Positions 1 to 64,000 of a stretch of DNA of 64,000 bases are shown one piece after another. The translations under genes and the position numbers were made by a program. Numbering within the stretch: position 1 is the stretch's first letter; each line of letters opens with the position of its first letter. The notes beneath the pieces are model-generated. The model saw only the letters and a program-made list of their open reading frames with translations. It was not told the DNA's origin and searched no databases. Source of the stretch: Myxococcota bacterium (GTDB taxonomy: Bacteria; Myxococcota_A; UBA9160; SZUA-336); contig CBDFGR010000002.1 in assembly GCA_965247115.1 (NCBI GenBank), positions 96,001-160,000 of the forward strand, read 5' to 3'.

Positions 1-650
1 GGTCGGTCGCGATCGATGACCGACACCAGCTCTATCGCCCCACCAGATGGCGGGTTGCAGATCGCGCAGCGTACACCCCGGTCGGCGTCGACCGACGGTT
101 CGTCGATATCCATGGCGAACTTGTAGCCATATGCGGTTGCAGCGTCATCCAGATCGCGCACGGCGATGATCACTCGTGCGATTCCAGACAATCCTGGAGA
201 GTTGGAATCATCTGCGGGGTCTCGGTCCGGCGATCTCTTGAAGGAGTCCACGGGGTAGACCCGGATCAGGACGCCATGAGTCGAGTTGGGGTGAACGTCT
301 CGACCACCGGCGCCGGGCATGAGTGGAAGAACATTCAGTCCGCGGCCGGAAAGATCCACGGCTTCAGCGTTCGGATCCGGGGCTTCCAGCATGAGTGCGA
401 AAAGGCCCTCGCCCCGGCGGTCCAGAAAGCGTTGCAGGCTCTGGCTGAGAGGCGCAGCTGGGTCCGCGGGCGACATGAGCTCAATGTTGCTCCCGCCCTC
501 GGGCACACACATCGCCACCTTTGCCCCAAGGCTGGCGACGCTACTTTCGGACGCGTCGATGACTGGCATTCCCAGCTTGTCCCTGAAGGTGGCAACGGTC
601 GTTGGAAAATCGTTGACAGCAACTGCGATACGCGGCATGCCCGTGATCAC
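1..650 (-). CDS. VOC/glyoxalase-family protein (methylmalonyl-CoA epimerase-like, two domains); runs off the window edge
   Basis: Manual translation from GTG 650, which overlaps the RND stop: MITGMPRIAVAVNDF...IELMSPADPAAPLSQSLQRFLDRRGEGLF..., then a second RVIIAVRDLD repeat. Absent from the ORF track because there is no stop in the window. Confidence 0.8.
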   Translation of the reverse strand, partial: MITGMPRIAVAVNDFPTTVATFRDKLGMPVIDASESSVASLGAKVAMCVPEGGSNIELMSPADPAAPLSQSLQRFLDRRGEGLFALMLEAPDPNAEAVDLSGRGLNVLPLMPGAGGRDVHPNSTHGVLIRVYPVDSFKRSPDRDPADDSNSPGLSGIARVIIAVRDLDDAATAYGYKFAMDIDEPSVDADRGVRCAICNPPSGGAIELVSVIDRDR

Positions 651-3600
651 GGTGCGCTCCTCCTTTGTGGTGTGACAGCGACAGCGAGGGGTACCTCGGC
701 ATGGGCCGGGAGCTCGATGTCGAGCTTGACGGCCGGCGGAATGGTGGAGAAGCCCGCTCGCTCGGCGACTCGCGTGACAACGTAGTACACGACGGGCGTT
801 ACGAGTAGAGTGAACACCGTCGAGAAGAGCAGGCCGCCCACCACAACCGTGCCGATTGGCTGGCGGCTCTCGGCTCCCGCGCCGGTCGCGAGCATGAGGG
901 GCACGGCGCCCAGGATCGAGGTGGTGCTCGTCATGAGGATGGGGCGGAAGCGCGTCCGGCCGGCGGACGCGAGCGCGGCCAGGAGCTCCTTGCCGCGCGC
1001 CCGCTCCTGGTTGGCGAAGTCGACCAGCAGGATCGAGTTCTTCGTCACGAGACCCACGAGCAGAATAATCCCCACCTGGCTGTACAGGTTGAACGTGTTT
1101 CCGGTGATGTACAGCGCGAGCAGTGCCCCGAGCGATGCCAGCGGCACGCCGACCAGCACCGTCAGTGGGTGGACGAAGCTCTCGAACTGCGCCGCGAGCA
1201 CGAGATAGATCACCAGGAGCGCGATTCCAAACGTCGCAAACACCGCTCCCGATGACTCCACGTACTCACGCGAGATGCCGGAGAGCGCGGTCCCGAAGCC
1301 CTCGGGCAGCTCCTCGTCAACGATCTGTTGCACGGCGGGCAGGGTTTCGCCAAGCGTTGCGCCGGGGAGCAGGTTGGCCGTGATGGCGGCCGAGCGCTGC
1401 AGGTCGTAGTGGTTGAGCGACGTGGCGCCTGTCACGGCTTCGATGCGGATCACAGCGGACAACGGGACCATTGCCCCTTCGTAGCCCCGCACGTGAATCT
1501 CGCCGAGCTGCTCCGGCACGCTGCGAAACGTGCCGGCCAGAGACGTCACAACGTCGTACTGACGGTTGCGCAGCACGAACTCGTCCGAGGCGTTCTGCGA
1601 GACCAGCAGGCGCAGGCTATCGGCAACCGAGCTCACGCGCACGCCGATGTCGGCTGCGCGCTCGCGGTCGAACTCGATGTCGAGCTGCGGGTTGTCGAGC
1701 TTCAGGTCCGTGTCGACGTTGGTCAGGCCGGACACCCTGCGGACGCGTTCGAGAACGCGGTCGGTGACGGCGCGCAGGTCCGCCAGGTCGGCGTCCGAGC
1801 TCTTGAGGATGACGTGAATGTCGTTCTGGCGCATCTGCCCGAGCGACGGCGCCTGTACCGGAAGCACCAGGGCCTGCGGGATCGCAAGCAGGTCGGGGGT
1901 CACCTCTGCCACGATCTCCTGCTGTGATCGCGAGCGCTCGCCCCACGGTTTCATCCGCACGTAGAGCATGCCGTCCGCAGTGTTCGCGGGGCCCTGGAAG
2001 GTCGACGCGATCGTGGCGAAGAAGCCCTGCACCTCGGGGATCCGCGCCACTCGCTCCTCGGCCTGCGCAATTGCCTGAAACGTGTAGGCCGCGGTCGAGC
2101 CCTGGGGCGCCTTCACGAATGCCATCCAGTTCCCGCGGTCCTCGAGTGGTACGAGGGTTCGGGGGATCCGTTCGAACACCGCGTAGAGTCCGATGAGCGT
2201 CGCGAGCATGAAGATGCCTGAGACCATACGGTGTCGAAGGCTCCAGCCCAGTGCGGCCTGGTACGCTGCAGTGATACCGTGAAAGAGCGCCTCGATGCCT
2301 CGCGAGATCCGACCCGTCGAGCGGACCGACAGGTAGCGCGAGCACAGCATGGGGACCAGTGTCAGCGCTACAAATGTCGAGATGAGAATGGCCGCGGTCA
2401 TCGTCCCGGCAAACTCCCGGAAGAGGCGCCCGGTATTCCCTTGCATCATCGAGAGCGGAACGAGGACCGACACCACGGCGATGGTCGTGGCGATCACGGG
2501 GAAGCCCACCTCGCGTGCTCCGTTCAGCGCGGCGCGGACGTGCGCTTCTCCAGCTTCGCGGCGCCGATAGATGTTCTCCATGACGACGATCGAGTCGTCG
2601 ACGAGAAGGCCGATCGCCAGGACCATGGCAAGCAACGACAGCACGTTGATCGAAAAGTCGAGTACGAGAAGCACGGCCATGGTGCCAACGAGCGACACAG
2701 GGATCGCCACGGCGGTGATCGCTGTGGCCGTAGCGGAGTGCAGGAAGAACAGGTTCACGAGCACGACCAGGAAGAAGACGATCCCCAGTGTCTTGGCAAC
2801 TTGCTCGAGCGACGCCTCGACGAAGATGCTGCTGTCGATGGCGACGTCGAAGTGGACGCCCTCTGGCAGCGCTCGCTGCACCTCGGGGAGCCGATCTCGT
2901 ACGGCCTGGGCCACCTCGAGCTCGTTCGAACGCGATTGCCGGCTGACGCCGATGCCGACAATGGGCTCCTGGCTGTGGCGACTGACGTTCTGGTAGTCCT
3001 CAGCGCCGAGCTCCACCCAGCCCACGTCCCCGATGCGGATGGGGATGCCGTTCTCCTCTCGGATGACGATCTGCTCGTACTCGCGGGGGTCGTCCATGTG
3101 CCCGCGCACGTTGACCGTGAACTTGCGAGCCGCCGCCTCGATCTCGCCGGCGGGTACCTGGAGGTTGTTGGCGCGAATCGCGCGCTGTACATCGGCCGCA
3201 TCCACACTGTGGGCGGCCATCTCGACGGGATCCAGCCAGACTCGCATGGCCAGGCGCCGAGCCCCCGCGATCTCGATTCGCGCGACCCCCGGGATCATCT
3301 GGAGGATGGGGCGCACGATGCGATCCGCCATGTCGGTGCGGTCGACGGAGGAGTAGCCCTTGCCTTTCAGCGCGATCCAGATGCTTCCAGACCCGTTCGC
3401 ACTCGCCTTCGTGATGATGGGGCGCTGGACCCCGTCAGGGAGCTGGCCGAGCACGCGCTGCAGCGCGTTCGACACGTCAGTCGACGCCAGGTCGATATCG
3501 CGGCCCGCGTCGAACTGGATGTTGATGAAGCTCATCCCGAACGCGCTGGTCGACTCGAGGCTGTGGATGTCGTCCACCGTGTTCAGCACCTGCTCGAGCG

Positions 3601-3796
3601 GCTCGGTGACGATGGCCTCGACCGTCTCCGGACTTGCGCCGGGGTAGAGGGTCCGCACCGAGACCACCGGCCGTTCCACGTCGGGGTACTCCCGGATCGG
3701 GAGCGCGCGAAACGCGATGACGCCCGCCACCACGATCAGCAGGTTCAGGACGGTCGCGAGGACGGGTCGTTCGATGGAGACGTCAGAAAGCCGCAC
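647..3796 (-). CDS. RND efflux transporter permease subunit (AcrB/HAE1-like)
   Basis: LSDVSIERPVLATV start; LPIREYPDV, AIGLLVDDSIVVMEN, GLVTKNSILLVDFA and RFRPILMT motifs. Start moved to GTG 3796, overlapping the adaptor stop. Confidence 0.95.
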   Translation of the reverse strand: MRLSDVSIERPVLATVLNLLIVVAGVIAFRALPIREYPDVERPVVSVRTLYPGASPETVEAIVTEPLEQVLNTVDDIHSLESTSAFGMSFINIQFDAGRDIDLASTDVSNALQRVLGQLPDGVQRPIITKASANGSGSIWIALKGKGYSSVDRTDMADRIVRPILQMIPGVARIEIAGARRLAMRVWLDPVEMAAHSVDAADVQRAIRANNLQVPAGEIEAAARKFTVNVRGHMDDPREYEQIVIREENGIPIRIGDVGWVELGAEDYQNVSRHSQEPIVGIGVSRQSRSNELEVAQAVRDRLPEVQRALPEGVHFDVAIDSSIFVEASLEQVAKTLGIVFFLVVLVNLFFLHSATATAITAVAIPVSLVGTMAVLLVLDFSINVLSLLAMVLAIGLLVDDSIVVMENIYRRREAGEAHVRAALNGAREVGFPVIATTIAVVSVLVPLSMMQGNTGRLFREFAGTMTAAILISTFVALTLVPMLCSRYLSVRSTGRISRGIEALFHGITAAYQAALGWSLRHRMVSGIFMLATLIGLYAVFERIPRTLVPLEDRGNWMAFVKAPQGSTAAYTFQAIAQAEERVARIPEVQGFFATIASTFQGPANTADGMLYVRMKPWGERSRSQQEIVAEVTPDLLAIPQALVLPVQAPSLGQMRQNDIHVILKSSDADLADLRAVTDRVLERVRRVSGLTNVDTDLKLDNPQLDIEFDRERAADIGVRVSSVADSLRLLVSQNASDEFVLRNRQYDVVTSLAGTFRSVPEQLGEIHVRGYEGAMVPLSAVIRIEAVTGATSLNHYDLQRSAAITANLLPGATLGETLPAVQQIVDEELPEGFGTALSGISREYVESSGAVFATFGIALLVIYLVLAAQFESFVHPLTVLVGVPLASLGALLALYITGNTFNLYSQVGIILLVGLVTKNSILLVDFANQERARGKELLAALASAGRTRFRPILMTSTTSILGAVPLMLATGAGAESRQPIGTVVVGGLLFSTVFTLLVTPVVYYVVTRVAERAGFSTIPPAVKLDIELPAHAEVPLAVAVTPQRRSAP

Positions 3797-4913
3797 CGCG
3801 CGTCCTGCAATCCGCCGTGGGTCCGTACCAGCCCAGCTCGAGGAGCTGGTTCTCGGTCGGCGTGTGGGGCTGGGGAGCTGCGAGCGTACCCCCCCGGAGC
3901 TTCTGGTGGCCGGCCACGACCACTGTCGCGCCACGCTCCAGGCCCGCGGTCACGTGGACGCCGTCCACGAAGTAGTCGCCGAGCTGCACCTCCTTTTGCG
4001 CGGCGATCCCGCCGTCGTCCAGCGTGTAGATGAGGAACTTGGTGCCGAAGCGGACGATCGCCTCCTGCGGAACGACGAGCGCCCCGGGGTACATGTCGAC
4101 GAGAAGCCGCACGCGGGTGGACATGCCGGGCCACAGCTCGCCGCCGGGATTGGGGATGGTGGCCCGCAAGCGCAGCCGTCGCGTCCGGGAGTCGACCTGG
4201 GGATCGATCGCGTCCACGCGGCCCTCGAAGCGCATGCCGCAAAGCCCGACAGTGCCGAGAACGCGCTGGCCGAGCGCGATGAGCGCGGCGTGGCGCTGGG
4301 GAATGGCGAACTCGAGCTGGAGCGGGTCGGTGCGGGTGATCTCGACGATCCGGTCTCCGGCTTCCAGGTACTGGCCGCGATTCACCTGCCGCAGGCCGAG
4401 CACACCGGCGAACGGAGCGTGGATGCGCGTCTTCTCCAGACGGGTCTGCGCCTCCCGCAGCGCGCCGCTGGCCGCGTCGAGCTGTGCTCGAGCTTCGTCG
4501 GCCGCCTGCTCGGACGCCACGCTGGCCGCCCGCAGCGAGCTCGTGCGGCTCTGCCGGTACTCGGCGCTCTGGAAGCGGGCGCGCGCCACGGCGGTGGCTG
4601 CCTGGGCTTCGGCGTCGTCGAGCGCGGCCAGGAAGTGCCCGGTCTCGACCGCCCGACCCTCCGGAATGTCGAAGTCCGTCACGGTGCCCGCGATCTCGCT
4701 GGCGACGACTGTCGTCTCCGGACTCGAGAGTGCGCCTACGGCCGGCAGCACACGCGGCAGGTCTAGCGGCGCTGCGGTGACCACGTGGACCAGGATTGCG
4801 GGTCCCACTGTCTCCTGCGGACTCCCGCGAGACTCCGAGCCGCACGCCGTGAGAAGGAGCAGCGCACAGATGCCCGGCCAGGGGCTGATCAAGGCGACCA
4901 GAACGGCCCTCAT
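3783..4913 (-). CDS. RND efflux periplasmic adaptor (membrane fusion) lipoprotein
   Basis: Lipobox LTAC; IHAPFAGVLGLRQVNRGQY and IDPQVDSRTR motifs; directly upstream of the RND permease. Confidence 0.95.
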   Translation of the reverse strand: MRAVLVALISPWPGICALLLLTACGSESRGSPQETVGPAILVHVVTAAPLDLPRVLPAVGALSSPETTVVASEIAGTVTDFDIPEGRAVETGHFLAALDDAEAQAATAVARARFQSAEYRQSRTSSLRAASVASEQAADEARAQLDAASGALREAQTRLEKTRIHAPFAGVLGLRQVNRGQYLEAGDRIVEITRTDPLQLEFAIPQRHAALIALGQRVLGTVGLCGMRFEGRVDAIDPQVDSRTRRLRLRATIPNPGGELWPGMSTRVRLLVDMYPGALVVPQEAIVRFGTKFLIYTLDDGGIAAQKEVQLGDYFVDGVHVTAGLERGATVVVAGHQKLRGGTLAAPQPHTPTENQLLELGWYGPTADCRTRGAAF

Positions 4914-5072
4914 GCCGGCCCTGCCGGTCCGAGAACTCGGCCGAACGCCTCGCGAACACCGGGGGCAAGCCGGGTGAGAGGTTGGCTCGGGTCGCTGTAC
5001 AGGGCGTGCTCCGCAGCGTTCGTGAGTAGACTTAGCAGTCTGAGCAGACCGAGCCTACCAGCTTGGGCGCTC

Positions 5073-5468
5073 TCAGTGCACGGTGTCGCTGCCCGCCGGA
5101 TCGACGGGCTCGGGCTGGGGGCCGGCCTGGTGATGCACCAGCTTCCAGGTCCCGCCCTCGCGGGCGAATACATTGGTGGCGACCAGGGTGCCGCCCTCGA
5201 GACGTTCGCTGCAGATCACGAACCCGCAGTCACCGAAGACGTAGGCGCGCGCGCCGAAGCAGGCGATCCGCGGAGGCTGGCCCTCCATGATGCTCTTCCA
5301 GCTCGCGATGACGGACTCGCGCCCCTGGAGGGGTGCCCAACCGGGGTGGATGCAGGCCACAGGGGCATGGGCGGCCCAGACCGCGGCCAGAGCTTCAAGG
5401 TCGCGCTGATCAAACGCGCGATAGAAGGCGTCATTCGCGTTCAGAATTGCCTCTTCGTCGGCGGGCAC
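5073..5468 (-). CDS. NTF2/SnoaL-like family protein
   Basis: ANDAFYRAF...CIHPGW...ATNVF...WKLVHH signature. Confidence 0.85.
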   Translation of the reverse strand: MPADEEAILNANDAFYRAFDQRDLEALAAVWAAHAPVACIHPGWAPLQGRESVIASWKSIMEGQPPRIACFGARAYVFGDCGFVICSERLEGGTLVATNVFAREGGTWKLVHHQAGPQPEPVDPAGSDTVH

Positions 5469-5529
5469 AGCAGCGCTTCTCGTAGTTCGGTCCGGCGCCT
5501 AGTCTACCAGCTGCCTTGAGCCAGTCCCG

Positions 5530-6156
5530 CTACTCCAGCTCCAGCTCAGCCTGGTAGGCGTAGAGCTCTCCCTCACGCTGAGTGCGCACGACGATCAGAT
5601 CTTCGATCTCTGCGTGGAGTTGTCCGCGCGTCTCCGACAGCTCTTTGATCTGCCCCAGCAGGACGAGACGTTGCTCGCTCGTGGCTTCATCGCTGATGAG
5701 GGCTGCTTCTCTGGCCACCAGGTCCTGCTTGACCTGCTCCAGCGCTCTCTTCTTGTAGCTGATCTGCCCGTTTGCACTGGCGACGCTCGCTCTGAGCTGC
5801 CGAAGATGGTGGCCCGCGTTGTAGGCATCCAGGAAGTCCGCTTCCAGGTCAGCGGGGCATACGCCTGCGTACCGGGCGCCGCTGCTCCCGAGTGCGAAGG
5901 CCTTGGTCGGTTGACAGTACTCCTGCAGTCCCTCTGACCGACCCTGTTGATAGGCAGCAAGATCGGGCGCGATCCCATGCTTGGCACACGCCTTGCGGTG
6001 CCGCGCGAGATGCTGCGATCCGTAGCCCCGCGCGCCATCTTCGTAGCCGATCATCTGCCAGTCGCTGACCAGGCATTCGGCCTTGTTCATGGAAGCACAG
6101 CCAAAGAGCGCCAGACCACAAACTCCAACAAGCAAGACTCTAGACGTTTTCACCAC
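5530..6156 (-). CDS. DUF2799-like lipoprotein
   Basis: Lipobox LFGC; ECLVSDWQMIGYEDG...Y..G...G...YC pattern; C-terminal coiled coil. Confidence 0.75.
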   Translation of the reverse strand: MVKTSRVLLVGVCGLALFGCASMNKAECLVSDWQMIGYEDGARGYGSQHLARHRKACAKHGIAPDLAAYQQGRSEGLQEYCQPTKAFALGSSGARYAGVCPADLEADFLDAYNAGHHLRQLRASVASANGQISYKKRALEQVKQDLVAREAALISDEATSEQRLVLLGQIKELSETRGQLHAEIEDLIVVRTQREGELYAYQAELELE

Positions 6157-6307
6157 GCACCCTTCCTTCTCTGAGAAGAACTACGGCATTTCCACAGCGC
6201 TTTTCGAGTCGGAGAGGTAGCCGCGGCGCGCCCGGGCACGTCTGGCGGGCAAGTCACAGTGGTGGCCAGGGTCCAGAAAGGGCTGGCCGCGAGCCGAGCC
6301 GGATCGA

Positions 6308-6961
6308 TCAGTCCGCCACGAAGCAGTAGAACAGGCCGTTCCCGCCCGTACCCACCAGATCGCTCTGGCTGCACCCTCTGGAGCCATGCGCGGAGTTCCA
6401 TGACGTTGGGTTGGGACCACCGCCGGTTCGGTCGTGATGACCGACCTGAGCGCTGCCCTCTCCGCTGCTCGTCCAGTTCTTGCAGGTCTTGTCGTCATCA
6501 CCTGGGAAGACCGTTCCGTCGAGCTGTGAGCCGGTCAGGATGTCGTGCATGTTGGGACTATCGCCCCGACCGTTGACCATCTTGCCGTTCTCGTCGAGCG
6601 ACGTCTCTTTACCGAGGTTGTTGTCGTCGCCGTGTAGATCATCGACGTCTCTGGCGACCTCCACGCCCGAGGTGTTGTGCCAGGGGCCCTTCCCGATCCG
6701 GTCACGGGCGTTGACTGCGGCTCCGTCGGCCGAAGCACTTGCGCTCAGATAGGCGCGCCAGGTGCGATCGCCGGCCCCGGCTGCTTCCGCCAGCTTCTGG
6801 CAGTGAGCGTCGGCTCCCATGAGGCCACCGAGTGCGGCCCCGTTGCCCGGCCCTGCGCTCGTGATGAAGAAGCTCATGGATGCCGCCGCGGGAGCGTCCT
6901 GCGCGAGCAACGCGTGCAATCCCAGTACAGACAGCACGCTGACGAGAGCAAAGATTCTCAT
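6308..6961 (-). CDS. Secreted lectin/endostatin-like (C-type-lectin fold) protein
   Basis: Signal peptide; MSFFITS...LGGL.GADAHCQ.LA...WRAYLS...GLFYCF family motifs. Confidence 0.75.
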   Translation of the reverse strand: MRIFALVSVLSVLGLHALLAQDAPAAASMSFFITSAGPGNGAALGGLMGADAHCQKLAEAAGAGDRTWRAYLSASASADGAAVNARDRIGKGPWHNTSGVEVARDVDDLHGDDNNLGKETSLDENGKMVNGRGDSPNMHDILTGSQLDGTVFPGDDDKTCKNWTSSGEGSAQVGHHDRTGGGPNPTSWNSAHGSRGCSQSDLVGTGGNGLFYCFVAD

Positions 6962-7116
6962 GTGGTGACCCTCCCGGCGGTTCGACAAAGCCCGTGATTG
7001 GAGGCCAACCCTACCATCTAAGCACCTGGGATCTCGAGGGATTTTGAACCGTTCAGGTCACCTCGATCACAACCGATGGCACGAAGGGGCACGTGAGAGC
7101 AGTCGAGAGGGACGCC

Positions 7117-9351
7117 ATGCGCGAGCTGGACAACCAGGGCGGATTTGTCCTCGTCGCCATCGTGATGGCGCTCGCAATTGTTGGCGCCGTTGCCTTCCTG
7201 CTGAATCGCGAGGGCAGTATGGGAGTCAGGCTGGCAGGGAGCTCCTTCGAGGCCACCCAGGCGCGCTATGTGGCCGAAGCAGGCCTCGAGCATGAGCGCT
7301 GGCGGCTCAACCAGGCGGGCTGTGTCGCGTACACGAACCTCCCCAGCACAGCGCTCGGGAACGACAGCTACAGCGCGACGGTCGCGAGTACCAGTGGCTC
7401 GCCTGTGACGATTACAGGCACCGGGACCCTCGTCACTGGTGCATCTCACCAGCTGCGCCGAAGCGGCGTCCCGATCTTCGGCGACCTGCGAACCGACTCC
7501 ATCCGGCCGACCTCGGGCGGGATCCGCGACACCTACCTCGCAGACGGAGCTCTCAGCAACACCGCCTTCGGTGGGAGTCCGGATCTGGTGGCCAGCGATG
7601 CGACAAGCGTGGACCGCGCACTCATCCGCTTCGATCTCTCGAACCTGCCCACCACCACGCGAGTGACCTCCGCCATCCTGGAGCTCGAGCTGGAGGACAT
7701 CGCGTTCGGAGGTGCAGGGAGCGCGCGGGTGCACAGGGCGACTGGCCGCTGGAGGGAGTCGGAGGCGACCTGGAACGAGCGCCGGAGCGGCGCGACGTGG
7801 ACCACTCCCGGTGGAGACTACGACCCGCAGATCGAGGCAAGCACGGACATCGACGTGGCCCAGCTCGGGTCGACGCAGTGGGATGTCACGCCCCTCACCG
7901 CGAGCTGGGTGCGTGGGACAAACCCGAACCACGGGCTGCTGTTGGCCGTGAGTCCCGGCATAGACGGTGCCAGCTTCTCGAGCGGCGATCGGGTGTGTGG
8001 GCAACACCCGAAGCTCACGGTGACCTATAGCTGCGAGTGCGGACAGCCGTGCCAGCTCGTAGAAGCACTCGGTCAGACCTGCGCCTGGGACAGCCTACCC
8101 AATGCCAATGCCGCCGAGTTCTCCACCGCTGGCGGCGGGGACATCTGGGATATCACCTTCCTGCCCGAGTGCGGGGCGTTCAACGCTGTCGCGGCCCCGG
8201 CCGACGGTGCCTGGCTGGGAGTGGACTACTCGAGCAGCACGGTCTACATGGTCGACATGGCGGGCAACCTGCTCACGAGCCTCGTGGTAGCCCCGCAGCA
8301 CATCCTGGGCATCGAGCTCGTTCCGTCGGGGGCGTGGGTCGACCATCTCGCGCTCGCAGACGAGAGCGATCAAGCGGTCTACTACGTGGACCTCGCTGGC
8401 AACGTCCAGGGCTCCTTCTCGACCTCGGGCTTTTCGCAGCACCCGGTCGGAGTCGCATTCATCCAGAGCTCCGCCACCGGGATCTACGATGGGCATCTCG
8501 CGATCAGCAGCGACAAGGACGGGTTCGGCACGAGTAGCTCGGCGGTCTACGTCGTAGATCAGGCGGGCTCCCTGAAGATAGCGATCGACCTCTCGGCACT
8601 CACACCGGAGCCATGGGGTGTCACGCATCTACCTGGAACTGACCGCCTGCTTGTGGCAGCAAAGGACGGCTGGGTGTACATGATCGACTTCACGGGAGCG
8701 CTCATAGCGCAATACGACGCCGCGGCCTTCGGCGCGACCCAGGTCCAGGGCATCGCTGTCAACCCCTTGACGGGTGACCACGTCGTGAATGATCACGACA
8801 CCGCAACGGTTAAGTACCTGAACTCCTTTGCCAGCGGCTATCGCGACGAGTTCAACGACAACCCTCCCTCTTACGCCGGAAACGATGGCGCTCTGACCTG
8901 GAGCAACGACTGGCAGGAGCTGGGCGAGAACGATGGCGCCAATCAGGGCAGCGTAACGGTCAGTGGAGGCTCGCGGTGCGCTTCGTCGAGATGCCTCCGC
9001 ATCGGTGCGAACGGGGCCAGCATCGTCGATCGAGGAGTGAGCCGCGAGGCGGATCTGTCGGGATTTGCCCGTGCGAATCTCAGCTTCAGCTACAGGCGCC
9101 GGAAGCTCAGAGACGGGGTGGGGAGTGTCACGCTGGCCGTCTCCCGCGATGCGGGCCTGAACTGGACGGATCTCGCCACGTACGACATTGACGCGGGAAG
9201 CGACTCGGGTCAGGTCCTGCAGGCCTTCGACATCACCCCGCACATGGGGCCCAGCACGCAGATTCGCTTCCTGGGCTCGGGCAACAACGCCGAAGGGTAC
9301 GTCCGCTTCGACGACATCGACATCGCGTCGGCAGGTTGCGGCGGGTCCTGA
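7117..9351 (+). CDS. PilX-like N-terminus protein with DNRLRE domain, beta-propeller repeats and C-terminal jelly-roll domain
   Basis: G|FVLVA prepilin-like site lacking Glu5; QARYVAEAGLE; DTYL...RALIRFDL...ATWN...NHGLLL...PKLTVTY. Confidence 0.75.
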   Translation: MRELDNQGGFVLVAIVMALAIVGAVAFLLNREGSMGVRLAGSSFEATQARYVAEAGLEHERWRLNQAGCVAYTNLPSTALGNDSYSATVASTSGSPVTITGTGTLVTGASHQLRRSGVPIFGDLRTDSIRPTSGGIRDTYLADGALSNTAFGGSPDLVASDATSVDRALIRFDLSNLPTTTRVTSAILELELEDIAFGGAGSARVHRATGRWRESEATWNERRSGATWTTPGGDYDPQIEASTDIDVAQLGSTQWDVTPLTASWVRGTNPNHGLLLAVSPGIDGASFSSGDRVCGQHPKLTVTYSCECGQPCQLVEALGQTCAWDSLPNANAAEFSTAGGGDIWDITFLPECGAFNAVAAPADGAWLGVDYSSSTVYMVDMAGNLLTSLVVAPQHILGIELVPSGAWVDHLALADESDQAVYYVDLAGNVQGSFSTSGFSQHPVGVAFIQSSATGIYDGHLAISSDKDGFGTSSSAVYVVDQAGSLKIAIDLSALTPEPWGVTHLPGTDRLLVAAKDGWVYMIDFTGALIAQYDAAAFGATQVQGIAVNPLTGDHVVNDHDTATVKYLNSFASGYRDEFNDNPPSYAGNDGALTWSNDWQELGENDGANQGSVTVSGGSRCASSRCLRIGANGASIVDRGVSREADLSGFARANLSFSYRRRKLRDGVGSVTLAVSRDAGLNWTDLATYDIDAGSDSGQVLQAFDITPHMGPSTQIRFLGSGNNAEGYVRFDDIDIASAGCGGS

Positions 9352-9394
9352 CGCTGGCTGCCGTCGCACCCTCACGTCGCACGCTGCGCTCGCC

Positions 9395-10150
9395 TCAGCG
9401 GTAGTCCTCTGCGCGGTCTTGCGGCTCGAAGCCCAGGACCTTGCGCGGATGTTCCAGGTCGCGGTAGCTCCACTTGTTGTCCGAGAGCACGAAATAGATG
9501 TCGTAGCGGAGAGCACCGGGGGCACTGAGCGAGCGTTCGATCGCGTCGAGGACGTCGCGCTGGCTGCACCAGACGGAGAAGTGGCGCAGCTTGGCGGGCC
9601 GGTCCTGCGCGTTTACGAAGCCGATGCGAAGGCAGAGAACCGACAGCTCGCCGGTGTCTGCAAAGCGCCGGCCAAGCGCCTCCGCAAATACCTTGGTGCT
9701 GGCGTAGATGCCGATGGGACGCGTGGCCATCGTGTGATCGATGCAGGTCCAGCCCTCCGGGACGTCGTCGTAGCGACCTTCGACGATCGCACGGTATGGC
9801 TCTTCCCGCTCCCAGCCAGCCACTGTTGCGCCACTGCTCGCGAGGATCACGCGCTTTACGCCGGCCTGGCGCGCCGCTTCCAGTACGTTGTACGTGCCGA
9901 CAATGTTCGTCTCCAGAAACTCGTCCCAGGTGAACTGATCGCCGGACTTGCCCCCGAGGTGCACCACCACATCCTGGCCCTCGAAGGCCGGACGGATAGC
10001 ATCGAGATTCGAGAGATCCGCCCGAAAGGTGTGCACGCCGGGCACCACACTGCGGTTCAGCGCCGCGAGCTCGTACCGCCCTTCGAGCCGCGCGCGTAGC
10101 GCGCCCCCGATCAGGCCGCTCATGCCGGTCACGAGAACTCTCTGCGTCAC
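9395..10150 (-). CDS. NAD-dependent epimerase/dehydratase (uronate dehydrogenase-like SDR)
   Basis: VLVTGMSGLIG, YASTK and LRIG motifs; GTG start overlaps the upstream stop. Confidence 0.85.
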   Translation of the reverse strand: MTQRVLVTGMSGLIGGALRARLEGRYELAALNRSVVPGVHTFRADLSNLDAIRPAFEGQDVVVHLGGKSGDQFTWDEFLETNIVGTYNVLEAARQAGVKRVILASSGATVAGWEREEPYRAIVEGRYDDVPEGWTCIDHTMATRPIGIYASTKVFAEALGRRFADTGELSVLCLRIGFVNAQDRPAKLRHFSVWCSQRDVLDAIERSLSAPGALRYDIYFVLSDNKWSYRDLEHPRKVLGFEPQDRAEDYR

Positions 10151-10752
10151 TCTGTCCCCCCGGCCTGCTCGACGATGTCTTTCACGAACCGGGCGAAGAT
10201 GGACTCCAGCGCGCCGTTGAAGGCGCGCACCGCAGCGCTGACGCTGTCTCCAGCCGCTCGAGCTTCGTTCTCGTAGGTGCCGCTCCACACCAGCCGGTCG
10301 CTGCGCCGGTCGCGGAGCGCGAGGCCAAGCTGCACGCGGACCCGCTCTGCGTCAAGCACGCGCTCAAAGCGCTGGAGATGACCCGTGATCTCATAGTCGG
10401 CGGGGACCCGGAGCTCGGGCGTCACGATCCTGCGCGCAACGCCAGAGGAGCGCAGGTAGCGCACCAGGTCGTCGCGGAGGAGCTCGGCGGGTGGCTCCGT
10501 CCAGTGGTGATACAGGTGACGCTGAACCTGCACATCGCTTCCGTTCTCGCTGTAGACGATCGCGCGGTCGCGAGTGAGACCGTCCGCTGCGAAGCGCTCC
10601 ACGACGACGACCGCGTCGAGCGCAGGGCCCGCGGGCCCGGACGCGACGTCGGGACGAGAGGCCAGCCGATAGTACCGGTCCTGCGGGACCGGTTCGGCTG
10701 CGCAGCCCAGCACGAGCACCGCCAACAAGGCCGCAATGGTCCGCGAGATCAC
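10147..10752 (-). CDS. PqiC-like ABC transport auxiliary lipoprotein
   Basis: Lipobox VLGC; DRYYRL; HWTEPP; lies downstream of mlaD. Confidence 0.85.
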   Translation of the reverse strand: MISRTIAALLAVLVLGCAAEPVPQDRYYRLASRPDVASGPAGPALDAVVVVERFAADGLTRDRAIVYSENGSDVQVQRHLYHHWTEPPAELLRDDLVRYLRSSGVARRIVTPELRVPADYEITGHLQRFERVLDAERVRVQLGLALRDRRSDRLVWSGTYENEARAAGDSVSAAVRAFNGALESIFARFVKDIVEQAGGTE

Positions 10753-10753
10753 G

Positions 10754-11662
10754 CTACCTCTCTCCCGAGCTCACGGGCGGCGGCCTGCCGTCGAGCAGCA
10801 CCCCTGGGTTCGCCCGGATCTGCCGGCTGAACTCGTTCATGTTGCGCGTGGTGCCTTCCAGGTTGTGGTTGAACGTATCGATGTGCCGGGCGACCGATTC
10901 GAGGCTGTAGCGGAGGTCGACCAGGGATTGGTCCAGGTTCTCGCGGTTCTGCGCCACGGTCTCCGCGACCAGCTCGATGGCTTCATCAAGGCTGCCGCGG
11001 GTCACCCGGAGCTCGGCAGAGAGCTTGGCGAAGCCACGGGACGTCAGCTCTGCGTTCTCGAGCAGCTGATCGACGCGGACCACCGTCTCGTCGTCGAACA
11101 GCTCGTTCACCCGTGCGCTCGTCTCGGAGAGATCACGGGATACGGCCTCCAGGTTGGAGGCGATCGCAGGCATGCGGGCCGAGAGCTCTTCCAGGAGCGG
11201 CCCAACGCGGCGCTCTACGAGCTCGGCGAGCTCTCCCGCCGCATCGTTCAGCGCGGCGAACACGTCCGCAGATTCCTGGCTCGGGATCTCCGCACCGGGC
11301 TCCAGACTGCCTGTTGCACTCTGGCCGCGAATGTCTAGCTCCACAGACGAGAGCAGCCCGCTCGTGACATAGACCCGGCTGTCGGCCGCGACCGACCAGC
11401 CCTCGCGCAGGCGGAGCTCTACGCGGAAGCGCTGCTGGGCAGCCCGCTCAATTTGCACGAGTCGCTCCACCTGTCCCACGGGATAGCCGTTGTACAGGAC
11501 GCGCGTGCCCCTCGAGATCCCGGCCACGCGCTCGAAGACCGAGTGATAGGAGTCCGTGGCGCCCGTGCGCCCTGCGAGCAGCGCAAGCGCCGTTACGAGC
11601 AGGGCACCCGCCGCCAGCACGAATCCCCCCACCCAGAGGTAGTTGACACGGGCCTCCTGCAC
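10754..11662 (-). CDS. mlaD: MlaD/MCE-domain substrate-binding protein
   Basis: NYLWVGGFVL TM anchor; V.YNGYPVGQV MCE motif; long helical tail ending NPGVLL. Confidence 0.9.
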   Translation of the reverse strand: MQEARVNYLWVGGFVLAAGALLVTALALLAGRTGATDSYHSVFERVAGISRGTRVLYNGYPVGQVERLVQIERAAQQRFRVELRLREGWSVAADSRVYVTSGLLSSVELDIRGQSATGSLEPGAEIPSQESADVFAALNDAAGELAELVERRVGPLLEELSARMPAIASNLEAVSRDLSETSARVNELFDDETVVRVDQLLENAELTSRGFAKLSAELRVTRGSLDEAIELVAETVAQNRENLDQSLVDLRYSLESVARHIDTFNHNLEGTTRNMNEFSRQIRANPGVLLDGRPPPVSSGER

Positions 11663-12477
11663 TAGGCCTCTCCCGTGAGCCGGCTCAGGTACTCGTCCGG
11701 GTCGAGGGGAGCGTCGTCGGAGCGCCGGTGAAGCAGGTCCTGGACCCGAGGGCTCTCGCTCTCTCGCACCTGATCCGTGCTGCCGCTGCTCAGGATCTGA
11801 CCGTGGTCGAGCACCGTGATCCGGTCTGCGATGCGGAACGCGCTCTCGATCTCGTGCGTCACCACAACGATCGTCATGCCGAGTGCGTCCCGCAGCTTCA
11901 GGATCAGCTCGTCGATCGTGGCGGACGCGACCGGATCGAGCCCGGCAGAGGGCTCGTCACAGAAGAGCAGCTCGGGGTCGAGGATGATCGAACGAGCGAG
12001 CGCGGCGCGCTTGGTCATCCCGCCCGAGAGCTCTGCGGGCATGAGCTTGTCGAACCCGGCCAGGTTCACGAGCTCGAGCTTGAGACGCGTCATGATGTCC
12101 ATGGTCGTCTCGTCGAGTCGCGTGTGCTCCCGGAGCGGCAGCTTGATGTTCTCGGCCACGGTCATGGAGCTGAATAGCGCCCCACTCTGGAAGGCGACTC
12201 CCATTTTGCGGCGCAGCTGCAGCATCTCCAAGGCCGGGAGACTGGCGAGGTCCTTACCCAGGATGCGGATGGTCCCGTCCCTGGCGCGCTCAAGCCCGAG
12301 CAGGTGCGCGAGCAGTGTGCTCTTCCCGGCTCCGCTGCCTCCGATGATCACCATGATCTCGCCGCGCGCAACTTCCAGGTTGATCCCGTCGAGAATGCGG
12401 CGTCCGCCGTACTCGGTGACGAGGTCGCGAACCTCGATCGCAGCCTGGGGATTGGCGTCGTTCACTCTCTCGTTCAC
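11662..12477 (-). CDS. mlaF: MlaF-type ABC transporter ATP-binding protein
   Basis: GGSGAGKS, FQSGALF, LSGGMTKR and DEPSAGLDP motifs; GTG start overlaps the mlaE stop. Confidence 0.92.
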   Translation of the reverse strand: MNERVNDANPQAAIEVRDLVTEYGGRRILDGINLEVARGEIMVIIGGSGAGKSTLLAHLLGLERARDGTIRILGKDLASLPALEMLQLRRKMGVAFQSGALFSSMTVAENIKLPLREHTRLDETTMDIMTRLKLELVNLAGFDKLMPAELSGGMTKRAALARSIILDPELLFCDEPSAGLDPVASATIDELILKLRDALGMTIVVVTHEIESAFRIADRITVLDHGQILSSGSTDQVRESESPRVQDLLHRRSDDAPLDPDEYLSRLTGEA

Positions 12478-13271
12478 CGCGTCAGCAGGAAGGCCACCAG
12501 CATGTCTGCAATCACGATTGCCGCAATCGAGTGTACCACCGAGCGAGTGGTCGCCCGGCCGACACCCTCCGCACCTCCCGTCACCGACGAACCGTTCACG
12601 ATGCTGACCAGCGTGATCAGCACGGCGAAGAGCACGCTCTTGCTGAGCCCGTGCAGGAGATCGTCGACCGACACCACGAGGAGTAGGCGTTCGAAGTAGG
12701 TGCTGAGACTCATGCCCAGGTCCGCGGATACGTAGAGCCCCGCTCCCAGCAGACCCACCATGGCAGCCCAGATGGTCAGTGCCGGCAGCATCACGAGCAA
12801 GGCAGCCAAGGCGGGCGCGGCGAGGAAGCGCACCGGGTTGATGCCCATCACGCGCAGGGCATCGATCTCCCGGTTGATCTTCATGGTCCCCAGGCGAGCT
12901 GTGAGGGCCGAGCCAGAGCGACCCGCAACGAGGATTCCGGTGATCACGGGCGCGAACTCCCGTGTCACGGAGAGACCGATGCCGATCACGACCTGCGACT
13001 CCGCCCCGAACGTCTCGAGGGTGTCGATCCCCTGGATCGCCAGCATGGCGCCGATCGTTCCGGCCAGGACCGAGACGATCGGGATCGCCAGGACGCCAAT
13101 CTGCATCATCTGCTCGGCGACGGAGGGCATCCGAACGGACTGGCCGCGGCGCGGGCCCATGAACAGCCAATAGACGCTCTCTGCCAGCAGGGAGGCGGCG
13201 AGCCCGACCTCTTCGACTCCGCGCGTGGCTCCTCGACCGAGCCGCTCGACGAGCTCGCTAGCCGTCATCAC
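12474..13271 (-). CDS. mlaE: MlaE-family ABC permease
   Basis: REFAPVITGILVAGRSGSA...EIDALRVMG...GVGRATTRSVV. Confidence 0.93.
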   Translation of the reverse strand: MMTASELVERLGRGATRGVEEVGLAASLLAESVYWLFMGPRRGQSVRMPSVAEQMMQIGVLAIPIVSVLAGTIGAMLAIQGIDTLETFGAESQVVIGIGLSVTREFAPVITGILVAGRSGSALTARLGTMKINREIDALRVMGINPVRFLAAPALAALLVMLPALTIWAAMVGLLGAGLYVSADLGMSLSTYFERLLLVVSVDDLLHGLSKSVLFAVLITLVSIVNGSSVTGGAEGVGRATTRSVVHSIAAIVIADMLVAFLLTR

Positions 13272-13590
13272 CCAGAGCCTGTGCCAGGGTCTCGTGGATC
13301 GTGAAGACCGTCTCGAGCCGCGCGAGCTGAAGGACCCGGAGCGCTGCAGCGCTGACGCGGACGAGACCGAACTCGTGTCCCTGCTTGCGCGCCAGCTGGA
13401 AGGCCTCCACCAGGCTCGCGATGCCGGAGCTGTCGATGTAGGAGACCCGCGCCATGTCGACGAGGACCGGGCGACCGGTCCCTACCTGCTCGAGGAGCAA
13501 GGTGCGCACCGCCGGCGAGGTTTCCAGGTCTACCTCGCCCTCCAGTGCCACGACCGATCGGCCCCGCTCTTCCGTCACCGCGTGGCTCAT
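13258..13590 (-). CDS. STAS-domain anti-sigma-factor antagonist (RsbV/SpoIIAA-like)
   Basis: LEGEVDL; VSYIDSSGIASLV with the phosphorylatable Ser; ATG overlaps the upstream stop. Confidence 0.9.
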   Translation of the reverse strand: MSHAVTEERGRSVVALEGEVDLETSPAVRTLLLEQVGTGRPVLVDMARVSYIDSSGIASLVEAFQLARKQGHEFGLVRVSAAALRVLQLARLETVFTIHETLAQALGDDG

Positions 13591-14006
13591 CGGAGCTGCT
13601 TGACCATCCGAAACAGGTTTCCCTTCTCGGAGATCTGCGGAACGAACCCGCACTCGTCCATCAGCTCCTGGATCAGATGAACCCCGAGCCCGCCCGGGCG
13701 AACATCGTCCAGATCGCGCGGCGCGATCTGCTCCGGCTTCACGCGCGGAGCGAAGTCGCGCAGCCACAGCAGGAGCCTGTCTCCCTCCTGCTCCACCCGG
13801 AGCAGGATGTCGCCCTCCTGCGCAGAGCCGTAGGCGTGGCGGATGATGTTCTGACAGGCCTCGTCCACCGCCAGCACGATCTCATCCACGCAATCGCGCC
13901 CGCAGCCCACACCCCCCAGCGCCTCGCGGAGCTGGGCGCGGACGCCCTTGAGCTCGCTTGCCAGCGCCCGCACCCGCAGCTCCAGGACCGTCCGAGGCTC
14001 AGCCAT
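13587..14006 (-). CDS. RsbW-like anti-sigma factor / Ser kinase (HATPase)
   Basis: LAVDEACQNIIRHAY and RPGGLGVHLIQELMD motifs. Confidence 0.9.
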   Translation of the reverse strand: MAEPRTVLELRVRALASELKGVRAQLREALGGVGCGRDCVDEIVLAVDEACQNIIRHAYGSAQEGDILLRVEQEGDRLLLWLRDFAPRVKPEQIAPRDLDDVRPGGLGVHLIQELMDECGFVPQISEKGNLFRMVKQLR

Positions 14007-15234
14007 CGACGCCGAGCACCGTCGCGTCGTCTCGAAGCGGGTCCCGACTGACGTGGGCGACCAGCGCGTCGAGCCGCTCGCCGAGCCGCAGTCCGGCGTA
14101 GTGGCGAACGAGCTGCTCGAATCCGCCAAGGCCGAGCTGATCCCCCCCCGGGTCCGGGCGCCTCCGTGAAGCCGTCCGTGAACACGTACAGGGTCCCCTG
14201 GTCGAGCTTGAGCTCGTGGGGCTCGAATTCCGTATCGGGGAGGATGCCCAGCGGTACCGCCCGGGGCAGCACCGCGAAGAAGCTCCCATCCCGACGGTGC
14301 AACAGCGGTGGCTCGTGTCCGGCGTTTGCCAGCCGAACCCTGCCCGTTGCCGTGTCATAGCTGGCCGCGACCATCGTGACGAACATGCCGCGCGCCGACG
14401 TCTCGCAGAGCTCCGCGTTCAAGCGCGCGAGGATGTCTTCGGGCTCGTGACCTCCGCGGGCGAGGAATCGCGATACAGGCTCGCCGTCTTCGCGCCGAGC
14501 AGGGCGGCGTTCATGCCCTTTCCCGAGACATCACCCACCGCAAAGTGGATCCGGCTCTCTCCCACCAGAAGGAAGTCGAAGAAGTCTCCCGAGACCACTC
14601 GGGCTGGAGCGTTGGCCCCTGCGATCGGGAAGGGAGCGGGCTGGCGCTTCGGAAGCAGGCCGCGCTGGATCTCCGCCGCCAGCTCCAGCTCGCGCTGGAT
14701 CCGCTCGCGCTTCATCAGCTCTGTCGCAAATCTCGTGTTCAACAGGGCCAGGGCCGCCGAGGAGGCCATGCTCAGCAGCAGGTGCTGATCTCGATCGTCG
14801 AAGAGTCCGTCGCCGCCCCGCTTGTTCAGGAGCTCGATCGCGCCGAGGCAGCGTCCCTGGACGGAGAGCGGGGCGCACAGAATGGAGCGGGTCTTGAATC
14901 CAGTCGTCGCGTCGACCCCGGACGCGAAACTCGAGTCGGCCGATACGTCGCGCACGAGCTCGCAGCGGTTCTCGCGCACGCTGCGGCCCACGATGCCCTG
15001 GCCCGGCTCGAGCCGCAGGCCCGTGATCTCGGTGGGCCCCGTGCAGGCGCGACAGACGAGCTCTCCGGTCTGCTCATCGACCAGGAAGACCCCACCCTCC
15101 TCTGCCCCGACCCAGGCCGCGATGCGCTTGACGGCGGTCTCGAGCGTACGGTCCACGTCGAGCGTCGAAGCGAACTCCCGCCCGATCTCGGCGATCAACT
15201 CCAGATGGGTCCCGAGCTCGTCCGCTCCCGCCAT
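13999..15234 (-). pseudogene. GAF + SpoIIE/PP2C phosphatase (RsbU-like) with two frameshifts (pseudogene or assembly errors)
   Basis: GAF domain, VSGDFFD and GDVSGKG in frame A; NAGHEPP and YVFTDG in frame B; RDDATVL back in frame A. Shifts are an extra CG near 14470 and an extra base in the C8 run at 14142-14149. Confidence 0.88.
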
Positions 15235-15296
15235 CGCCGCTCCGACCGCCCCCGGGGGAGAGTTTACCGTAGACCACGTTCGTGTAGGATCCGGCC

Positions 15297-16058
15297 ATGC
15301 TCTGGCTCGCCCTGGCCGCTCTCCTCTGGACCTCTCCGGCAAGCGCTGCGGAGCAGGAGCCGAGTCTGGCCGAGGTGACGGCGTGTGCGCAGCTCGCGGT
15401 GCCCGATACGCCACGGATCTGGTCGATCGCGTTCACGACGCGGACGCGTGCCGGCGTCGAGAGAAACGTGCGGGCGAACCTCTTCACGCGCCATGACGAG
15501 CTCGAGCGGCGCGTCCTCGTTCTGCGCGTCACGCGACCCGCGGACGTAGCGGGCTCGACGTTGCTGCTCCTGGAGCGTGAGGGGCCCAACGAGATCTTCT
15601 TCAACTCACCGGAGCTGGATCAGCCGCTGCGCATCACGGGCGACGGCGCCCAGCTCAGCCTGTTCGGCACGGACTTCTCGTATGAGGACGTCGAACGCAT
15701 GTACGGCCTCAACCGACCGGTTGAGAACCGACGCCTCGACGACGGGCTCGTGGGGGATCAGCCGGTCTACGTGGTGGAGAGCAAGCCGGCGGGCGGGCCT
15801 GGCGACTCGGCCTACGAGGCGGTGGTCGCCTTCATCGCCAAGGACACCTGCGTTCCGCTTCGCACGGAGTTCTACGAGGCCGATCGGCGGCTCCGCAAGG
15901 TGCTGACGATCGATCCACGCGAGCTGCGCCGCGATGGGGCGGTCTGGATTGCCCATCGCCTTCTGATGAGTGACGTGCTCGACGAATCCGAGACCCGGCT
16001 CATCATCCTGAGCCAGGATCCCACCACGAGCTTCCCCGAGCTTCCCGGCAACCCGTAG
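15297..16058 (+). CDS. Outer-membrane lipoprotein-sorting (LolA-like) protein
   Basis: Signal peptide; P.DVAG...LFGTDFSYED...RTEFY motifs. Confidence 0.75.
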   Translation: MLWLALAALLWTSPASAAEQEPSLAEVTACAQLAVPDTPRIWSIAFTTRTRAGVERNVRANLFTRHDELERRVLVLRVTRPADVAGSTLLLLEREGPNEIFFNSPELDQPLRITGDGAQLSLFGTDFSYEDVERMYGLNRPVENRRLDDGLVGDQPVYVVESKPAGGPGDSAYEAVVAFIAKDTCVPLRTEFYEADRRLRKVLTIDPRELRRDGAVWIAHRLLMSDVLDESETRLIILSQDPTTSFPELPGNP

Positions 16059-16088
16059 AGCGGGAAACCGAAACGGTGCATCCGAACC

Positions 16089-17474
16089 CTAGAGCTTGTT
16101 GTAGCCGTCGAGGGCGGCGACCTTGTAGGCCTGTGCGAGCGTCGGGTAGTTGAAGACCGAGTCCCGCAAGTACTCGATCCCGCCACCGAGGGCGAGCACG
16201 GTCTGCCCGATGTGCAGGAGCTCCGAGGCGCCGTCCCCGATGATGTGCACTCCGAGCAGCTCCAGGCTCTCACGGTGAAAGATGAGCTTTAGCAGCCCCG
16301 TTTCGTCTCCCATCATCTGCGCCTTGGTGAGCTCCTCGTAGCGCGCCAGCCCCACGTCGTAGGGGACCTTGTCCGCGGTCAGCTGCTGCTCGGTCTTCCC
16401 GACCATCGCGACCTCGGGGATCGTGTAGATCCCGTACGGCAGGAAGGTCGGCGAGTACTCGAAGGGCTCCCCGAACATGTGGCAACTCGCGATCCGTCCC
16501 TGCTCCATCGACGTGGACGCGAGCATGGGAAAGCCAATCACGTCGCCAGCCGCGTAGATGTGGGGGACCTGTGTCTGGAAGTTCTTGTCCACCGGGATGC
16601 GACCGCGCTCGTTCGTCTGCACGCCGGCGGCATCCAGATTGAGGCGATCGGTGTTCGGCTGACGCCCGACCGCGTAGAGGAGCTGGTCGGCGCGAACCTG
16701 CTTGCCGCTCTCCAGCACGGCAGTGACCTGCCCGTTCTCACTCGACACGGACTCGACCTTCTCACCCAGCCGGAACGTGACTCGCCTGCGCCGCAGATGG
16801 TAGGTCAGGGCCGAGATCATCTCCTGGTCGACAAAGTCGAGGATCGTGTCCCTGCTATCGATGATGGTCACGCGGATTCCGAGGGCGGCCATGACGGAGG
16901 CGTATTCGAGGCCGATCACGCCCGCGCCCACGACGATCGAGGTCTTGGGCAGGCTGCCCTCCACGATCTCTGCCAGGTGATCCGAATCGAAGACTCGCTC
17001 ACCGAAGGGAATGTCGGGGTTCTTGGCGGGCCGCGTGCCGCACGCGATCAGCAGGTGGTCCGCACTCACGGTTTCGATGCCCTTCCCGTTCTCGATCTCG
17101 AGTACGTGAGGATCTCGAAAGCGCGCACTCCCCTCCACGACCTCGACGTCGTTTCGCGAGAGCTGATCCTGAACGACCTGCTTCTCTCGCTCCACCACCT
17201 TTTGCACGCGAAACATGAGGTCCTTGACCTCGATCTTGCTCTGCAGGGTGTAGCCGCTGCCATAGAAGGCACGTTGCCGGAAACCGGTGAGATAGAGCAC
17301 TGCCTCTCGCAGCGTCTTGCTGGGAATTGTTCCGGTGTGGAGGCACACGCCGCCGAGCATGTCGGGTCCGTCGACGATCCCCACCCGCTTGTCGAGCTTG
17401 GCCGCCGCGATCGCCGCCTTCTGTCCCGCGGGGCCGCTCCCGATGACGAAGAGGTCGTAGCGTTCAGAGCTCAT
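16089..17474 (-). CDS. sthA: Soluble Si-specific NAD(P)+ transhydrogenase
   Basis: GSGPAGQKAA, GGVCLHTGTIPSKTLREA, LASTSMEQGR and FNYPTLA.AYKVAALDG motifs. Confidence 0.93.
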   Translation of the reverse strand: MSSERYDLFVIGSGPAGQKAAIAAAKLDKRVGIVDGPDMLGGVCLHTGTIPSKTLREAVLYLTGFRQRAFYGSGYTLQSKIEVKDLMFRVQKVVEREKQVVQDQLSRNDVEVVEGSARFRDPHVLEIENGKGIETVSADHLLIACGTRPAKNPDIPFGERVFDSDHLAEIVEGSLPKTSIVVGAGVIGLEYASVMAALGIRVTIIDSRDTILDFVDQEMISALTYHLRRRRVTFRLGEKVESVSSENGQVTAVLESGKQVRADQLLYAVGRQPNTDRLNLDAAGVQTNERGRIPVDKNFQTQVPHIYAAGDVIGFPMLASTSMEQGRIASCHMFGEPFEYSPTFLPYGIYTIPEVAMVGKTEQQLTADKVPYDVGLARYEELTKAQMMGDETGLLKLIFHRESLELLGVHIIGDGASELLHIGQTVLALGGGIEYLRDSVFNYPTLAQAYKVAALDGYNKL

Positions 17475-17684
17475 AGGTGGGTTCGGGCAGCAATCGCCGG
17501 AAAATAGCACAGCCGCGCGACTGTCGGATCCGCGACGAGCGTGAAGAAGCTCGCAGCCCCAGCCTCTCGCCACCCTGACCTCGCCCGTGCTCGTGTGCCT
17601 TCCGCCGGCAGCCCATGGCACTTCCACATCGGCGTCCACGCACGAGCCGCGGCGAGCTCCGCGAGCTAGCATCTGGTTGCACGC

Positions 17685-17924
17685 ATGAGTGGTCGCAGAC
17701 CTCCAACGTCCAAGACTCGGGCAGAGGAGCTCGGCTTTCGCATCGTCGAGCTCCCACGGCCGCGCGCTCGCTCGCCCGAGCCGAGCGTATGCCCGAGCTG
17801 CGAGCAGCCCTTCTCGGAAGTCGCCACCCTGCACGAGGACATCGAATCGGGCGACGGCCACAGCGTCGTGCACCTGGAGCGGCGAAGAGGCCTCTGTCCC
17901 TCCTGCGGCTGGATCGACCTGTAG
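17685..17924 (+). CDS. Small hypothetical zinc-ribbon protein
   Basis: Two CPSC motifs; fills an intergenic gap. Confidence 0.55.
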   Translation: MSGRRPPTSKTRAEELGFRIVELPRPRARSPEPSVCPSCEQPFSEVATLHEDIESGDGHSVVHLERRRGLCPSCGWIDL

Positions 17925-17933
17925 CGAGGGCTG

Positions 17934-19175
17934 CTAGCGCTTCGCCCGCTTCCCGAACATGATTCCCGCAACGCGGCGAATCTGGATCTCCTCAGAGCCT
18001 TCCGTGATGCGATAGCGCCGGTGGTGCCGGTAGATGTGCTCGAACGGCTTGTGGCGCGTGTAGCCGATCCCGCCGTGCACCTGAATGGCGCGGTCCGCCG
18101 CCTCGCAGACGAGGCGATTCGCCCGGTAGTTGCACATGGAGACCTTGTCGGTGACGTCCATGTGGTGGCCGCGGTCGAGCTCCCACGCGGTCTTGTAGAC
18201 CAGGTTGCGGACGAGCTCGCACTCCGTCTGCAGCTCGGCGAGCGGGAACTGGATCGCCTGGTTCAACCAGAGCGGCTTGCCGAATACCTGGCGCTCCTTC
18301 GCGTAGCGAATGCTCTCATCGATGCAGAACTGTGCCGCGCCGACACCGGAGGCCGCCTGGCGAATCCGGTTCTCGTGCACGAAGGTCTGAGCGAGCGCGA
18401 GCCCCCTGCCCTCCTCGCCGAACAGCGTGGTCGAGGGTACGCGCACGTTCTCGAGCGAGACCTCGGCGTGGTCGCTCGGCATGTTGAAGGTCCACCACAT
18501 GAAGTCGACCTTGAAGCCGGGAGAGTCGGTGGGAACCAGGAAGCACGAGATGCCGTCCGCCTCGCCGGGCGCGCCGCTGCTGCGCGCGAAGATCATGTCC
18601 CAGTTCGCGTCGTGGAGACCAGAGTTGAAGCGCTTGGTCCCGTTCAAAATCCAGTCGCTGCCGTCTCGCGTCGCCGTGGTCTCGAGCCAGGTCGCGTCGC
18701 TGCCGTGGTCCGGCTCCGTGAGACCGAAGCCCACGCGGTGCGTACCCGTGATCATGCCGGGCAGGAACTCCTTCTTCTGCTCCTCGCTGCCGAAGCGCAG
18801 CATCATGATCACGCTCGGGAAGTTACCGACGATCGACGCCTCGTTCTGCAGGTCGTTGTGCAGTCCGAGCCCCTTGGCCGCGAGGTGTTCCCGGATGATC
18901 GCCATGGCCAGGTTCGAGCCGTCCTGCCCCCCGAGCTCTTTGGGCAGCGCAAAGCGCAGGTGGCCTGCCGCGTCGGCCCGTTGGCGCGTCTCGTGCAGGA
19001 GCTCCTCCCACTCGGCGCGCGGCCGGCCGCCATTCTCCCAATCCGTGCGGGCGTTCTCCCTCCGGTGATCGAAGAACTGGATGTTCTCGCGCTCGAGTGG
19101 CTTGATCTCGCGCTCGATGAAGAGATCGAGCTCTGCCAGCTTTCGCTCTATCTCCTCGGGAATCTCGAAGTCCAT
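17934..19175 (-). CDS. Acyl-CoA dehydrogenase family protein
   Basis: FGLTEPDHGSDA, AIQVHGGIG and RITEGSEEIQ motifs. Confidence 0.95.
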   Translation of the reverse strand: MDFEIPEEIERKLAELDLFIEREIKPLERENIQFFDHRRENARTDWENGGRPRAEWEELLHETRQRADAAGHLRFALPKELGGQDGSNLAMAIIREHLAAKGLGLHNDLQNEASIVGNFPSVIMMLRFGSEEQKKEFLPGMITGTHRVGFGLTEPDHGSDATWLETTATRDGSDWILNGTKRFNSGLHDANWDMIFARSSGAPGEADGISCFLVPTDSPGFKVDFMWWTFNMPSDHAEVSLENVRVPSTTLFGEEGRGLALAQTFVHENRIRQAASGVGAAQFCIDESIRYAKERQVFGKPLWLNQAIQFPLAELQTECELVRNLVYKTAWELDRGHHMDVTDKVSMCNYRANRLVCEAADRAIQVHGGIGYTRHKPFEHIYRHHRRYRITEGSEEIQIRRVAGIMFGKRAKR

Positions 19176-19202
19176 GGGAGCTCCTCCGGTGTTGGGACGA
19201 GG

Positions 19203-20222
19203 CTACCCGGTCTGCTCGAACGCAGGCCGTAGCAGCATGAGTGTGTCGTACTCGAGCTCCGCTACGCGTCGGCCGCTGGCAGCCATCACGATCGAGGGCA
19301 CCGACCCGTCGATGTGGGTGGCAGCCTGGTTCGCAAGGCCCACGCCCCAGCGCAGCGTCCCGTAGGTCTTCCACCAGTGGAAGCTCGGCTCGCTCCAGCT
19401 CCCGCCCGCAGTCTCGTAGCCCTCGCGCAGGTCCCTTCGACCGGCGAAGCCGCCGACCTCGAGCGCGTCGCTGCGGAAGCGCCACATGCGCACGCACAGC
19501 CAGCCGAGATCCTCCATCGGGTCCCCAACGTGGCACGCCTCCCAGTCGAGCGACGCGCGGAGCCCGTCGGGACCGACGATGATGTTGCCGTTGCGGAAGT
19601 CCCCATGCACCAGGCAGTTCGCCTTGGGAGGCGGGGGCCGATTGCTCTCCAGCCAGCGAAACGCGAGCGTGAACGCAGGGGAAGGTTGGAGCAGCGCGTC
19701 GATCTGAGGCCCGAGCGTTTGCAGCGCATAGCTCGCGGGCTCCAGGTCGCCGGGCCGCTCCATGCCAGGGTGGATCTGCTCCGTGGTGACCGTATGCAGA
19801 CGCGCCAACGCCTCCCCGCACTGCCGCCCGAGCCGGGGTCCCAGTCCCGGCGTGGCCTCGATCAGCCGCAGGACACGGCGCGGGATCGTCTCGCCAGCAA
19901 TGCGGGTCCCGATGAAGAAGGGACCGCCCACGAACGCTGGATCGCTGCCCGTGGCGTGGATGTGCGGGACCGGCATGCCCGCGGCCTCGGCCAGGCGAAT
20001 CCCCGAGGCCTCAATCTCGATGTCGATCATCTGGATCGCAGGATTCGCGATGACGGTCGCCACCAGCTGGAGCGTGGAGTCGCTGCGCACCGCGTCGAAG
20101 AGCGTGTTCCGGCGCCGCGCTCCTGCCGACGCGAGCTGCACGTTCTCGACGCGGACATGGCTGTCCCATTCGCGCGACAGGAACGCCTCGAGCCCCTTCC
20201 GCGTGGATTCGATCACGCTCAC
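19203..20222 (-). CDS. APH/ChoK-family phosphotransferase (LvaA / ACAD10-11 kinase-like)
   Basis: LVHGDFRNGN and LDWE.CHVGDPMEDLGW motifs; GTG start overlaps the upstream stop. Confidence 0.9.
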   Translation of the reverse strand: MSVIESTRKGLEAFLSREWDSHVRVENVQLASAGARRRNTLFDAVRSDSTLQLVATVIANPAIQMIDIEIEASGIRLAEAAGMPVPHIHATGSDPAFVGGPFFIGTRIAGETIPRRVLRLIEATPGLGPRLGRQCGEALARLHTVTTEQIHPGMERPGDLEPASYALQTLGPQIDALLQPSPAFTLAFRWLESNRPPPPKANCLVHGDFRNGNIIVGPDGLRASLDWEACHVGDPMEDLGWLCVRMWRFRSDALEVGGFAGRRDLREGYETAGGSWSEPSFHWWKTYGTLRWGVGLANQAATHIDGSVPSIVMAASGRRVAELEYDTLMLLRPAFEQTG

Positions 20223-20611
20223 GGCTCGAGCTCCGCTGTGAAATCGTATGCATCGTGTCCCGGCTTGGTGATCGCGAGCTTGCCTCGCACGATCTCGACC
20301 AGCGCCGCCCACGCGCGTCGTTCGAACTCGGGGTTGGGAGCAACGTTCAGACGGTCGACGAGCGCCTGGCTCAGCGCCTTTGCGTCGCGGCCCGCGGCGT
20401 CCTCTCCGAGCACCTCCGACAGTAGCGCGACCTCGCTCGCCTCGTGGCGCGCTCCAAGCTCAAGCTCGCGCCCCAGGATCCGGCTCAGGTTCCCGGCCAC
20501 CCGCACCTGGTGCTGCAGTGGCTCCTCCCCCTCGAGCGACTGGAGCACCTCTCCTTCCAGGAGCTCCGCGATCGTCGCCAGCAGCTCCTGCGCAGTCGGG
20601 CGATCCTGCAT
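20219..20611 (-). CDS. DUF6285-like small protein (LvaB-like)
   Basis: MQDRPTAQELL...RVAGNL..ILGRE...KLAITKP; coupled to the APH kinase. Confidence 0.75.
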   Translation of the reverse strand: MQDRPTAQELLATIAELLEGEVLQSLEGEEPLQHQVRVAGNLSRILGRELELGARHEASEVALLSEVLGEDAAGRDAKALSQALVDRLNVAPNPEFERRAWAALVEIVRGKLAITKPGHDAYDFTAELEP

Positions 20612-20652
20612 GAGCGTAGTGTCACACAGCTCGGATAGACGCGTCCTGGCCT

Positions 20653-21243
20653 CTAGAAGTGGTAGGCGTACCGGATGCCAAGCGTGTCCAGTCCCTCGTT
20701 CTCGTCTGCGAGCGAGGCGTTAGACACGTGGTCGAAGTAGAGCGAGATCCGATGCCGCGCTCCCAGATCGTGGCCAATTTCGATCGGGACGTGGAACAGC
20801 ACCTGTGAGCCGAGCTGCTTCTCGTCCGAGCGCAGCGTCTCCCGCTCTCCGTCGTGCACGGCAAGCCCGAGCCCGAGCTTGAACAGCCAGCCCGAGTCCG
20901 TGCGGTAGTGCCACGCGAAGCCGCTGTAAAGCTTGCTCGTGTCACCGCGCGTGTTCACGGTGAACCCGACATACGGACGCAGCGTGCCGGAGAGGAACGC
21001 GACGTTTGCTCGACGCGTCACGAGCTCAACGTTGAGGTCGACGCCCTCCTCCGCGCGGGACCCGCTCCAGAGGCCGTCGACGTCGTGGCCGAGTACCCCG
21101 ACGCTGACCTCGTAGAGCCATCCGGTGTCGGCGTCGACCTCTGGCTCCGACGCGGGCGCAGCTGTCGCTGTGAGCGCAAAGAGCGCGAGCATGGCGCAGC
21201 GTGGCAACACGAACGTACCTCCGAACCCTTCCCCCATGTGCAT
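20653..21243 (-). CDS. Acyloxyacyl hydrolase / PagL-like outer-membrane beta-barrel
   Basis: LGSQVLF...DHVSNA.LADENEGLDTLG; terminal Phe. Confidence 0.85.
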   Translation of the reverse strand: MHMGEGFGGTFVLPRCAMLALFALTATAAPASEPEVDADTGWLYEVSVGVLGHDVDGLWSGSRAEEGVDLNVELVTRRANVAFLSGTLRPYVGFTVNTRGDTSKLYSGFAWHYRTDSGWLFKLGLGLAVHDGERETLRSDEKQLGSQVLFHVPIEIGHDLGARHRISLYFDHVSNASLADENEGLDTLGIRYAYHF

Positions 21244-21291
21244 CGGTGCTGGAGCAGCGTCGATAAAGCGAACCGGCGCTGGGGTTGCGGC

Positions 21292-21921
21292 TCAACCGAG
21301 CGGTGGGAGCTCCTCGGGGAGAACGGCGCTGCCGCGAAGCGAGGCTCTTCGGACCCGGCCCGCCTCGATCTCGAGGTGACGAGGTGTGCCGGGGTTCCTG
21401 GCGGAGGGGGTCTCGCCAAGGGTCACGATCTCCGCGTGTACCCGCCCTGGCGCGAGCTCCAGCAGCCCGACGGTACCCAGTCGCGTCTCTTTCTGGTGGG
21501 GCAGGATCGGGCTCCCCGGATTGATGAAGAGCACGTCGCTGCGGAACTCGAGGCGGTCGACGTGCGTGTCGCCAGCAACCAGGACGTCGACCTGCTCTCC
21601 GCCGAGCGCCGAGCTGCCCAGAAGCGCTTCCATCGGACGGGTCTCGGGCCGTAGCTCGTGGACCATGCCGATCCGCCAGCCCTCCACCGCCAGGAGCTGG
21701 CGCTCCGCAAGGCGTCGATCCGTGAAGAGATCGTTGTTCCCCCGGGCCACGAGTACGGGGGCGAACTGCTCACACCAGTCCAGGACCGCCGGCGCGGTCA
21801 CGTCCCCAGCGTGTAGAATGAGGTCGACCCCGCTCAGAAACTCGCCCATCTCGGGGCCGAGCTCGTCCAGGCTGTGGACGAGCGACGGAAGGTGCGTATC
21901 CGCCAGGAGCCCGATGCGCAT
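21292..21921 (-). CDS. YfcE-like metallophosphoesterase
   Basis: ADTH, HAGD, RGNND, GDTH and INPGS motifs. Confidence 0.88.
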   Translation of the reverse strand: MRIGLLADTHLPSLVHSLDELGPEMGEFLSGVDLILHAGDVTAPAVLDWCEQFAPVLVARGNNDLFTDRRLAERQLLAVEGWRIGMVHELRPETRPMEALLGSSALGGEQVDVLVAGDTHVDRLEFRSDVLFINPGSPILPHQKETRLGTVGLLELAPGRVHAEIVTLGETPSARNPGTPRHLEIEAGRVRRASLRGSAVLPEELPPLG

Positions 21922-21950
21922 TGGGCCACGCTAACACGAAGGAAGACGTG

Positions 21951-23141
21951 ATGCCCCAGCAGCGCACGGCCGCGATCGTCGGAATCTACGAGTACCCCCT
22001 CAGGCTCGCGCCTGGGGTCGATGCCATGCAGATCAAGGCAGAGTCGATTCGGGCAGCACTCGACGACGCCGGCCTCGGCTGGGCCGACATCGACGGTCTG
22101 TACGACGCGAACGATGGTGCCGGCGGCGGGGGCCTCGGTCTGGCGGCCTACCTGGGCATCCACCCGGCGGTGACGGACACCACTATGGTCGGTGGCTCGT
22201 CCTACGAGTTTCAGGTCGCGCACGCCATGCGCGACATGGCAGCGGGCAAGTGCAAGGTGGCGGTGCTGAGCTACGGATCCAAGGCGGCGTCCGGTCGGGT
22301 CGCGATCGGCACAGGGGGCCGGATGGGCGCAGGCCCGGCGACCTGGCTCTCGAACATGGAGTCGTCCTACGGGTCCACGCTGATCTCCAATTACGCGATG
22401 ATCGCGAATCGGCACATGCATGAGTACGGCACGACCTCGGAGCAGCTGGCAGAGATCTCCGTCGCAACCCGCTATCACGCCATGAGAAACCCCGAGGCAG
22501 TCAAGGCAATGACGGATCTCGAGTTCGTGGGCGTGAACGAGACCACGATCGCAGACGTGATGGAGTCGCGCATCGTCGCCGACCCCCTGCACCTGCTCGA
22601 GTGCTGCATGATCAGCGATGGCGGCGGCGCCGTCGTCATCGCGTCTGCGGAGGTTGCCAGGAGCTGCCGCAAGCCACCGGTGTGGATTATCGGAGGTGGC
22701 GAGGCGACGAAGTACATGGAGAACGGCGCCGACATGACGACGAGCGCCGGAGCCAGCAGCGCGCCGATCGCCTTCGCCGAGGCAGGCGTGACTCCCGACG
22801 AGATCGACATCGCGATGATCTACGACTCGTTCTCGATCACGGTCCTTACCTGTCTCGAGGACCTCGGGTTCTGCAAAAAGGGCGAGGGAGGCGCGTACGT
22901 CGAGGGCGGCGGGCTTCGCTACGATCGTCCCGGCCAGCCCGCGCTCAACACCGACGGCGGTGGCCTCTCCTCGAACCACCCCGGCATGCGGGGAATATTC
23001 TTGCTCCTGGAGTCCACCCGCCAGCTGCGCGGCGAGTCGACCGCGCAAGTGCCAGATGCGCGCCTCGCCGTTGCGCACGGTAACGGCGGCTCACTCGGCG
23101 GCATTCACACAGGCGGGACCGTCATCCTGGCCCGGGACTGA
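21951..23141 (+). CDS. Thiolase-fold protein lacking the catalytic Cys (SCP-x/Ltp2-like)
   Basis: VGGSS at the Cys position; ISDGGGA, IYDSF and NTDGGGLS.NHPG motifs; DUF35 partner downstream. Confidence 0.88.
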   Translation: MPQQRTAAIVGIYEYPLRLAPGVDAMQIKAESIRAALDDAGLGWADIDGLYDANDGAGGGGLGLAAYLGIHPAVTDTTMVGGSSYEFQVAHAMRDMAAGKCKVAVLSYGSKAASGRVAIGTGGRMGAGPATWLSNMESSYGSTLISNYAMIANRHMHEYGTTSEQLAEISVATRYHAMRNPEAVKAMTDLEFVGVNETTIADVMESRIVADPLHLLECCMISDGGGAVVIASAEVARSCRKPPVWIIGGGEATKYMENGADMTTSAGASSAPIAFAEAGVTPDEIDIAMIYDSFSITVLTCLEDLGFCKKGEGGAYVEGGGLRYDRPGQPALNTDGGGLSSNHPGMRGIFLLLESTRQLRGESTAQVPDARLAVAHGNGGSLGGIHTGGTVILARD

Positions 23142-23174
23142 ACGCAGGGAACTGCAGCGAAGAGAGGATCGATC

Positions 23175-23588
23175 ATGCCCAACCGCCCACAACCCCGCTT
23201 CCCCGAGCCCCACACCGAGCACTACTGGGAGGGCACGAAGCAGCGCGAGCTCCGCTACCAGACCTGCGACGCATGCGAGGAGCTCGTCTTCTATCCGCGG
23301 CTCCATTGCACAGCCTGCGGGGCGAACACGCTCACCTGGAAGGTGTCGAAGGGCCTGGGAACCGTCTACACCTACTCGATCGTGCGCCAGAATCGCATCC
23401 CCGGCTTCGTGGAGCTCGGCGCCTACGCGGTGGCCTACGTCGATCTGGACGAGGGCTTTCGAATGCTGACGAACATCGTGGGCGTCGATGATCTCATGAG
23501 CGACGTGAAGATCGGCCAGCGCGTCGCGGTCGAGTTCGAGGAGCAGGACGAAGGCGAGTACCCCATCCCGGTCTTCCGCCCCGCCTAA
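23175..23588 (+). CDS. DUF35 Zn-ribbon/OB-fold protein
   Basis: CDAC...YPR.HC..C, GTVYTYS and VDLDEG.RMLTN motifs. Confidence 0.9.
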   Translation: MPNRPQPRFPEPHTEHYWEGTKQRELRYQTCDACEELVFYPRLHCTACGANTLTWKVSKGLGTVYTYSIVRQNRIPGFVELGAYAVAYVDLDEGFRMLTNIVGVDDLMSDVKIGQRVAVEFEEQDEGEYPIPVFRPA

Positions 23589-23603
23589 CCAGGCGGAGAG
23601 CGG

Positions 23604-25160
23604 CTAGCCGGCCTGGCGAAGAGGCGGAGCTTCTGCGTAGGCGGCCTCTCGGCTCAGCAGCTCGATGTCGCGGTCGAGGCGGCCGCACAGCTCGCGGGCG
23701 TAGTCCGAGAAGGCCTTGTGGCAGAGGGCAAAGGAGATGGCGTCCTTGACCCGCGACGGTCGCCGCAGGAGCGTGGCTCCGAGCAGGCGCAGCGTGAAGA
23801 GTCCGCGGCGCAGGCCGTCGCGGAACAGCAGCACCTTCATCACGCGGGTGAAGAGCCCGACGTCGCCGGCGCGGATGGACTGTCCACGGCGGATCTGGGG
23901 GCCGCGGCCGAGGATGAAGGCCAGCGTGCGTTCGCGGTAGTGGCGGAACGTGTAGAGCTGCTCGAGCAGGCGCCGGTAGCCGCGATAGAGCTCGAGGCGC
24001 GTCATGCCCTTGGGCTCGATGTTCGAGAACTCGAACTGGTCGCCCGTGCTCTCGCTGATGAGTCGGCCTTCCTGGACCATGCGCGCGTGCAGCGGCGTCT
24101 CCGGCATGGCCTGCAGCATGCCGGTCATGGACACGGGGATGCGCGCCTCCTGGCTGAAGCGGAGCTGCTCTTCGAAGATGGCCGGATCGTCGTGGTCGAA
24201 ACCGACGATCATCCCGGCCTGCACCTGGAGCCCGTACTCGTGCACCTTGTGGACGGCCTCGACCAGGTCGCCACGGGTGTTCTGGGTCTTGCGCGTCTCT
24301 TCCAGACTTGCGACGCGAGGACTCTCGATCCCGATGAAGACGGTGGTAACGTTGGCTTCGCGCAGCAGGCCGAGCAGCTCCTCGTCTTGGCCGACGTTCA
24401 GCGATACCTCCGTGTTGAAGTCGACGGGGTAGCCGTTCTCTTTCCCCCACACGGCCATCGCGCGCAGTAGCTCCTTGGCGAGCTTCTTGTTCCCGATGAA
24501 GTTGTCGTCAACCAGGAACACCTGCTTCGCGCCCAGCCGATGGCACTCGTGGATCTCCTTCATCATCTGCTCGACGCCCTTCACGCGCGGCCGACGCCCG
24601 TAGACGACGATGATGTCGCAGAACTCGCAGTTGAAGGGACAGCCCCGCGCGAACTGGATCGTGAGCGCGTGGTAGCGATCGACATGGAGCAGATCGAAGC
24701 GCGGCATGGCCGACAGGCTCATGTCGGGCTTCTCTTTGGTCGTGTACTCGGACTTCCAGGTGCCCGCCTCGAAGTCGTTCACGAACTGAGGCCAGGTCTC
24801 CTCGGCCTCGCCGCAGAAGAGGACGTCGCAGTGCTCGCGGAGTTCCTGCGGACACAGCGAGGCGTAGGGCCCGCCGATCGCGACGAAACGGCCCCGCCTC
24901 CGGAACTCGCTTGCGATCTCACGCATGCGCCGCTTGTGAACGATGTAGCCGGTGATTCCAATGACGTCCGCTTCCACATCGAAGTCGATCTCTTCGACGT
25001 TCTCGTCGCAGACAGAGACCTCGTGCCCAGAAGGCGTAAGGCCGGCCACGGTTGGCATCGAGAGGTTCGGGAAGACGCAGCTGCGTCCGAGAGCCGGAAG
25101 GATCGAGTCGTAGGTCCAGAAGCTCTCGGGGTTGCGCGGAGTGATCAGATGAATCTTCAC
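23604..25160 (-). CDS. B12-binding radical SAM protein (class B methylase-like)
   Basis: N-terminal B12-binding domain (IGGPYAS); RGCPFNCEFC; DDNFIGN; IVGFDHD. Confidence 0.92.
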   Translation of the reverse strand: MKIHLITPRNPESFWTYDSILPALGRSCVFPNLSMPTVAGLTPSGHEVSVCDENVEEIDFDVEADVIGITGYIVHKRRMREIASEFRRRGRFVAIGGPYASLCPQELREHCDVLFCGEAEETWPQFVNDFEAGTWKSEYTTKEKPDMSLSAMPRFDLLHVDRYHALTIQFARGCPFNCEFCDIIVVYGRRPRVKGVEQMMKEIHECHRLGAKQVFLVDDNFIGNKKLAKELLRAMAVWGKENGYPVDFNTEVSLNVGQDEELLGLLREANVTTVFIGIESPRVASLEETRKTQNTRGDLVEAVHKVHEYGLQVQAGMIVGFDHDDPAIFEEQLRFSQEARIPVSMTGMLQAMPETPLHARMVQEGRLISESTGDQFEFSNIEPKGMTRLELYRGYRRLLEQLYTFRHYRERTLAFILGRGPQIRRGQSIRAGDVGLFTRVMKVLLFRDGLRRGLFTLRLLGATLLRRPSRVKDAISFALCHKAFSDYARELCGRLDRDIELLSREAAYAEAPPLRQAG

Positions 25161-25221
25161 GCCGCCAGAAAGACTAGCCCCCTCCAGCCCACGACTTTGT
25201 CGTTTTTTCGTAAAGATTCGC

Positions 25222-26457
25222 TCAGACGCCGACCACGAAGCTGACGCTGGTCGTCCCGCTGCCTCCGATGTTGAGGGTCTGGAAGGTCCGCGCCCCCTCC
25301 ACCTGGAACTCGCCGGCCTGACCCGTCACCTGCCTGTAGGCGTCGAGAAGCTGGCGGACCCCGGTGGCGCCAACGGGGTGCCCGGCGCCGATCAGCCCCC
25401 CGCTGGGGTTGATCGGGTGCTTGCCATCGATCTCGAGCCAGCCGGCGTCGATGGCCTTCCAGCTCTCTCCGGGCTCCGTGATCCCGAAGTGATCAATCGC
25501 CATGTACTCGGACGTGGTGAAACAATCGTGCGTCTCGATCCCGTCGAGGTCCTCGACGCCCGCGATGCTGGCCCGCTCCATGGCCGCGGTGATCGTGCTG
25601 CGAACGTGCGGGAGGACGTAGCACTGCTCACGGGACTCCTCGATCTTGTCCTGGAAGCGGAGGCGAGCCGTGTTGTGGCCCCAGCCCTTGATGCGCGGCA
25701 CCTTCGCGATGTCGAGACCCCTGCCTCGGGCGTAGCGCTCGGCATACGCGCGCGACGCGAGGAATACACAGACCGCTCCATCGGTCACCTGCGAGCAGTC
25801 CGAAATGCGGATCCGTCCGCCGACCTGCGGGTTGTCGTCGGAGCGAGAGAGCGCCTGCTCCTTGGTCATGTACCAGGTACGCGTCTGTGCGTTGGGGTTC
25901 AGCTTGGCGTTCGCATAGTTCAGCCTGCTGATCTCCGCGAGGTGCTCGTCCGCCAGGCCGTAGCGCTTGTCGTACTCGTCGCCGAGCTGCCCGAACAGCT
26001 TGGGGAATGGGAACTCGATGCCCTCGGCCTCCTGCTCGTACCAGGCGGCGGTGCCGAGATACGCCCCGCCCTGGGCCGCCGAGACGGTCTTCATCTGCTC
26101 GATCCCGACAACGGCCTGCAGGTCGTAGCGACCCGCCTCGATCTCTGCAGACGCGGCCAGCAGCGCTATGCTCCCCGACGCACAGGCAGCCTCGTGTCGC
26201 GCCGTCGGCAGGCCGCTGAAGCTCGGGTGCACCTCGGTAAAGAAGGCACCGAGGTGGCCTTGCATGCAGTAGAGCTCGGCCGCGAAGTTCCCTACGTGCG
26301 CGCTCTGGATCTCCTCGGGAGCGATCTCGCAACACTCGAGCGCTCCCACGACCCCTTCCCGCATCAGTGCCGAGAAGTGCTTCTGCTCCTTGGTCCAGTT
26401 GCGTGCGAAGTCAGTCTGATAGCCGCCGAGAACGTAGACCTCGGGAGTCGCTGCCAT
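25222..26457 (-). CDS. Acetyl-CoA acyltransferase (SCP2-type thiolase)
   Basis: EAACASG, HDCF and GHPVGATG motifs. Confidence 0.93.
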   Translation of the reverse strand: MAATPEVYVLGGYQTDFARNWTKEQKHFSALMREGVVGALECCEIAPEEIQSAHVGNFAAELYCMQGHLGAFFTEVHPSFSGLPTARHEAACASGSIALLAASAEIEAGRYDLQAVVGIEQMKTVSAAQGGAYLGTAAWYEQEAEGIEFPFPKLFGQLGDEYDKRYGLADEHLAEISRLNYANAKLNPNAQTRTWYMTKEQALSRSDDNPQVGGRIRISDCSQVTDGAVCVFLASRAYAERYARGRGLDIAKVPRIKGWGHNTARLRFQDKIEESREQCYVLPHVRSTITAAMERASIAGVEDLDGIETHDCFTTSEYMAIDHFGITEPGESWKAIDAGWLEIDGKHPINPSGGLIGAGHPVGATGVRQLLDAYRQVTGQAGEFQVEGARTFQTLNIGGSGTTSVSFVVGV

Positions 26458-26481
26458 CGGAATCCTCCAGGCTTCGCGGGC

Positions 26482-27810
26482 TCAGCCCGCGACGAAGTAG
26501 CGTCCAACGTTGATGTGGGGGTGGTGAAAGAAGCGCTCGGGCTCGCCGGTCCGGGCGGCCTCGACGAGCGCATCGGGAACGGGCAGCCCGGCAGCTCCAA
26601 TCATGTCAACGGCGCAGCTCGCGCCCATGGTGTCGACCAGCAGGCCCGGCGGGGCCCAGTTGAAGCCCGTCCCCATGATCCGGTCTATGCCGTTGATCGT
26701 CTCGGTCACCTCGCCCACCCGGTGGAAGGCGTAGCTGATGTAGCCGGCGATCACCTTGCGCGCGAGCGCGGCCTCCTCGCCACGGGCAGCCAGAAACACC
26801 TGCATGCCCTCGGAGTACCGCCCCTGCCTGTAGAGGGTCGCCACCTCGTCGATGTACTCGAGCGATGGCAGCTCGATCTCCGCTTCGGACCGGTATTCGC
26901 CGCTGGCCGGATCGAGCGCGAGACGTGTTTCCCCGTCCATCTTGAAGAACCCTGCGCCGGACTTGTCTCCGAGAACTCCCTGGTCGATGAGCCTGGCCAT
27001 GTAATCCGGGAGCCGCAGCGTCTCACGAGCTTCGTCGTGAGCGTTCTCGTAGACGTTGTCGACGATGGCGCGGTGAACGTCCCAGCCGACGAGATCAATC
27101 GTAGCCAGGGGCGTCAGCGCCCGGCCGGTGTACGGCCCGATGATGCGATCCACGAGCGCGGACCCGAGCTGCTCGGCCAGCTGAGCGACCTCGTTCAGGA
27201 CCTTGAAGCCGACCCGGTTGCCCGCGAAGGCCGGCGAGTCGTTCGTGCGGATGACCTCGCGGCCCAGCCGGACGCGCGCGAAGGCTTCCACGAAGTCGAC
27301 CACCTGCGGGTCTGTGTCCCGGCCGGCGATGAGCTCGGTACCGACGATGACGTTCGGCGGGTTGAACAGGTGTACGCCCAGGAAGTGCTTGCGGAAGGAG
27401 TCGGAGCGGCCCTCCGCGAGGTCGTTGATCGAGAGGCCGGAGGTGACCGTCGCCACGATCGAGTCGTCGCGGCGCACCTTCTCCACGCGATCGAACATCT
27501 GCTTCTTGATCCCGAAGTCCTCGGTCAGGGCCTCGAAGATCAGGTCCGCCTGTGCGACGGCGCTCTCGAAGTCGGCGTCGTAGTCGCCGGTCTCCGCGCG
27601 GCTTGCGAGGCTCGACGAGCGCACCTGTTGGATCGCGGCAGCCAACCCCTCCGCTGCTTTGCTCTGGCTGCGGGCCAGAAACGTGACGCGCGAAACGGCC
27701 CGTGTGAAAAGCGCCGCGCTCCCGTAGCCCATGGTGCCATTGGCACCCAGGACGACAATACGATCGATCTTGCGGCTCGCGAGGAGCTCCGTCAGGCTGG
27801 ATCCGGACAT
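26482..27810 (-). CDS. 3-hydroxyacyl-CoA dehydrogenase family protein
   Basis: LGANGTMG, HLFNPP and FAGNRVG motifs. Confidence 0.9.
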   Translation of the reverse strand: MSGSSLTELLASRKIDRIVVLGANGTMGYGSAALFTRAVSRVTFLARSQSKAAEGLAAAIQQVRSSSLASRAETGDYDADFESAVAQADLIFEALTEDFGIKKQMFDRVEKVRRDDSIVATVTSGLSINDLAEGRSDSFRKHFLGVHLFNPPNVIVGTELIAGRDTDPQVVDFVEAFARVRLGREVIRTNDSPAFAGNRVGFKVLNEVAQLAEQLGSALVDRIIGPYTGRALTPLATIDLVGWDVHRAIVDNVYENAHDEARETLRLPDYMARLIDQGVLGDKSGAGFFKMDGETRLALDPASGEYRSEAEIELPSLEYIDEVATLYRQGRYSEGMQVFLAARGEEAALARKVIAGYISYAFHRVGEVTETINGIDRIMGTGFNWAPPGLLVDTMGASCAVDMIGAAGLPVPDALVEAARTGEPERFFHHPHINVGRYFVAG

Positions 27811-27848
27811 ATCGAGATCTGTGCTCCTCTGTGCGGCCGTATCCTAGC

Positions 27849-28430
27849 CTATCCAATCGGAGACGCGGACACCGTCGCTCCGGGCGTAGTCTCCTCGATC
27901 TCCGGGACGGTGCGCGCCTCGCACTCCCACAGCGCCTCGAGCCCCTGCAGCGTGAGCCTGCGCCGCCCCGGATCCGCGACGAGCACGGTATTCACTCGTT
28001 CGGCGGCCTGGGCGAGCCACTGCGCCGTCTCGCTCTCATACAGGACGTCGCTTGCGAGCAATACGTCGCAGCCGGGGAGCACGGTTGCAGGCTCAGTCAC
28101 ACGCTCGATCCGTACACCGTTCCGAGCAGCATTCGAGGAGCACGCCTCGAGCGCGGCAGGGTCGGAGTCGCAGGCCACGACCGCGGCGGCCCCCGCCAGC
28201 GCCGCTGCTATTGCTACGACACCGGAGCCGGCGCCGAAGTCGACCACCAGCCGATCCCGAACGAGGTCGGGGTGGTCTAGGAGCCAGCGCGCGAGGACCT
28301 GTCCACTTGCCCAGCAGAACGCCCAGAAGGGGGCCCTCTCCCCCAGGAACTCGCGGGCGTCCCCGTCGAGATCAACGGAGGGGCTGAGCAGGCATAGCCG
28401 GATCTCCGAGCAGAGGGCCAGGCGCTGCAC
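27849..28430 (-). CDS. Class I SAM methyltransferase (PrmA/METTL20-like); start uncertain
   Basis: PFWAFCWASGQVLA, DFGAGSG and SDVLY motifs. Confidence 0.85.
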   Translation of the reverse strand: MQRLALCSEIRLCLLSPSVDLDGDAREFLGERAPFWAFCWASGQVLARWLLDHPDLVRDRLVVDFGAGSGVVAIAAALAGAAAVVACDSDPAALEACSSNAARNGVRIERVTEPATVLPGCDVLLASDVLYESETAQWLAQAAERVNTVLVADPGRRRLTLQGLEALWECEARTVPEIEETTPGATVSASPIG

Positions 28431-28630
28431 CTCGAGGCGGAACTCAAACCGCGCGTCCGAGTCGTGTGGGGGGTCGCCGGTTGGAACGGTCAGGCTAGAG
28501 ATGGGGACTTAACCTATCGGAATAGTGGAACTCTAGCAGGACGGGAGGGTCCGGAATCACGCTGGCACCTCGGGTTCCGGACCGTGATCTGCGTAACCTC
28601 CGCTGTCCTGGGGGCGTAGAGTGGCTGCCC

Positions 28631-29194
28631 ATGAAGCGACAGCGTCGAAGCATACTAGCCCTCCTCGCGAGCGTCAGCGCGACGCTCCTTGTGGGCGGGC
28701 TGTTCGGCTGCGCCGGTGTTGTGGCCGTCGTACGGGGAGGCAGCGACTTTCGGGTCGAGCACCCCAGCCTCCCCTCGCACAACGCCCTCTCTTCCTACCA
28801 CAGGGGGGTTCCTGCGACCGCAGAGCGCGCTCTGCTCGCCTTCGGTGAACCAGACGAGATCATCGACCTGGGTCCGGAACGAGAGCGCTGGAGATATCGC
28901 ATCGGCGTCAGACTCCACGGTGTGTCACTGCTGCTGATCGTGATCCCGCTCCCGCTGCTAGTTCCGACCGGAGTGCATCAGGGGTACATGGAGCTCGAGG
29001 AGGGCATCGTTGTACAGGTGCACGGCTCTCAGAACGCGGACGTGGCCCGGATCGGCTGCATGATCGGTCCGATCGCCGAAATGTCGGGCGACGGAGGCTG
29101 CTTCTCCAAGTGGGGAACTCCCCCTCACACGGCCCGGCTCGGCTCCGGCGAGCTCTGGCTGGGCCCGCCTCCCACCCTCCGGGAAGCCCCCTAG
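28631..29194 (+). CDS. Hypothetical membrane/lipoprotein
   Basis: Signal peptide with LFGC; FGEPDE motif; internal hydrophobic segment. Confidence 0.6.
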   Translation: MKRQRRSILALLASVSATLLVGGLFGCAGVVAVVRGGSDFRVEHPSLPSHNALSSYHRGVPATAERALLAFGEPDEIIDLGPERERWRYRIGVRLHGVSLLLIVIPLPLLVPTGVHQGYMELEEGIVVQVHGSQNADVARIGCMIGPIAEMSGDGGCFSKWGTPPHTARLGSGELWLGPPPTLREAP

Positions 29195-29601
29195 AACCCG
29201 CCTTTGCGGGCCTGCGTCGCGAGGGCCTTCTTGGCGGCGAGAATGGCGTCGTAGACCTGCTGCGACATCTCCCTCCAGAGGGTCTCTGAGCCCGGGTAGA
29301 CTGTCCGCAGCAGGTCCGCCATCACCTTGTTCGCCGCGCCTATCGCGACGGCGTCGTAGTATTTCTCCTCGACGGTCTCGAAGTTGGCGCTCTCGATGTC
29401 GGCCAGGTAGCGCGCCATCGAGGCGGCGATCCCCTCGGCAAAGACCTCGTGGTTGGCGATGATCTCCCGGATCGTCGCCTCCGCGGTTGTGTCCTTCTCG
29501 ACCGTCGCCATGTATCGAACTGGGGTCGGCACCAAGAACCGGATCTTGAGTCCGCCGGACCCTGAACGGGCCTGGAGTCCGCCCATGGCGGAGACTCCCA
29601 T
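29191..29601 (-). CDS. Hypothetical protein
   Basis: Natural amino-acid composition; 4-bp convergent overlap with its neighbour; start uncertain. Confidence 0.55.
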   Translation of the reverse strand: MGVSAMGGLQARSGSGGLKIRFLVPTPVRYMATVEKDTTAEATIREIIANHEVFAEGIAASMARYLADIESANFETVEEKYYDAVAIGAANKVMADLLRTVYPGSETLWREMSQQVYDAILAAKKALATQARKGGF

Positions 29602-29797
29602 TCACGGCATGGTCCATCCCGAGCTCGAGGCGGGGATCCGACGGACTAGTGACCAATCCTCCTCGTCCGCCGTGAGCGCGCTGCAGTGTCGCCCGGCGGC
29701 TGCAGGACAAACCGGACGACGTGTCCGGCACGGCAGGCTTCGCGCCAACATCCTGGTACGCGGCTTGCGTGAGCGGAGTCCCAGCCAGGAGGACGAC

Positions 29798-30037
29798 ATG
29801 CACAGACTGACGATCGCGGTTCTCACCAGCACAGCCCTCGCCGGGTGTGTGGTGGTCCACGCGGAGCTACCCGAAGAGCTGATGCACGACGGAACGGTCC
29901 AGGTCGACGACATTTCGTTCGGCACCGTCTGCACGCACGAGGACCAGGCCTACTCCGCGGGCGCCACGCACTGCATGTCCGCTAGCCGCATGCGCTGCAA
30001 CTCGGACGGCGCCTGGACCGACACCGGCCGCTGCTAG
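29798..30037 (+). CDS. Small Cys-rich lipoprotein (DUF1496-like)
   Basis: AGGAGG RBS; lipobox LAGC; C..ED.AYS.GA..C......C pattern. Confidence 0.6.
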   Translation: MHRLTIAVLTSTALAGCVVVHAELPEELMHDGTVQVDDISFGTVCTHEDQAYSAGATHCMSASRMRCNSDGAWTDTGRC

Positions 30038-30268
30038 CGGGGACCCAAAGGTGATCCCACTTGCGACCCGCGGCGGCTAATCCTCAAGCATTCTTGTCGG
30101 AAACGAAGCAGCGATCGACCAGCTATCTACACTGGAAGATCCTCGTCTACTCCGGGAAGTCGCGGAGCCCCTTCGACCTCCGCATCTGACGCTGGAGCTT
30201 CACTCCGAAGCTCACTCCTTCCGATAGGGCGTAAAGACCCTCGATCCCGATCCAGGGGAAGTTCGAGC

Positions 30269-30925
30269 ATGAAGACTGACATGGACATCTTCCTGCGGAC
30301 ACCCGAACACGAGCCGCTCTTTCCGGGCAAGGTTCGCGCCGCGACCGACAAGGGCTGCGACGCGGTTTTCCAGCGAGGGGCGTTCATCCTGGAGGACGGC
30401 GCGGAAGTGCTCGTGTTCTACGAGATCAACCGCCACTTCATGCAGCAGCCGGTCCGGGTTGTGTCCGTGGTCGAGAAGGGCCGTCCCCATCCTCGAATCC
30501 TCCAGGAGGAGAGAAACGACGGGGAGACGCGCATCAGGCTCGAGCTCGAGACCACCGGAGACCCGATCCCTGCGGAGAAACGCGAGTGCTACCGTGTGTC
30601 CTGCTACTCGGCGAACGTCAAGGCCCAGCTCGGGGAAAATCCCGCGATGTGCGAGGTGCTCGACCTGAGCGCGACCGGCTTCGCCATCTACTCCGAGACT
30701 CAGTACACCATCGGACAGACGCTAGTGGCGACGCTGTACTACTTCGGCAGGCACGTACTCGGGGCGGCCGTGATCGAGAGCTCCGCTGCCTTCCGAAAGA
30801 AGAACCGGTACGGGCTCCGAGCAGTGGACGACGAGCGCCCGAAGGCCACGCTCAAGAAGGACCTGTACCGCATCAACCTGGTAGTTCAACGCGAGCAGTT
30901 GGCCCGGCTCTCCAGCAACCGCTGA
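30269..30925 (+). CDS. PilZ-domain protein
   Basis: EKRECYRV (RxxxR) and DLSATG motifs. Confidence 0.8.
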   Translation: MKTDMDIFLRTPEHEPLFPGKVRAATDKGCDAVFQRGAFILEDGAEVLVFYEINRHFMQQPVRVVSVVEKGRPHPRILQEERNDGETRIRLELETTGDPIPAEKRECYRVSCYSANVKAQLGENPAMCEVLDLSATGFAIYSETQYTIGQTLVATLYYFGRHVLGAAVIESSAAFRKKNRYGLRAVDDERPKATLKKDLYRINLVVQREQLARLSSNR

Positions 30926-31069
30926 CTCGCGAGGGGAGCTGCACCCCCTCCTCCCCCCGCACAGCTCGGCCATGCGAACCCAGAGCTGACGCTGGGAGTC
31001 CACGCGCTACGTCCTCCAAGATGAGGAGGAAGACCTCTCCTTCCTCGACTACGACAGGCGTGCGCGGAC

Positions 31070-31107
31070 TTGACTCTCTATTTTTTCGACAGTGCTGTCG
31101 AAAAAAT
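31070..31107 (+). promoter_or_regulatory. Promoter with overlapping TetR operator palindrome
   Basis: TTGACT at 31070-31075; perfect 13-bp inverted repeat ATTTTTTCGACAG-TG-CTGTCGAAAAAAT (31080-31107) ending just before the TetR ATG. Confidence 0.8.
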
Positions 31108-31701
31108 ATGCCAAAGCTCGTCGATGCCGCCGTGCAGCGGCGCGAGATCTGTGACGTGGCACGACAGGTGTTCGCCAAGCGCGGTCTCAATGGGACAGGG
31201 CTCACCCACGTCGCCGAGGCGGCCGGAATGGGGCGGTCGAGCCTCTACCACTACTTTCCCGACAAAGCGTCTCTGCTGCGCGAGCTGGTGCGCGATCAGT
31301 TGGAAGTCGAAGAAACGCTCTTTCACGCCGCACTCGAAGGCAACGAGTCACCGCTGGATCGCATTCTGGGTCTGATGGAGGCCCAGGTGGAACTCTTCCA
31401 CTCGTGGCGGCACACCGCTTCGCTGACCGTCGAGATGTGGTCGACTCAGTCCTCGCGCTTCCGCCCGTTCTTTCGGTGGATTCGGACGTCCCTCGCGGCT
31501 CTGATCGAAGAGGGACAACAAACGGGCGAGATCGATGCTGCGATCGATGCGTCTCACGCGGCCACGGCCATAGTCGCGCTGATCGACGGGCTGCTGCTAC
31601 AGTACATCGTTGACTCGCGCGCGTTCGACGACCCCGACACCTGGCGCGACACGTTGGTTACGAGCGTTCGCAAGCAGCTTCAGTCCGAGCCGAGTGTATG
31701 A
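31108..31701 (+). CDS. TetR/AcrR-family transcriptional regulator
   Basis: MPKLVD...VAEAAGMGRSSLYHYFPDK HTH; BetI-like C-terminus. Confidence 0.93.
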   Translation: MPKLVDAAVQRREICDVARQVFAKRGLNGTGLTHVAEAAGMGRSSLYHYFPDKASLLRELVRDQLEVEETLFHAALEGNESPLDRILGLMEAQVELFHSWRHTASLTVEMWSTQSSRFRPFFRWIRTSLAALIEEGQQTGEIDAAIDASHAATAIVALIDGLLLQYIVDSRAFDDPDTWRDTLVTSVRKQLQSEPSV

Positions 31702-32357
31702 GTTCACTCGCCCTCATGCGTTGGCTCGAGAACACGCCCGCGCGTTACGACCGAGGCATGCGGGTCATCACGCTCGGGCGCGTCGCCGAGCTGCACGAGG
31801 CTCTCGTCGCCGCGGCGACCCAGAAGGCTGACGCGCGCGTGCTCGAGATCGGCTGCGGCACAGGCGCCGTCACGCTACGCCTGGCCGAGCGGGGCGCGCA
31901 CGGGATCGGACTAGACCAGAACCCGGAGATGCTCGAACGGGCGCGCACGCGGCTGGCTGACGCGGCTATAGAGCGCTTCGAGCTCGTCGAGAAAACGGCG
32001 TCCGAGATCGATACGCTCCCCGAATTCGCGTTCGACGCCGTGGTCGCGGGGTTTAGCCTCTCCGAGATGTCCACTGCCGAGCGGGGCTTTGTGCTGCGCG
32101 AGGCTGCAAAGCGCCTCGCTCCGGACGGCGTGCTGGTAATCGCCGACGAAGTGCTGCCGCAGCGGGCCGCGGCTCGTCTCCTCTACCGCCTGCTCCGTTT
32201 CCCGCAGGCCGCGCTCGGATGGTTGCTCGCGGGCTCACTCTCACGTCCGCTCACGCACCTCTCGAGCGAGATCTCGGATGCCGGCTTCGAAGCGCCACGC
32301 GAGAGGCGCTGGCTTCTCGGGAGCCTCGGGCTGTTCGTCGCGCGGAGGCGGGAGTGA
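31698..32357 (+). CDS. Class I SAM methyltransferase (corrinoid-protein-associated, CpaM-like)
   Basis: VLEIGCGTG; N-terminal LMRWLENTPARYDRGMRVITLGR; coupled to the HgcAB-like gene. Confidence 0.8.
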   Translation: MSSLALMRWLENTPARYDRGMRVITLGRVAELHEALVAAATQKADARVLEIGCGTGAVTLRLAERGAHGIGLDQNPEMLERARTRLADAAIERFELVEKTASEIDTLPEFAFDAVVAGFSLSEMSTAERGFVLREAAKRLAPDGVLVIADEVLPQRAAARLLYRLLRFPQAALGWLLAGSLSRPLTHLSSEISDAGFEAPRERRWLLGSLGLFVARRRE

Positions 32358-33475
32358 TCTCGCTCGGGGACCTTGCCGCCGAAGTCGTGCAGACCGCGTT
32401 GCGGCTTCTGCCCTGGCCAACCGAGCCAGGTCTGCGACGCGCGGGCAACCCGGGTCCTTCGAGTCCCGTCCTGATCACAGGGAACTTCGACCTGACTGTG
32501 CGCCGCCTGATGCGGGCGCTGGAGGGCGTCGACGCCTGGGTTGTCGTCGCCTCGTCGGGCGGCATCAACGTCTGGTGCGCAGCGGCCGGCGGCCACCTCG
32601 GCACACATCAGGTCGTGAGCGCGCTCAAGACGAGCGGGATCGAAGAGCACGTCTCGCACCATCGCGCGATCCTTCCTCAGCTCGCGGCGACGGGCGTGGT
32701 TGCACGCGAGGTGTCGCGCCGCTGCGGCTGGCGAGTGCGCTTCGGACCCGTCCGCGCCGAGGACATCCCGGAGTATCTCGACGCGAAGGCAAAGAAAGTC
32801 GACTCGATGCGGCGCGTGCGCTTCGGCGTCCGCGAGCGGCTCGAGATGGCCTGCACCTTGGGTGTGGCTCCATCCATCGTGGTGGGTGCAGTGAGCCTGT
32901 TCTTCGCGCCGGGGTGGGCCTTGGCGCTCGGCCTCTGGCCGTGGCTCCTGGCTTGCGGTGTGTTCCTCTTCTACGACCGGGTGCGCGGTCCACGCCGGTG
33001 GGTCTTCACGGCCGTAGCGCTTCTGCTCGCGCTCGTCGGAGTCGCGATCGCAGGAGGCGGACCGATCGCTCTCGTGAGCGTCGGCGTCCTGACTGCGGGA
33101 CTCGTGCAGGTCCTGACGTTCGACTACGCGGGCAGCACCCCCCTCGAGGGCGGCAGCCACTTCGAGAGCCGCGATTGGAGCATCTCGCTCGATCTCGAGC
33201 GTTGCGCCGGGGTCTACTCGTGCTGGGAGGTGTGCCCGGAAGCCTGCTTCGAAAAGCGAGAGGACGTGCGCAAAGTCGACCTCTTACACGACGAGCGCTG
33301 TGTACGCTGCGGCGCCTGTGTCGTCCAGTGTCCGCAGGACGCGCTCTTTTTCGAAGCGGAAGACGGGCGCCGCATCGAGCCCGACACCATTCGGCGTTTC
33401 AAGCTCAATCTTCTGGGGTCGCGCTCGGTGGAGGTCAGCGACCCTTCGGAACGCGGGCCAGAGCGCTCCCCGTAG
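32354..33475 (+). CDS. HgcAB-like fusion protein (CdhD-type corrinoid domain + TM helices + ferredoxin)
   Basis: SPVLITGNFDLT, GINVWCAAAGG, ILPQLAATG and RFGPVRAEDIP motifs; TM block; CAGVYSCWEVCP and CVRCGACVVQCP. Confidence 0.88.
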   Translation: MISLGDLAAEVVQTALRLLPWPTEPGLRRAGNPGPSSPVLITGNFDLTVRRLMRALEGVDAWVVVASSGGINVWCAAAGGHLGTHQVVSALKTSGIEEHVSHHRAILPQLAATGVVAREVSRRCGWRVRFGPVRAEDIPEYLDAKAKKVDSMRRVRFGVRERLEMACTLGVAPSIVVGAVSLFFAPGWALALGLWPWLLACGVFLFYDRVRGPRRWVFTAVALLLALVGVAIAGGGPIALVSVGVLTAGLVQVLTFDYAGSTPLEGGSHFESRDWSISLDLERCAGVYSCWEVCPEACFEKREDVRKVDLLHDERCVRCGACVVQCPQDALFFEAEDGRRIEPDTIRRFKLNLLGSRSVEVSDPSERGPERSP

Positions 33476-33505
33476 CGACTTGACGTAACGCCCGCACGAG
33501 AAACC

Positions 33506-33555
33506 TGGAGCGCGAGACCGGACTCGAACCGGCGACAACCACGTTGGCAACGTGG
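33506..33555 (-). repeat. Distal att site: copy of the tRNA-Gly 3' end
   Basis: 50 bp matching 46004-46053 with 1 mismatch. Confidence 0.95.
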
Positions 33556-33687
33556 GCGGATACCTTGAAAACGCTCACGAATCCCGCAGAAGCGTACCGA
33601 GGGATACTAGATAACCCGGAATGGGTGTGCAGAATGGGCGAAAGGTATCAGCCAGTCACGCCAAAGACCCCGGCAACCGCTCTCTTT

Positions 33688-33885
33688 CTATCTGACTGAC
33701 TTGTCAGCCGCTCGGAACGCGGTGGCCTTTCTCTCCTCGACGTCGCCCTCGTCGTCCGCGAACATCTGCGCGAAGGTCGAGTTGAACACCTCCATCCACC
33801 TGCGCTGCTGCGCTTCCGTCAGGCGCTGCTGCACGGACTCGGGGGGGTCGGAGATGCGGCTGAACAGCCCCGTAACCTTTGGCAT
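33688..33885 (-). CDS. ChaB-like small protein
   Basis: SD(P)PESVQQRLTEAQQRRWMEVFNS...EERKATAFRAA resembles the ChaB pattern SDLPESV...Q..Y..AFNS...EETA...AW. Confidence 0.65.
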   Translation of the reverse strand: MPKVTGLFSRISDPPESVQQRLTEAQQRRWMEVFNSTFAQMFADDEGDVEERKATAFRAADKSVR

Positions 33886-33899
33886 CCCGGTCTCAGGGC
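33775..33899. repeat. 125-bp direct repeat, copy 1
   Basis: Identical to 35595-35719 except for 3 substitutions. Confidence 0.95.
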
Positions 33900-33970
33900 A
33901 AAGGGCCTGGGAGCGCGCCGACGTCACACTGACCGCATCGCGGGTGGGGTAGAGGGTTCGTCAGAGGACC

Positions 33971-34246
33971 CTACTCCCGAAGACCCCTGTTCAGGAGGAG
34001 CTTTTCGAACGCCGCCAGCCAGCACTCGTAGTAGGTCGGTGGCTGCGAGCCCTCGGACCGTGCGATCTCGGCGATCAGATGGTCGCGGAACTCGTCCCAC
34101 TCGTACAGCCCTTGCTCGGACAGCGAGACGGCCATCGCGAACAGGCGTCGTTGCCAGCGATCGTGGAAGACGAGTTCGCCGTTGGCGCGGGGTAGCGCAG
34201 CTTCGCCGTCCATGTTCGCGACGCCCGGGTCGGTAGGGCGGTCCAC
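33971..34246 (-). CDS. Nitrile hydratase accessory/activator protein
   Basis: LPRANGELVF..RWQ.RLF...WDEFR..LIAEI...YYECWL.AFEKLL. Confidence 0.88.
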   Translation of the reverse strand: MDRPTDPGVANMDGEAALPRANGELVFHDRWQRRLFAMAVSLSEQGLYEWDEFRDHLIAEIARSEGSQPPTYYECWLAAFEKLLLNRGLRE

Positions 34247-34891
34247 CTAAGCACCTCCCGCAGTCACCATCACCTTGCTCACGCCGATCATCGAGTCGCG
34301 CGTGACCAGCGCCGCGAGCTCCTCCTCGCTCATCTGCTCCGTCCCGCTCGGCCGTTCCGGAAGCACCAGGTACCGGATCTCTGCGCTGCTGTCCCAGACG
34401 CGGACCTCGACGGACTCGTCAAGCTCGAGCCCGAACTCCGCGAGCACGCCGCGTGGGTCGATCACGACTCGAGATCGATACGGCGCGCTCTTGTACCAGT
34501 TGGGCGGAAGCCCAAGGACCGGCCACGGGTAGCACGAGCATAGGGTACACACCACGACGTTGTGAACCGTGGGCGCGTTCTCGACGACGACCATGTGCTC
34601 GCCTTGCAGGCCACCGAAGCCGAGCTCCGCGATGGCGGCCGTGGCGCCCGCGAGCAGTCGATCCTTGTAGGCGAGGTCGACCCACGCCCGCGCGACGACC
34701 TTGGCGCCATTCATGGGTCCTATGTCGGTCTCGTACAGCTCGGCCAGCCGATCGAGCGCGGCGGGCGAGACGAGCCCCTTCGCGACGAGCAGCGCCTCTA
34801 GCTTGCTCACCCGCTCTTCGAGAACCTGCAGCTGTTCCGGCGAGAGCGTGTTCTCGAGCCGCGAATCGGGTCCGTCGTCGTGCGCGCTCAT
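34247..34891 (-). CDS. nthA: Cobalt-type nitrile hydratase alpha subunit
   Basis: [20 protein letters not shown] and [10 protein letters not shown] motifs. Confidence 0.96.
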
Positions 34892-35568
34892 GGCCCTTCC
34901 TCAGTCCCGGACGCCGGCTCGAGGTAATCCTCCCAGAGGTCGAGGAACAGGTAGTCCGCCGCGGCGGTGCCGGGTCCCCAGAGCCCGCGTGCAGCAAAGC
35001 GGACAGAGTAGAGCGGCTGCGGCTGCTCTCCTTCGCCGTGCGCATTCGTGTCGGGATAGACGAACGTCCCGTGGACGCGAGCGATCACCCCACGCTTCCC
35101 GCGCGCATAGCGCGGAAGACGCGTGTGTCCGAACGGATGGATGTTGCGCGCCATCACGAGGTCGCCCACAGCGAAGCGCGGCGTGAGCCTGCCCGTGCTT
35201 CGTTCGAATGGAGCACCTCCCCGAACGACGGCTTCAGCCTGCTCCGGAGGCGCCGGGGTACTCGCGGGCTCACCCGTAGCCTCCGCCACTCCGGTGGCAA
35301 GCTCCTCCGCCAAGACAATCCCATGCTCGACGGCCAGGGTCTCCAGGCCGGCCAGCCAGTGCTCGTAGTACGTCGATGACAGGTAGTGGATCGGGTCCAT
35401 CCGCTCGAGCGAGTGGCGTACGGCGTCGAGCGTATCGATCTGGCCCATCCACGAGTTGAGCAGACCAAAGACACGTCGCTCCCAGGCGGCGTGGAAGACC
35501 GGCTCGTCTTCCTCCCGCTCGATCGCCCCGAAACACGTCATGCCGCCCATGTCGTGGACGCCGTTCAT
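34888..35568 (-). CDS. nthB: Nitrile hydratase beta subunit
   Basis: [27 protein letters not shown] and DLWEDYL motifs. Confidence 0.96.
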
Positions 35569-35747
35569 CGCCGGGAGAGTTTATCAGTGCGCGGGGTCGA
35601 GTTGAACACCTCCATCCACCTGCGCTGCTGCGCTTCCGTCAGGCGCTGCTGCACGGACTCGGGGAGGTCGGAGATGCGGCTGAACAGCCCCGTAACCCTT
35701 GGCATCCCGGTCTCGGGGCTCCAGACGAATCTGTCACGAGTCGACAT
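35565..35747 (-). pseudogene. C-terminally truncated second ChaB-like copy, with its stop overlapping the nthB start
   Basis: SDLPESVQQRL...FNST then an unrelated tail; ATGA overlap at 35565-35568. Confidence 0.65.
35595..35719. repeat. 125-bp direct repeat, copy 2
   Basis: Offset 1820 bp from copy 1. Confidence 0.95.
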
Positions 35748-35839
35748 AGTCGATGATCGCAGATCTGTTCAGATCTCGGTTGGAGCGACGGACGTCGACT
35801 TCAAACCGGTAGCGGAGAACTCCCCGCGACACCCGCAGC

Positions 35840-37245
35840 GGTGACGTCCGGGGTTTGCTGGAAACAAAGGGGGGATGCAACCTCGCGTGAATCAAACAAA
35901 ACCCGCCGGACCTTCCGGCCACGCGAGGAGACATCCCCTTGGCAACGAGAGTACTGAGCAGCGAGAGGACGAGCCAGAAGATCCGTGAGCTGATCCAGGA
36001 GCTGGAGGAAGGAGACGGCCTGGAGGGGCTGCTCCAGCTCGCGATGCGCAAGATCATCGAGGAGGCGCTGGAAGCCGAGGTCAGCGATGTCCTGGGCCGA
36101 GGCCACTACGCGCGGCGACGCGAGGGGCAAAAGGGCTACCGCAATGGATCGCGACCGGCGCGGGTGAAGAGCGCCGAAGGTCCGATCGAGTACCGGGCTC
36201 CGCAGGTGAGCGACACCGACGAACCCTTCCGTTCCGGGATCCGTCCCGAACTCGAGAAGCGGACGCGCGCCCTGGAAGAGCTGGCGGTGGAGATGTACGC
36301 GAGAGGACTCTCGACCCGCGACATCGAGGCCACCTTTCGAGGCGAGGACGGACGGTCCTTGCTTTCGCGGACAGCCGTGAGTGAGGTCACGGAGCAGCTC
36401 TGGGAAGAGTACGAGGCCTTTGCGACCCGGGACCTCTCCGAGTTCAAGCTCCTGTACCTGTTCGTGGATGGCGTCGCCGAGCGCCTGCACACCGGTCAGC
36501 GTCGCGAGATGGTGCTGTGTGCCTGGGGCATCACCGACGAGGGCGAGAAGGTTCTCCTGCACCTGAGTCCGGGCACGAAGGAGGACACGGCGAGTTGCAC
36601 GGCCTTCTTCCAGGACCTCAAACGTCGCGGCCTCGAGGATCCGCTCCTCGTCGTCACGGATGGAGCCCCCGGTCTGATCCGCGCGGTCGAGGAGTGCTTT
36701 CCCCGGGCGGAGCGACAACGCTGTTTGGCCCATCGGATGCGCAACCTCGCCTCCAAGATCTCCGAGCCCGACTGGCCGGAGTTTCGCGCCCACGCCAAGG
36801 CCTGTTACGAGGGACCCTCGCAAGAGGTCGCTCGTCTCCTGCGCGACGACCTGGTCCGACGCTACGAGAAGACGTTACCTACGGCCGTGCAGTGCTTCAT
36901 GGATGATTTTGAAGCCTGCATCGCCCACTTGCGCTTCCCGGTAAAACACCGTCGCGTGATTCGGACGACGAACTTACTCGAGCGCCTCTTCCTCGAAGAG
37001 CGCCGTCGCATGAAGGCGGTCGTACACGCCTTCGGAGAGCGTGCGGTCTTGAAGCTGATGTATGCTGCGTTGATCCGGAGCGCCGAGTCCTGGCGGGGCA
37101 TCGCGATCAGCGCCTTTGAAGCCCGACAGCTCTCTGTGATTCGGGAAGAGCTTGACCAGAACCACGAACGCCGTCAGGCTCCCGCCATCCCGTCACGCGA
37201 AGCCAATCCCCGGTCCCGCGTTTCCAGCAAGAACCGGACGTGACC
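35840..37245 (+). mobile_element. IS256-family insertion sequence
   Basis: 26-bp terminal IRs (22/26 match: GGTGACGTCCGGGGTTTGCTGGAAAC vs GGTCACGTCCGGTTCTTGCTGGAAAC); 8-bp target duplication CCCGCAGC at 35832-35839 and 37246-37253. Confidence 0.95.
35939..37243 (+). CDS. IS256-family (Mutator-type) transposase
   Basis: YRNG, MYARGLSTRD, FVDG, VTDGAPGL, QRCLAH and RTTNLLER motifs. Confidence 0.96.
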   Translation: MATRVLSSERTSQKIRELIQELEEGDGLEGLLQLAMRKIIEEALEAEVSDVLGRGHYARRREGQKGYRNGSRPARVKSAEGPIEYRAPQVSDTDEPFRSGIRPELEKRTRALEELAVEMYARGLSTRDIEATFRGEDGRSLLSRTAVSEVTEQLWEEYEAFATRDLSEFKLLYLFVDGVAERLHTGQRREMVLCAWGITDEGEKVLLHLSPGTKEDTASCTAFFQDLKRRGLEDPLLVVTDGAPGLIRAVEECFPRAERQRCLAHRMRNLASKISEPDWPEFRAHAKACYEGPSQEVARLLRDDLVRRYEKTLPTAVQCFMDDFEACIAHLRFPVKHRRVIRTTNLLERLFLEERRRMKAVVHAFGERAVLKLMYAALIRSAESWRGIAISAFEARQLSVIREELDQNHERRQAPAIPSREANPRSRVSSKNRT

Positions 37246-37352
37246 CCCGCAGCTGCCGGGCTACCGCCGCCAGGGGTCTCCCCTGGGCCACAGCCCCAAG
37301 GTCCGCTACTTCGACGCGCTCTACGGAGATCGTCACTACCGGGGATCACCAG

Positions 37353-37562
37353 CGCCGCCAGGTCGGCCACACCACCGTCCGCACGATCACCGAGGTCTAC
37401 GACTCCTTTATCGACGCCGCCCGTTGGCCCGACGAAGAGGAGCGCCGCACCGTTGCCGAACTCTACGGCTGGGGCGTCAGCTCTGAAGATGGAGTGGAAA
37501 TCTGGAGTGCCCCCCGTGTAAACCCTGGTGCGCCCGGACAGCATACGACCCTGAAGGGCTGA
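37353..37562 (+). pseudogene. Tyrosine integrase C-terminal remnant
   Basis: QVGHTTVRTITEVYDSFIDAARWPDEEE...LYGW aligns with TLGHANPRMILEKYDAFLGPESWPEADE...IYGW of the 44666 integrase and sits in the same position relative to an att. Confidence 0.8.
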
Positions 37563-37606
37563 CTTCGTAGATCGTGCGCAACTGGTTGATTCAGTGCACG
37601 AATCGT

Positions 37607-37651
37607 TGGAGCACGAGACCGGACTCGAACCGGCGACAACCACGTTGGCAA
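37607..37651 (-). repeat. Inner att site: copy of the tRNA-Gly 3' end
   Basis: 45 bp identical to 46004-46048. Confidence 0.95.
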
Positions 37652-37712
37652 TGTGATGCCGACCCGCGTAAGTGCACGGGAAGCCCGGAGCTGCGGCCTC
37701 ACCTGACCCAGG

Positions 37713-37752
37713 GGGTGCCACATGGGTGCCCCGGGGCTCCCACGTGGCACCC
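37713..37752. promoter_or_regulatory. Candidate integrase arm-type sites
   Basis: CCCAYGTGGCACCC occurs inverted (37713-37726) and direct (within 37734-37752), and again within 45919-45937. Confidence 0.65.
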
Positions 37753-37836
37753 ACCCCGATGAGAGCGCTGCGCCGAACACGCACGGTCGGCGGTTGGTAC
37801 ACCCGTCGATCGGGCCGATTCCCCACAGGAGAAACC

Positions 37837-37965
37837 ATGAGCCCCCGCACCCGCAAGCGCGTTGGGAGCGGCGTCTGCCCCTGCTGTAGCCGGACCTTTC
37901 AGCAGCTCGCCCGGCACATGAAGGCGAAGCATCCCGCCTACACGGAAGTGACGGGCGGGTCTTAG
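37837..37965 (+). CDS. 42-aa C2H2 zinc-finger-like phage protein (possibly a remnant)
   Basis: AGGAG RBS; GVCPCCSRTFQQLARHMKAKHP. Confidence 0.6.
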   Translation: MSPRTRKRVGSGVCPCCSRTFQQLARHMKAKHPAYTEVTGGS

Positions 37966-37972
37966 ACCCCGA

Positions 37973-38966
37973 GTGCTGGTCCGTGGCGACGCTCGAGCGA
38001 TTCCTCTGGCCGACCAGGTGGCCGACTGCGTCGTGACCAGCCCTCCGTACTGGGGCCTGCGGACCTACGAGCTCGACGGCCAGATCGGCCTCGAGGAGAC
38101 GCCCGCTGAGTACCTCGAGGAGCTCCTGGCCGTGTTCCGGGAGGTACACCGCGTCCTGAAGCCAGAGGGGACGCTCTGGCTCAACCTGGGCGACTGCTAC
38201 GTCTCTGCCCCGAGCAGCGGCCACGGCTGGGACAAGAGCACGCTGACGCTGCCGAAGAGCCGCGAGCGCAAGATCCAGCACGCGCAGAGGGCCTCGCGGC
38301 TCAAGGGCCGGAAGTTCGAGGGCCTCAAGCCAAAGGACATGGTCGGGATGCCCTGGACGGTCGCGCTCGCGCTGCGCAACGAGGGCTGGTATCTGCGGCG
38401 GGACATCATCTGGCACAAGCTATCGCCAATGCCCGAGGCAGTGAAAGATCGCCCAACGTCTGCGCACGAGTACCTGTTCCTGCTGGCCAAGTCTCGCCGC
38501 TACTACTACGACGCAGAGGCGATCAAAAGAGCCAACCGTCACCGCCAGCCGTGTGTCTCCCCGCCCGGTCAACCCAAAGGCCAAGGTTCCAGCTGGTTGG
38601 GACACGCGATCAGGTTCCCACCGTCACCTCACAGGGCGCTATCCGGGCCCAAAGCAGAACGCCGGAACTGCCGCGCGCATCGCCAACTCTGTCGAGACTC
38701 GAAGTGCGCGCACTGTCTGGAGCCTGGCCACAGAGCCCTACCACGGCGCGCACATGGCCGTCTTCCCCACCGAGCTCGCGAAGCGCTGCATCCTCGCGGG
38801 CTGTCCGGCCGGCGGGCTTGTGTTCGATCCATTCGTCGGATCGGGGACGACTGTGAAGGTCGCGATCGAGCTCGGCCGCCGAGGCCTCGGGATGGACCTC
38901 AAGCACGACTACCTGCACGACCAGGCGCGGGAGCGGATCAAGACAACGGTGGGGATGGGGTGGTGA
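37973..38966 (+). pseudogene. N4/N6 DNA methyltransferase with a +1 frameshift
   Basis: TSPPY before the shift and H.AVFP / DPFVGSGTT after it; removing one A from AAAA at 38525-38528 gives continuous IKEPTVTASRVSPR. Confidence 0.9.
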
Positions 38967-39000
38967 CGGTCATCCATCCCGGCGTTCCTGAGGAGGGAAA

Positions 39001-39324
39001 GTGAAGCGAACCTTGCTCGCCCTCGTGCTCGTCGCGTGCGGTCCGGATCTGCCAGAGCTTCCGGAGCCAGCACCCAAGAAGTTTGAGCTTACCAACGAGC
39101 GAAAGTGCGTCGCGATCCAGATGTGCGGGCGCCTCTGTGAGAAACGTAAGGGCATGGAGATGCTGGAGTTCCGTGGTGACATCGGCATCTCCTGGGCGTG
39201 TCACTGCAACGGCTACGGGCTGTTCCACTTCAAGGACCCCGAGCACATCATCTTTCCCGATGGCCTGACTGTCGCTGACTGTGCGCCGACGGGTGCCCAC
39301 AGCGTGGGTCAGGAGGAGAAGTGA
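39001..39324 (+). CDS. Hypothetical Cys-rich lipoprotein
   Basis: GGAGG RBS; lipobox LVAC; overlaps the next gene. Confidence 0.65.
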   Translation: MKRTLLALVLVACGPDLPELPEPAPKKFELTNERKCVAIQMCGRLCEKRKGMEMLEFRGDIGISWACHCNGYGLFHFKDPEHIIFPDGLTVADCAPTGAHSVGQEEK

Positions 39325-39668
39325 TGACAGATCAGGAGCCCACACCGGAAGAGGCGCAATTGCAGACGGGCAGCCAACCCGGGCAGTCAATCGGACATTC
39401 CATGACGACGAACGGCGACCCCAACGATCTACGCTACGAACGCGAGACACGGCTGCTCTCCCGAGAGGAACTGGCCGAGCGGGCTGGTGTCCACTGGTCC
39501 ACCGTCCGCGCCATCGAGCGCGGCTGGCATCGACCCCAGCTCCGCACCCGCCGATGGATCTTGGGGGCACTCGACATCCCTGTCGAAGAGCATCGGCGTG
39601 TCTGCGGACCTACGCGAAGCGATGGTCCAATGACGGGCATCCATCCCGCTTGTCGAGACAATGGCTGA
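39321..39668 (+). CDS. XRE/Cro-like HTH protein
   Basis: LSREELAERAGVHWSTVRAIERG. Confidence 0.8.
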   Translation: MMTDQEPTPEEAQLQTGSQPGQSIGHSMTTNGDPNDLRYERETRLLSREELAERAGVHWSTVRAIERGWHRPQLRTRRWILGALDIPVEEHRRVCGPTRSDGPMTGIHPACRDNG

Positions 39669-40053
39669 TCTCCGCGAGGTCATGCGGTGGATGGCGGGTA
39701 GGGATACGGGCATGTCGTCGATGGCGCTCGCTCGATACATGGCCGGGATTGATCCCGACCGTGAGGACCCCGACGCCTGCGCCTACCCTCTTGATCCCGA
39801 CGACTTGGGCCGGTGCCTGCGACTCCTCGAGAGGTTCCCAGAGTGGAAGGAACGGCTACCCGAGATGGAGGCGCTTGATCCAGTCTGGGGCGCCTTGGCG
39901 GAGCACTGGTACGAACTCGCTGCTCTCTACCACGAGGAGGCTCGATTCCGGATGGCTCCCAAGTGCTACAAGCGAATGAGGGAGCTGATCGATCCGCTCC
40001 GGTACGTTCGACCGACGTTCATCCATCCCGTCAGTCAAGAAGGCGAACGATGA
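39661..40053 (+). CDS. Conserved phage-type hypothetical protein
   Basis: DTGMSS...YP.DPDDLGRC.RLL..FPEW; coupled to genes on both sides. Confidence 0.7.
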   Translation: MADLREVMRWMAGRDTGMSSMALARYMAGIDPDREDPDACAYPLDPDDLGRCLRLLERFPEWKERLPEMEALDPVWGALAEHWYELAALYHEEARFRMAPKCYKRMRELIDPLRYVRPTFIHPVSQEGER

Positions 40054-41006
40054 ACGAGCCGCTCAATGTCTATGACCCGGTTCGGGAGAAATCTGGAAGC
40101 CTCGAAAGTCTGCTTGAGGCCAACCAGAGACATCGGGATAGCCAGTGGCCGGAGCCGTTCGATAAGACGACACACACGCTCCACCTGGGCGACGCGAGAA
40201 AGCTGGATCAGATAGAAGCGGGCTCCATACATCTGATTGTCACATCCCCGCCATACTGGACGTTGAAAAAGTATCCCGCTGCCAAAGACCAGCTTGGCGA
40301 TATAGAAGATTACGAGCAGTTTCTGGTGTCTCTAGATCGCGTATGGCGCGAGTGTGAGCGCGTGTTGGTGCCAGGTGGGAGGATCTGCTGCGTGGTCGGC
40401 GACGTGTGTATGTCGAGGAAAAAGAACGGGAAACACTACGTCGTGCCGTTACATGCGGATATTCAGGTCCGATCCCGCGCGCTGGGTCTGGACTGTCTTA
40501 CGCCGATCTTCTGGCACAAGATCTCTAACGGCCTCCAAGAGGCGAGCGGAAACGGGGCGCGCTACTACGGAAAGCCGTACCAGCCCGGCGGCGTGATTAA
40601 GAATGATGTGGAATACATTCTGTTCTTCAGGAAGGGAGCAGGTTACCGCTCGCCGTCCGCCGAGCAACAGGCACTCTCGATGCTGACCAAAGCGGAGGTT
40701 CGGAGCTGGTTCAAGTCGGCGTGGACGGACATTAAAGGGGCTTCGACGCGGAACGGACACCCGGCGCCCTATCCCACGGAAGTTGCTGAGCGCCTGATCC
40801 GCATGTTTTCGTTCGCTGGGGATACTGTACTAGACCCATTTGTCGGGACCTGTTCAACCCTGATCGCTGCGATGCACATGGGCCGGAATTCCATAGGAAT
40901 CGAGATTGAGCCAGCTTACCTTGAACTTGCCAAATACCGTCTTGAAGGTGAACTCGAAACACATCGCTTCAACGTAAACACCACAGCCTTGCTGATCGGA
41001 CCGTAG
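40050..41006 (+). CDS. N4/N6 DNA methyltransferase (intact, orphan)
   Basis: VTSPPYW, HPAPYP and VLDPFVGT motifs; ATGA overlap with the upstream gene; visibly lower GC than the backbone. Confidence 0.92.
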   Translation: MNEPLNVYDPVREKSGSLESLLEANQRHRDSQWPEPFDKTTHTLHLGDARKLDQIEAGSIHLIVTSPPYWTLKKYPAAKDQLGDIEDYEQFLVSLDRVWRECERVLVPGGRICCVVGDVCMSRKKNGKHYVVPLHADIQVRSRALGLDCLTPIFWHKISNGLQEASGNGARYYGKPYQPGGVIKNDVEYILFFRKGAGYRSPSAEQQALSMLTKAEVRSWFKSAWTDIKGASTRNGHPAPYPTEVAERLIRMFSFAGDTVLDPFVGTCSTLIAAMHMGRNSIGIEIEPAYLELAKYRLEGELETHRFNVNTTALLIGP

Positions 41007-41104
41007 TGACCTCGCAAACCGTCGGAGACGAAGCGCTGGCGGCTCGGGCGTGGAAAGTTTCAGGGATAATTCCCAAACAGAAGTAATGACGGGCAGCCAA
41101 TCCC

Positions 41105-41132
41105 TTGACATATACCGAAATAGATATATCAT
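41105..41132 (+). promoter_or_regulatory. Sigma70-type promoter of the TA operon
   Basis: TTGACA-N16-TATCAT, ending 9 bp before the ATG; AT-rich imperfect palindrome in the spacer. Confidence 0.7.
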
Positions 41133-41141
41133 TCTCGGCAT

Positions 41142-41498
41142 ATGGCAGAGGACAAGCCGATTGCTTGGCTCGCCGCAGAATGGCAGACACCGCCGATGAG
41201 TCAGGAAGCTCGCCTATGGGCAGGGTTCCTGCTCCGGCAACTGCAGCAAGGCGAGTCGCTCTCGATGCCCCACTCTCGGCCGATGCCCGCGATCGGGCGG
41301 AGGGTGCATGAGCTTCGAATCAAGGACGAAAAGGCGAAGGCGACATGGCGAATTCTCTACCGAATCGACGCCGACCGGATCGTGGTGATCCAGTGGTTCG
41401 ACAAGGATACGAAGCGGACCCCCAAGGGCGTCATCGAAACAACCAAACAGCGCCTCGCGCGCTATGACGAAGCAAAGAGGAGAGGCAGCACACGGTAG
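41142..41498 (+). CDS. Type II TA RelE/ParE (Gp49/HigB-like) toxin
   Basis: TPPMS..AR...SRPMP.IG..VHELRI...WRILYR...F.K.T.RTP. Confidence 0.88.
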   Translation: MAEDKPIAWLAAEWQTPPMSQEARLWAGFLLRQLQQGESLSMPHSRPMPAIGRRVHELRIKDEKAKATWRILYRIDADRIVVIQWFDKDTKRTPKGVIETTKQRLARYDEAKRRGSTR

Positions 41499-41582
41499 GT
41501 CGACTGAGACCCGCGATGGACTGAAGGTCCCCCCCAACGGATCCAGGTCCAGCCCCCCCCCAACTCAGGAAGAAGCCCACCC

Positions 41583-41891
41583 ATGAAGAAGAAGGAACTG
41601 GAGGCCCTTGAGGCCGACGGCTGGCAGATCGGGACGGTTCAGGAACTCCTGGATCTCTCGGACAGCGAGATGGCATTCATCGAGATGAAGGTCGCCCTCG
41701 CAAAGGCAGTGAAGGAGAAGAGAGCCAAAGGACGAGTGAGCCAGACGCAGCTTGCAGCTCGAATGGGATCGAGCCAGCCACGTGTAGCGAAACTGGAGAA
41801 GGGAGAAGCAACGATTGATCTGCTCGTGCGTGCGCTCCTTGCGATGGGAGCATCTCCGACGCAGATCGGTCGAAAAATCGGAGCAGGCTGA
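41583..41891 (+). CDS. HTH-XRE antitoxin (HigA-like)
   Basis: SQTQLAARMGSSQPRVAKLE; lies downstream of the toxin. Confidence 0.88.
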   Translation: MKKKELEALEADGWQIGTVQELLDLSDSEMAFIEMKVALAKAVKEKRAKGRVSQTQLAARMGSSQPRVAKLEKGEATIDLLVRALLAMGASPTQIGRKIGAG

Positions 41892-41982
41892 AGTCGAAGT
41901 GACCCCAGATCTTAGATGTCGGACCCAGACCGTAGGGTAAGCGGACGGACTTGACAGCGAATTCTTCGGAGAGGAGCGAAGA

Positions 41983-42234
41983 GTGGTGAGCGAAGAAGAC
42001 GACTTGCGAGCCGAGGTCGAACGGTTGCGAGCCAAGGTTGCGGAGATCGATAGGAAAAAGAAGGCTCGGATCCAACTGAAGGTCAGCCAGAAAGGGGCTC
42101 TGTCGCTCTACGGGCTCCGCCGATTCCCGGTCACACTCTACGCGGACGAGTGGGAGGAGGTTCTCGAAAGGAGCGATGAGATCCGCAGCTTCATCGCGGA
42201 GCATCCCGCCGAGCTCAAGCGGAAGGAAGAATGA
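41983..42234 (+). CDS. Conserved small hypothetical protein
   Basis: GAGGAG RBS; coiled coil followed by LKVSQKGALSLYGLRRFPVTLY. Confidence 0.75.
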   Translation: MVSEEDDLRAEVERLRAKVAEIDRKKKARIQLKVSQKGALSLYGLRRFPVTLYADEWEEVLERSDEIRSFIAEHPAELKRKEE

Positions 42235-42270
42235 GCCGCCCTCTCAGCCCGTGCCGCTCGCCGATCGCCT

Positions 42271-42398
42271 ATGACTCCTGGTGAGTTCATCGCCAAGTGG
42301 CGAGCGTCGGAGCTGAAGGAGCGCTCGGCCTCCCAGGAACACTTCATCGACCTATGCCGGCTCCTGGACGAGCCGACGCCGGTCGAGGCCGATCCGAC
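42271..42398 (+). pseudogene. N-terminal fragment of an MmeI-like (Type IIL) restriction-modification enzyme
   Basis: MTPGEFIAKWRASELKERSASQEHFIDLCRLL...ADP, then an abrupt loss of similarity. Confidence 0.75.
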
Positions 42399-42747
42399 AT
42401 CAGCAAGCTCAAGCAACACATCAAGGACGAGGAGCAGACGGCTCTCCTCAAAGCCCATGGCAAAATCGAGACGCGGAAGCGCTTCAAGCACTCTTCCGGG
42501 AACCAGTTGCTAGAGGGCCGGCCGTCGAATCGACTGTATTTCGACGAGTCCGGGAGTCCGAACGCATCCGATCATCCGAACGACCAGCCGTTCTTCGCGT
42601 TGGGTGCCATCGCGATCTCTGCCGAGGAGGAGCTCGCCTACAGGAAGCGCGCAGATGAGATCAAGATGGAGTTTCTTGGCAAGAGCTCCGTGACGTTCCA
42701 CGAGCCCAAGATGTCATTTCGTATATTCCAATTAGGAGGGCGGTTAA

Positions 42748-43239
42748 GTGAATATCCACGCTACGCTGTCATCACTTTTGCTCGCAATGCTCACCGTGCT
42801 CAACCCACATGCGGTGGCCGCCGCCTGCGTCGAAGACAGTGCCGAGGTGGTGGTTCGCGTCTATCGCTTCAGTGAAGGCCCGCCCGCGTACGCCTTCATG
42901 GTGATCAACAACGCGAGTGCTCCAATCCGTACCCTTAGCATTGGATGGGGCACGGAGCCGTCTCTGCCTATCAATGCGGAGAACATCCCGACGAGCGTGG
43001 GTTCTCCAACGGGCTGGGAGGGGAACTATTTCTTCTCGGACAATCACCCGAGTGAGTACATGCAATACCTCTGGGAAGCCAAAGATTCGGAGAGAAGAAT
43101 TTCGCCTGGGGCGTCTCTTTCCGGATTTTCGGTACAACTACCCTACCCAAAAGCACGGAACAGCGATGGCTCTTCGGCCCACGAGGGCGTCCAGTCATAC
43201 GGGCCGATCTGCGGGATGTTCCATTTGAAGTCCTCCTAA
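42748..43239 (+). CDS. Hypothetical secreted protein
   Basis: AGGAGG RBS; signal peptide ending AVA-A. Confidence 0.7.
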   Translation: MNIHATLSSLLLAMLTVLNPHAVAAACVEDSAEVVVRVYRFSEGPPAYAFMVINNASAPIRTLSIGWGTEPSLPINAENIPTSVGSPTGWEGNYFFSDNHPSEYMQYLWEAKDSERRISPGASLSGFSVQLPYPKARNSDGSSAHEGVQSYGPICGMFHLKSS

Positions 43240-43306
43240 CCGGCGGCATATGTTATGCCGGTTTCATGTCGGTGGACTAAAGCGCCCACACGGGCGAAGC
43301 ACCTGA

Positions 43307-43729
43307 TTGGCTCAAGCAATGCTCCCTGTTTGTTGGTGTGCGTACATGGTTGCGCTCGCGGCTGTGCTAGTCGTCGGGTTAGGAATCTGGACGCAGTTCC
43401 ACATATCGCTGAGGTCTTTGGGGCCTGACACGCTCGTTTTCTTGTCCTTGTTTGTGTTTCTCGGAATCCCGATATTCGGGGCAACGACCTGGTTATCGAG
43501 GCGCGTACTACTAGTTGCTAATCATTTCTCTTCGGTTGTACCCCTGTATGTTTTTATGGCCGGAATGTTGTTGATGATCGCGGCCCGTCCTCCGCAGGGT
43601 GTTGGCCTTGAAGGCGGTGACATCGCTGCCCGTGTGTCAGTATTTGTAGCGGTGGTCGGGATCATCGTTGACCTTGTGCTAGGGAAAACTCTCGCGAAGG
43701 GATCGGATACCCAGGACCCGTTGCGCTGA
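43307..43729 (+). CDS. Hypothetical membrane protein with about 4 TM segments; start uncertain
   Basis: Four hydrophobic stretches. Confidence 0.65.
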   Translation: MAQAMLPVCWCAYMVALAAVLVVGLGIWTQFHISLRSLGPDTLVFLSLFVFLGIPIFGATTWLSRRVLLVANHFSSVVPLYVFMAGMLLMIAARPPQGVGLEGGDIAARVSVFVAVVGIIVDLVLGKTLAKGSDTQDPLR

Positions 43730-44234
43730 GCCGCTACGCCAGGCTCAAGCCGAGATCAAGGTGGTGAAGCCGCATCGCTTACCCAAGATGAGGATACGCG
43801 ACGGGATCTTCTCCTTCGACGGTGATACAGCTAAGCAGGCGGCATTCGACCGCGAGGTCGACCGGCTTGTCGGCGGGACGAATTTCGTCGCGTTCGGTGC
43901 CGGCATCCGGAAGGACGCGTTTCAGGAAGACTTTGTCGCAACGAAGATCAATCCGTACCTACCGACTGATGTGTACGCTGTCGCGATCCAGATGGTGCTC
44001 GAGCGCTACGTCGACTACCTGGCTGTGGCCACCCGAGAAAAGCCGAGAGGCCGGCTGACGTTCGAAGCACAGGGTCCTCGAGAGGACGCTGAGCACCTCA
44101 TGCACTACGCGATGACGCTGCTCGGGGGTACACAGTGGGTCCCCGAATCGGCGTTTCAGGCGAAGCTGGAGACTCGGGTCGAGTTCGTGCCCAAGCATTG
44201 AGGCGCATCGAGACTCGGTGCCTGGAGACTAAAA

Positions 44235-44296
44235 GCGCCGGACCCCAAGGGAGTCCGGCGCCGATAGCGGGGGGGGGCGCTTCTTCTTTGTCCGCT
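44235..44296 (+). other. Tandem stem-loops (terminator or structured RNA) downstream of the DUF3800 gene
   Basis: GCGCCGGAC/GTCCGGCGC stem (44235-44261); AGCGG/CCGCT stem (44266-44296). Confidence 0.5.
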
Positions 44297-44466
44297 TCGC
44301 CATGCTTAGCGCCAAGGATAGAGAAATGCTCGCTCCCACCTTTGCTCTAGCGGCGCGAGATCGCCAAGAAGGGCGCGGCGGCTCGCTGGGGCAAGCGTAA
44401 GGAATAATCCGAGGAATATTCCTCTTGACTTTGGGTCGCTCTCTGGCGGAACGGTAGCGTCCTAAT

Positions 44467-44664
44467 TTGAGTGGCTACCTTTACGGATTCTGGAGCCACT
44501 TGGCATTCACGGAGACGCTCTCCACTTGCTCTACGGTCTCCGAGCAGAGGGTCTTGGACGCGATTCGACGGGCGCTGCGTGAGCAGGAAGAGCCGCAGTC
44601 GACCGAGGAACGGGCCAAGACACTGATCGAGAGAAGTGCCCAGAAGAAGCGAGCGGTGAGGTAG
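44467..44664 (+). CDS. Small ORF upstream of the integrase (function unknown)
   Basis: Ends 1 bp before the integrase ATG; basic helical C-terminus; weak start. Confidence 0.4.
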   Translation: MSGYLYGFWSHLAFTETLSTCSTVSEQRVLDAIRRALREQEEPQSTEERAKTLIERSAQKKRAVR

Positions 44665-44665
44665 G

Positions 44666-45961
44666 ATGCAGTCTGAGGAGTGGGGGGTGCCCAAGGCACG
44701 ACTCTGGACGGATGACCGGGGACGGCTGAACGTCGTCGGCCAAGGCGTCCTCATGCGGGCTGGAACACGGGTCAGACGCAAGCGCCGCATGATCGTCCCC
44801 AAGGGGGATCCCGAGCTCGGCGCCGAGATCGTCAGGCAGCTCAACGTCCAGTTCGCGATGGGCGACGCCTCCTGGCTGGAGGGCCAAACGGATCCGGAAC
44901 CCAAACCGGTTCGACCGAGCACGCTGTCGGAGTGGGCGCCGCTGTGGCTGCAATCGTGCGCGCCTCCCGTGATCGGGCAGCGCACCTGGTACAACTACAG
45001 TATCCACGTGCGCGACCTGGTCGAGCGCCTCGGACAGAGATCGCTCGGCTCGATCGACACGGCCGAGGTCCTGCACCTCCGGAGCGCGCTTGAGTCGTCG
45101 AGGGGCAAGCGCGGGGCGCCACTCTCGCGTACTACCGTCAAGGACCGTCTCGGTGTGCTGGCCATGATGCTGCGTGACGCGAGGATCGAGGGCCTGATCG
45201 CCACGAACCCTCTCGCGGATCCCCTACCCCGTCGACGAACGAAGCGGGGAACCGGAACGCAGCGGGTCCGGCGCGTGCAGTTCCTCCCGTTTGAGGCCAG
45301 CGAGCTCGCTGCGCTTCTTCGAGTACTCGGAGCACCCGCCGCGCCTGTCCAGAAGGTCTACTACCCCCCGACGGAGATGCTGCTCCTCACCGGACTCCGG
45401 TGGGGCGAGGTCGCCGGCGTTCTCTGGGATGACATCTCGTGGAAGGGCCGGCGCGTGAACATCCGACGCGCGGTCGTGCGCGGACAGGACGATCCGACCG
45501 AACCGACGAAAACCGGCGCGCAGTGGGAGATCGAACTTCGCGCTCCGCTCGAGCATCTGCTCCAAACGCAGCGAACGCGAAGCTATCTCGGCCGCGTCGA
45601 TGGTCGCGTGTTCCCGGGGCGTCGTGGCTCCGTGATGAGCTACCACGAATGGCGGAAGCGCGGGTGGATCCCAGCGCTCCGCGCAGCCAAGGTCTCCCCG
45701 CGTGAGGGCGACGCGCAGAAGGCGCTGCGCAAGTCATACGTCACAGCGGCCCTCATCTGCGGCGAGAACGCGAAGCGGATCTCAGAGACACTCGGCCACG
45801 CGAACCCGCGCATGATCCTCGAGAAGTACGACGCCTTCCTCGGCCCAGAGTCATGGCCTGAGGCCGACGAGGTTGCGATGCTGAGGCAGATCTACGGGTG
45901 GGGAAACGTCCGACCCGAGGGCTCCCATGTGGCACCCCGAGGATCCCATCGTCGGAGCTGA
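44666..45961 (+). CDS. Tyrosine recombinase / phage-type integrase
   Basis: TGLRWGE, PTKT, KALR, LGHA and KY catalytic pattern; ends 42 bp from the tRNA 3' end. Confidence 0.92.
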   Translation: MQSEEWGVPKARLWTDDRGRLNVVGQGVLMRAGTRVRRKRRMIVPKGDPELGAEIVRQLNVQFAMGDASWLEGQTDPEPKPVRPSTLSEWAPLWLQSCAPPVIGQRTWYNYSIHVRDLVERLGQRSLGSIDTAEVLHLRSALESSRGKRGAPLSRTTVKDRLGVLAMMLRDARIEGLIATNPLADPLPRRRTKRGTGTQRVRRVQFLPFEASELAALLRVLGAPAAPVQKVYYPPTEMLLLTGLRWGEVAGVLWDDISWKGRRVNIRRAVVRGQDDPTEPTKTGAQWEIELRAPLEHLLQTQRTRSYLGRVDGRVFPGRRGSVMSYHEWRKRGWIPALRAAKVSPREGDAQKALRKSYVTAALICGENAKRISETLGHANPRMILEKYDAFLGPESWPEADEVAMLRQIYGWGNVRPEGSHVAPRGSHRRS

Positions 45962-46003
45962 AACTCGCAACGAGCGCTAACTACGCGGATAACAATGGAA
46001 AAC

Positions 46004-46079
46004 TGGAGCACGAGACCGGACTCGAACCGGCGACAACCACGTTGGCAACGTGGAGCTCTACCAACTGAGCTACTCGTGC
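46004..46079 (-). tRNA. tRNA-Gly (GCC)
   Basis: 76-nt cloverleaf GCACGAGTAGCTCAGTTGGTAGAGC...TTGCCAA...GGTTCGAGTCC...GTGCTCCA. Confidence 0.97.
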
Positions 46080-46113
46080 GTGAGGAGTGTTATGCGGCGC
46101 GTCTGAGGCGGCG

Positions 46114-46734
46114 TCAAGGGGTCGCTGGGGGTGCTCCCCGGCGACTCAGGTACCCGACGAAATAGGCGTACCCCGACCAGAGCGTGAGGCCCGTCGCGAG
46201 CACCAGCAGGAGCACTCCGATCGCGTGGGTGGGCAGCCCGAGGACCGGGTAATGCAACAGCAGCACCGTCAGCGCGGCGATCTGGAAGCCCGTCTTCCAC
46301 TTCCCCAGCGGGGCCGCGGGCAACAGCACACCCTCAGCAGAGGCCATCGCTCGCAGCCCAGTGACGGCGATCTCCCGGCCCAGGATTACGACGGCCATGA
46401 TGACGCCCAACTCGTTCAGGCGTTCCGGCACCGCGACTAGAACGACCAGCGCGGTCATGACCAGGATCTTGTCTGCCAGCGGATCGAGCAGCTTGCCGAT
46501 CCTGGTCTCCGCGCCGCGACGCCGCGCGACGTAGCCATCGAGCAGGTCCGTCAGCGACACGCCGAGGAAGCCCAGGCCCACCAGCGCAGACCACCACGGC
46601 CCCTGCCACCACAGGTTCAGCAGCAGGAGCGGGGTCGCCGCAATCCTGGAGAGCGTGATCAGGTTGGGCGCGTTCCAGATCTTCTCGATGGGCACAGACC
46701 CACTCAGCCCCGTGGTTTCAGCGGAAGTCTGCAT
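46114..46734 (-). CDS. pgsA: CDP-diacylglycerol--glycerol-3-phosphate 3-phosphatidyltransferase
   Basis: PNLITLSRI, TDLLDGYVARR, GKLLDPLADK and GKWKT motifs; classic pgsA-tRNA-Gly synteny. Confidence 0.93.
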   Translation of the reverse strand: MQTSAETTGLSGSVPIEKIWNAPNLITLSRIAATPLLLLNLWWQGPWWSALVGLGFLGVSLTDLLDGYVARRRGAETRIGKLLDPLADKILVMTALVVLVAVPERLNELGVIMAVVILGREIAVTGLRAMASAEGVLLPAAPLGKWKTGFQIAALTVLLLHYPVLGLPTHAIGVLLLVLATGLTLWSGYAYFVGYLSRRGAPPATP

Positions 46735-47317
46735 GATATCGCTTGTAGAGATTCATGACTCGCTTCACGTAGGTCCGGGTCTCCGGGTACGGCGGAATCC
46801 CCTTGTAGCGCCGCACCGGCTCCACTCCCGCATTGTAAGCCGCCAGTGCCAGCTGCGGCTCCCCAGGAAAGAGCTCGAGCATGGCGCTCAGGTACCGCGT
46901 GCCTCCATCTATGTTCTGCCACGGGTTGAACGGATCGTCCACCCCCAATGACCGAGACGTGCGGGGCATGAGCTGCATCAGTCCCTTCGCGCCCTTGCGG
47001 GAGACGGCGCGAGGATCGAAGGCGGACTCCGCGTGGATTACGGCCTTGACCAGAGCCGGAGAGACGCTCTGCTCTCGGGCCATTCGGGAGATCAGTCCAT
47101 CCCAGGCCCGCGTCGGGACGAAGGCACGCCGGGGCCGTGGCATGGGCCGGACGGGCCTCAGCTCGTGGGGCGTGAACCCGGCGTGACGCGGGTGGTCGCT
47201 GAAGTGAATCGAGCCGTCCGGATCGGTCCAGCTGTACACCTGGGCCTGCGAGGCAACCGGCAGTGCCAGAGCCGCCAGCAGCAGCAGCTTGTCCGCGAAT
47301 CCCAGCCAGCGTGGCAT
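46718..47317 (-). CDS. Lytic transglycosylase (SLT) with a DUF4124-like N-terminus
   Basis: VYSWTDPDG..HFSD; AES, GLMQLMP and AYNAG motifs. Confidence 0.9.
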   Translation of the reverse strand: MPRWLGFADKLLLLAALALPVASQAQVYSWTDPDGSIHFSDHPRHAGFTPHELRPVRPMPRPRRAFVPTRAWDGLISRMAREQSVSPALVKAVIHAESAFDPRAVSRKGAKGLMQLMPRTSRSLGVDDPFNPWQNIDGGTRYLSAMLELFPGEPQLALAAYNAGVEPVRRYKGIPPYPETRTYVKRVMNLYKRYHADFR

Positions 47318-47505
47318 CCAGACACTCCCTCCCCGGCACGCCGGGGCCTAGTAGGCAGTCCCAGCTCCCGACTCCTTATCGGCGCACACCAGCGGCGGGT
47401 TGACCCTGGACCCTTGACCCGATCGGCAACAAGTCCGAGCCCTTGGGGAGCGCTTCTGCGCCCTCTCTGGCTCACCCTCCTACAGCGACTTAGAATGCCG
47501 GTCTC

Positions 47506-49104
47506 ATGGAGGTCGAGAGTCGTTTTCTGGTGCTCGGCAGCGGGATTGCGGGGCTCAGCTTCGCATTGCGCGTGGCAGAACACGGCTCCGTCGTCGTGGT
47601 CACAAAGAAGGGGACCGCGGAATCCGCCACGAACTACGCGCAGGGTGGCATCGCCGCCGTGATCGATGCGGGCGACTCGTTCGAGGCGCACGTTCGCGAC
47701 ACGCTGGAGGCAGGAGCCGGGCTGTGCGACGAAGAGGTCGTGCGCTTCGTGGTCGAGCACGGGCCAGAAGCCGTCCGCAGCTTGATCGACTTCGGCGTGC
47801 GCTTCGACGCGAGCGAGGGTGGGGACGGCTACGACCTGGGGCGAGAGGGCGGCCACTCGCGGCGGCGGGTGCTGCACGCCGCGGACTTCACCGGACAGGA
47901 GATCGAGCGGGTGCTGGTGGAGCGCTGCGAGGCGCACCCGAACATCCAGCTCGTCGCAAACTCGATCGCCGTGGATCTACTCACGACGAGGACGCTCGGG
48001 CTCGCGAACTCCACGCGAGTGCTAGGCGCCTACATCCTCGATGAGGACAGCGGCGAGATCTCCACCTTCCGCGCCCCGGTCGTGCTCCTCGCCACAGGCG
48101 GCTGCGGCAAGGTCTACGTGTACACGAGCAACCCCGACATCGCCTCGGGGGACGGCGTCGCGATGGCCTACCGCGCTGGCGCCAGCATCGCGAACATGGA
48201 GTTCTACCAGTTCCACCCGACCTGCCTCTATCACCCCGAGGCGCGCTCCTTCCTGATCAGCGAGGCCGTACGTGGAGAGGGCGGGATCCTGCGCACAAGA
48301 GCGGGCGAGCGCTTCATGCCCCGCTACGACGACCGTGCGGATCTGGCACCGCGCGACATCGTTGCGCGGGTGATCGACTTCGAGCTCAAGCGCTCGGGAG
48401 ACGACTGCGTCTATCTCGATTGCACGTCGCTGGATCCATCCTTCATCCGCTCACGCTTTCCAAACATAAGGGAGCGCTGCGCGCAGTTCGGCTTCGATCT
48501 GGCGAAGCAACCGATTCCCGTGGTCCCGGCTGCTCACTACGCTTGCGGCGGCGTCCGCACGGATCTGCGCGGCGAGACGGACATCCGCAACCTGTTCGCC
48601 GCAGGCGAGGTGACGTGTACCGGCCTTCACGGAGCCAACCGCCTGGCCTCGAACTCGCTCCTCGAGGGTGTCGTGTTCGCGCGCGCGGCGGCCGACGAGG
48701 CGATCGCGCGCAGCGGGGAGGACCTGGAGCCAGTACCGGCCCTGCCCCGCTGGGATCCGGGGCGAGCAAGCGATCCCACAGAATCGGTTCTCGTGAACGC
48801 GAATTGGGACGAGATCCGGCGCATGATGTGGAACTACGTGGGCATCGTGCGCAGCAACAAGCGCCTGGCCCGCGCCCGGCGCAGGATCGAGCTCCTGCAG
48901 CAGGAGATCCGGGACTACTACTGGGACTTCACGCTGACCCCGGGGCTGGTGGAGCTGCGCAACCTCGCGACCGTCGCGGAGCTGATCGTAGAGAGCGCGC
49001 TCCAACGCCGCGAGACGCGCGGCCTGCATTACACGGTCGATTATCCCGGGAGGGCCGAGGTCGCCAGCAACACGGTGCTGAAACGCAGCGCAGACCCCGC
49101 CTAG
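47506..49104 (+). CDS. nadB: L-aspartate oxidase
   Basis: YAQGGIA, REGGHS, QFHPT and LHGANRLASNSLLE motifs. Confidence 0.96.
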   Translation: MEVESRFLVLGSGIAGLSFALRVAEHGSVVVVTKKGTAESATNYAQGGIAAVIDAGDSFEAHVRDTLEAGAGLCDEEVVRFVVEHGPEAVRSLIDFGVRFDASEGGDGYDLGREGGHSRRRVLHAADFTGQEIERVLVERCEAHPNIQLVANSIAVDLLTTRTLGLANSTRVLGAYILDEDSGEISTFRAPVVLLATGGCGKVYVYTSNPDIASGDGVAMAYRAGASIANMEFYQFHPTCLYHPEARSFLISEAVRGEGGILRTRAGERFMPRYDDRADLAPRDIVARVIDFELKRSGDDCVYLDCTSLDPSFIRSRFPNIRERCAQFGFDLAKQPIPVVPAAHYACGGVRTDLRGETDIRNLFAAGEVTCTGLHGANRLASNSLLEGVVFARAAADEAIARSGEDLEPVPALPRWDPGRASDPTESVLVNANWDEIRRMMWNYVGIVRSNKRLARARRRIELLQQEIRDYYWDFTLTPGLVELRNLATVAELIVESALQRRETRGLHYTVDYPGRAEVASNTVLKRSADPA

Positions 49105-49640
49105 CCTCGGTCGGCGAGGCGATCCGCCAGCACGAGATCGGCCGCGGTCTCGAGATCCGGCGCGGACGGTACCGACCTCGCTAGCGGATTGCTCGTGGCG
49201 GAGCTGAGCAGGACCGCGCCCCGGCAGCTCGCCCGTTCGGCCAGCTCGACGTCGGCCTCGCTATCCCCGATGACCCAGCTCGCGGGCAAATCGGCCCCCA
49301 GCTCGTCACGCGCTCGCTCGAGCAAGCCGGGGGCCGGCTTGCGGCAGGCACAGCCCTGGTCGGGCCGGTGCGGGCAGTGATAGGACTGCTCCACCCGGAG
49401 ACCGACGGCGGCCAGCTCGTCCAGAAGGTGTGCCTGGAAGCGCTCGTAGGCGGCCAGGTCGTAGTAACCCCGCCCGATTCCGCTCTGATTCGTCACGATC
49501 GCCAGGCGATAGCCGGCTCGCGTGAGCTTGCGCAGCCCGGCGACCACGCCCGGCAGGAGCTCGTAGTCCTCCAGCCGATGCACGTAGCCAGGGTCGCGCA
49601 CCAGCGTGCCGTCCCGATCGAGGAAGATGAAGCGACTCAC
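49101..49640 (-). CDS. gmhB: D-glycero-D-manno-heptose 1,7-bisphosphate phosphatase (HAD)
   Basis: FLDRDGT, TNQSGIGRG and CPH....C.CRKP motifs. Confidence 0.88.
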   Translation of the reverse strand: MSRFIFLDRDGTLVRDPGYVHRLEDYELLPGVVAGLRKLTRAGYRLAIVTNQSGIGRGYYDLAAYERFQAHLLDELAAVGLRVEQSYHCPHRPDQGCACRKPAPGLLERARDELGADLPASWVIGDSEADVELAERASCRGAVLLSSATSNPLARSVPSAPDLETAADLVLADRLADRG

Positions 49641-49744
49641 CCTCGAACAGTCTCATCCGGGGGGACGCCGGACCGCAAGCGCCGCGTGACGGCCGCCCGA
49701 CAATGGGGCACGATCCGCATAGCGCACTCTCGAGGGAGCACTGG

Positions 49745-50778
49745 ATGCCGAAGAAGGTCGCCCTGATCACGGGCGTGACGGGCCAGGACGGCTCGTATCT
49801 CGCAGAGCTGCTGCTCGACAAGGGCTACGAGGTACACGGGGTTGCCCGCCGCACCTCGATGTTCAACCGCGAGCGGATCGAGCCCGCACGCGAGAGCGCG
49901 CAGCGGGACGGAAAGGTCTTCGAGCTGCACTACGGCGATCTCGGTGACTCCAGCAGCCTGAACCGGATCATCGCGCTGGTGCGCCCCAACGAGGTCTACA
50001 ACCTGGCTGCGCAGAGCCACGTGGGCATCTCGTTCCAGCAGCCCGAGTACACGAGCGACGTCGACGCCACGGGCACGCTGCGCCTGCTCGAGGCGATCCG
50101 GAGCAACGGCCTGGACGCGCACTTCTACCAGGCCTCCACCTCGGAGCTCTTCGGGGAGGTGTCCGAGACCCCGCAGCGAGAGACGACTCCCTTCCGACCG
50201 CGCTCCCCCTACGCCGCGTCCAAGCTCTATGCCTACTGGATCGTGCGGAACTACCGAGAGGCATACGACATGCACGCCAGCAACGGGATCCTGTTCAACC
50301 ACGAGTCGCCTCGCCGCGGTGAGAACTTCATCAGCCGGAAGGTGACGAGCGGCTTGGCCAGGCTCAAGCTGCGCGGGACGCAGCCCCTCCGAGTCGGCAA
50401 CCTCGAGGCCGTGCGGGACTGGGGCTATGCGCCGGAATACGTCGAGATGATGTGGCGGATGCTGCAGCAGGACGGTCCCGGCGACTACATCGCGGCGACC
50501 GGAGAGAACCACTCGGTGCGGGAGCTGATCGAGGCTGCTGCCGCCTGCGTCGACTACGAGGTCGAGTGGGAGGGCGAGGGCGTTGCGGAGGTAGGCAGAG
50601 ACGCCCGGAGTGGCGAGGTGATCGTCGAGGTGGACCAGACTTTCTACCGCCCTGCAGAGGTCGACCTCTTGCTGGGGGATGCGAGCAAGGCCAAGGAGGA
50701 GCTCGGCTGGGCTCCCACAGTGCGCTTTGCCGAGCTGGTCCAGATCATGATGGACGCCGACATCAAGCTCTGGAGCAC

Positions 50779-50782
<4 letters not shown>
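49745..50782 (+). CDS. gmd: GDP-mannose 4,6-dehydratase
   Basis: ITGVTGQDGSYL, AAQSHV, SPYAASK and LFNHESPRRGE motifs. Confidence 0.96.
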
Positions 50783-52229
<1,447 letters not shown>

Positions 52230-52233
<4 letters not shown>

Positions 52234-54440
52234 TTCAGCGCCTCCGGCAGCGTTCCGCCCCATACATCGTGCGCTTCCGCGAGCGCGACGTCGACACCTG
52301 GCGCGATCCGGATGCGATCTCCGCCGGTCTCGCCGATCACTCGCGCCGGAACGCCCGAGCGTTCGGCCAGCTCGAGCAGCTCACCTCGCTCCGCCGGCCC
52401 ACAGCTCACGACAGCGCGCGAAGCGGACTCGCCGAACAGGGCGGCCTCGGGTCGCAGACCCGAGCCGGGCAGCTCGGCACGAAGTCCAACTGACGACCGC
52501 AGCGCACACTCGGCAAGGCTGACCGCGAGCCCTCCGTCGGACACGTCGTGCGCGGAGCGTACAAGCCCGTCTCTGGCAGCGGCGCGCAAGAGCTCGTGCA
52601 GACGTCCCTCTGCCTCGAGATCGAGCAGGGGGGGGACGCCGCGCTCCAGGCCATGCCGCACCGCCAGGTACTCCGACGCTCCGAGCTCCCCCAGATTCTC
52701 GCCGAGGAGGACGATGGAGTCGCCCGCCGACTGGAACGCGGCCCCGACCGCATGGGTGACATCGTCGAGCAGCCCCAGCATGCCGATGGTCGGAGTGGGC
52801 GGGATCGAGCCCTCTCCGGCCGTCTCGTTGTAGAAGCTCACATTCCCCGAGACGATCGGGACCCCGAGCTCGCGGCAGGCCGCGCCCATCCCGCGCACGC
52901 TCTCGGAGAACTCCCACATCGACTCAGGCCGCTCCGGATTCCCGAAGTTGAGGCAGTTCGTGACGGCGTAGGGGCGAGCGCCGGTCACCGCGACATTGCG
53001 CGCCGCTTCGGCCACCGCGAGCTGCGCTCCCAGGTAGGGATCCAGCGAGCAGTAGCGCGGGTTGCAGTCTGTGGAGAGCGCGATGCCGAGGTTCGACCCT
53101 GGAACCCGCATCACAGCGGCGTCGCCGCCCGGACGCAGCACCGTGCTCGATTGTACGATCTGGTCGTACTGCTGGTAGACCCACTCGCGGGAGCAGAGGT
53201 TCGGGGAGCCGAGCAGCTCGAGCAGTGCGCCAGAGGGATCGGCCTCGGGAGCGAGCGCGGCCACGTCCAGCTTGCGCCGCTCGTCCAGATCGGCGGGGCG
53301 CACGACCGGGCGGTCGTAGACGGGGGCGCTGCGAGCGATCGGGTCGACGGGAATGTCGACAACGTGGGAATGCCGCCAGCGCACCTGCATTCGTCCGGTG
53401 TCCGTCACCTTCCCCACGACGACCGCCTCGAGATCCCACTTCGCAAAGACGTCGAGCACCTCGGCCTCGCGGCCTGCCTCCGCCACCAGCAGCATGCGCT
53501 CTTGCGACTCCGAGAGCAGCAGCTCATAGGGGCTCATGCCCTCCTCCCGCTGCGGCACCAGGTCCAGATCCATCTCGATTCCGGTCCCTGCGGCAGAGGC
53601 CATCTCGAAGCTCGAGCACGTGAGACCCGCGGCTCCCATGTCCTGAATGCCGATCACGGCGCCCGTCGCCATGACCTCGAGACAGGCCTCGAGGAGCAGC
53701 TTCTCGGCGAACGGATCGCCGAGCTGCACGGTCGGGCGCATGGATTCCGTGTCAGCGTCGAACTCGCTCGACGCCAGCAAGCTGGCCCCGTGGATGCCAT
53801 CCCGACCGGTTCGCGAGCCGACATAGATGACGGGGTTGCCGGGGCCGCTCGCCTTGGCGAGGAAGATCCCGTCAAGCGGGGCGATCCCCACGTTCATCGC
53901 GTTCACGAGGATGTTGCTCGCGTAGCCGGGGTGAAAGCTGACCTCGCCACCAACGGTGGCGCAGCCAAAGCAGTTGCCGTAGTCGCCAATGCCTGCCACA
54001 ACCCCGCGTAGCAGGTAGCGCTGACGGGGATCGTCGAGCTCGCCGAAGCGCAGCGAGTTCAGACTCGCGAGAGGCCGCGCCCCCATGGTGAAGATGTCCC
54101 GCAGGATGCCACCGACGCCGGTGGCCGCGCCGCCGTGCGGCTCGATGTAGGACGGATGGTTGTGGCTCTCGATCTTGAAGACGGCGGCCCGGCCCTCGCC
54201 GATGTCGACCACGCCCGCGTTCTCTCCGGGACCGTGCAGTACCCACGGAGCCTCCGTCGGCAAGGCGGCGAGATAGCGCTTGCTGGACTTGTAGGAGCAG
54301 TGCTCGGACCACATGACCGAGAACACCCCGAGCTCAGGGTACGTCGGGTCGCGTCCCAGGAGCTCGAGGACGCGCGTCCACTCCGCATCGCTCAGGCCGT
54401 GCTCGCGCGCGAGCTCCAGGTTGACCTCGGGCTCCCTCAC
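52230..54440 (-). CDS. purL: Phosphoribosylformylglycinamidine synthase subunit PurL
   Basis: [25 protein letters not shown] and SESQERM motifs. Confidence 0.97.
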
Positions 54441-55129
54441 GGGCGGCAGCTTCGCAGGAACGAGCGCAGCAGCGTGGCACCATCGGAGCTGCCGAGCAGG
54501 GGATCCACGGCGTGCTCCGGATGCGGCATCAGTCCCAGGACGTTCCCCGACTCGTTTCTGACCCCGGCGATGCCGTCGACCGCACCGTTCGGGTTTGCGC
54601 CAAGGTAGCGGAACGCGACGCGCGGGGGTCGGTCAGGATCCGGGACATACGCTCCCTGCCCGTGCTTGATCGGAATCGAGAGCGACCCGCCCAGGGGAAG
54701 CCCGGCGCCCAGCAGACCCGGATCTTCGATCTGGAGCTCCACGTCGCGACACACAAAGCAGAGATCGCGGTTCCGTACCATCGCGCCGGACAGCAGGCCG
54801 GCCTCGCAGAGCACCTGGAAGCCATTGCACACCCCAAGTACCGGCCGCCCCGATTCCGCGAGAGCGGCCACTGCCCGCATGACGGGCGAGAAGCGCGCCA
54901 TGGCTCCCGCGCGCAGGTAGTCCCCGTACGAGAAGCCGCCCGGGACCGCGACTCCGTGGAGGTTGTCCGGCAGGCGCCTGTCCTTGTGCCACACCATCTG
55001 CACGTCAGCGCCGACGCGCGAGAGAGCACCGGCCATGTCGCGATCGTCGTTGGAGCCGGGGAACACCACCACCCCGATGCGGGGTCCGGGTGTCTGGGGC
55101 AGCGTCTCCGGCTGGGCTTGCGTCGTCAC
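54437..55129 (-). CDS. purQ: Phosphoribosylformylglycinamidine synthase subunit PurQ (start uncertain)
   Basis: [22 protein letters not shown] and MPHPE motifs. Confidence 0.94.
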
Positions 55130-55258
55130 GCGGCTCGTCGGGCTCTGGAGGGATCGCCGGAGGCGGCGGGGGCTCACGCTCCCCCCTGGGAACGGGTACA
55201 GCCGCAGTGTGCCAGCCGCTTCACTGAGTTTCAACGCGCGGCGCGGTAAACTTGACGC

Positions 55259-55768
55259 ATGAGGGACGATCCGAAATCCCCTGGCGCGCCGCGAGACCTC
55301 GGCTACGAGGAGGTCGTCGCGCTGCTACGCCGCGAGCTGCGCGCTGTCGCACGCAACGCCCGCGTCTTTGGGCTACGCTCGCGGGCCCGGCCTTCGCTGA
55401 TGAGTGCCCGCAGCTGGGCGGAGCTCGCCCAGATCGAGGCCGAGCTCCAGGACATCCTGGAGCACACGCTGCGTCTCGAGCTGCACGTGGAGCCGTGGAC
55501 GGGGTGGGGAAGGACGGCCGTCGGAGTCGGCAGCTTCATCGATAGCCTGGCGGGCGAGCGGCGCCTGCTGACGCGCCTATTCGGCACCGCCGCTCACCAT
55601 CCGATCGAGCGCTGGCGTGCCGGCGTGCCGCAGCTGGAGGACGCCTTGTGGCCCTTCCTGAGCGGGCGAACGCGCTATCTCGCGAACACCCTGGCCCTAG
55701 CCCTGAACGAGCCGGCGCCCTTCGCCCAGCTGATCTGGCACCCTCGCCGCCGCCAGTTCACGTCGTGA
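55259..55768 (+). CDS. Hypothetical protein
   Basis: 169-aa ORF filling the purS-purQ gap on the opposite strand. Confidence 0.6.
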   Translation: MRDDPKSPGAPRDLGYEEVVALLRRELRAVARNARVFGLRSRARPSLMSARSWAELAQIEAELQDILEHTLRLELHVEPWTGWGRTAVGVGSFIDSLAGERRLLTRLFGTAAHHPIERWRAGVPQLEDALWPFLSGRTRYLANTLALALNEPAPFAQLIWHPRRRQFTS

Positions 55769-55969
55769 CTTGTGGGACCCGGCCGCGAGCGTCCGCGGCC
55801 ACCCACCTCCGCTCAGGCCCAGGGCCTTCGCTGCGCGCGCCGCTTTCGCGGCGCTTGCATGGGTGCCAAGCCTCGTAGCAGGGTGCCGGTTCTCCCCGGA
55901 GTCATAACTTGGGGACGGTCCTTAATCATAACTTGTTTGGCCTGAATCGAGACTTCTGGTCGCTGGGGG

Positions 55970-56209
55970 CTATGAAACGCGGATTTCGTATTGCTCGATG
56001 ACGGGGTTTGCGAGGAGCTTTTCGCACATTTCTGAGGCCAGGTGGCGAGCTTGCTCGGCGTCCGCGGCGTCCAGGTCGAGGTGAATCACCTTGCCCGTCC
56101 GTACTTCGGCGACCTGGTCGTAGCCGAGCTCGCGCAAGGCGCGCTCGACCTGGCGGCCCTCGGCGTCGAGCACGCCGGGCTTCAGGGTGACGAGAACGGT
56201 GACCCTCAC
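55970..56209 (-). CDS. purS: Phosphoribosylformylglycinamidine synthase subunit PurS
   Basis: LKPGVLD.EG, VRTGK and LLANPVIE motifs. Confidence 0.95.
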   Translation of the reverse strand: MRVTVLVTLKPGVLDAEGRQVERALRELGYDQVAEVRTGKVIHLDLDAADAEQARHLASEMCEKLLANPVIEQYEIRVS

Positions 56210-57513
56210 GACTCCGTGGCTCCGGCGAGCACCCGCTCAAAGATCGCGTCCACGTGCTGCAAGTGCCGCTCGAGGTCGAAGCACTCCGCGAGCTCGTCGG
56301 GCTTGAGCAGCTTCCCCAGCTCTTCGTCTGCCTGAAGGCGGTCGTAGAGGTGGCCGCCTTCGTCTCCGGTTGCGAGCGCGTGCCCCTGGACGAGGCGATA
56401 GGCCTCCTGCCGGGAGAGCCCGTGTCGCAAGAGCGCGAGCAGGACTGCGCCGGAGTAGACGAGCCCTCGGCTGGCATCCAGGTGCCGACGCATCTGCTCC
56501 GGGAACACCTCGAGTCCTGCGATGAGCTCGGCGAGGCGGTACAACATGAAGTGCACAGTTGTCGTCGCGTCCGGTCCGACGACCCGTTCGACGGAGCTGT
56601 TCGAGATGTCGCGCTCGTGCCACAGCACCGAGTTCTCGAGCGTCGCACTCGCGTAGCCCCGCACCACGCGCGCCAGCCCCGCAAGCGTCTCGAAGCGCCA
56701 GGGGTTGCGCTTGTGCGGCATGGCCGAGCTCCCCTTCTGCTCGGCGCCGAAGAACTCCTGGACCTCGCCCACCTCGGTGCGAGCGAGGTGGCGCATCTCT
56801 ACCGCGATGCGCTCGATTCCCGTCGCTGTTTGCGCGAGCGCATTGACCAGCTCGGCATGGCGGTCGCGCGAGACGATCTGCGTCGAGATGGCGGCAGGCG
56901 CAAGTCCGAGCTCGGCCATGGCCGCGGCCTCCACCTCCGGACCCAGGTGGGCGAAGGTGCCAACCGCGCCAGATGCCTTGCCCACGGCAACTGCCTCGCG
57001 GGCGCGTTCGAGACGGGTGTGGTTGCGCCGCATCTCGTCGAAGCCGTAGAGCAGCTTCAGTCCGAAGGTCGTCGGCTCCGCGAAGATGCCATGGGTTCGA
57101 CCGACGCACACGGTGCGCCGGTGCTCGAGCGCGCGATCTCGCAGCGCGTCAAGGACCCTGCGACTCTGCTCGAGAATGTGGTCCATCGCGTCGCGCAGCT
57201 GCAGGGCCAGGCACGTGTCGAGCACGTCGGAGGACGTGAGGCCGAGATGCACGTAGCGAGCGGCGGGGCCAATCTCCTCGGCCAGCGCGTCCAGATACGC
57301 GTTCACGTCGTGGTGCACCCTCGCCTCGATCTCTGCGACGCGCTCCGGATCCACCTTTGCGCGCGCCTCGATCGTCTCGAAGGCCTGGCGCGGGATCTCG
57401 CCGCGGTCTGCCAGGGCCCGACAGACCGCAACCTCGATCCGGGTCCAGAGCTCATACCGATGCGCATCGGCCCAAAGCGCCGCCATCTCGGGCCGCGTGT
57501 ACCGCGAAATCAC
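56206..57513 (-). CDS. purB: Adenylosuccinate lyase
   Basis: MISRYTRPEM, GSSAMPHKRNP and HERDISNSSVER motifs. Confidence 0.97.
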   Translation of the reverse strand: MISRYTRPEMAALWADAHRYELWTRIEVAVCRALADRGEIPRQAFETIEARAKVDPERVAEIEARVHHDVNAYLDALAEEIGPAARYVHLGLTSSDVLDTCLALQLRDAMDHILEQSRRVLDALRDRALEHRRTVCVGRTHGIFAEPTTFGLKLLYGFDEMRRNHTRLERAREAVAVGKASGAVGTFAHLGPEVEAAAMAELGLAPAAISTQIVSRDRHAELVNALAQTATGIERIAVEMRHLARTEVGEVQEFFGAEQKGSSAMPHKRNPWRFETLAGLARVVRGYASATLENSVLWHERDISNSSVERVVGPDATTTVHFMLYRLAELIAGLEVFPEQMRRHLDASRGLVYSGAVLLALLRHGLSRQEAYRLVQGHALATGDEGGHLYDRLQADEELGKLLKPDELAECFDLERHLQHVDAIFERVLAGATES

Positions 57514-57573
57514 TTTGCTCTCCAGCGCACGTTCACACCGCGGGAGGCCACCCGCGCGCCGGGTCTCACGAGA

Positions 57574-58584
57574 CTAGCCATGACGGAGATAGTAATAGGC
57601 CAGAAGCATGTAATACATGACGGGGATCACGAGCAGAGCGGAGTCCACGCGATCCAGGACACCACCCACTCCAGGCAAGATGCTTCCCGCATCCTTCAGG
57701 TCGGCGTCGCGTTTCAGCACGGATTCGACCAGGTCCCCCAGCACGGCAATAACGGTGAGGAGTGCACCGAACAGGCCCGCCGCGGTGTAGGTCAGCTCGT
57801 TGGAGAGCCCGCCCGGAATGATCTCGTCGAAGACGAACTTGGTCAGGAGGCAGCAGAGCGTCCCGGTCACGACTCCGCCGAGCGCTCCCTCGAGCGTCTT
57901 GTTCGGACTGATAGCGGGAGCGAGCTTTCGGCGCCCGAACTTGGTTCCGACAAAGTAAGCCCCGGTGTCGGAGAAGACCGCGGCCACCAGACAGAAGATG
58001 ATGAAGAAGAAGCCGAGCTGCGGCTCGAACTCCAGCGTCGGGTAGCGGTTCGACAGATCCTTCGCGATGAAGCGCACGGAGACGGCGTGGGCGAGCAGCC
58101 AGCCCACGTAGAACACCCCGAAGAACGTGGCCGAGATGCTCATCATCGCCTCGCGGATCTGCGCATGGGTCAGCTGCAACAGCATCACCGTGAGCAGCAC
58201 AGCCGTCATGAAGCTCGTGGCGAGGAAGGCGTCGCCCACGTAAACGATGAGCGGCAGGGCCGCAGCCGCGAGCGTGCCGAGCAGCCGGTTCGGCGTGCCC
58301 CCCTTCGCCGCGATAAAGCCGTAGAACTCATTGATCGCGATGCTGCTGAACACGATCACCAGGCCCACGTACCAGAGCCCGCCCACGTAGCAAATCCAGA
58401 GCACGGGCGGCACGAGAAACGAGGTGGTCACGAGCCGCAGCGCCAGGTTGCTGGGTCGCCAGCGCGCCCTCTCGGGCTCGCGCGCCGATGGTGGCTGCGG
58501 GTGGATGCCGAGCCCCGGAGGTGACCTCTGTTCGGGCTCCGCGCTCCCCGTCACATCCTCTGGCGGTGGATCTTGAATGCTCAT
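57574..58584 (-). CDS. cdsA: Phosphatidate cytidylyltransferase
   Basis: SPNKTLEG and GDLVESVLKRDA.LKD.G.ILPG.GGVLDRVDS motifs. Confidence 0.93.
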   Translation of the reverse strand: MSIQDPPPEDVTGSAEPEQRSPPGLGIHPQPPSAREPERARWRPSNLALRLVTTSFLVPPVLWICYVGGLWYVGLVIVFSSIAINEFYGFIAAKGGTPNRLLGTLAAAALPLIVYVGDAFLATSFMTAVLLTVMLLQLTHAQIREAMMSISATFFGVFYVGWLLAHAVSVRFIAKDLSNRYPTLEFEPQLGFFFIIFCLVAAVFSDTGAYFVGTKFGRRKLAPAISPNKTLEGALGGVVTGTLCCLLTKFVFDEIIPGGLSNELTYTAAGLFGALLTVIAVLGDLVESVLKRDADLKDAGSILPGVGGVLDRVDSALLVIPVMYYMLLAYYYLRHG

Positions 58585-59045
58585 CCGCGACCGGTGTGTC
58601 CGAAGCGGCCCGCACCCCGCGACGTCGTGCCGAGGGCCTCGGACTGCTCGACCTCCTGGAAGACGGGCTCGGCGACAGGGGCGATCACGAGCTGCGCGAT
58701 GCGATCCCCCCGCGCGAGACGCACGGCCCGGTCGCCGGTGTTGTCCAGGATTACGTGAACCTCGCCCCGGTAGTCCGCATCGATCGTGCCGGGGGCGTTC
58801 GGCACCACTACACCGGACTCGAGCGCGAGGCCGCTCCGGCTCCGCACCTGACCCTCGAAGCCCGGCGGGATGGCGAGCGCGAACCCCGTCGGTACGGCAG
58901 CGCGCTGGCCGGGAGCCAGCTCGAGCTCGGCGTGAATGGCGGCGCGCAGATCGACCCCCGAGCTGTGCTTCGTTGCGGGCTCGGGTAGGGGCAGATCGGC
59001 GTCGGCCTCGCCCCGGACCCGCAGGATGCGGATGACGGGCTTCAT
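58581..59045 (-). CDS. dut: dUTP diphosphatase
   Basis: RSGLA, GTIDADYRGE and RGAGRFGHTG motifs. Confidence 0.95.
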   Translation of the reverse strand: MKPVIRILRVRGEADADLPLPEPATKHSSGVDLRAAIHAELELAPGQRAAVPTGFALAIPPGFEGQVRSRSGLALESGVVVPNAPGTIDADYRGEVHVILDNTGDRAVRLARGDRIAQLVIAPVAEPVFQEVEQSEALGTTSRGAGRFGHTGRG

Positions 59046-60310
59046 GTCGGCAGAGCCCAACCTGCCGTGGGCAGGCTGTCGGAATCGACGGGGCCGACGA
59101 CGGCCAGGGGGAGCGGCGCCCCGAGCAGAGAAGCGGCCAGTGCGTGGATCTCGCCGAGCGTGACTCGCTGCAGCTCGTCGAGATCCCGCTCCAGCTCGAG
59201 GTTCTCCTCGCCGAGGAGCACCTGCTCAGCGAGGTAGCCCATTCGCGCGCCGGTCGACTCGTGACCGAGCAGCAGACTGACACGCAAATGCTCGCGCGCC
59301 GCCTCGAGCTCCGCCGGGCTGATGCCAGCGTCGCGTACGTTCCCGAGCTCGCGGCTCACGACCTCCAGAGTTTCCTCGAGTTTCGCCGGTGCGACGCTGA
59401 AGCTGACGTCGAGGCGGCCCGTGTCCGTGTAGCTCACGAGCGAGGAGTAGATCGAGTAAACGAGCCCGCGCCTGTCGCGCACCTCGCGGAACAGGCGCGA
59501 GGAGTAGCCGTCCCCTACGATCGCGGAGAGCAGCTCGGCCGCCGCCCAGCGGGGATCCCGACCGGAGACACCTGGCGCGGAGAGCGTGACCTGTACCTGC
59601 TCGAGCTCCCGCTGCATCACCCGGGTCACCGGACGCGGTCCCTCCGGACTCGCAGAAGTTTGCCTCTCGCCAGTCGGGATCCGCCCGAGATGGCGGCTGG
59701 CCAGCTCGACCAGCTCTGCGTGATCAATCTTGCCGGCCGCGGCGATGACCAGCCCGCCGGCCACCAGGTGGCGCTTGTAGTGGGCCCGGATGTCGTCGAC
59801 TCCCAGGCGACCCACCGCAGGAGCCGAGCCGGCAATCGGCATCGCGAGCGGGTGGTCCCCGAAGAAGACGGAATCGCTGAGCTGTCCCAGCAGATCCTCT
59901 GGCGAGTCCTCCACGGCCCGGATCTCCGACAGGATCACTCTGCGCTCGCGCTCCACCTCCTCCTCGACTCCCGCCGGGAGGGCCTCGGTGGCGAGATCGC
60001 CAAACAGGGCCAGCAGACGCTCCAGGGTCTCGGCCAGCACGCGCGCGTACAGGCAGATGGTCTCTTTGCTCGTGTACGCATTGGAGACTCCACCGAGCAG
60101 ATCGATCTCGCGGTTGATCTGGTCGGCGCTCCGGCGCGGAGTCCCCTTGAACACCAGGTGCTCGATGAAGTGAGACACGCCGTTGTCGAGCTGGGTCTCG
60201 TGTCTGGATCCGGTCGGGAAGTACAGACCCAGCGAGATGCTCTCGACACCCGGCATCGACTCGCTCACCACGCTGGCCCCGGAGTCGAGGACGCTTCTCT
60301 CGGGAGGCAC
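59042..60310 (-). CDS. M16-family (pitrilysin-like) peptidase
   Basis: HFIEHLVFKGT and SSRLFREVR motifs; typical position after pnp. Confidence 0.92.
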   Translation of the reverse strand: MPPERSVLDSGASVVSESMPGVESISLGLYFPTGSRHETQLDNGVSHFIEHLVFKGTPRRSADQINREIDLLGGVSNAYTSKETICLYARVLAETLERLLALFGDLATEALPAGVEEEVERERRVILSEIRAVEDSPEDLLGQLSDSVFFGDHPLAMPIAGSAPAVGRLGVDDIRAHYKRHLVAGGLVIAAAGKIDHAELVELASRHLGRIPTGERQTSASPEGPRPVTRVMQRELEQVQVTLSAPGVSGRDPRWAAAELLSAIVGDGYSSRLFREVRDRRGLVYSIYSSLVSYTDTGRLDVSFSVAPAKLEETLEVVSRELGNVRDAGISPAELEAAREHLRVSLLLGHESTGARMGYLAEQVLLGEENLELERDLDELQRVTLGEIHALAASLLGAPLPLAVVGPVDSDSLPTAGWALPT

Positions 60311-60372
60311 TGCGGCTCCTCCTGCTCAGGCGACGCGGAGCCTTCCGCCCCCCGCCGCCCGGGCTCATCGCC

Positions 60373-62538
60373 TCAAGATCCTGCCAGCTGCTCCTCGATG
60401 GCGGCCCGACGCGAGAGTCGGATCTTCCCACTCGGATCCACGTCGAGGCACTTGACGATGACCTCGTCTCCCTCGACGCAGATGTCCTCCACGCGCTCGA
60501 CCCGATGGTCGGCCATCTCGGAGATGTGCAGCAGCCCGTCCGTGCCAGGGAATACCTCGACGAAGGCACCAAAGTCGGTCACTCGCTTCACCTTGCCGAA
60601 GTAGAGCTTTCCGACCTCCGCCTCCTGCGTGATCTCCTCGACCATCTGCTGGCATGCCTCGAGCGAGGTCTTGTCCGGCGCAAAGAGCGTACAGCGGCCC
60701 GAGTCCTCGATGTCCACCTTGGCCCCTGTGGATTCCTGGATCCCGCGGATCACCTTGCCACCCGGCCCGATCACGTCGCGAATTCTGTCCGGCTTGACCC
60801 AGAGGATGCTGACCCGGGGTGCGTTCTCCGAGAGCTCCTCGCGCGGCTTGAAGTTCGGCAGCAATGCGGCCGTCTCCCGGGCCATGCAATCCAGGATGTG
60901 CAGTCGGCCCGCGCGCGCCTGCTCGAGCGCGGTCTCCATGACCTCCCAGTTCAGCCCGTCGATCTTGATGTCCATCTGGATCGCGGTGATGCCGTCGCGC
61001 GAGCCCGCCACCTTGAAGTCCATGTCGCCCAGGTGGTCTTCATCGCCAAGGATGTCGGAGAGCACGGCGTTGCGATCGCCGTCCGTGATCAGTCCCATCG
61101 CGATGCCCGCGACGGGTGCGGTGATCTGGATGCCCGCGTCCATCAGCGCCAGGGCGCCCCCGCACACCGATGCCATGGACGAGGATCCGTTGCTCTCCAT
61201 GATCTCGGAAACGACCCGAAGCGTGAAGGGCGACTCCTCCATGTCCGGCAGCACTGCCCGGAGGGCGCGCTCCGCCAGCGCTCCGTGGCCCTGCTCGCGT
61301 CGGTTTGGCGCGCGCAGCGGGCGAACCTCGCCCACACTGTAGGCCGGGAAGTTGTAGTGCAGATAGAAGTTCCTGTAGAAGGTGTCCCGCAAGCCCTCGA
61401 TCATCTGCTCGTCGCGCTTGCCACCGAGCGTGATCGTGACGACAGCCTGAGTCTCTCCGCGCGTGAACACCGCTGAGCCGTGCAAGCGTGGGAAGGCCTG
61501 GACGTGACACTGGATGGGCCGGATCTCGGTCGCCGACCGGCCGTCCAGCCGGGGCTCGCCGGAGAGAATCGCTTCTCGCATCACCTCCGAGCGGAGATCG
61601 TGAAGGATCTCCTTGACATCGGACGCGAGCTCCTTCGCGCCATGCTGGGCCTCCTCCACCTCGGCCAGGGTGCTGAGCGTGCGCGTCTGATTCTTGTAGT
61701 CGGAGAGGAACTTCGGGAGGACCTCACCATCGATCTCGTTCAGTGCGCGGTAGCGCGCGTGCTTTTCGGGAGTACGACTCGCGACCACGATGCGCTCGCG
61801 TGCGAGCGCGTCGATCTGCGAGACGAGGTCCGGATCCGGCTTCTTGGAAGCGACCACGCGCTTCGTCTTCCCTGCCCGACGGACGAGCTCGCCCTGAGCA
61901 TCGAGGAGCGGCTGCATCTGCTCGTGTCCGAACCGGAGCGCCTGCAGCATGTCGGCCTCGGAGACCTCTCTTGCGCCGCCCTCGACCATCACGATGGAAT
62001 CCCGGGTGCCCGCGATGATCACGTTGATATCGGTCCCGTCCATCTCGTCAAAGGAACCGTTGGCGACGAGCTGACCGTCGACACGCACCACACGCACCGC
62101 GGCGATCGGCTCGGGGAAGGGGATGTCCGAAAGTGCGACTGCCGCAGACGCGCCGACGAAAGCCAGCATGTCCGTGTCGTAGCCGGGCTCGGCCGACAGT
62201 ACGGTCGCGGTCACCTGGGTCTCGTCTCGATACCCGTCAGGAAAGAGGGGACGCAGCGACCGATCGATGAAGCGCGAGGTGAGAACCTCCTTCTCGGTCA
62301 AGCCTCGCTCTCGTTTGAAGAAGCCTCCCGGAATCTTGCCGGAGGCATAGATCCGCTCGAGGTAGTCGACCGTCAGCGGGAAGAAGTCGATGCCCTCGCG
62401 CGGCCTCGCCCTGTTCGCCGTGACGAGCACGGCCGCCTGCCCACACGACACGATCGCGGCGCCGTTCGATTGCTTTGCAATCCGACCCGTCTCGATCTCG
62501 ATGACCTTCCCATCCACATTACACTCAACCTTGTCCAT
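60373..62538 (-). CDS. pnp: Polyribonucleotide nucleotidyltransferase
   Basis: FFPLTVDY, RREQGHG, SNGSSSMAS and GDMDFKVAG motifs; KH and S1 domains. Confidence 0.97.
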   Translation of the reverse strand: MDKVECNVDGKVIEIETGRIAKQSNGAAIVSCGQAAVLVTANRARPREGIDFFPLTVDYLERIYASGKIPGGFFKRERGLTEKEVLTSRFIDRSLRPLFPDGYRDETQVTATVLSAEPGYDTDMLAFVGASAAVALSDIPFPEPIAAVRVVRVDGQLVANGSFDEMDGTDINVIIAGTRDSIVMVEGGAREVSEADMLQALRFGHEQMQPLLDAQGELVRRAGKTKRVVASKKPDPDLVSQIDALARERIVVASRTPEKHARYRALNEIDGEVLPKFLSDYKNQTRTLSTLAEVEEAQHGAKELASDVKEILHDLRSEVMREAILSGEPRLDGRSATEIRPIQCHVQAFPRLHGSAVFTRGETQAVVTITLGGKRDEQMIEGLRDTFYRNFYLHYNFPAYSVGEVRPLRAPNRREQGHGALAERALRAVLPDMEESPFTLRVVSEIMESNGSSSMASVCGGALALMDAGIQITAPVAGIAMGLITDGDRNAVLSDILGDEDHLGDMDFKVAGSRDGITAIQMDIKIDGLNWEVMETALEQARAGRLHILDCMARETAALLPNFKPREELSENAPRVSILWVKPDRIRDVIGPGGKVIRGIQESTGAKVDIEDSGRCTLFAPDKTSLEACQQMVEEITQEAEVGKLYFGKVKRVTDFGAFVEVFPGTDGLLHISEMADHRVERVEDICVEGDEVIVKCLDVDPSGKIRLSRRAAIEEQLAGS

Positions 62539-62700
62539 CTTCGCTCCATCGACCGCTGGCCGACGCTCTTGGGTCGACCGCAGCCTGCGTTGCCGCTTCG
62601 GTACGAGATGTGGGTGGGGGCTAACTAGATGATGCGGAATGAGCGACGTGCGCAGCCTGGCTGTGCACATCGCTCATCCCACATCTCGCATCCATCATTC

Positions 62701-62728
62701 AAAAGGCCGGCACACCTGGCCGGCCTTT
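62701..62728 (-). terminator. Rho-independent terminator after rpsO
   Basis: AAAGGCCGGC-N7-GCCGGCCTTT hairpin with a T run on the minus strand. Confidence 0.75.
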
Positions 62729-62740
62729 GCCCCATAAAAT

Positions 62741-63007
62741 CTACCTTCGGATCTCGAGCCTATCGATGAGCTCGCGATAGCGAGCGTCATTCTTGCGCTT
62801 GAGATAGTCGAGCAGCGCGCGCCGCTGGCTAACGAGAAGCAGGAGCCCTCTGCGCGAGTGGTGGTCCTTCCGGTGCACTTTCAGGTGCTCCGTCAGGTAC
62901 TTGATGCGCTCCGTGAGAAGCGCCACTTGAACCTCGCTCGAGCCTGTGTCCCCGTCGCTGCGCTGATAGTTCTTTACGATTTCTTGCTTGCCTGCGGCGT
63001 CGAGCAA
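62741..63007 (-). CDS. rpsO: 30S ribosomal protein S15
   Basis: [13 protein letters not shown] and KDHHSRRGL motifs; TTG start gives 88 aa. Confidence 0.97.
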
Positions 63008-63031
63008 ACCTTCCCCTTTGGAATCGCGCTG

Positions 63032-63060
63032 TGTATAGCAGAGGCCTATCGCGGCCGCAA
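63032..63060 (-). promoter_or_regulatory. Candidate sigma70 promoter for rpsO-pnp
   Basis: TTGCGG-N17-TATACA with an extended TGn element. Confidence 0.55.
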
Positions 63061-63074
63061 TCCGCGTCGCACGG

Positions 63075-64000
63075 CTAACTCTCCGTCCCTTCGGGGATTT
63101 CTGCGCTCGACCCGGCCACGCGTGGCGCGGACTTCGTGCCCTCCAGGAAGACTCGAAGGGTGCGGAGCTCGGGAATGCCAAGGCGCGCCTCCGCGAGCGC
63201 CACCAGGCGTCCTTTCCTGACCAGCTGCACCGTGCCCTCCGGCGGGACGCCCTTGACCTCGTGTCGTCCGAGCTGGATCCCGTTTCCGACGCGGCGACAC
63301 GTTCGGGCGTCCACCTCGTAGGTGGGAAGATCCGTAGCGGCGGCCATGGGGATCACGCGCTGTGCTCCCCACGCCTCCAGGTCATCGAGCGCGAGCGACT
63401 GGTGCAGGTGGAACGGACCGCTCCGGGTACGCACGAGCTGCCACAGGTGCGCTCCTGTGCCAAGCGCCTTGCCCAGATCGTGAGCCACGGAGCGCAAGTA
63501 GGTTCCCGCACTGCAGTCGACCTCGATCGAGACCAGCGGAGGCTCGTAGTCCAGGAGCTCCACCCGCTGAAGCCGGACCCGCCGGGGCTCCAGGTGCACC
63601 GTCTCTCCTCTCCGGGCGCGCCGGTAGGAGGGCTCTCCGTCCTGCTTGACCGCCGAGTAGGGGGGCGGCGTCTGATCGATTTCGCCGCGAAAGCGCTCGA
63701 GCGTCTTCTCGACCACCTCGCGATCGGGCCAGGGACCCGCCATCTCTCCCGTGACCTCGCCCTCGCGGTCGTAGGTCGTCGTCTCGACGCCGAGCCGGAT
63801 CTGGCCGGAGTAGCTCTTCTCGCCGTGAGTGAGCAACCGCGAGAGCTTCGTCGCCTCCCCGAGCGCGATCGGCAACACCCCGGTCGCCATCGGGTCCAGC
63901 GTACCCAGGTGTCCAACCCTGCGCTGCTTTGCCCACTTGCGCACTCGTTGCACCACGTCGTGCGAGGTCAACCCCGCAGGCTTGTTGATTACGAGGAACC
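63075..64000 (-). CDS. truB: tRNA pseudouridine(55) synthase; 5' end outside the window
   Basis: [29 protein letters not shown] and GTYLRS motifs. Confidence 0.96.

Follow-up and report, generated by a model that had tools for sequence, protein, structure and literature searches.

Among the closest known systems to the cassette analysed here are HgcA and HgcB, which combine a CFeSP-type corrinoid domain bearing a cap-helix Cys with a membrane anchor and a ferredoxin. Methylation of Co(I)-HgcAB by SAM, with a Cys as ligand of the resulting methyl-cobalt state, is described in PMC11588087, whilst mercury methylation needs Cys73 and the terminal Cys (PMC7305189). Why microbes keep hgcAB is a standing question, and its sister lineage is the 'fused HgcAB' clade, in print since 2015 (PMC4646819), whose three-domain architecture and sister position to HgcA, as given in PMC4646819, PMC5893877 and 10.1101/2022.11.21.517362, are those of the fusion protein described below. 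The taxa also overlap (Heimdallarchaeota, Aminicenantes, Chloroflexi), and the likeness to the P. furiosus and M. methylutens proteins is one of taxon alone. The passages on the fused clade in PMC4646819 name no partner methyltransferase, a word with 0 occurrences in the available text of that paper. Both CpaM (NF043040) and the HgcAB-like fusion (NF043039) are named in NCBIfam together with their association, and the cassette is thus already catalogued; with the fused clade also in print, an earlier note on this DNA went too far in calling the locus the best candidate novel system. Our literature search, with subscription papers and bioRxiv supplements outside it, returned nothing on the CpaM-fusion pair, and no biochemical data on any family member were found in the searches.

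In the window (the whole stretch of 64,000 nucleotides that was analysed), three plus-strand genes occupy positions 31108–33475: a TetR-family regulator of 197 amino acids with a BetI-type C-terminal domain (P0001, 31108..31701), CpaM, a corrinoid protein-associated class I SAM methyltransferase of 219 amino acids (P0002, 31698..32357), and the HgcAB-like fusion, which has a GTG start and joins a corrinoid domain, membrane helices and a ferredoxin in 373 amino acids (P0003, 32354..33475). CpaM scored 259 bits against NF043040 (cut-off 180) and the fusion 388.2 bits against NF043039 (cut-off 285), covering positions 3–349 of the 350 in the profile; judged by sequence, the cassette is a stand-alone unit of this catalogued family, with the same gene order and adjacency and nothing essential different. 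What sets this subclade apart from the family at large is its TetR, whose likely operator is conserved, and the missing second Cys of the first ferredoxin motif. The TetR and CpaM genes overlap by ATGA and the CpaM and fusion genes by GTGA, the fusion start overlapping the CpaM stop, and the overlaps of three genes behind a perfect palindrome were described correctly in the earlier note. No match to the locus was found in a plasmid collection, nor to Rfam across 29500–38000, and no RNA data set was listed among the sequencing runs searched.

The likely TetR operator, a candidate site at 31079..31108, is an inverted repeat with the core TCGACA-N4-TGTCGA and T/A flanks; its 14-nt arms (31079–31092 and 31095–31108) are 100% complementary around a 2-nt spacer, and it ends on the first letter of the TetR start codon, ATG. 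We extracted 26 TetR orthologues from 80 related loci, and the core (≤150 nt upstream, up to two mismatches) was found in all 25 testable orthologue loci, 19 of them having it exactly. The window holds two copies where 0.02 would be expected by chance, the second at 39571 lying inside an ORF and without T/A flanks, and the exact core occurs five times genome-wide, so that the core alone is not unique. Scored with a matrix built from the relatives' operators, the 31079–31108 site is the highest in the 5.17-Mb genome (36.4 vs. 26.0 for the next), and the scan gave no second convincing operator that would indicate a wider regulon. A −35-like hexamer of a likely promoter, TTGACT, lies at 31070..31075 on the plus strand, and TTGAC is similarly spaced before the operator core in 11 of 23 relatives; a consensus promoter scan returned no site in this region. 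The −10 element would fall within the operator, and because the putative promoter is so near the ATG, a leaderless or near-leaderless mRNA is suggested. The regulator matched Pfam TetR_N (E 6e-15) and TetR_C_6 (E 2e-9), no NCBIfam TetR model above its cut-off, and TtgR and KstR2, both too distant to name a ligand; at any one column of the TetR alignment, at most 9 of 24 sequences show a Cys. From conservation and position the operator assignment is likely, and TetR is likely a repressor of its own cassette, which a ligand may induce.

The AlphaFold model of CpaM (pLDDT 93) has CysG and Coq5 as its nearest folds (TM about 0.76–0.78), and the class I fold is common to UbiE/MenG/Coq5 and ArsM. 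CpaM nevertheless differs from both groups, scoring 62.8 bits against the UbiE/MenG model TIGR01934 (cut-off 158.35) and 31–51 bits against ArsM-type models, far below their cut-offs. Conserved arsenic-binding cysteines are the mark of ArsM arsenite methyltransferases, and CpaM is without such substrate cysteines, having a single Cys, Cys53, within its SAM-binding motif. The CbiT model gave 34.5 bits against a cut-off of 78.

In the fusion, the cap-helix motif NVWCAAAGG (32567..32593, plus strand) contains Cys75, the equivalent of HgcA Cys93 and the predicted cobalt ligand, which is invariant in all 64 aligned sequences, and the cap-helix Cys that the earlier note had read in GINVWCAAAGG is thus retained; model confidence is also at its lowest in this helix (pLDDT <50 at residues 76–79). 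The membrane domain (32828..33121, plus strand) comprises four long helices in the AlphaFold model at residues 159–256, hydrophobic by hydropathy, in keeping with the transmembrane helices proposed previously; the C-terminal membrane domain of HgcA is described with five helices (PMC7305189) against the four predicted here, and BLAST gave no alignment in this part. The ferredoxin domain (33179..33358, plus strand; residues about 276–335) has one complete CxxCxxCxxxCP motif and a first motif, C284-x2-V287-x2-C290, in which the second Cys is missing. Position 287 is non-Cys in 60 of the 64 aligned sequences and in all 120 nearest homologues, and a [4Fe-4S] cluster plus a [3Fe-4S] or three-Cys site is predicted. 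As the earlier note had it, the fused ferredoxin is without the terminal Cys residues of HgcB: no Cys follows C326, nor does one in 62 of the 64 aligned sequences. Both Val287 and the missing equivalent of HgcB Cys73 had been overlooked there. Homologues of the fusion are numerous (3265 matches among 8000 candidates scored); by fold it was closest to 9a0b, a computed model of HgcAB, and to CFeSP structures, and a PDB sequence search matched CFeSP and ferredoxins, with no HgcA chain.

Set against HgcA and HgcB themselves, the fusion falls outside both families, scoring 167.8 bits vs. 275 for the HgcA model NF040863 (control L016, 358) and 47.5 bits vs. 99 for the HgcB model NF040864 (control 109.7). 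The high-stringency HgcA motif is N[V/I]WC[A/S][A/G/S]GK (PMC10087281), whereas the fusion reads NVWCAAAG-G, with G at the K position in an ungapped alignment to HgcA. An N-terminal CU/CC motif is a further HgcA feature (10.1101/2022.07.06.499078), and the first Cys of the fusion is residue 75. Of the two CxxCxxCxxxCP motifs of HgcB, the first has its second Cys replaced by Val287; aligned to the control HgcB, the fusion has neither Cys73 nor the C-terminal Cys, and CVRCGA stands in place of C(M/I)ECGA. A quick tree of 87 corrinoid-domain rows, with one long-branch warning and its careful search unfinished, split 6 HgcA-type rows from 81 fusions (SH-aLRT 94, branch 1.08). The true HgcA of a related genome shares 38% identity with the fusion over 160 residues, and true hgcAB pairs of the same phylum keep Cys73 and the terminal Cys, with no CpaM in the stretches fetched; the cassette has a dedicated methyltransferase which HgcA and HgcB have not, and TetR here where ArsR is there. 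Such genes pass loose hgcA filters and in surveys should not count as mercury methylators.

A more distant likeness is to AcsC/CdhE CFeSP, which has the corrinoid-domain fold in common with the fusion (rmsd about 2.5 Å over 130 columns) and, with its methyltransferase, the same principle, in which a methyltransferase loads a corrinoid. The likeness is confined to the C-terminal domain, however; the donor in the cassette has a SAM-type Rossmann fold, the fusion is membrane-anchored, and against AcsC it scored 79.7 bits vs. 306, over profile positions 321–448 only. The fusion is the sole CdhD-family match in the host genome, which gave no Wood-Ljungdahl context.

The earlier note had named a lack of conserved linkage of the genes as one refutation of its proposal, but this linkage is near-absolute, the proteins often being fused. 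Of 80 related loci from bacteria and archaea, 76 have CpaM directly upstream of the fusion; three exceptions are cut by a contig end, and in the fourth (L069), without CpaM, the fusion match starts at residue 60. Among 61 related genomes, the 15 in which CpaM passes its cut-off are the very ones in which the fusion does, and in each the two genes sit side by side on a single contig. Of 49 long CpaM matches, 48 are single chains with the corrinoid domain C-terminal to CpaM, 23 with a fused ferredoxin and 25 without. For chains of the latter kind a separate ferredoxin gene comes next in 71 of 80 metagenome loci, the other nine ending ≤164 nt from the contig end. Since the ferredoxin is either fused or encoded by a separate gene that follows, none of the four parts is lost in any of the three gene arrangements. 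That the ferredoxin might be dispensable, an idea raised by the 25 fusions without one, was ruled out by the ferredoxin gene next door.

The surroundings were far less constant. All-against-all ORF clustering of 80 genome loci yielded no specific families beyond TetR, CpaM and the fusion; the remaining recurrent clusters, labelled from reading the sequences rather than by profile scan, sat at scattered positions (short-chain dehydrogenase-like in 12, enoyl-CoA hydratase-like in 9 and acyl-CoA dehydrogenase-like in 8 loci). Ten further loci (of 20) read by eye had nothing in common, no neighbour in the 80 genome loci named an acceptor and metal-resistance context did not recur among the loci, nor was a biosynthetic-cluster context seen in them. 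Besides the cassette, the host genome has genes for further B12 users (a MetH-type B12 cap domain and the methylmalonyl-CoA mutase family) and for a BtuB-like receptor that scores below its cut-off. Searches of the genome returned neither CobS nor any CdhD-family gene apart from the fusion, and MerA had no match above cut-off. The host appears to salvage B12, and it looks oxygen-respiring from its two heme-copper oxidase subunits I.

We give an even chance to a pathway in which the methyl group would run from SAM through CpaM to a Cys-ligated cobalamin and on to a non-mercury acceptor, with the ferredoxin as electron supply. The cassette would likely be repressed by its own TetR; CpaM, predicted to bind SAM, would likely pass the methyl group to the cobalamin of its membrane-anchored partner, both cofactor binding and the direction of methyl flow being predictions, the loaded corrinoid protein would methylate an acceptor that is probably organic, and reduction of the cobalt back to Co(I) would fall to the ferredoxin. 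On the model of HgcA, the methyl-cobalt state would have the invariant Cys as its ligand and the methyl would leave as a radical or anion equivalent, so that the acceptor would be an electrophile beyond an ordinary SAM methyltransferase. Mercury is probably not that acceptor, with Cys73 and the terminal Cys absent. Several points weigh against this pathway: the nearest folds of the CpaM model are small-molecule methyltransferases, we know of no class I methyltransferase that methylates protein-bound cobalt, and Co(I) chemistry is oxygen-sensitive, yet the host encodes heme-copper oxidases. Purified HgcAB, moreover, is described as methylated by SAM without a separate methyltransferase (PMC11588087), which leaves no obvious need for a dedicated donor enzyme. 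The strict co-occurrence of CpaM with the corrinoid protein and their repeated fusion nevertheless fit direct hand-over better than two separable steps, and we consider it unlikely that CpaM methylates a small molecule, in the manner of Coq5 or CysG, whilst the corrinoid/Fe-S protein performs a separate reductive step such as dehalogenation. That arrangement would suit the folds nearest to CpaM and the CCl4 dechlorination by HgcAB reported in a 2026 preprint (10.64898/2026.04.26.720869), and right after the module, 22 of 80 split-ferredoxin loci have a gene resembling an F420H2-dependent quinone reductase; these 22, however, have further synteny in common and look like close kin rather than independent cases, and the family does not recur in the 80 genome loci.

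CpaM might alternatively only re-prime the cofactor, with SAM and a ferredoxin electron rescuing Co(II) as in methionine synthase reactivation, and another methyl donor or reaction in the cycle. Oxidative inactivation would be frequent in a host that looks oxygen-respiring, reductive Co(II) reactivation is described as general for cobalamin methyltransferases (PMC11588087) and the cluster Cys lost in this lineage's ferredoxin may suit occasional electron supply, but none of the locus sets shows linkage to a second donor or to an acceptor methyltransferase, and CpaM is kept also where the ferredoxin has all eight Cys (116 of 120 L119-type proteins; CpaM adjacent in L117–L119), which makes this distinctly unlikely. 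Less probable still is that a metal or metalloid (As, Sb, Se, Te, Bi, or, given an outside thiol carrier, Hg) is methylated to detoxify or volatilise it. HgcAB homology and the retained Cys speak for it, an arsM gene lies directly downstream in one of 80 loci (L043) and, as Podar 2015 (PMC4646819) has it, P. furiosus without methylmercury does not prove its protein incapable. The fusion nonetheless lacks Cys73, the terminal Cys and the N-terminal CC/CU motif, ArsR and Acr3 queries matched only the true-hgcAB loci L120 and L121, with no match in any fusion locus searched, and P. furiosus and M. methylutens, whose fused HgcAB proteins may belong to NF043039, made no methylmercury (PMC4646819 among the sources). 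Of the route sketched in the earlier note, from SAM by methyltransferase and corrinoid to an acceptor, the linkage and fusions thus uphold the core as our preferred reading, whilst its metal(loid) option is weakened because metal-handling cysteines are absent, CpaM having none outside its SAM motif, most TetR orthologues are without a conserved Cys and ars context does not recur. There are class I methyltransferases that act on corrinoids (CbiT, BzaC) and the host appears to salvage B12, but that CpaM methylates the partner-held corrinoid at the ring or lower ligand rather than at cobalt is very improbable, given the low CbiT score and no cobalamin synthesis or transport family recurrent among the neighbours.

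A substrate for the module would bear on hgcAB retention and extend B12 chemistry by a new kind of reaction. With thousands of homologues known, this copy adds little by itself; its use in practice lies in the conserved operator, through which ligands can be screened with TetR alone. More tentatively, and with considerable doubt, the module may be a four-part membrane-bound B12 enzyme that converts the methyl cation of SAM to the radical or anion form and so methylates an organic electrophile, even in oxygen-respiring bacteria by way of the three-Cys Fe-S site, keeping an older job of the HgcAB lineage. Were this true, the TetR/operator pair would be a ready sensor for finding the substrate.

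The three plus-strand genes were recovered by ORF calling, in agreement with the earlier note: TetR at 31108–31701, a class I methyltransferase (CpaM) at 31698–32357 and a 373-residue HgcAB-like fusion with a GTG start at 32354–33475, joined by ATGA and GTGA overlaps. Repeat search and domain scan likewise recovered its perfect palindrome and the corrinoid, membrane-helix and ferredoxin architecture, the fusion carrying a CdhD-type corrinoid domain at residues 20–141 with the motif NVWCAAAGG, four predicted membrane helices and a ferredoxin domain. The note's rating of this operon as the best candidate novel system is not supported, as NCBIfam already lists both enzymes by name and the fused clade is already in print. 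The model NF043040 (‘corrinoid protein-associated methyltransferase CpaM’) has a cut-off of 180 and gave CpaM 259 bits; NF043039 (‘HgcAB-like fusion protein’), with a cut-off of 285, gave the fusion 388 bits. The fusion fell below the thresholds of the HgcA (168 vs. 275) and HgcB (47.5 vs. 99) models, both of which the positive control passed (L016, an authentic hgcA-hgcB pair taken from a related genome), and in a quick tree of corrinoid-domain rows, which carried a long-branch warning, it lay outside six HgcA-type rows that split from 81 fusions (SH-aLRT 94). Its closest named homologues are in Myxococcota genomes; 3265 of 8000 candidates scored matched the family, and in a sample of 151 genomes of the phylum 16 passed the fusion cut-off. 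Judged by sequence, the window copy is a further member of a catalogued module, with a well-defined candidate operator. No publication dealing with the pairing of CpaM and the fusion, or with any substrate, came up in our literature search.

The gene linkage proved to be conserved. Of 574 confirmed loci (genome scan covering 45 of 64 parts) the best 80 were examined, a set biased to close relatives which extends to Chloroflexota, Acidobacteriota, Thermodesulfobacteriota and several groups of archaea. In this set CpaM lay directly upstream of the fusion in 76 loci, with a gap of ≤200 nt in 72 (one partial at a contig edge) and of 210–1219 nt in four; three of the remaining loci were cut by a contig end and one had no CpaM. 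Among 61 related genomes, kin that are not independent, the same 15 passed both cut-offs, with the genes adjacent in each. CpaM was not found in the stretches fetched for six HgcA-type loci (L016, L120–L124). Of the matches to longer CpaM proteins, 48 of 49 were CpaM-corrinoid single chains. A fused ferredoxin is present in 23 of these and lacking in 25; P0124, among the 23, also has a TetR C-terminal piece and may be a sequencing artefact. Directly behind the ferredoxin-less type stood a small ferredoxin gene in 71 of 80 metagenome loci, the other nine terminating ≤164 nt from the contig end. Methyltransferase, corrinoid domain, membrane anchor and ferredoxin are thus kept together in three gene arrangements, our best evidence that the parts work as one machine, and the natural fusions and linkage suggest that CpaM and the fusion may be in direct contact. 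In one lineage (L131–L210) CpaM, corrinoid domain and membrane part form a single chain, and an 83-residue ferredoxin is encoded separately; this type scores below the NF043039 cut-off (protein P0143, 263.5 vs. 285) and would therefore receive a CpaM-only annotation. An F420H2-dependent quinone-reductase-like gene follows the module in 22 of these loci.

Of the 80 genome loci, 26 have an orthologue of the window's TetR ahead of CpaM and five more have a second TetR group there, whilst a third lies directly upstream in 20 of the 80 metagenome loci; the latter two groups share only 22–24% identity with the window's TetR where alignable, making separate recruitment plausible. The inverted repeat (31079–31108; perfect 14-nt arms, 2-nt spacer) overlaps the TetR start codon by one base. 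All 25 orthologue loci that could be tested (one was too short) carry its core, TCGACA-N4-TGTCGA, upstream at ≤2 mismatches, and 19 carry it exactly. With a matrix built from the relatives' operators the window site scored 36.4, the highest in the genome (runner-up 26.0), so the predicted TetR regulon seems limited to this operon. A sigma-70 promoter scan matched no site before TetR; TTGACT lies at 31070, ahead of the repeat, and 11 of 23 relatives examined have TTGAC at a comparable distance ahead of the core, a position from which the candidate operator likely covers the −10 region. A PilZ-domain protein (30269–30925, +) adjoins the promoter region upstream, an adjacency not conserved in relatives. 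About 6 kb upstream on the opposite strand is a B12-binding radical SAM protein with DUF4070 (23604–25160, −), a family that did not recur beside related modules in the neighbour survey of relatives' loci.

The first ferredoxin motif of the fusion, C-x2-V-x2-C, lacks its second Cys, which the earlier note had overlooked. All 120 nearest homologues lack this Cys, as do 68 of 71 split ferredoxins; another subfamily keeps it (116 of 120 proteins), and so do 22 of the 23 single chains with ferredoxin. From the established chemistry of ferredoxins we predict a [3Fe-4S] cluster or a three-Cys [4Fe-4S] site here.

The fusion's role is probably not mercury methylation. According to published work, HgcB cannot do without Cys73 and needs one or more terminal Cys for full activity (PMC7305189), most HgcA have an N-terminal CU or CC motif (10.1101/2022.07.06.499078) and the stringent HgcA cap motif terminates in GK (PMC10087281). 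Aligned to HgcA and HgcB, the fusion shares the cap-helix Cys of HgcA but has no GK, N-terminal CU/CC, Cys73 equivalent or terminal Cys, and beyond the second ferredoxin motif 62 of 64 aligned family members lack any Cys. Two cultured organisms with fused hgcAB, whose proteins may belong to NF043039, formed no methylmercury (PMC4646819, PMC5893877), although Podar cautions that its absence does not prove incapacity (PMC4646819). Taxa listed in Lin 2023 and its supplement (PMC10083202) and from Gionfriddo 2020 (PMC7573106) overlap with our family matches. McDaniel 2020 (PMC7438021) describes ars genes beside true hgcAB; ArsR and Acr3 queries from a true hgcAB locus matched nothing in the fusion loci searched. 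Methylation of metal(loid)s is accordingly a reading we consider improbable, the shared cap Cys notwithstanding. An arsenite methyltransferase gene (arsM) lies directly downstream of the module at L043:9199–10026, the sole case in 80 loci. Genuine hgcA-hgcB pairs (L016 in genome G032, L120–L123) occur in the host's class and phylum, that of L121 flanked by ArsR-like and Acr3-like genes. A divergent HgcA-like gene at L124:4407–6300 is extended by a membrane part at its N-terminus; a MarR gene lies upstream of it, and its ferredoxin, a separate one, does not end in the CC pair.

Purified HgcAB is brought to Co(I) by way of its clusters, and a methyl cation from SAM then yields Cys-ligated methyl-cobalt, release as methyl radical or anion being a proposal (PMC11588087). 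As the fusion keeps the cap Cys and its predicted fold resembles both the HgcAB model and CFeSP (a corrinoid iron-sulfur protein), CpaM would be the subunit that supplies SAM, and the fusion would pass the methyl group on to an electrophilic acceptor, a reading to which we give about an even chance. Weak pointers to an organic, perhaps lipophilic, acceptor are the membrane anchor, the resemblance of CpaM's fold to Coq5 and a TetR that has no conserved Cys. Against this relay, HgcAB takes the SAM methyl without a separate methyltransferase, CpaM resembles small-molecule methyltransferases and no neighbour gene points to a substrate. That resemblance would suit CpaM methylating a compound directly whilst the corrinoid protein performs a separate reductive step, for which HgcAB dechlorination of CCl4 is reported (10.64898/2026.04.26.720869); set against the conserved parts of the relay, we find this unlikely, and slightly less likely still that CpaM only re-primes the cofactor. 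Cobamide tailoring is very improbable. The host genome (98% complete) has genes for B12 users and for a BtuB-like receptor; neither CobS nor a further CdhD-family gene was found in it. It also encodes two heme-copper oxidase subunits I.

The operon terminates ~25 nt outside the outermost of two partial copies of the tRNA-Gly(GCC) 3′ half (33500–33555 and 37601–37656, from repeat comparison), which with the full tRNA-Gly(GCC) (46004–46079, −, from tRNA search; marked stretch 45998–46079) indicate two tandem integrated elements. The ORF at 44666–45961 looks, by eye, like a tyrosine integrase. The smaller element holds nitrile hydratase beta, alpha and accessory genes (33971–35568, −; over NCBIfam cut-offs), flanked by a 125-nt direct repeat (33775–33899 and 35595–35719, 98%) that overlaps a ChaB-like ORF. 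Also within the elements, by eye, are an IS256-like transposase (35939–37243) and two DNA-methyltransferase-like ORFs (37973–39004 and 39963–41006), all on the plus strand.
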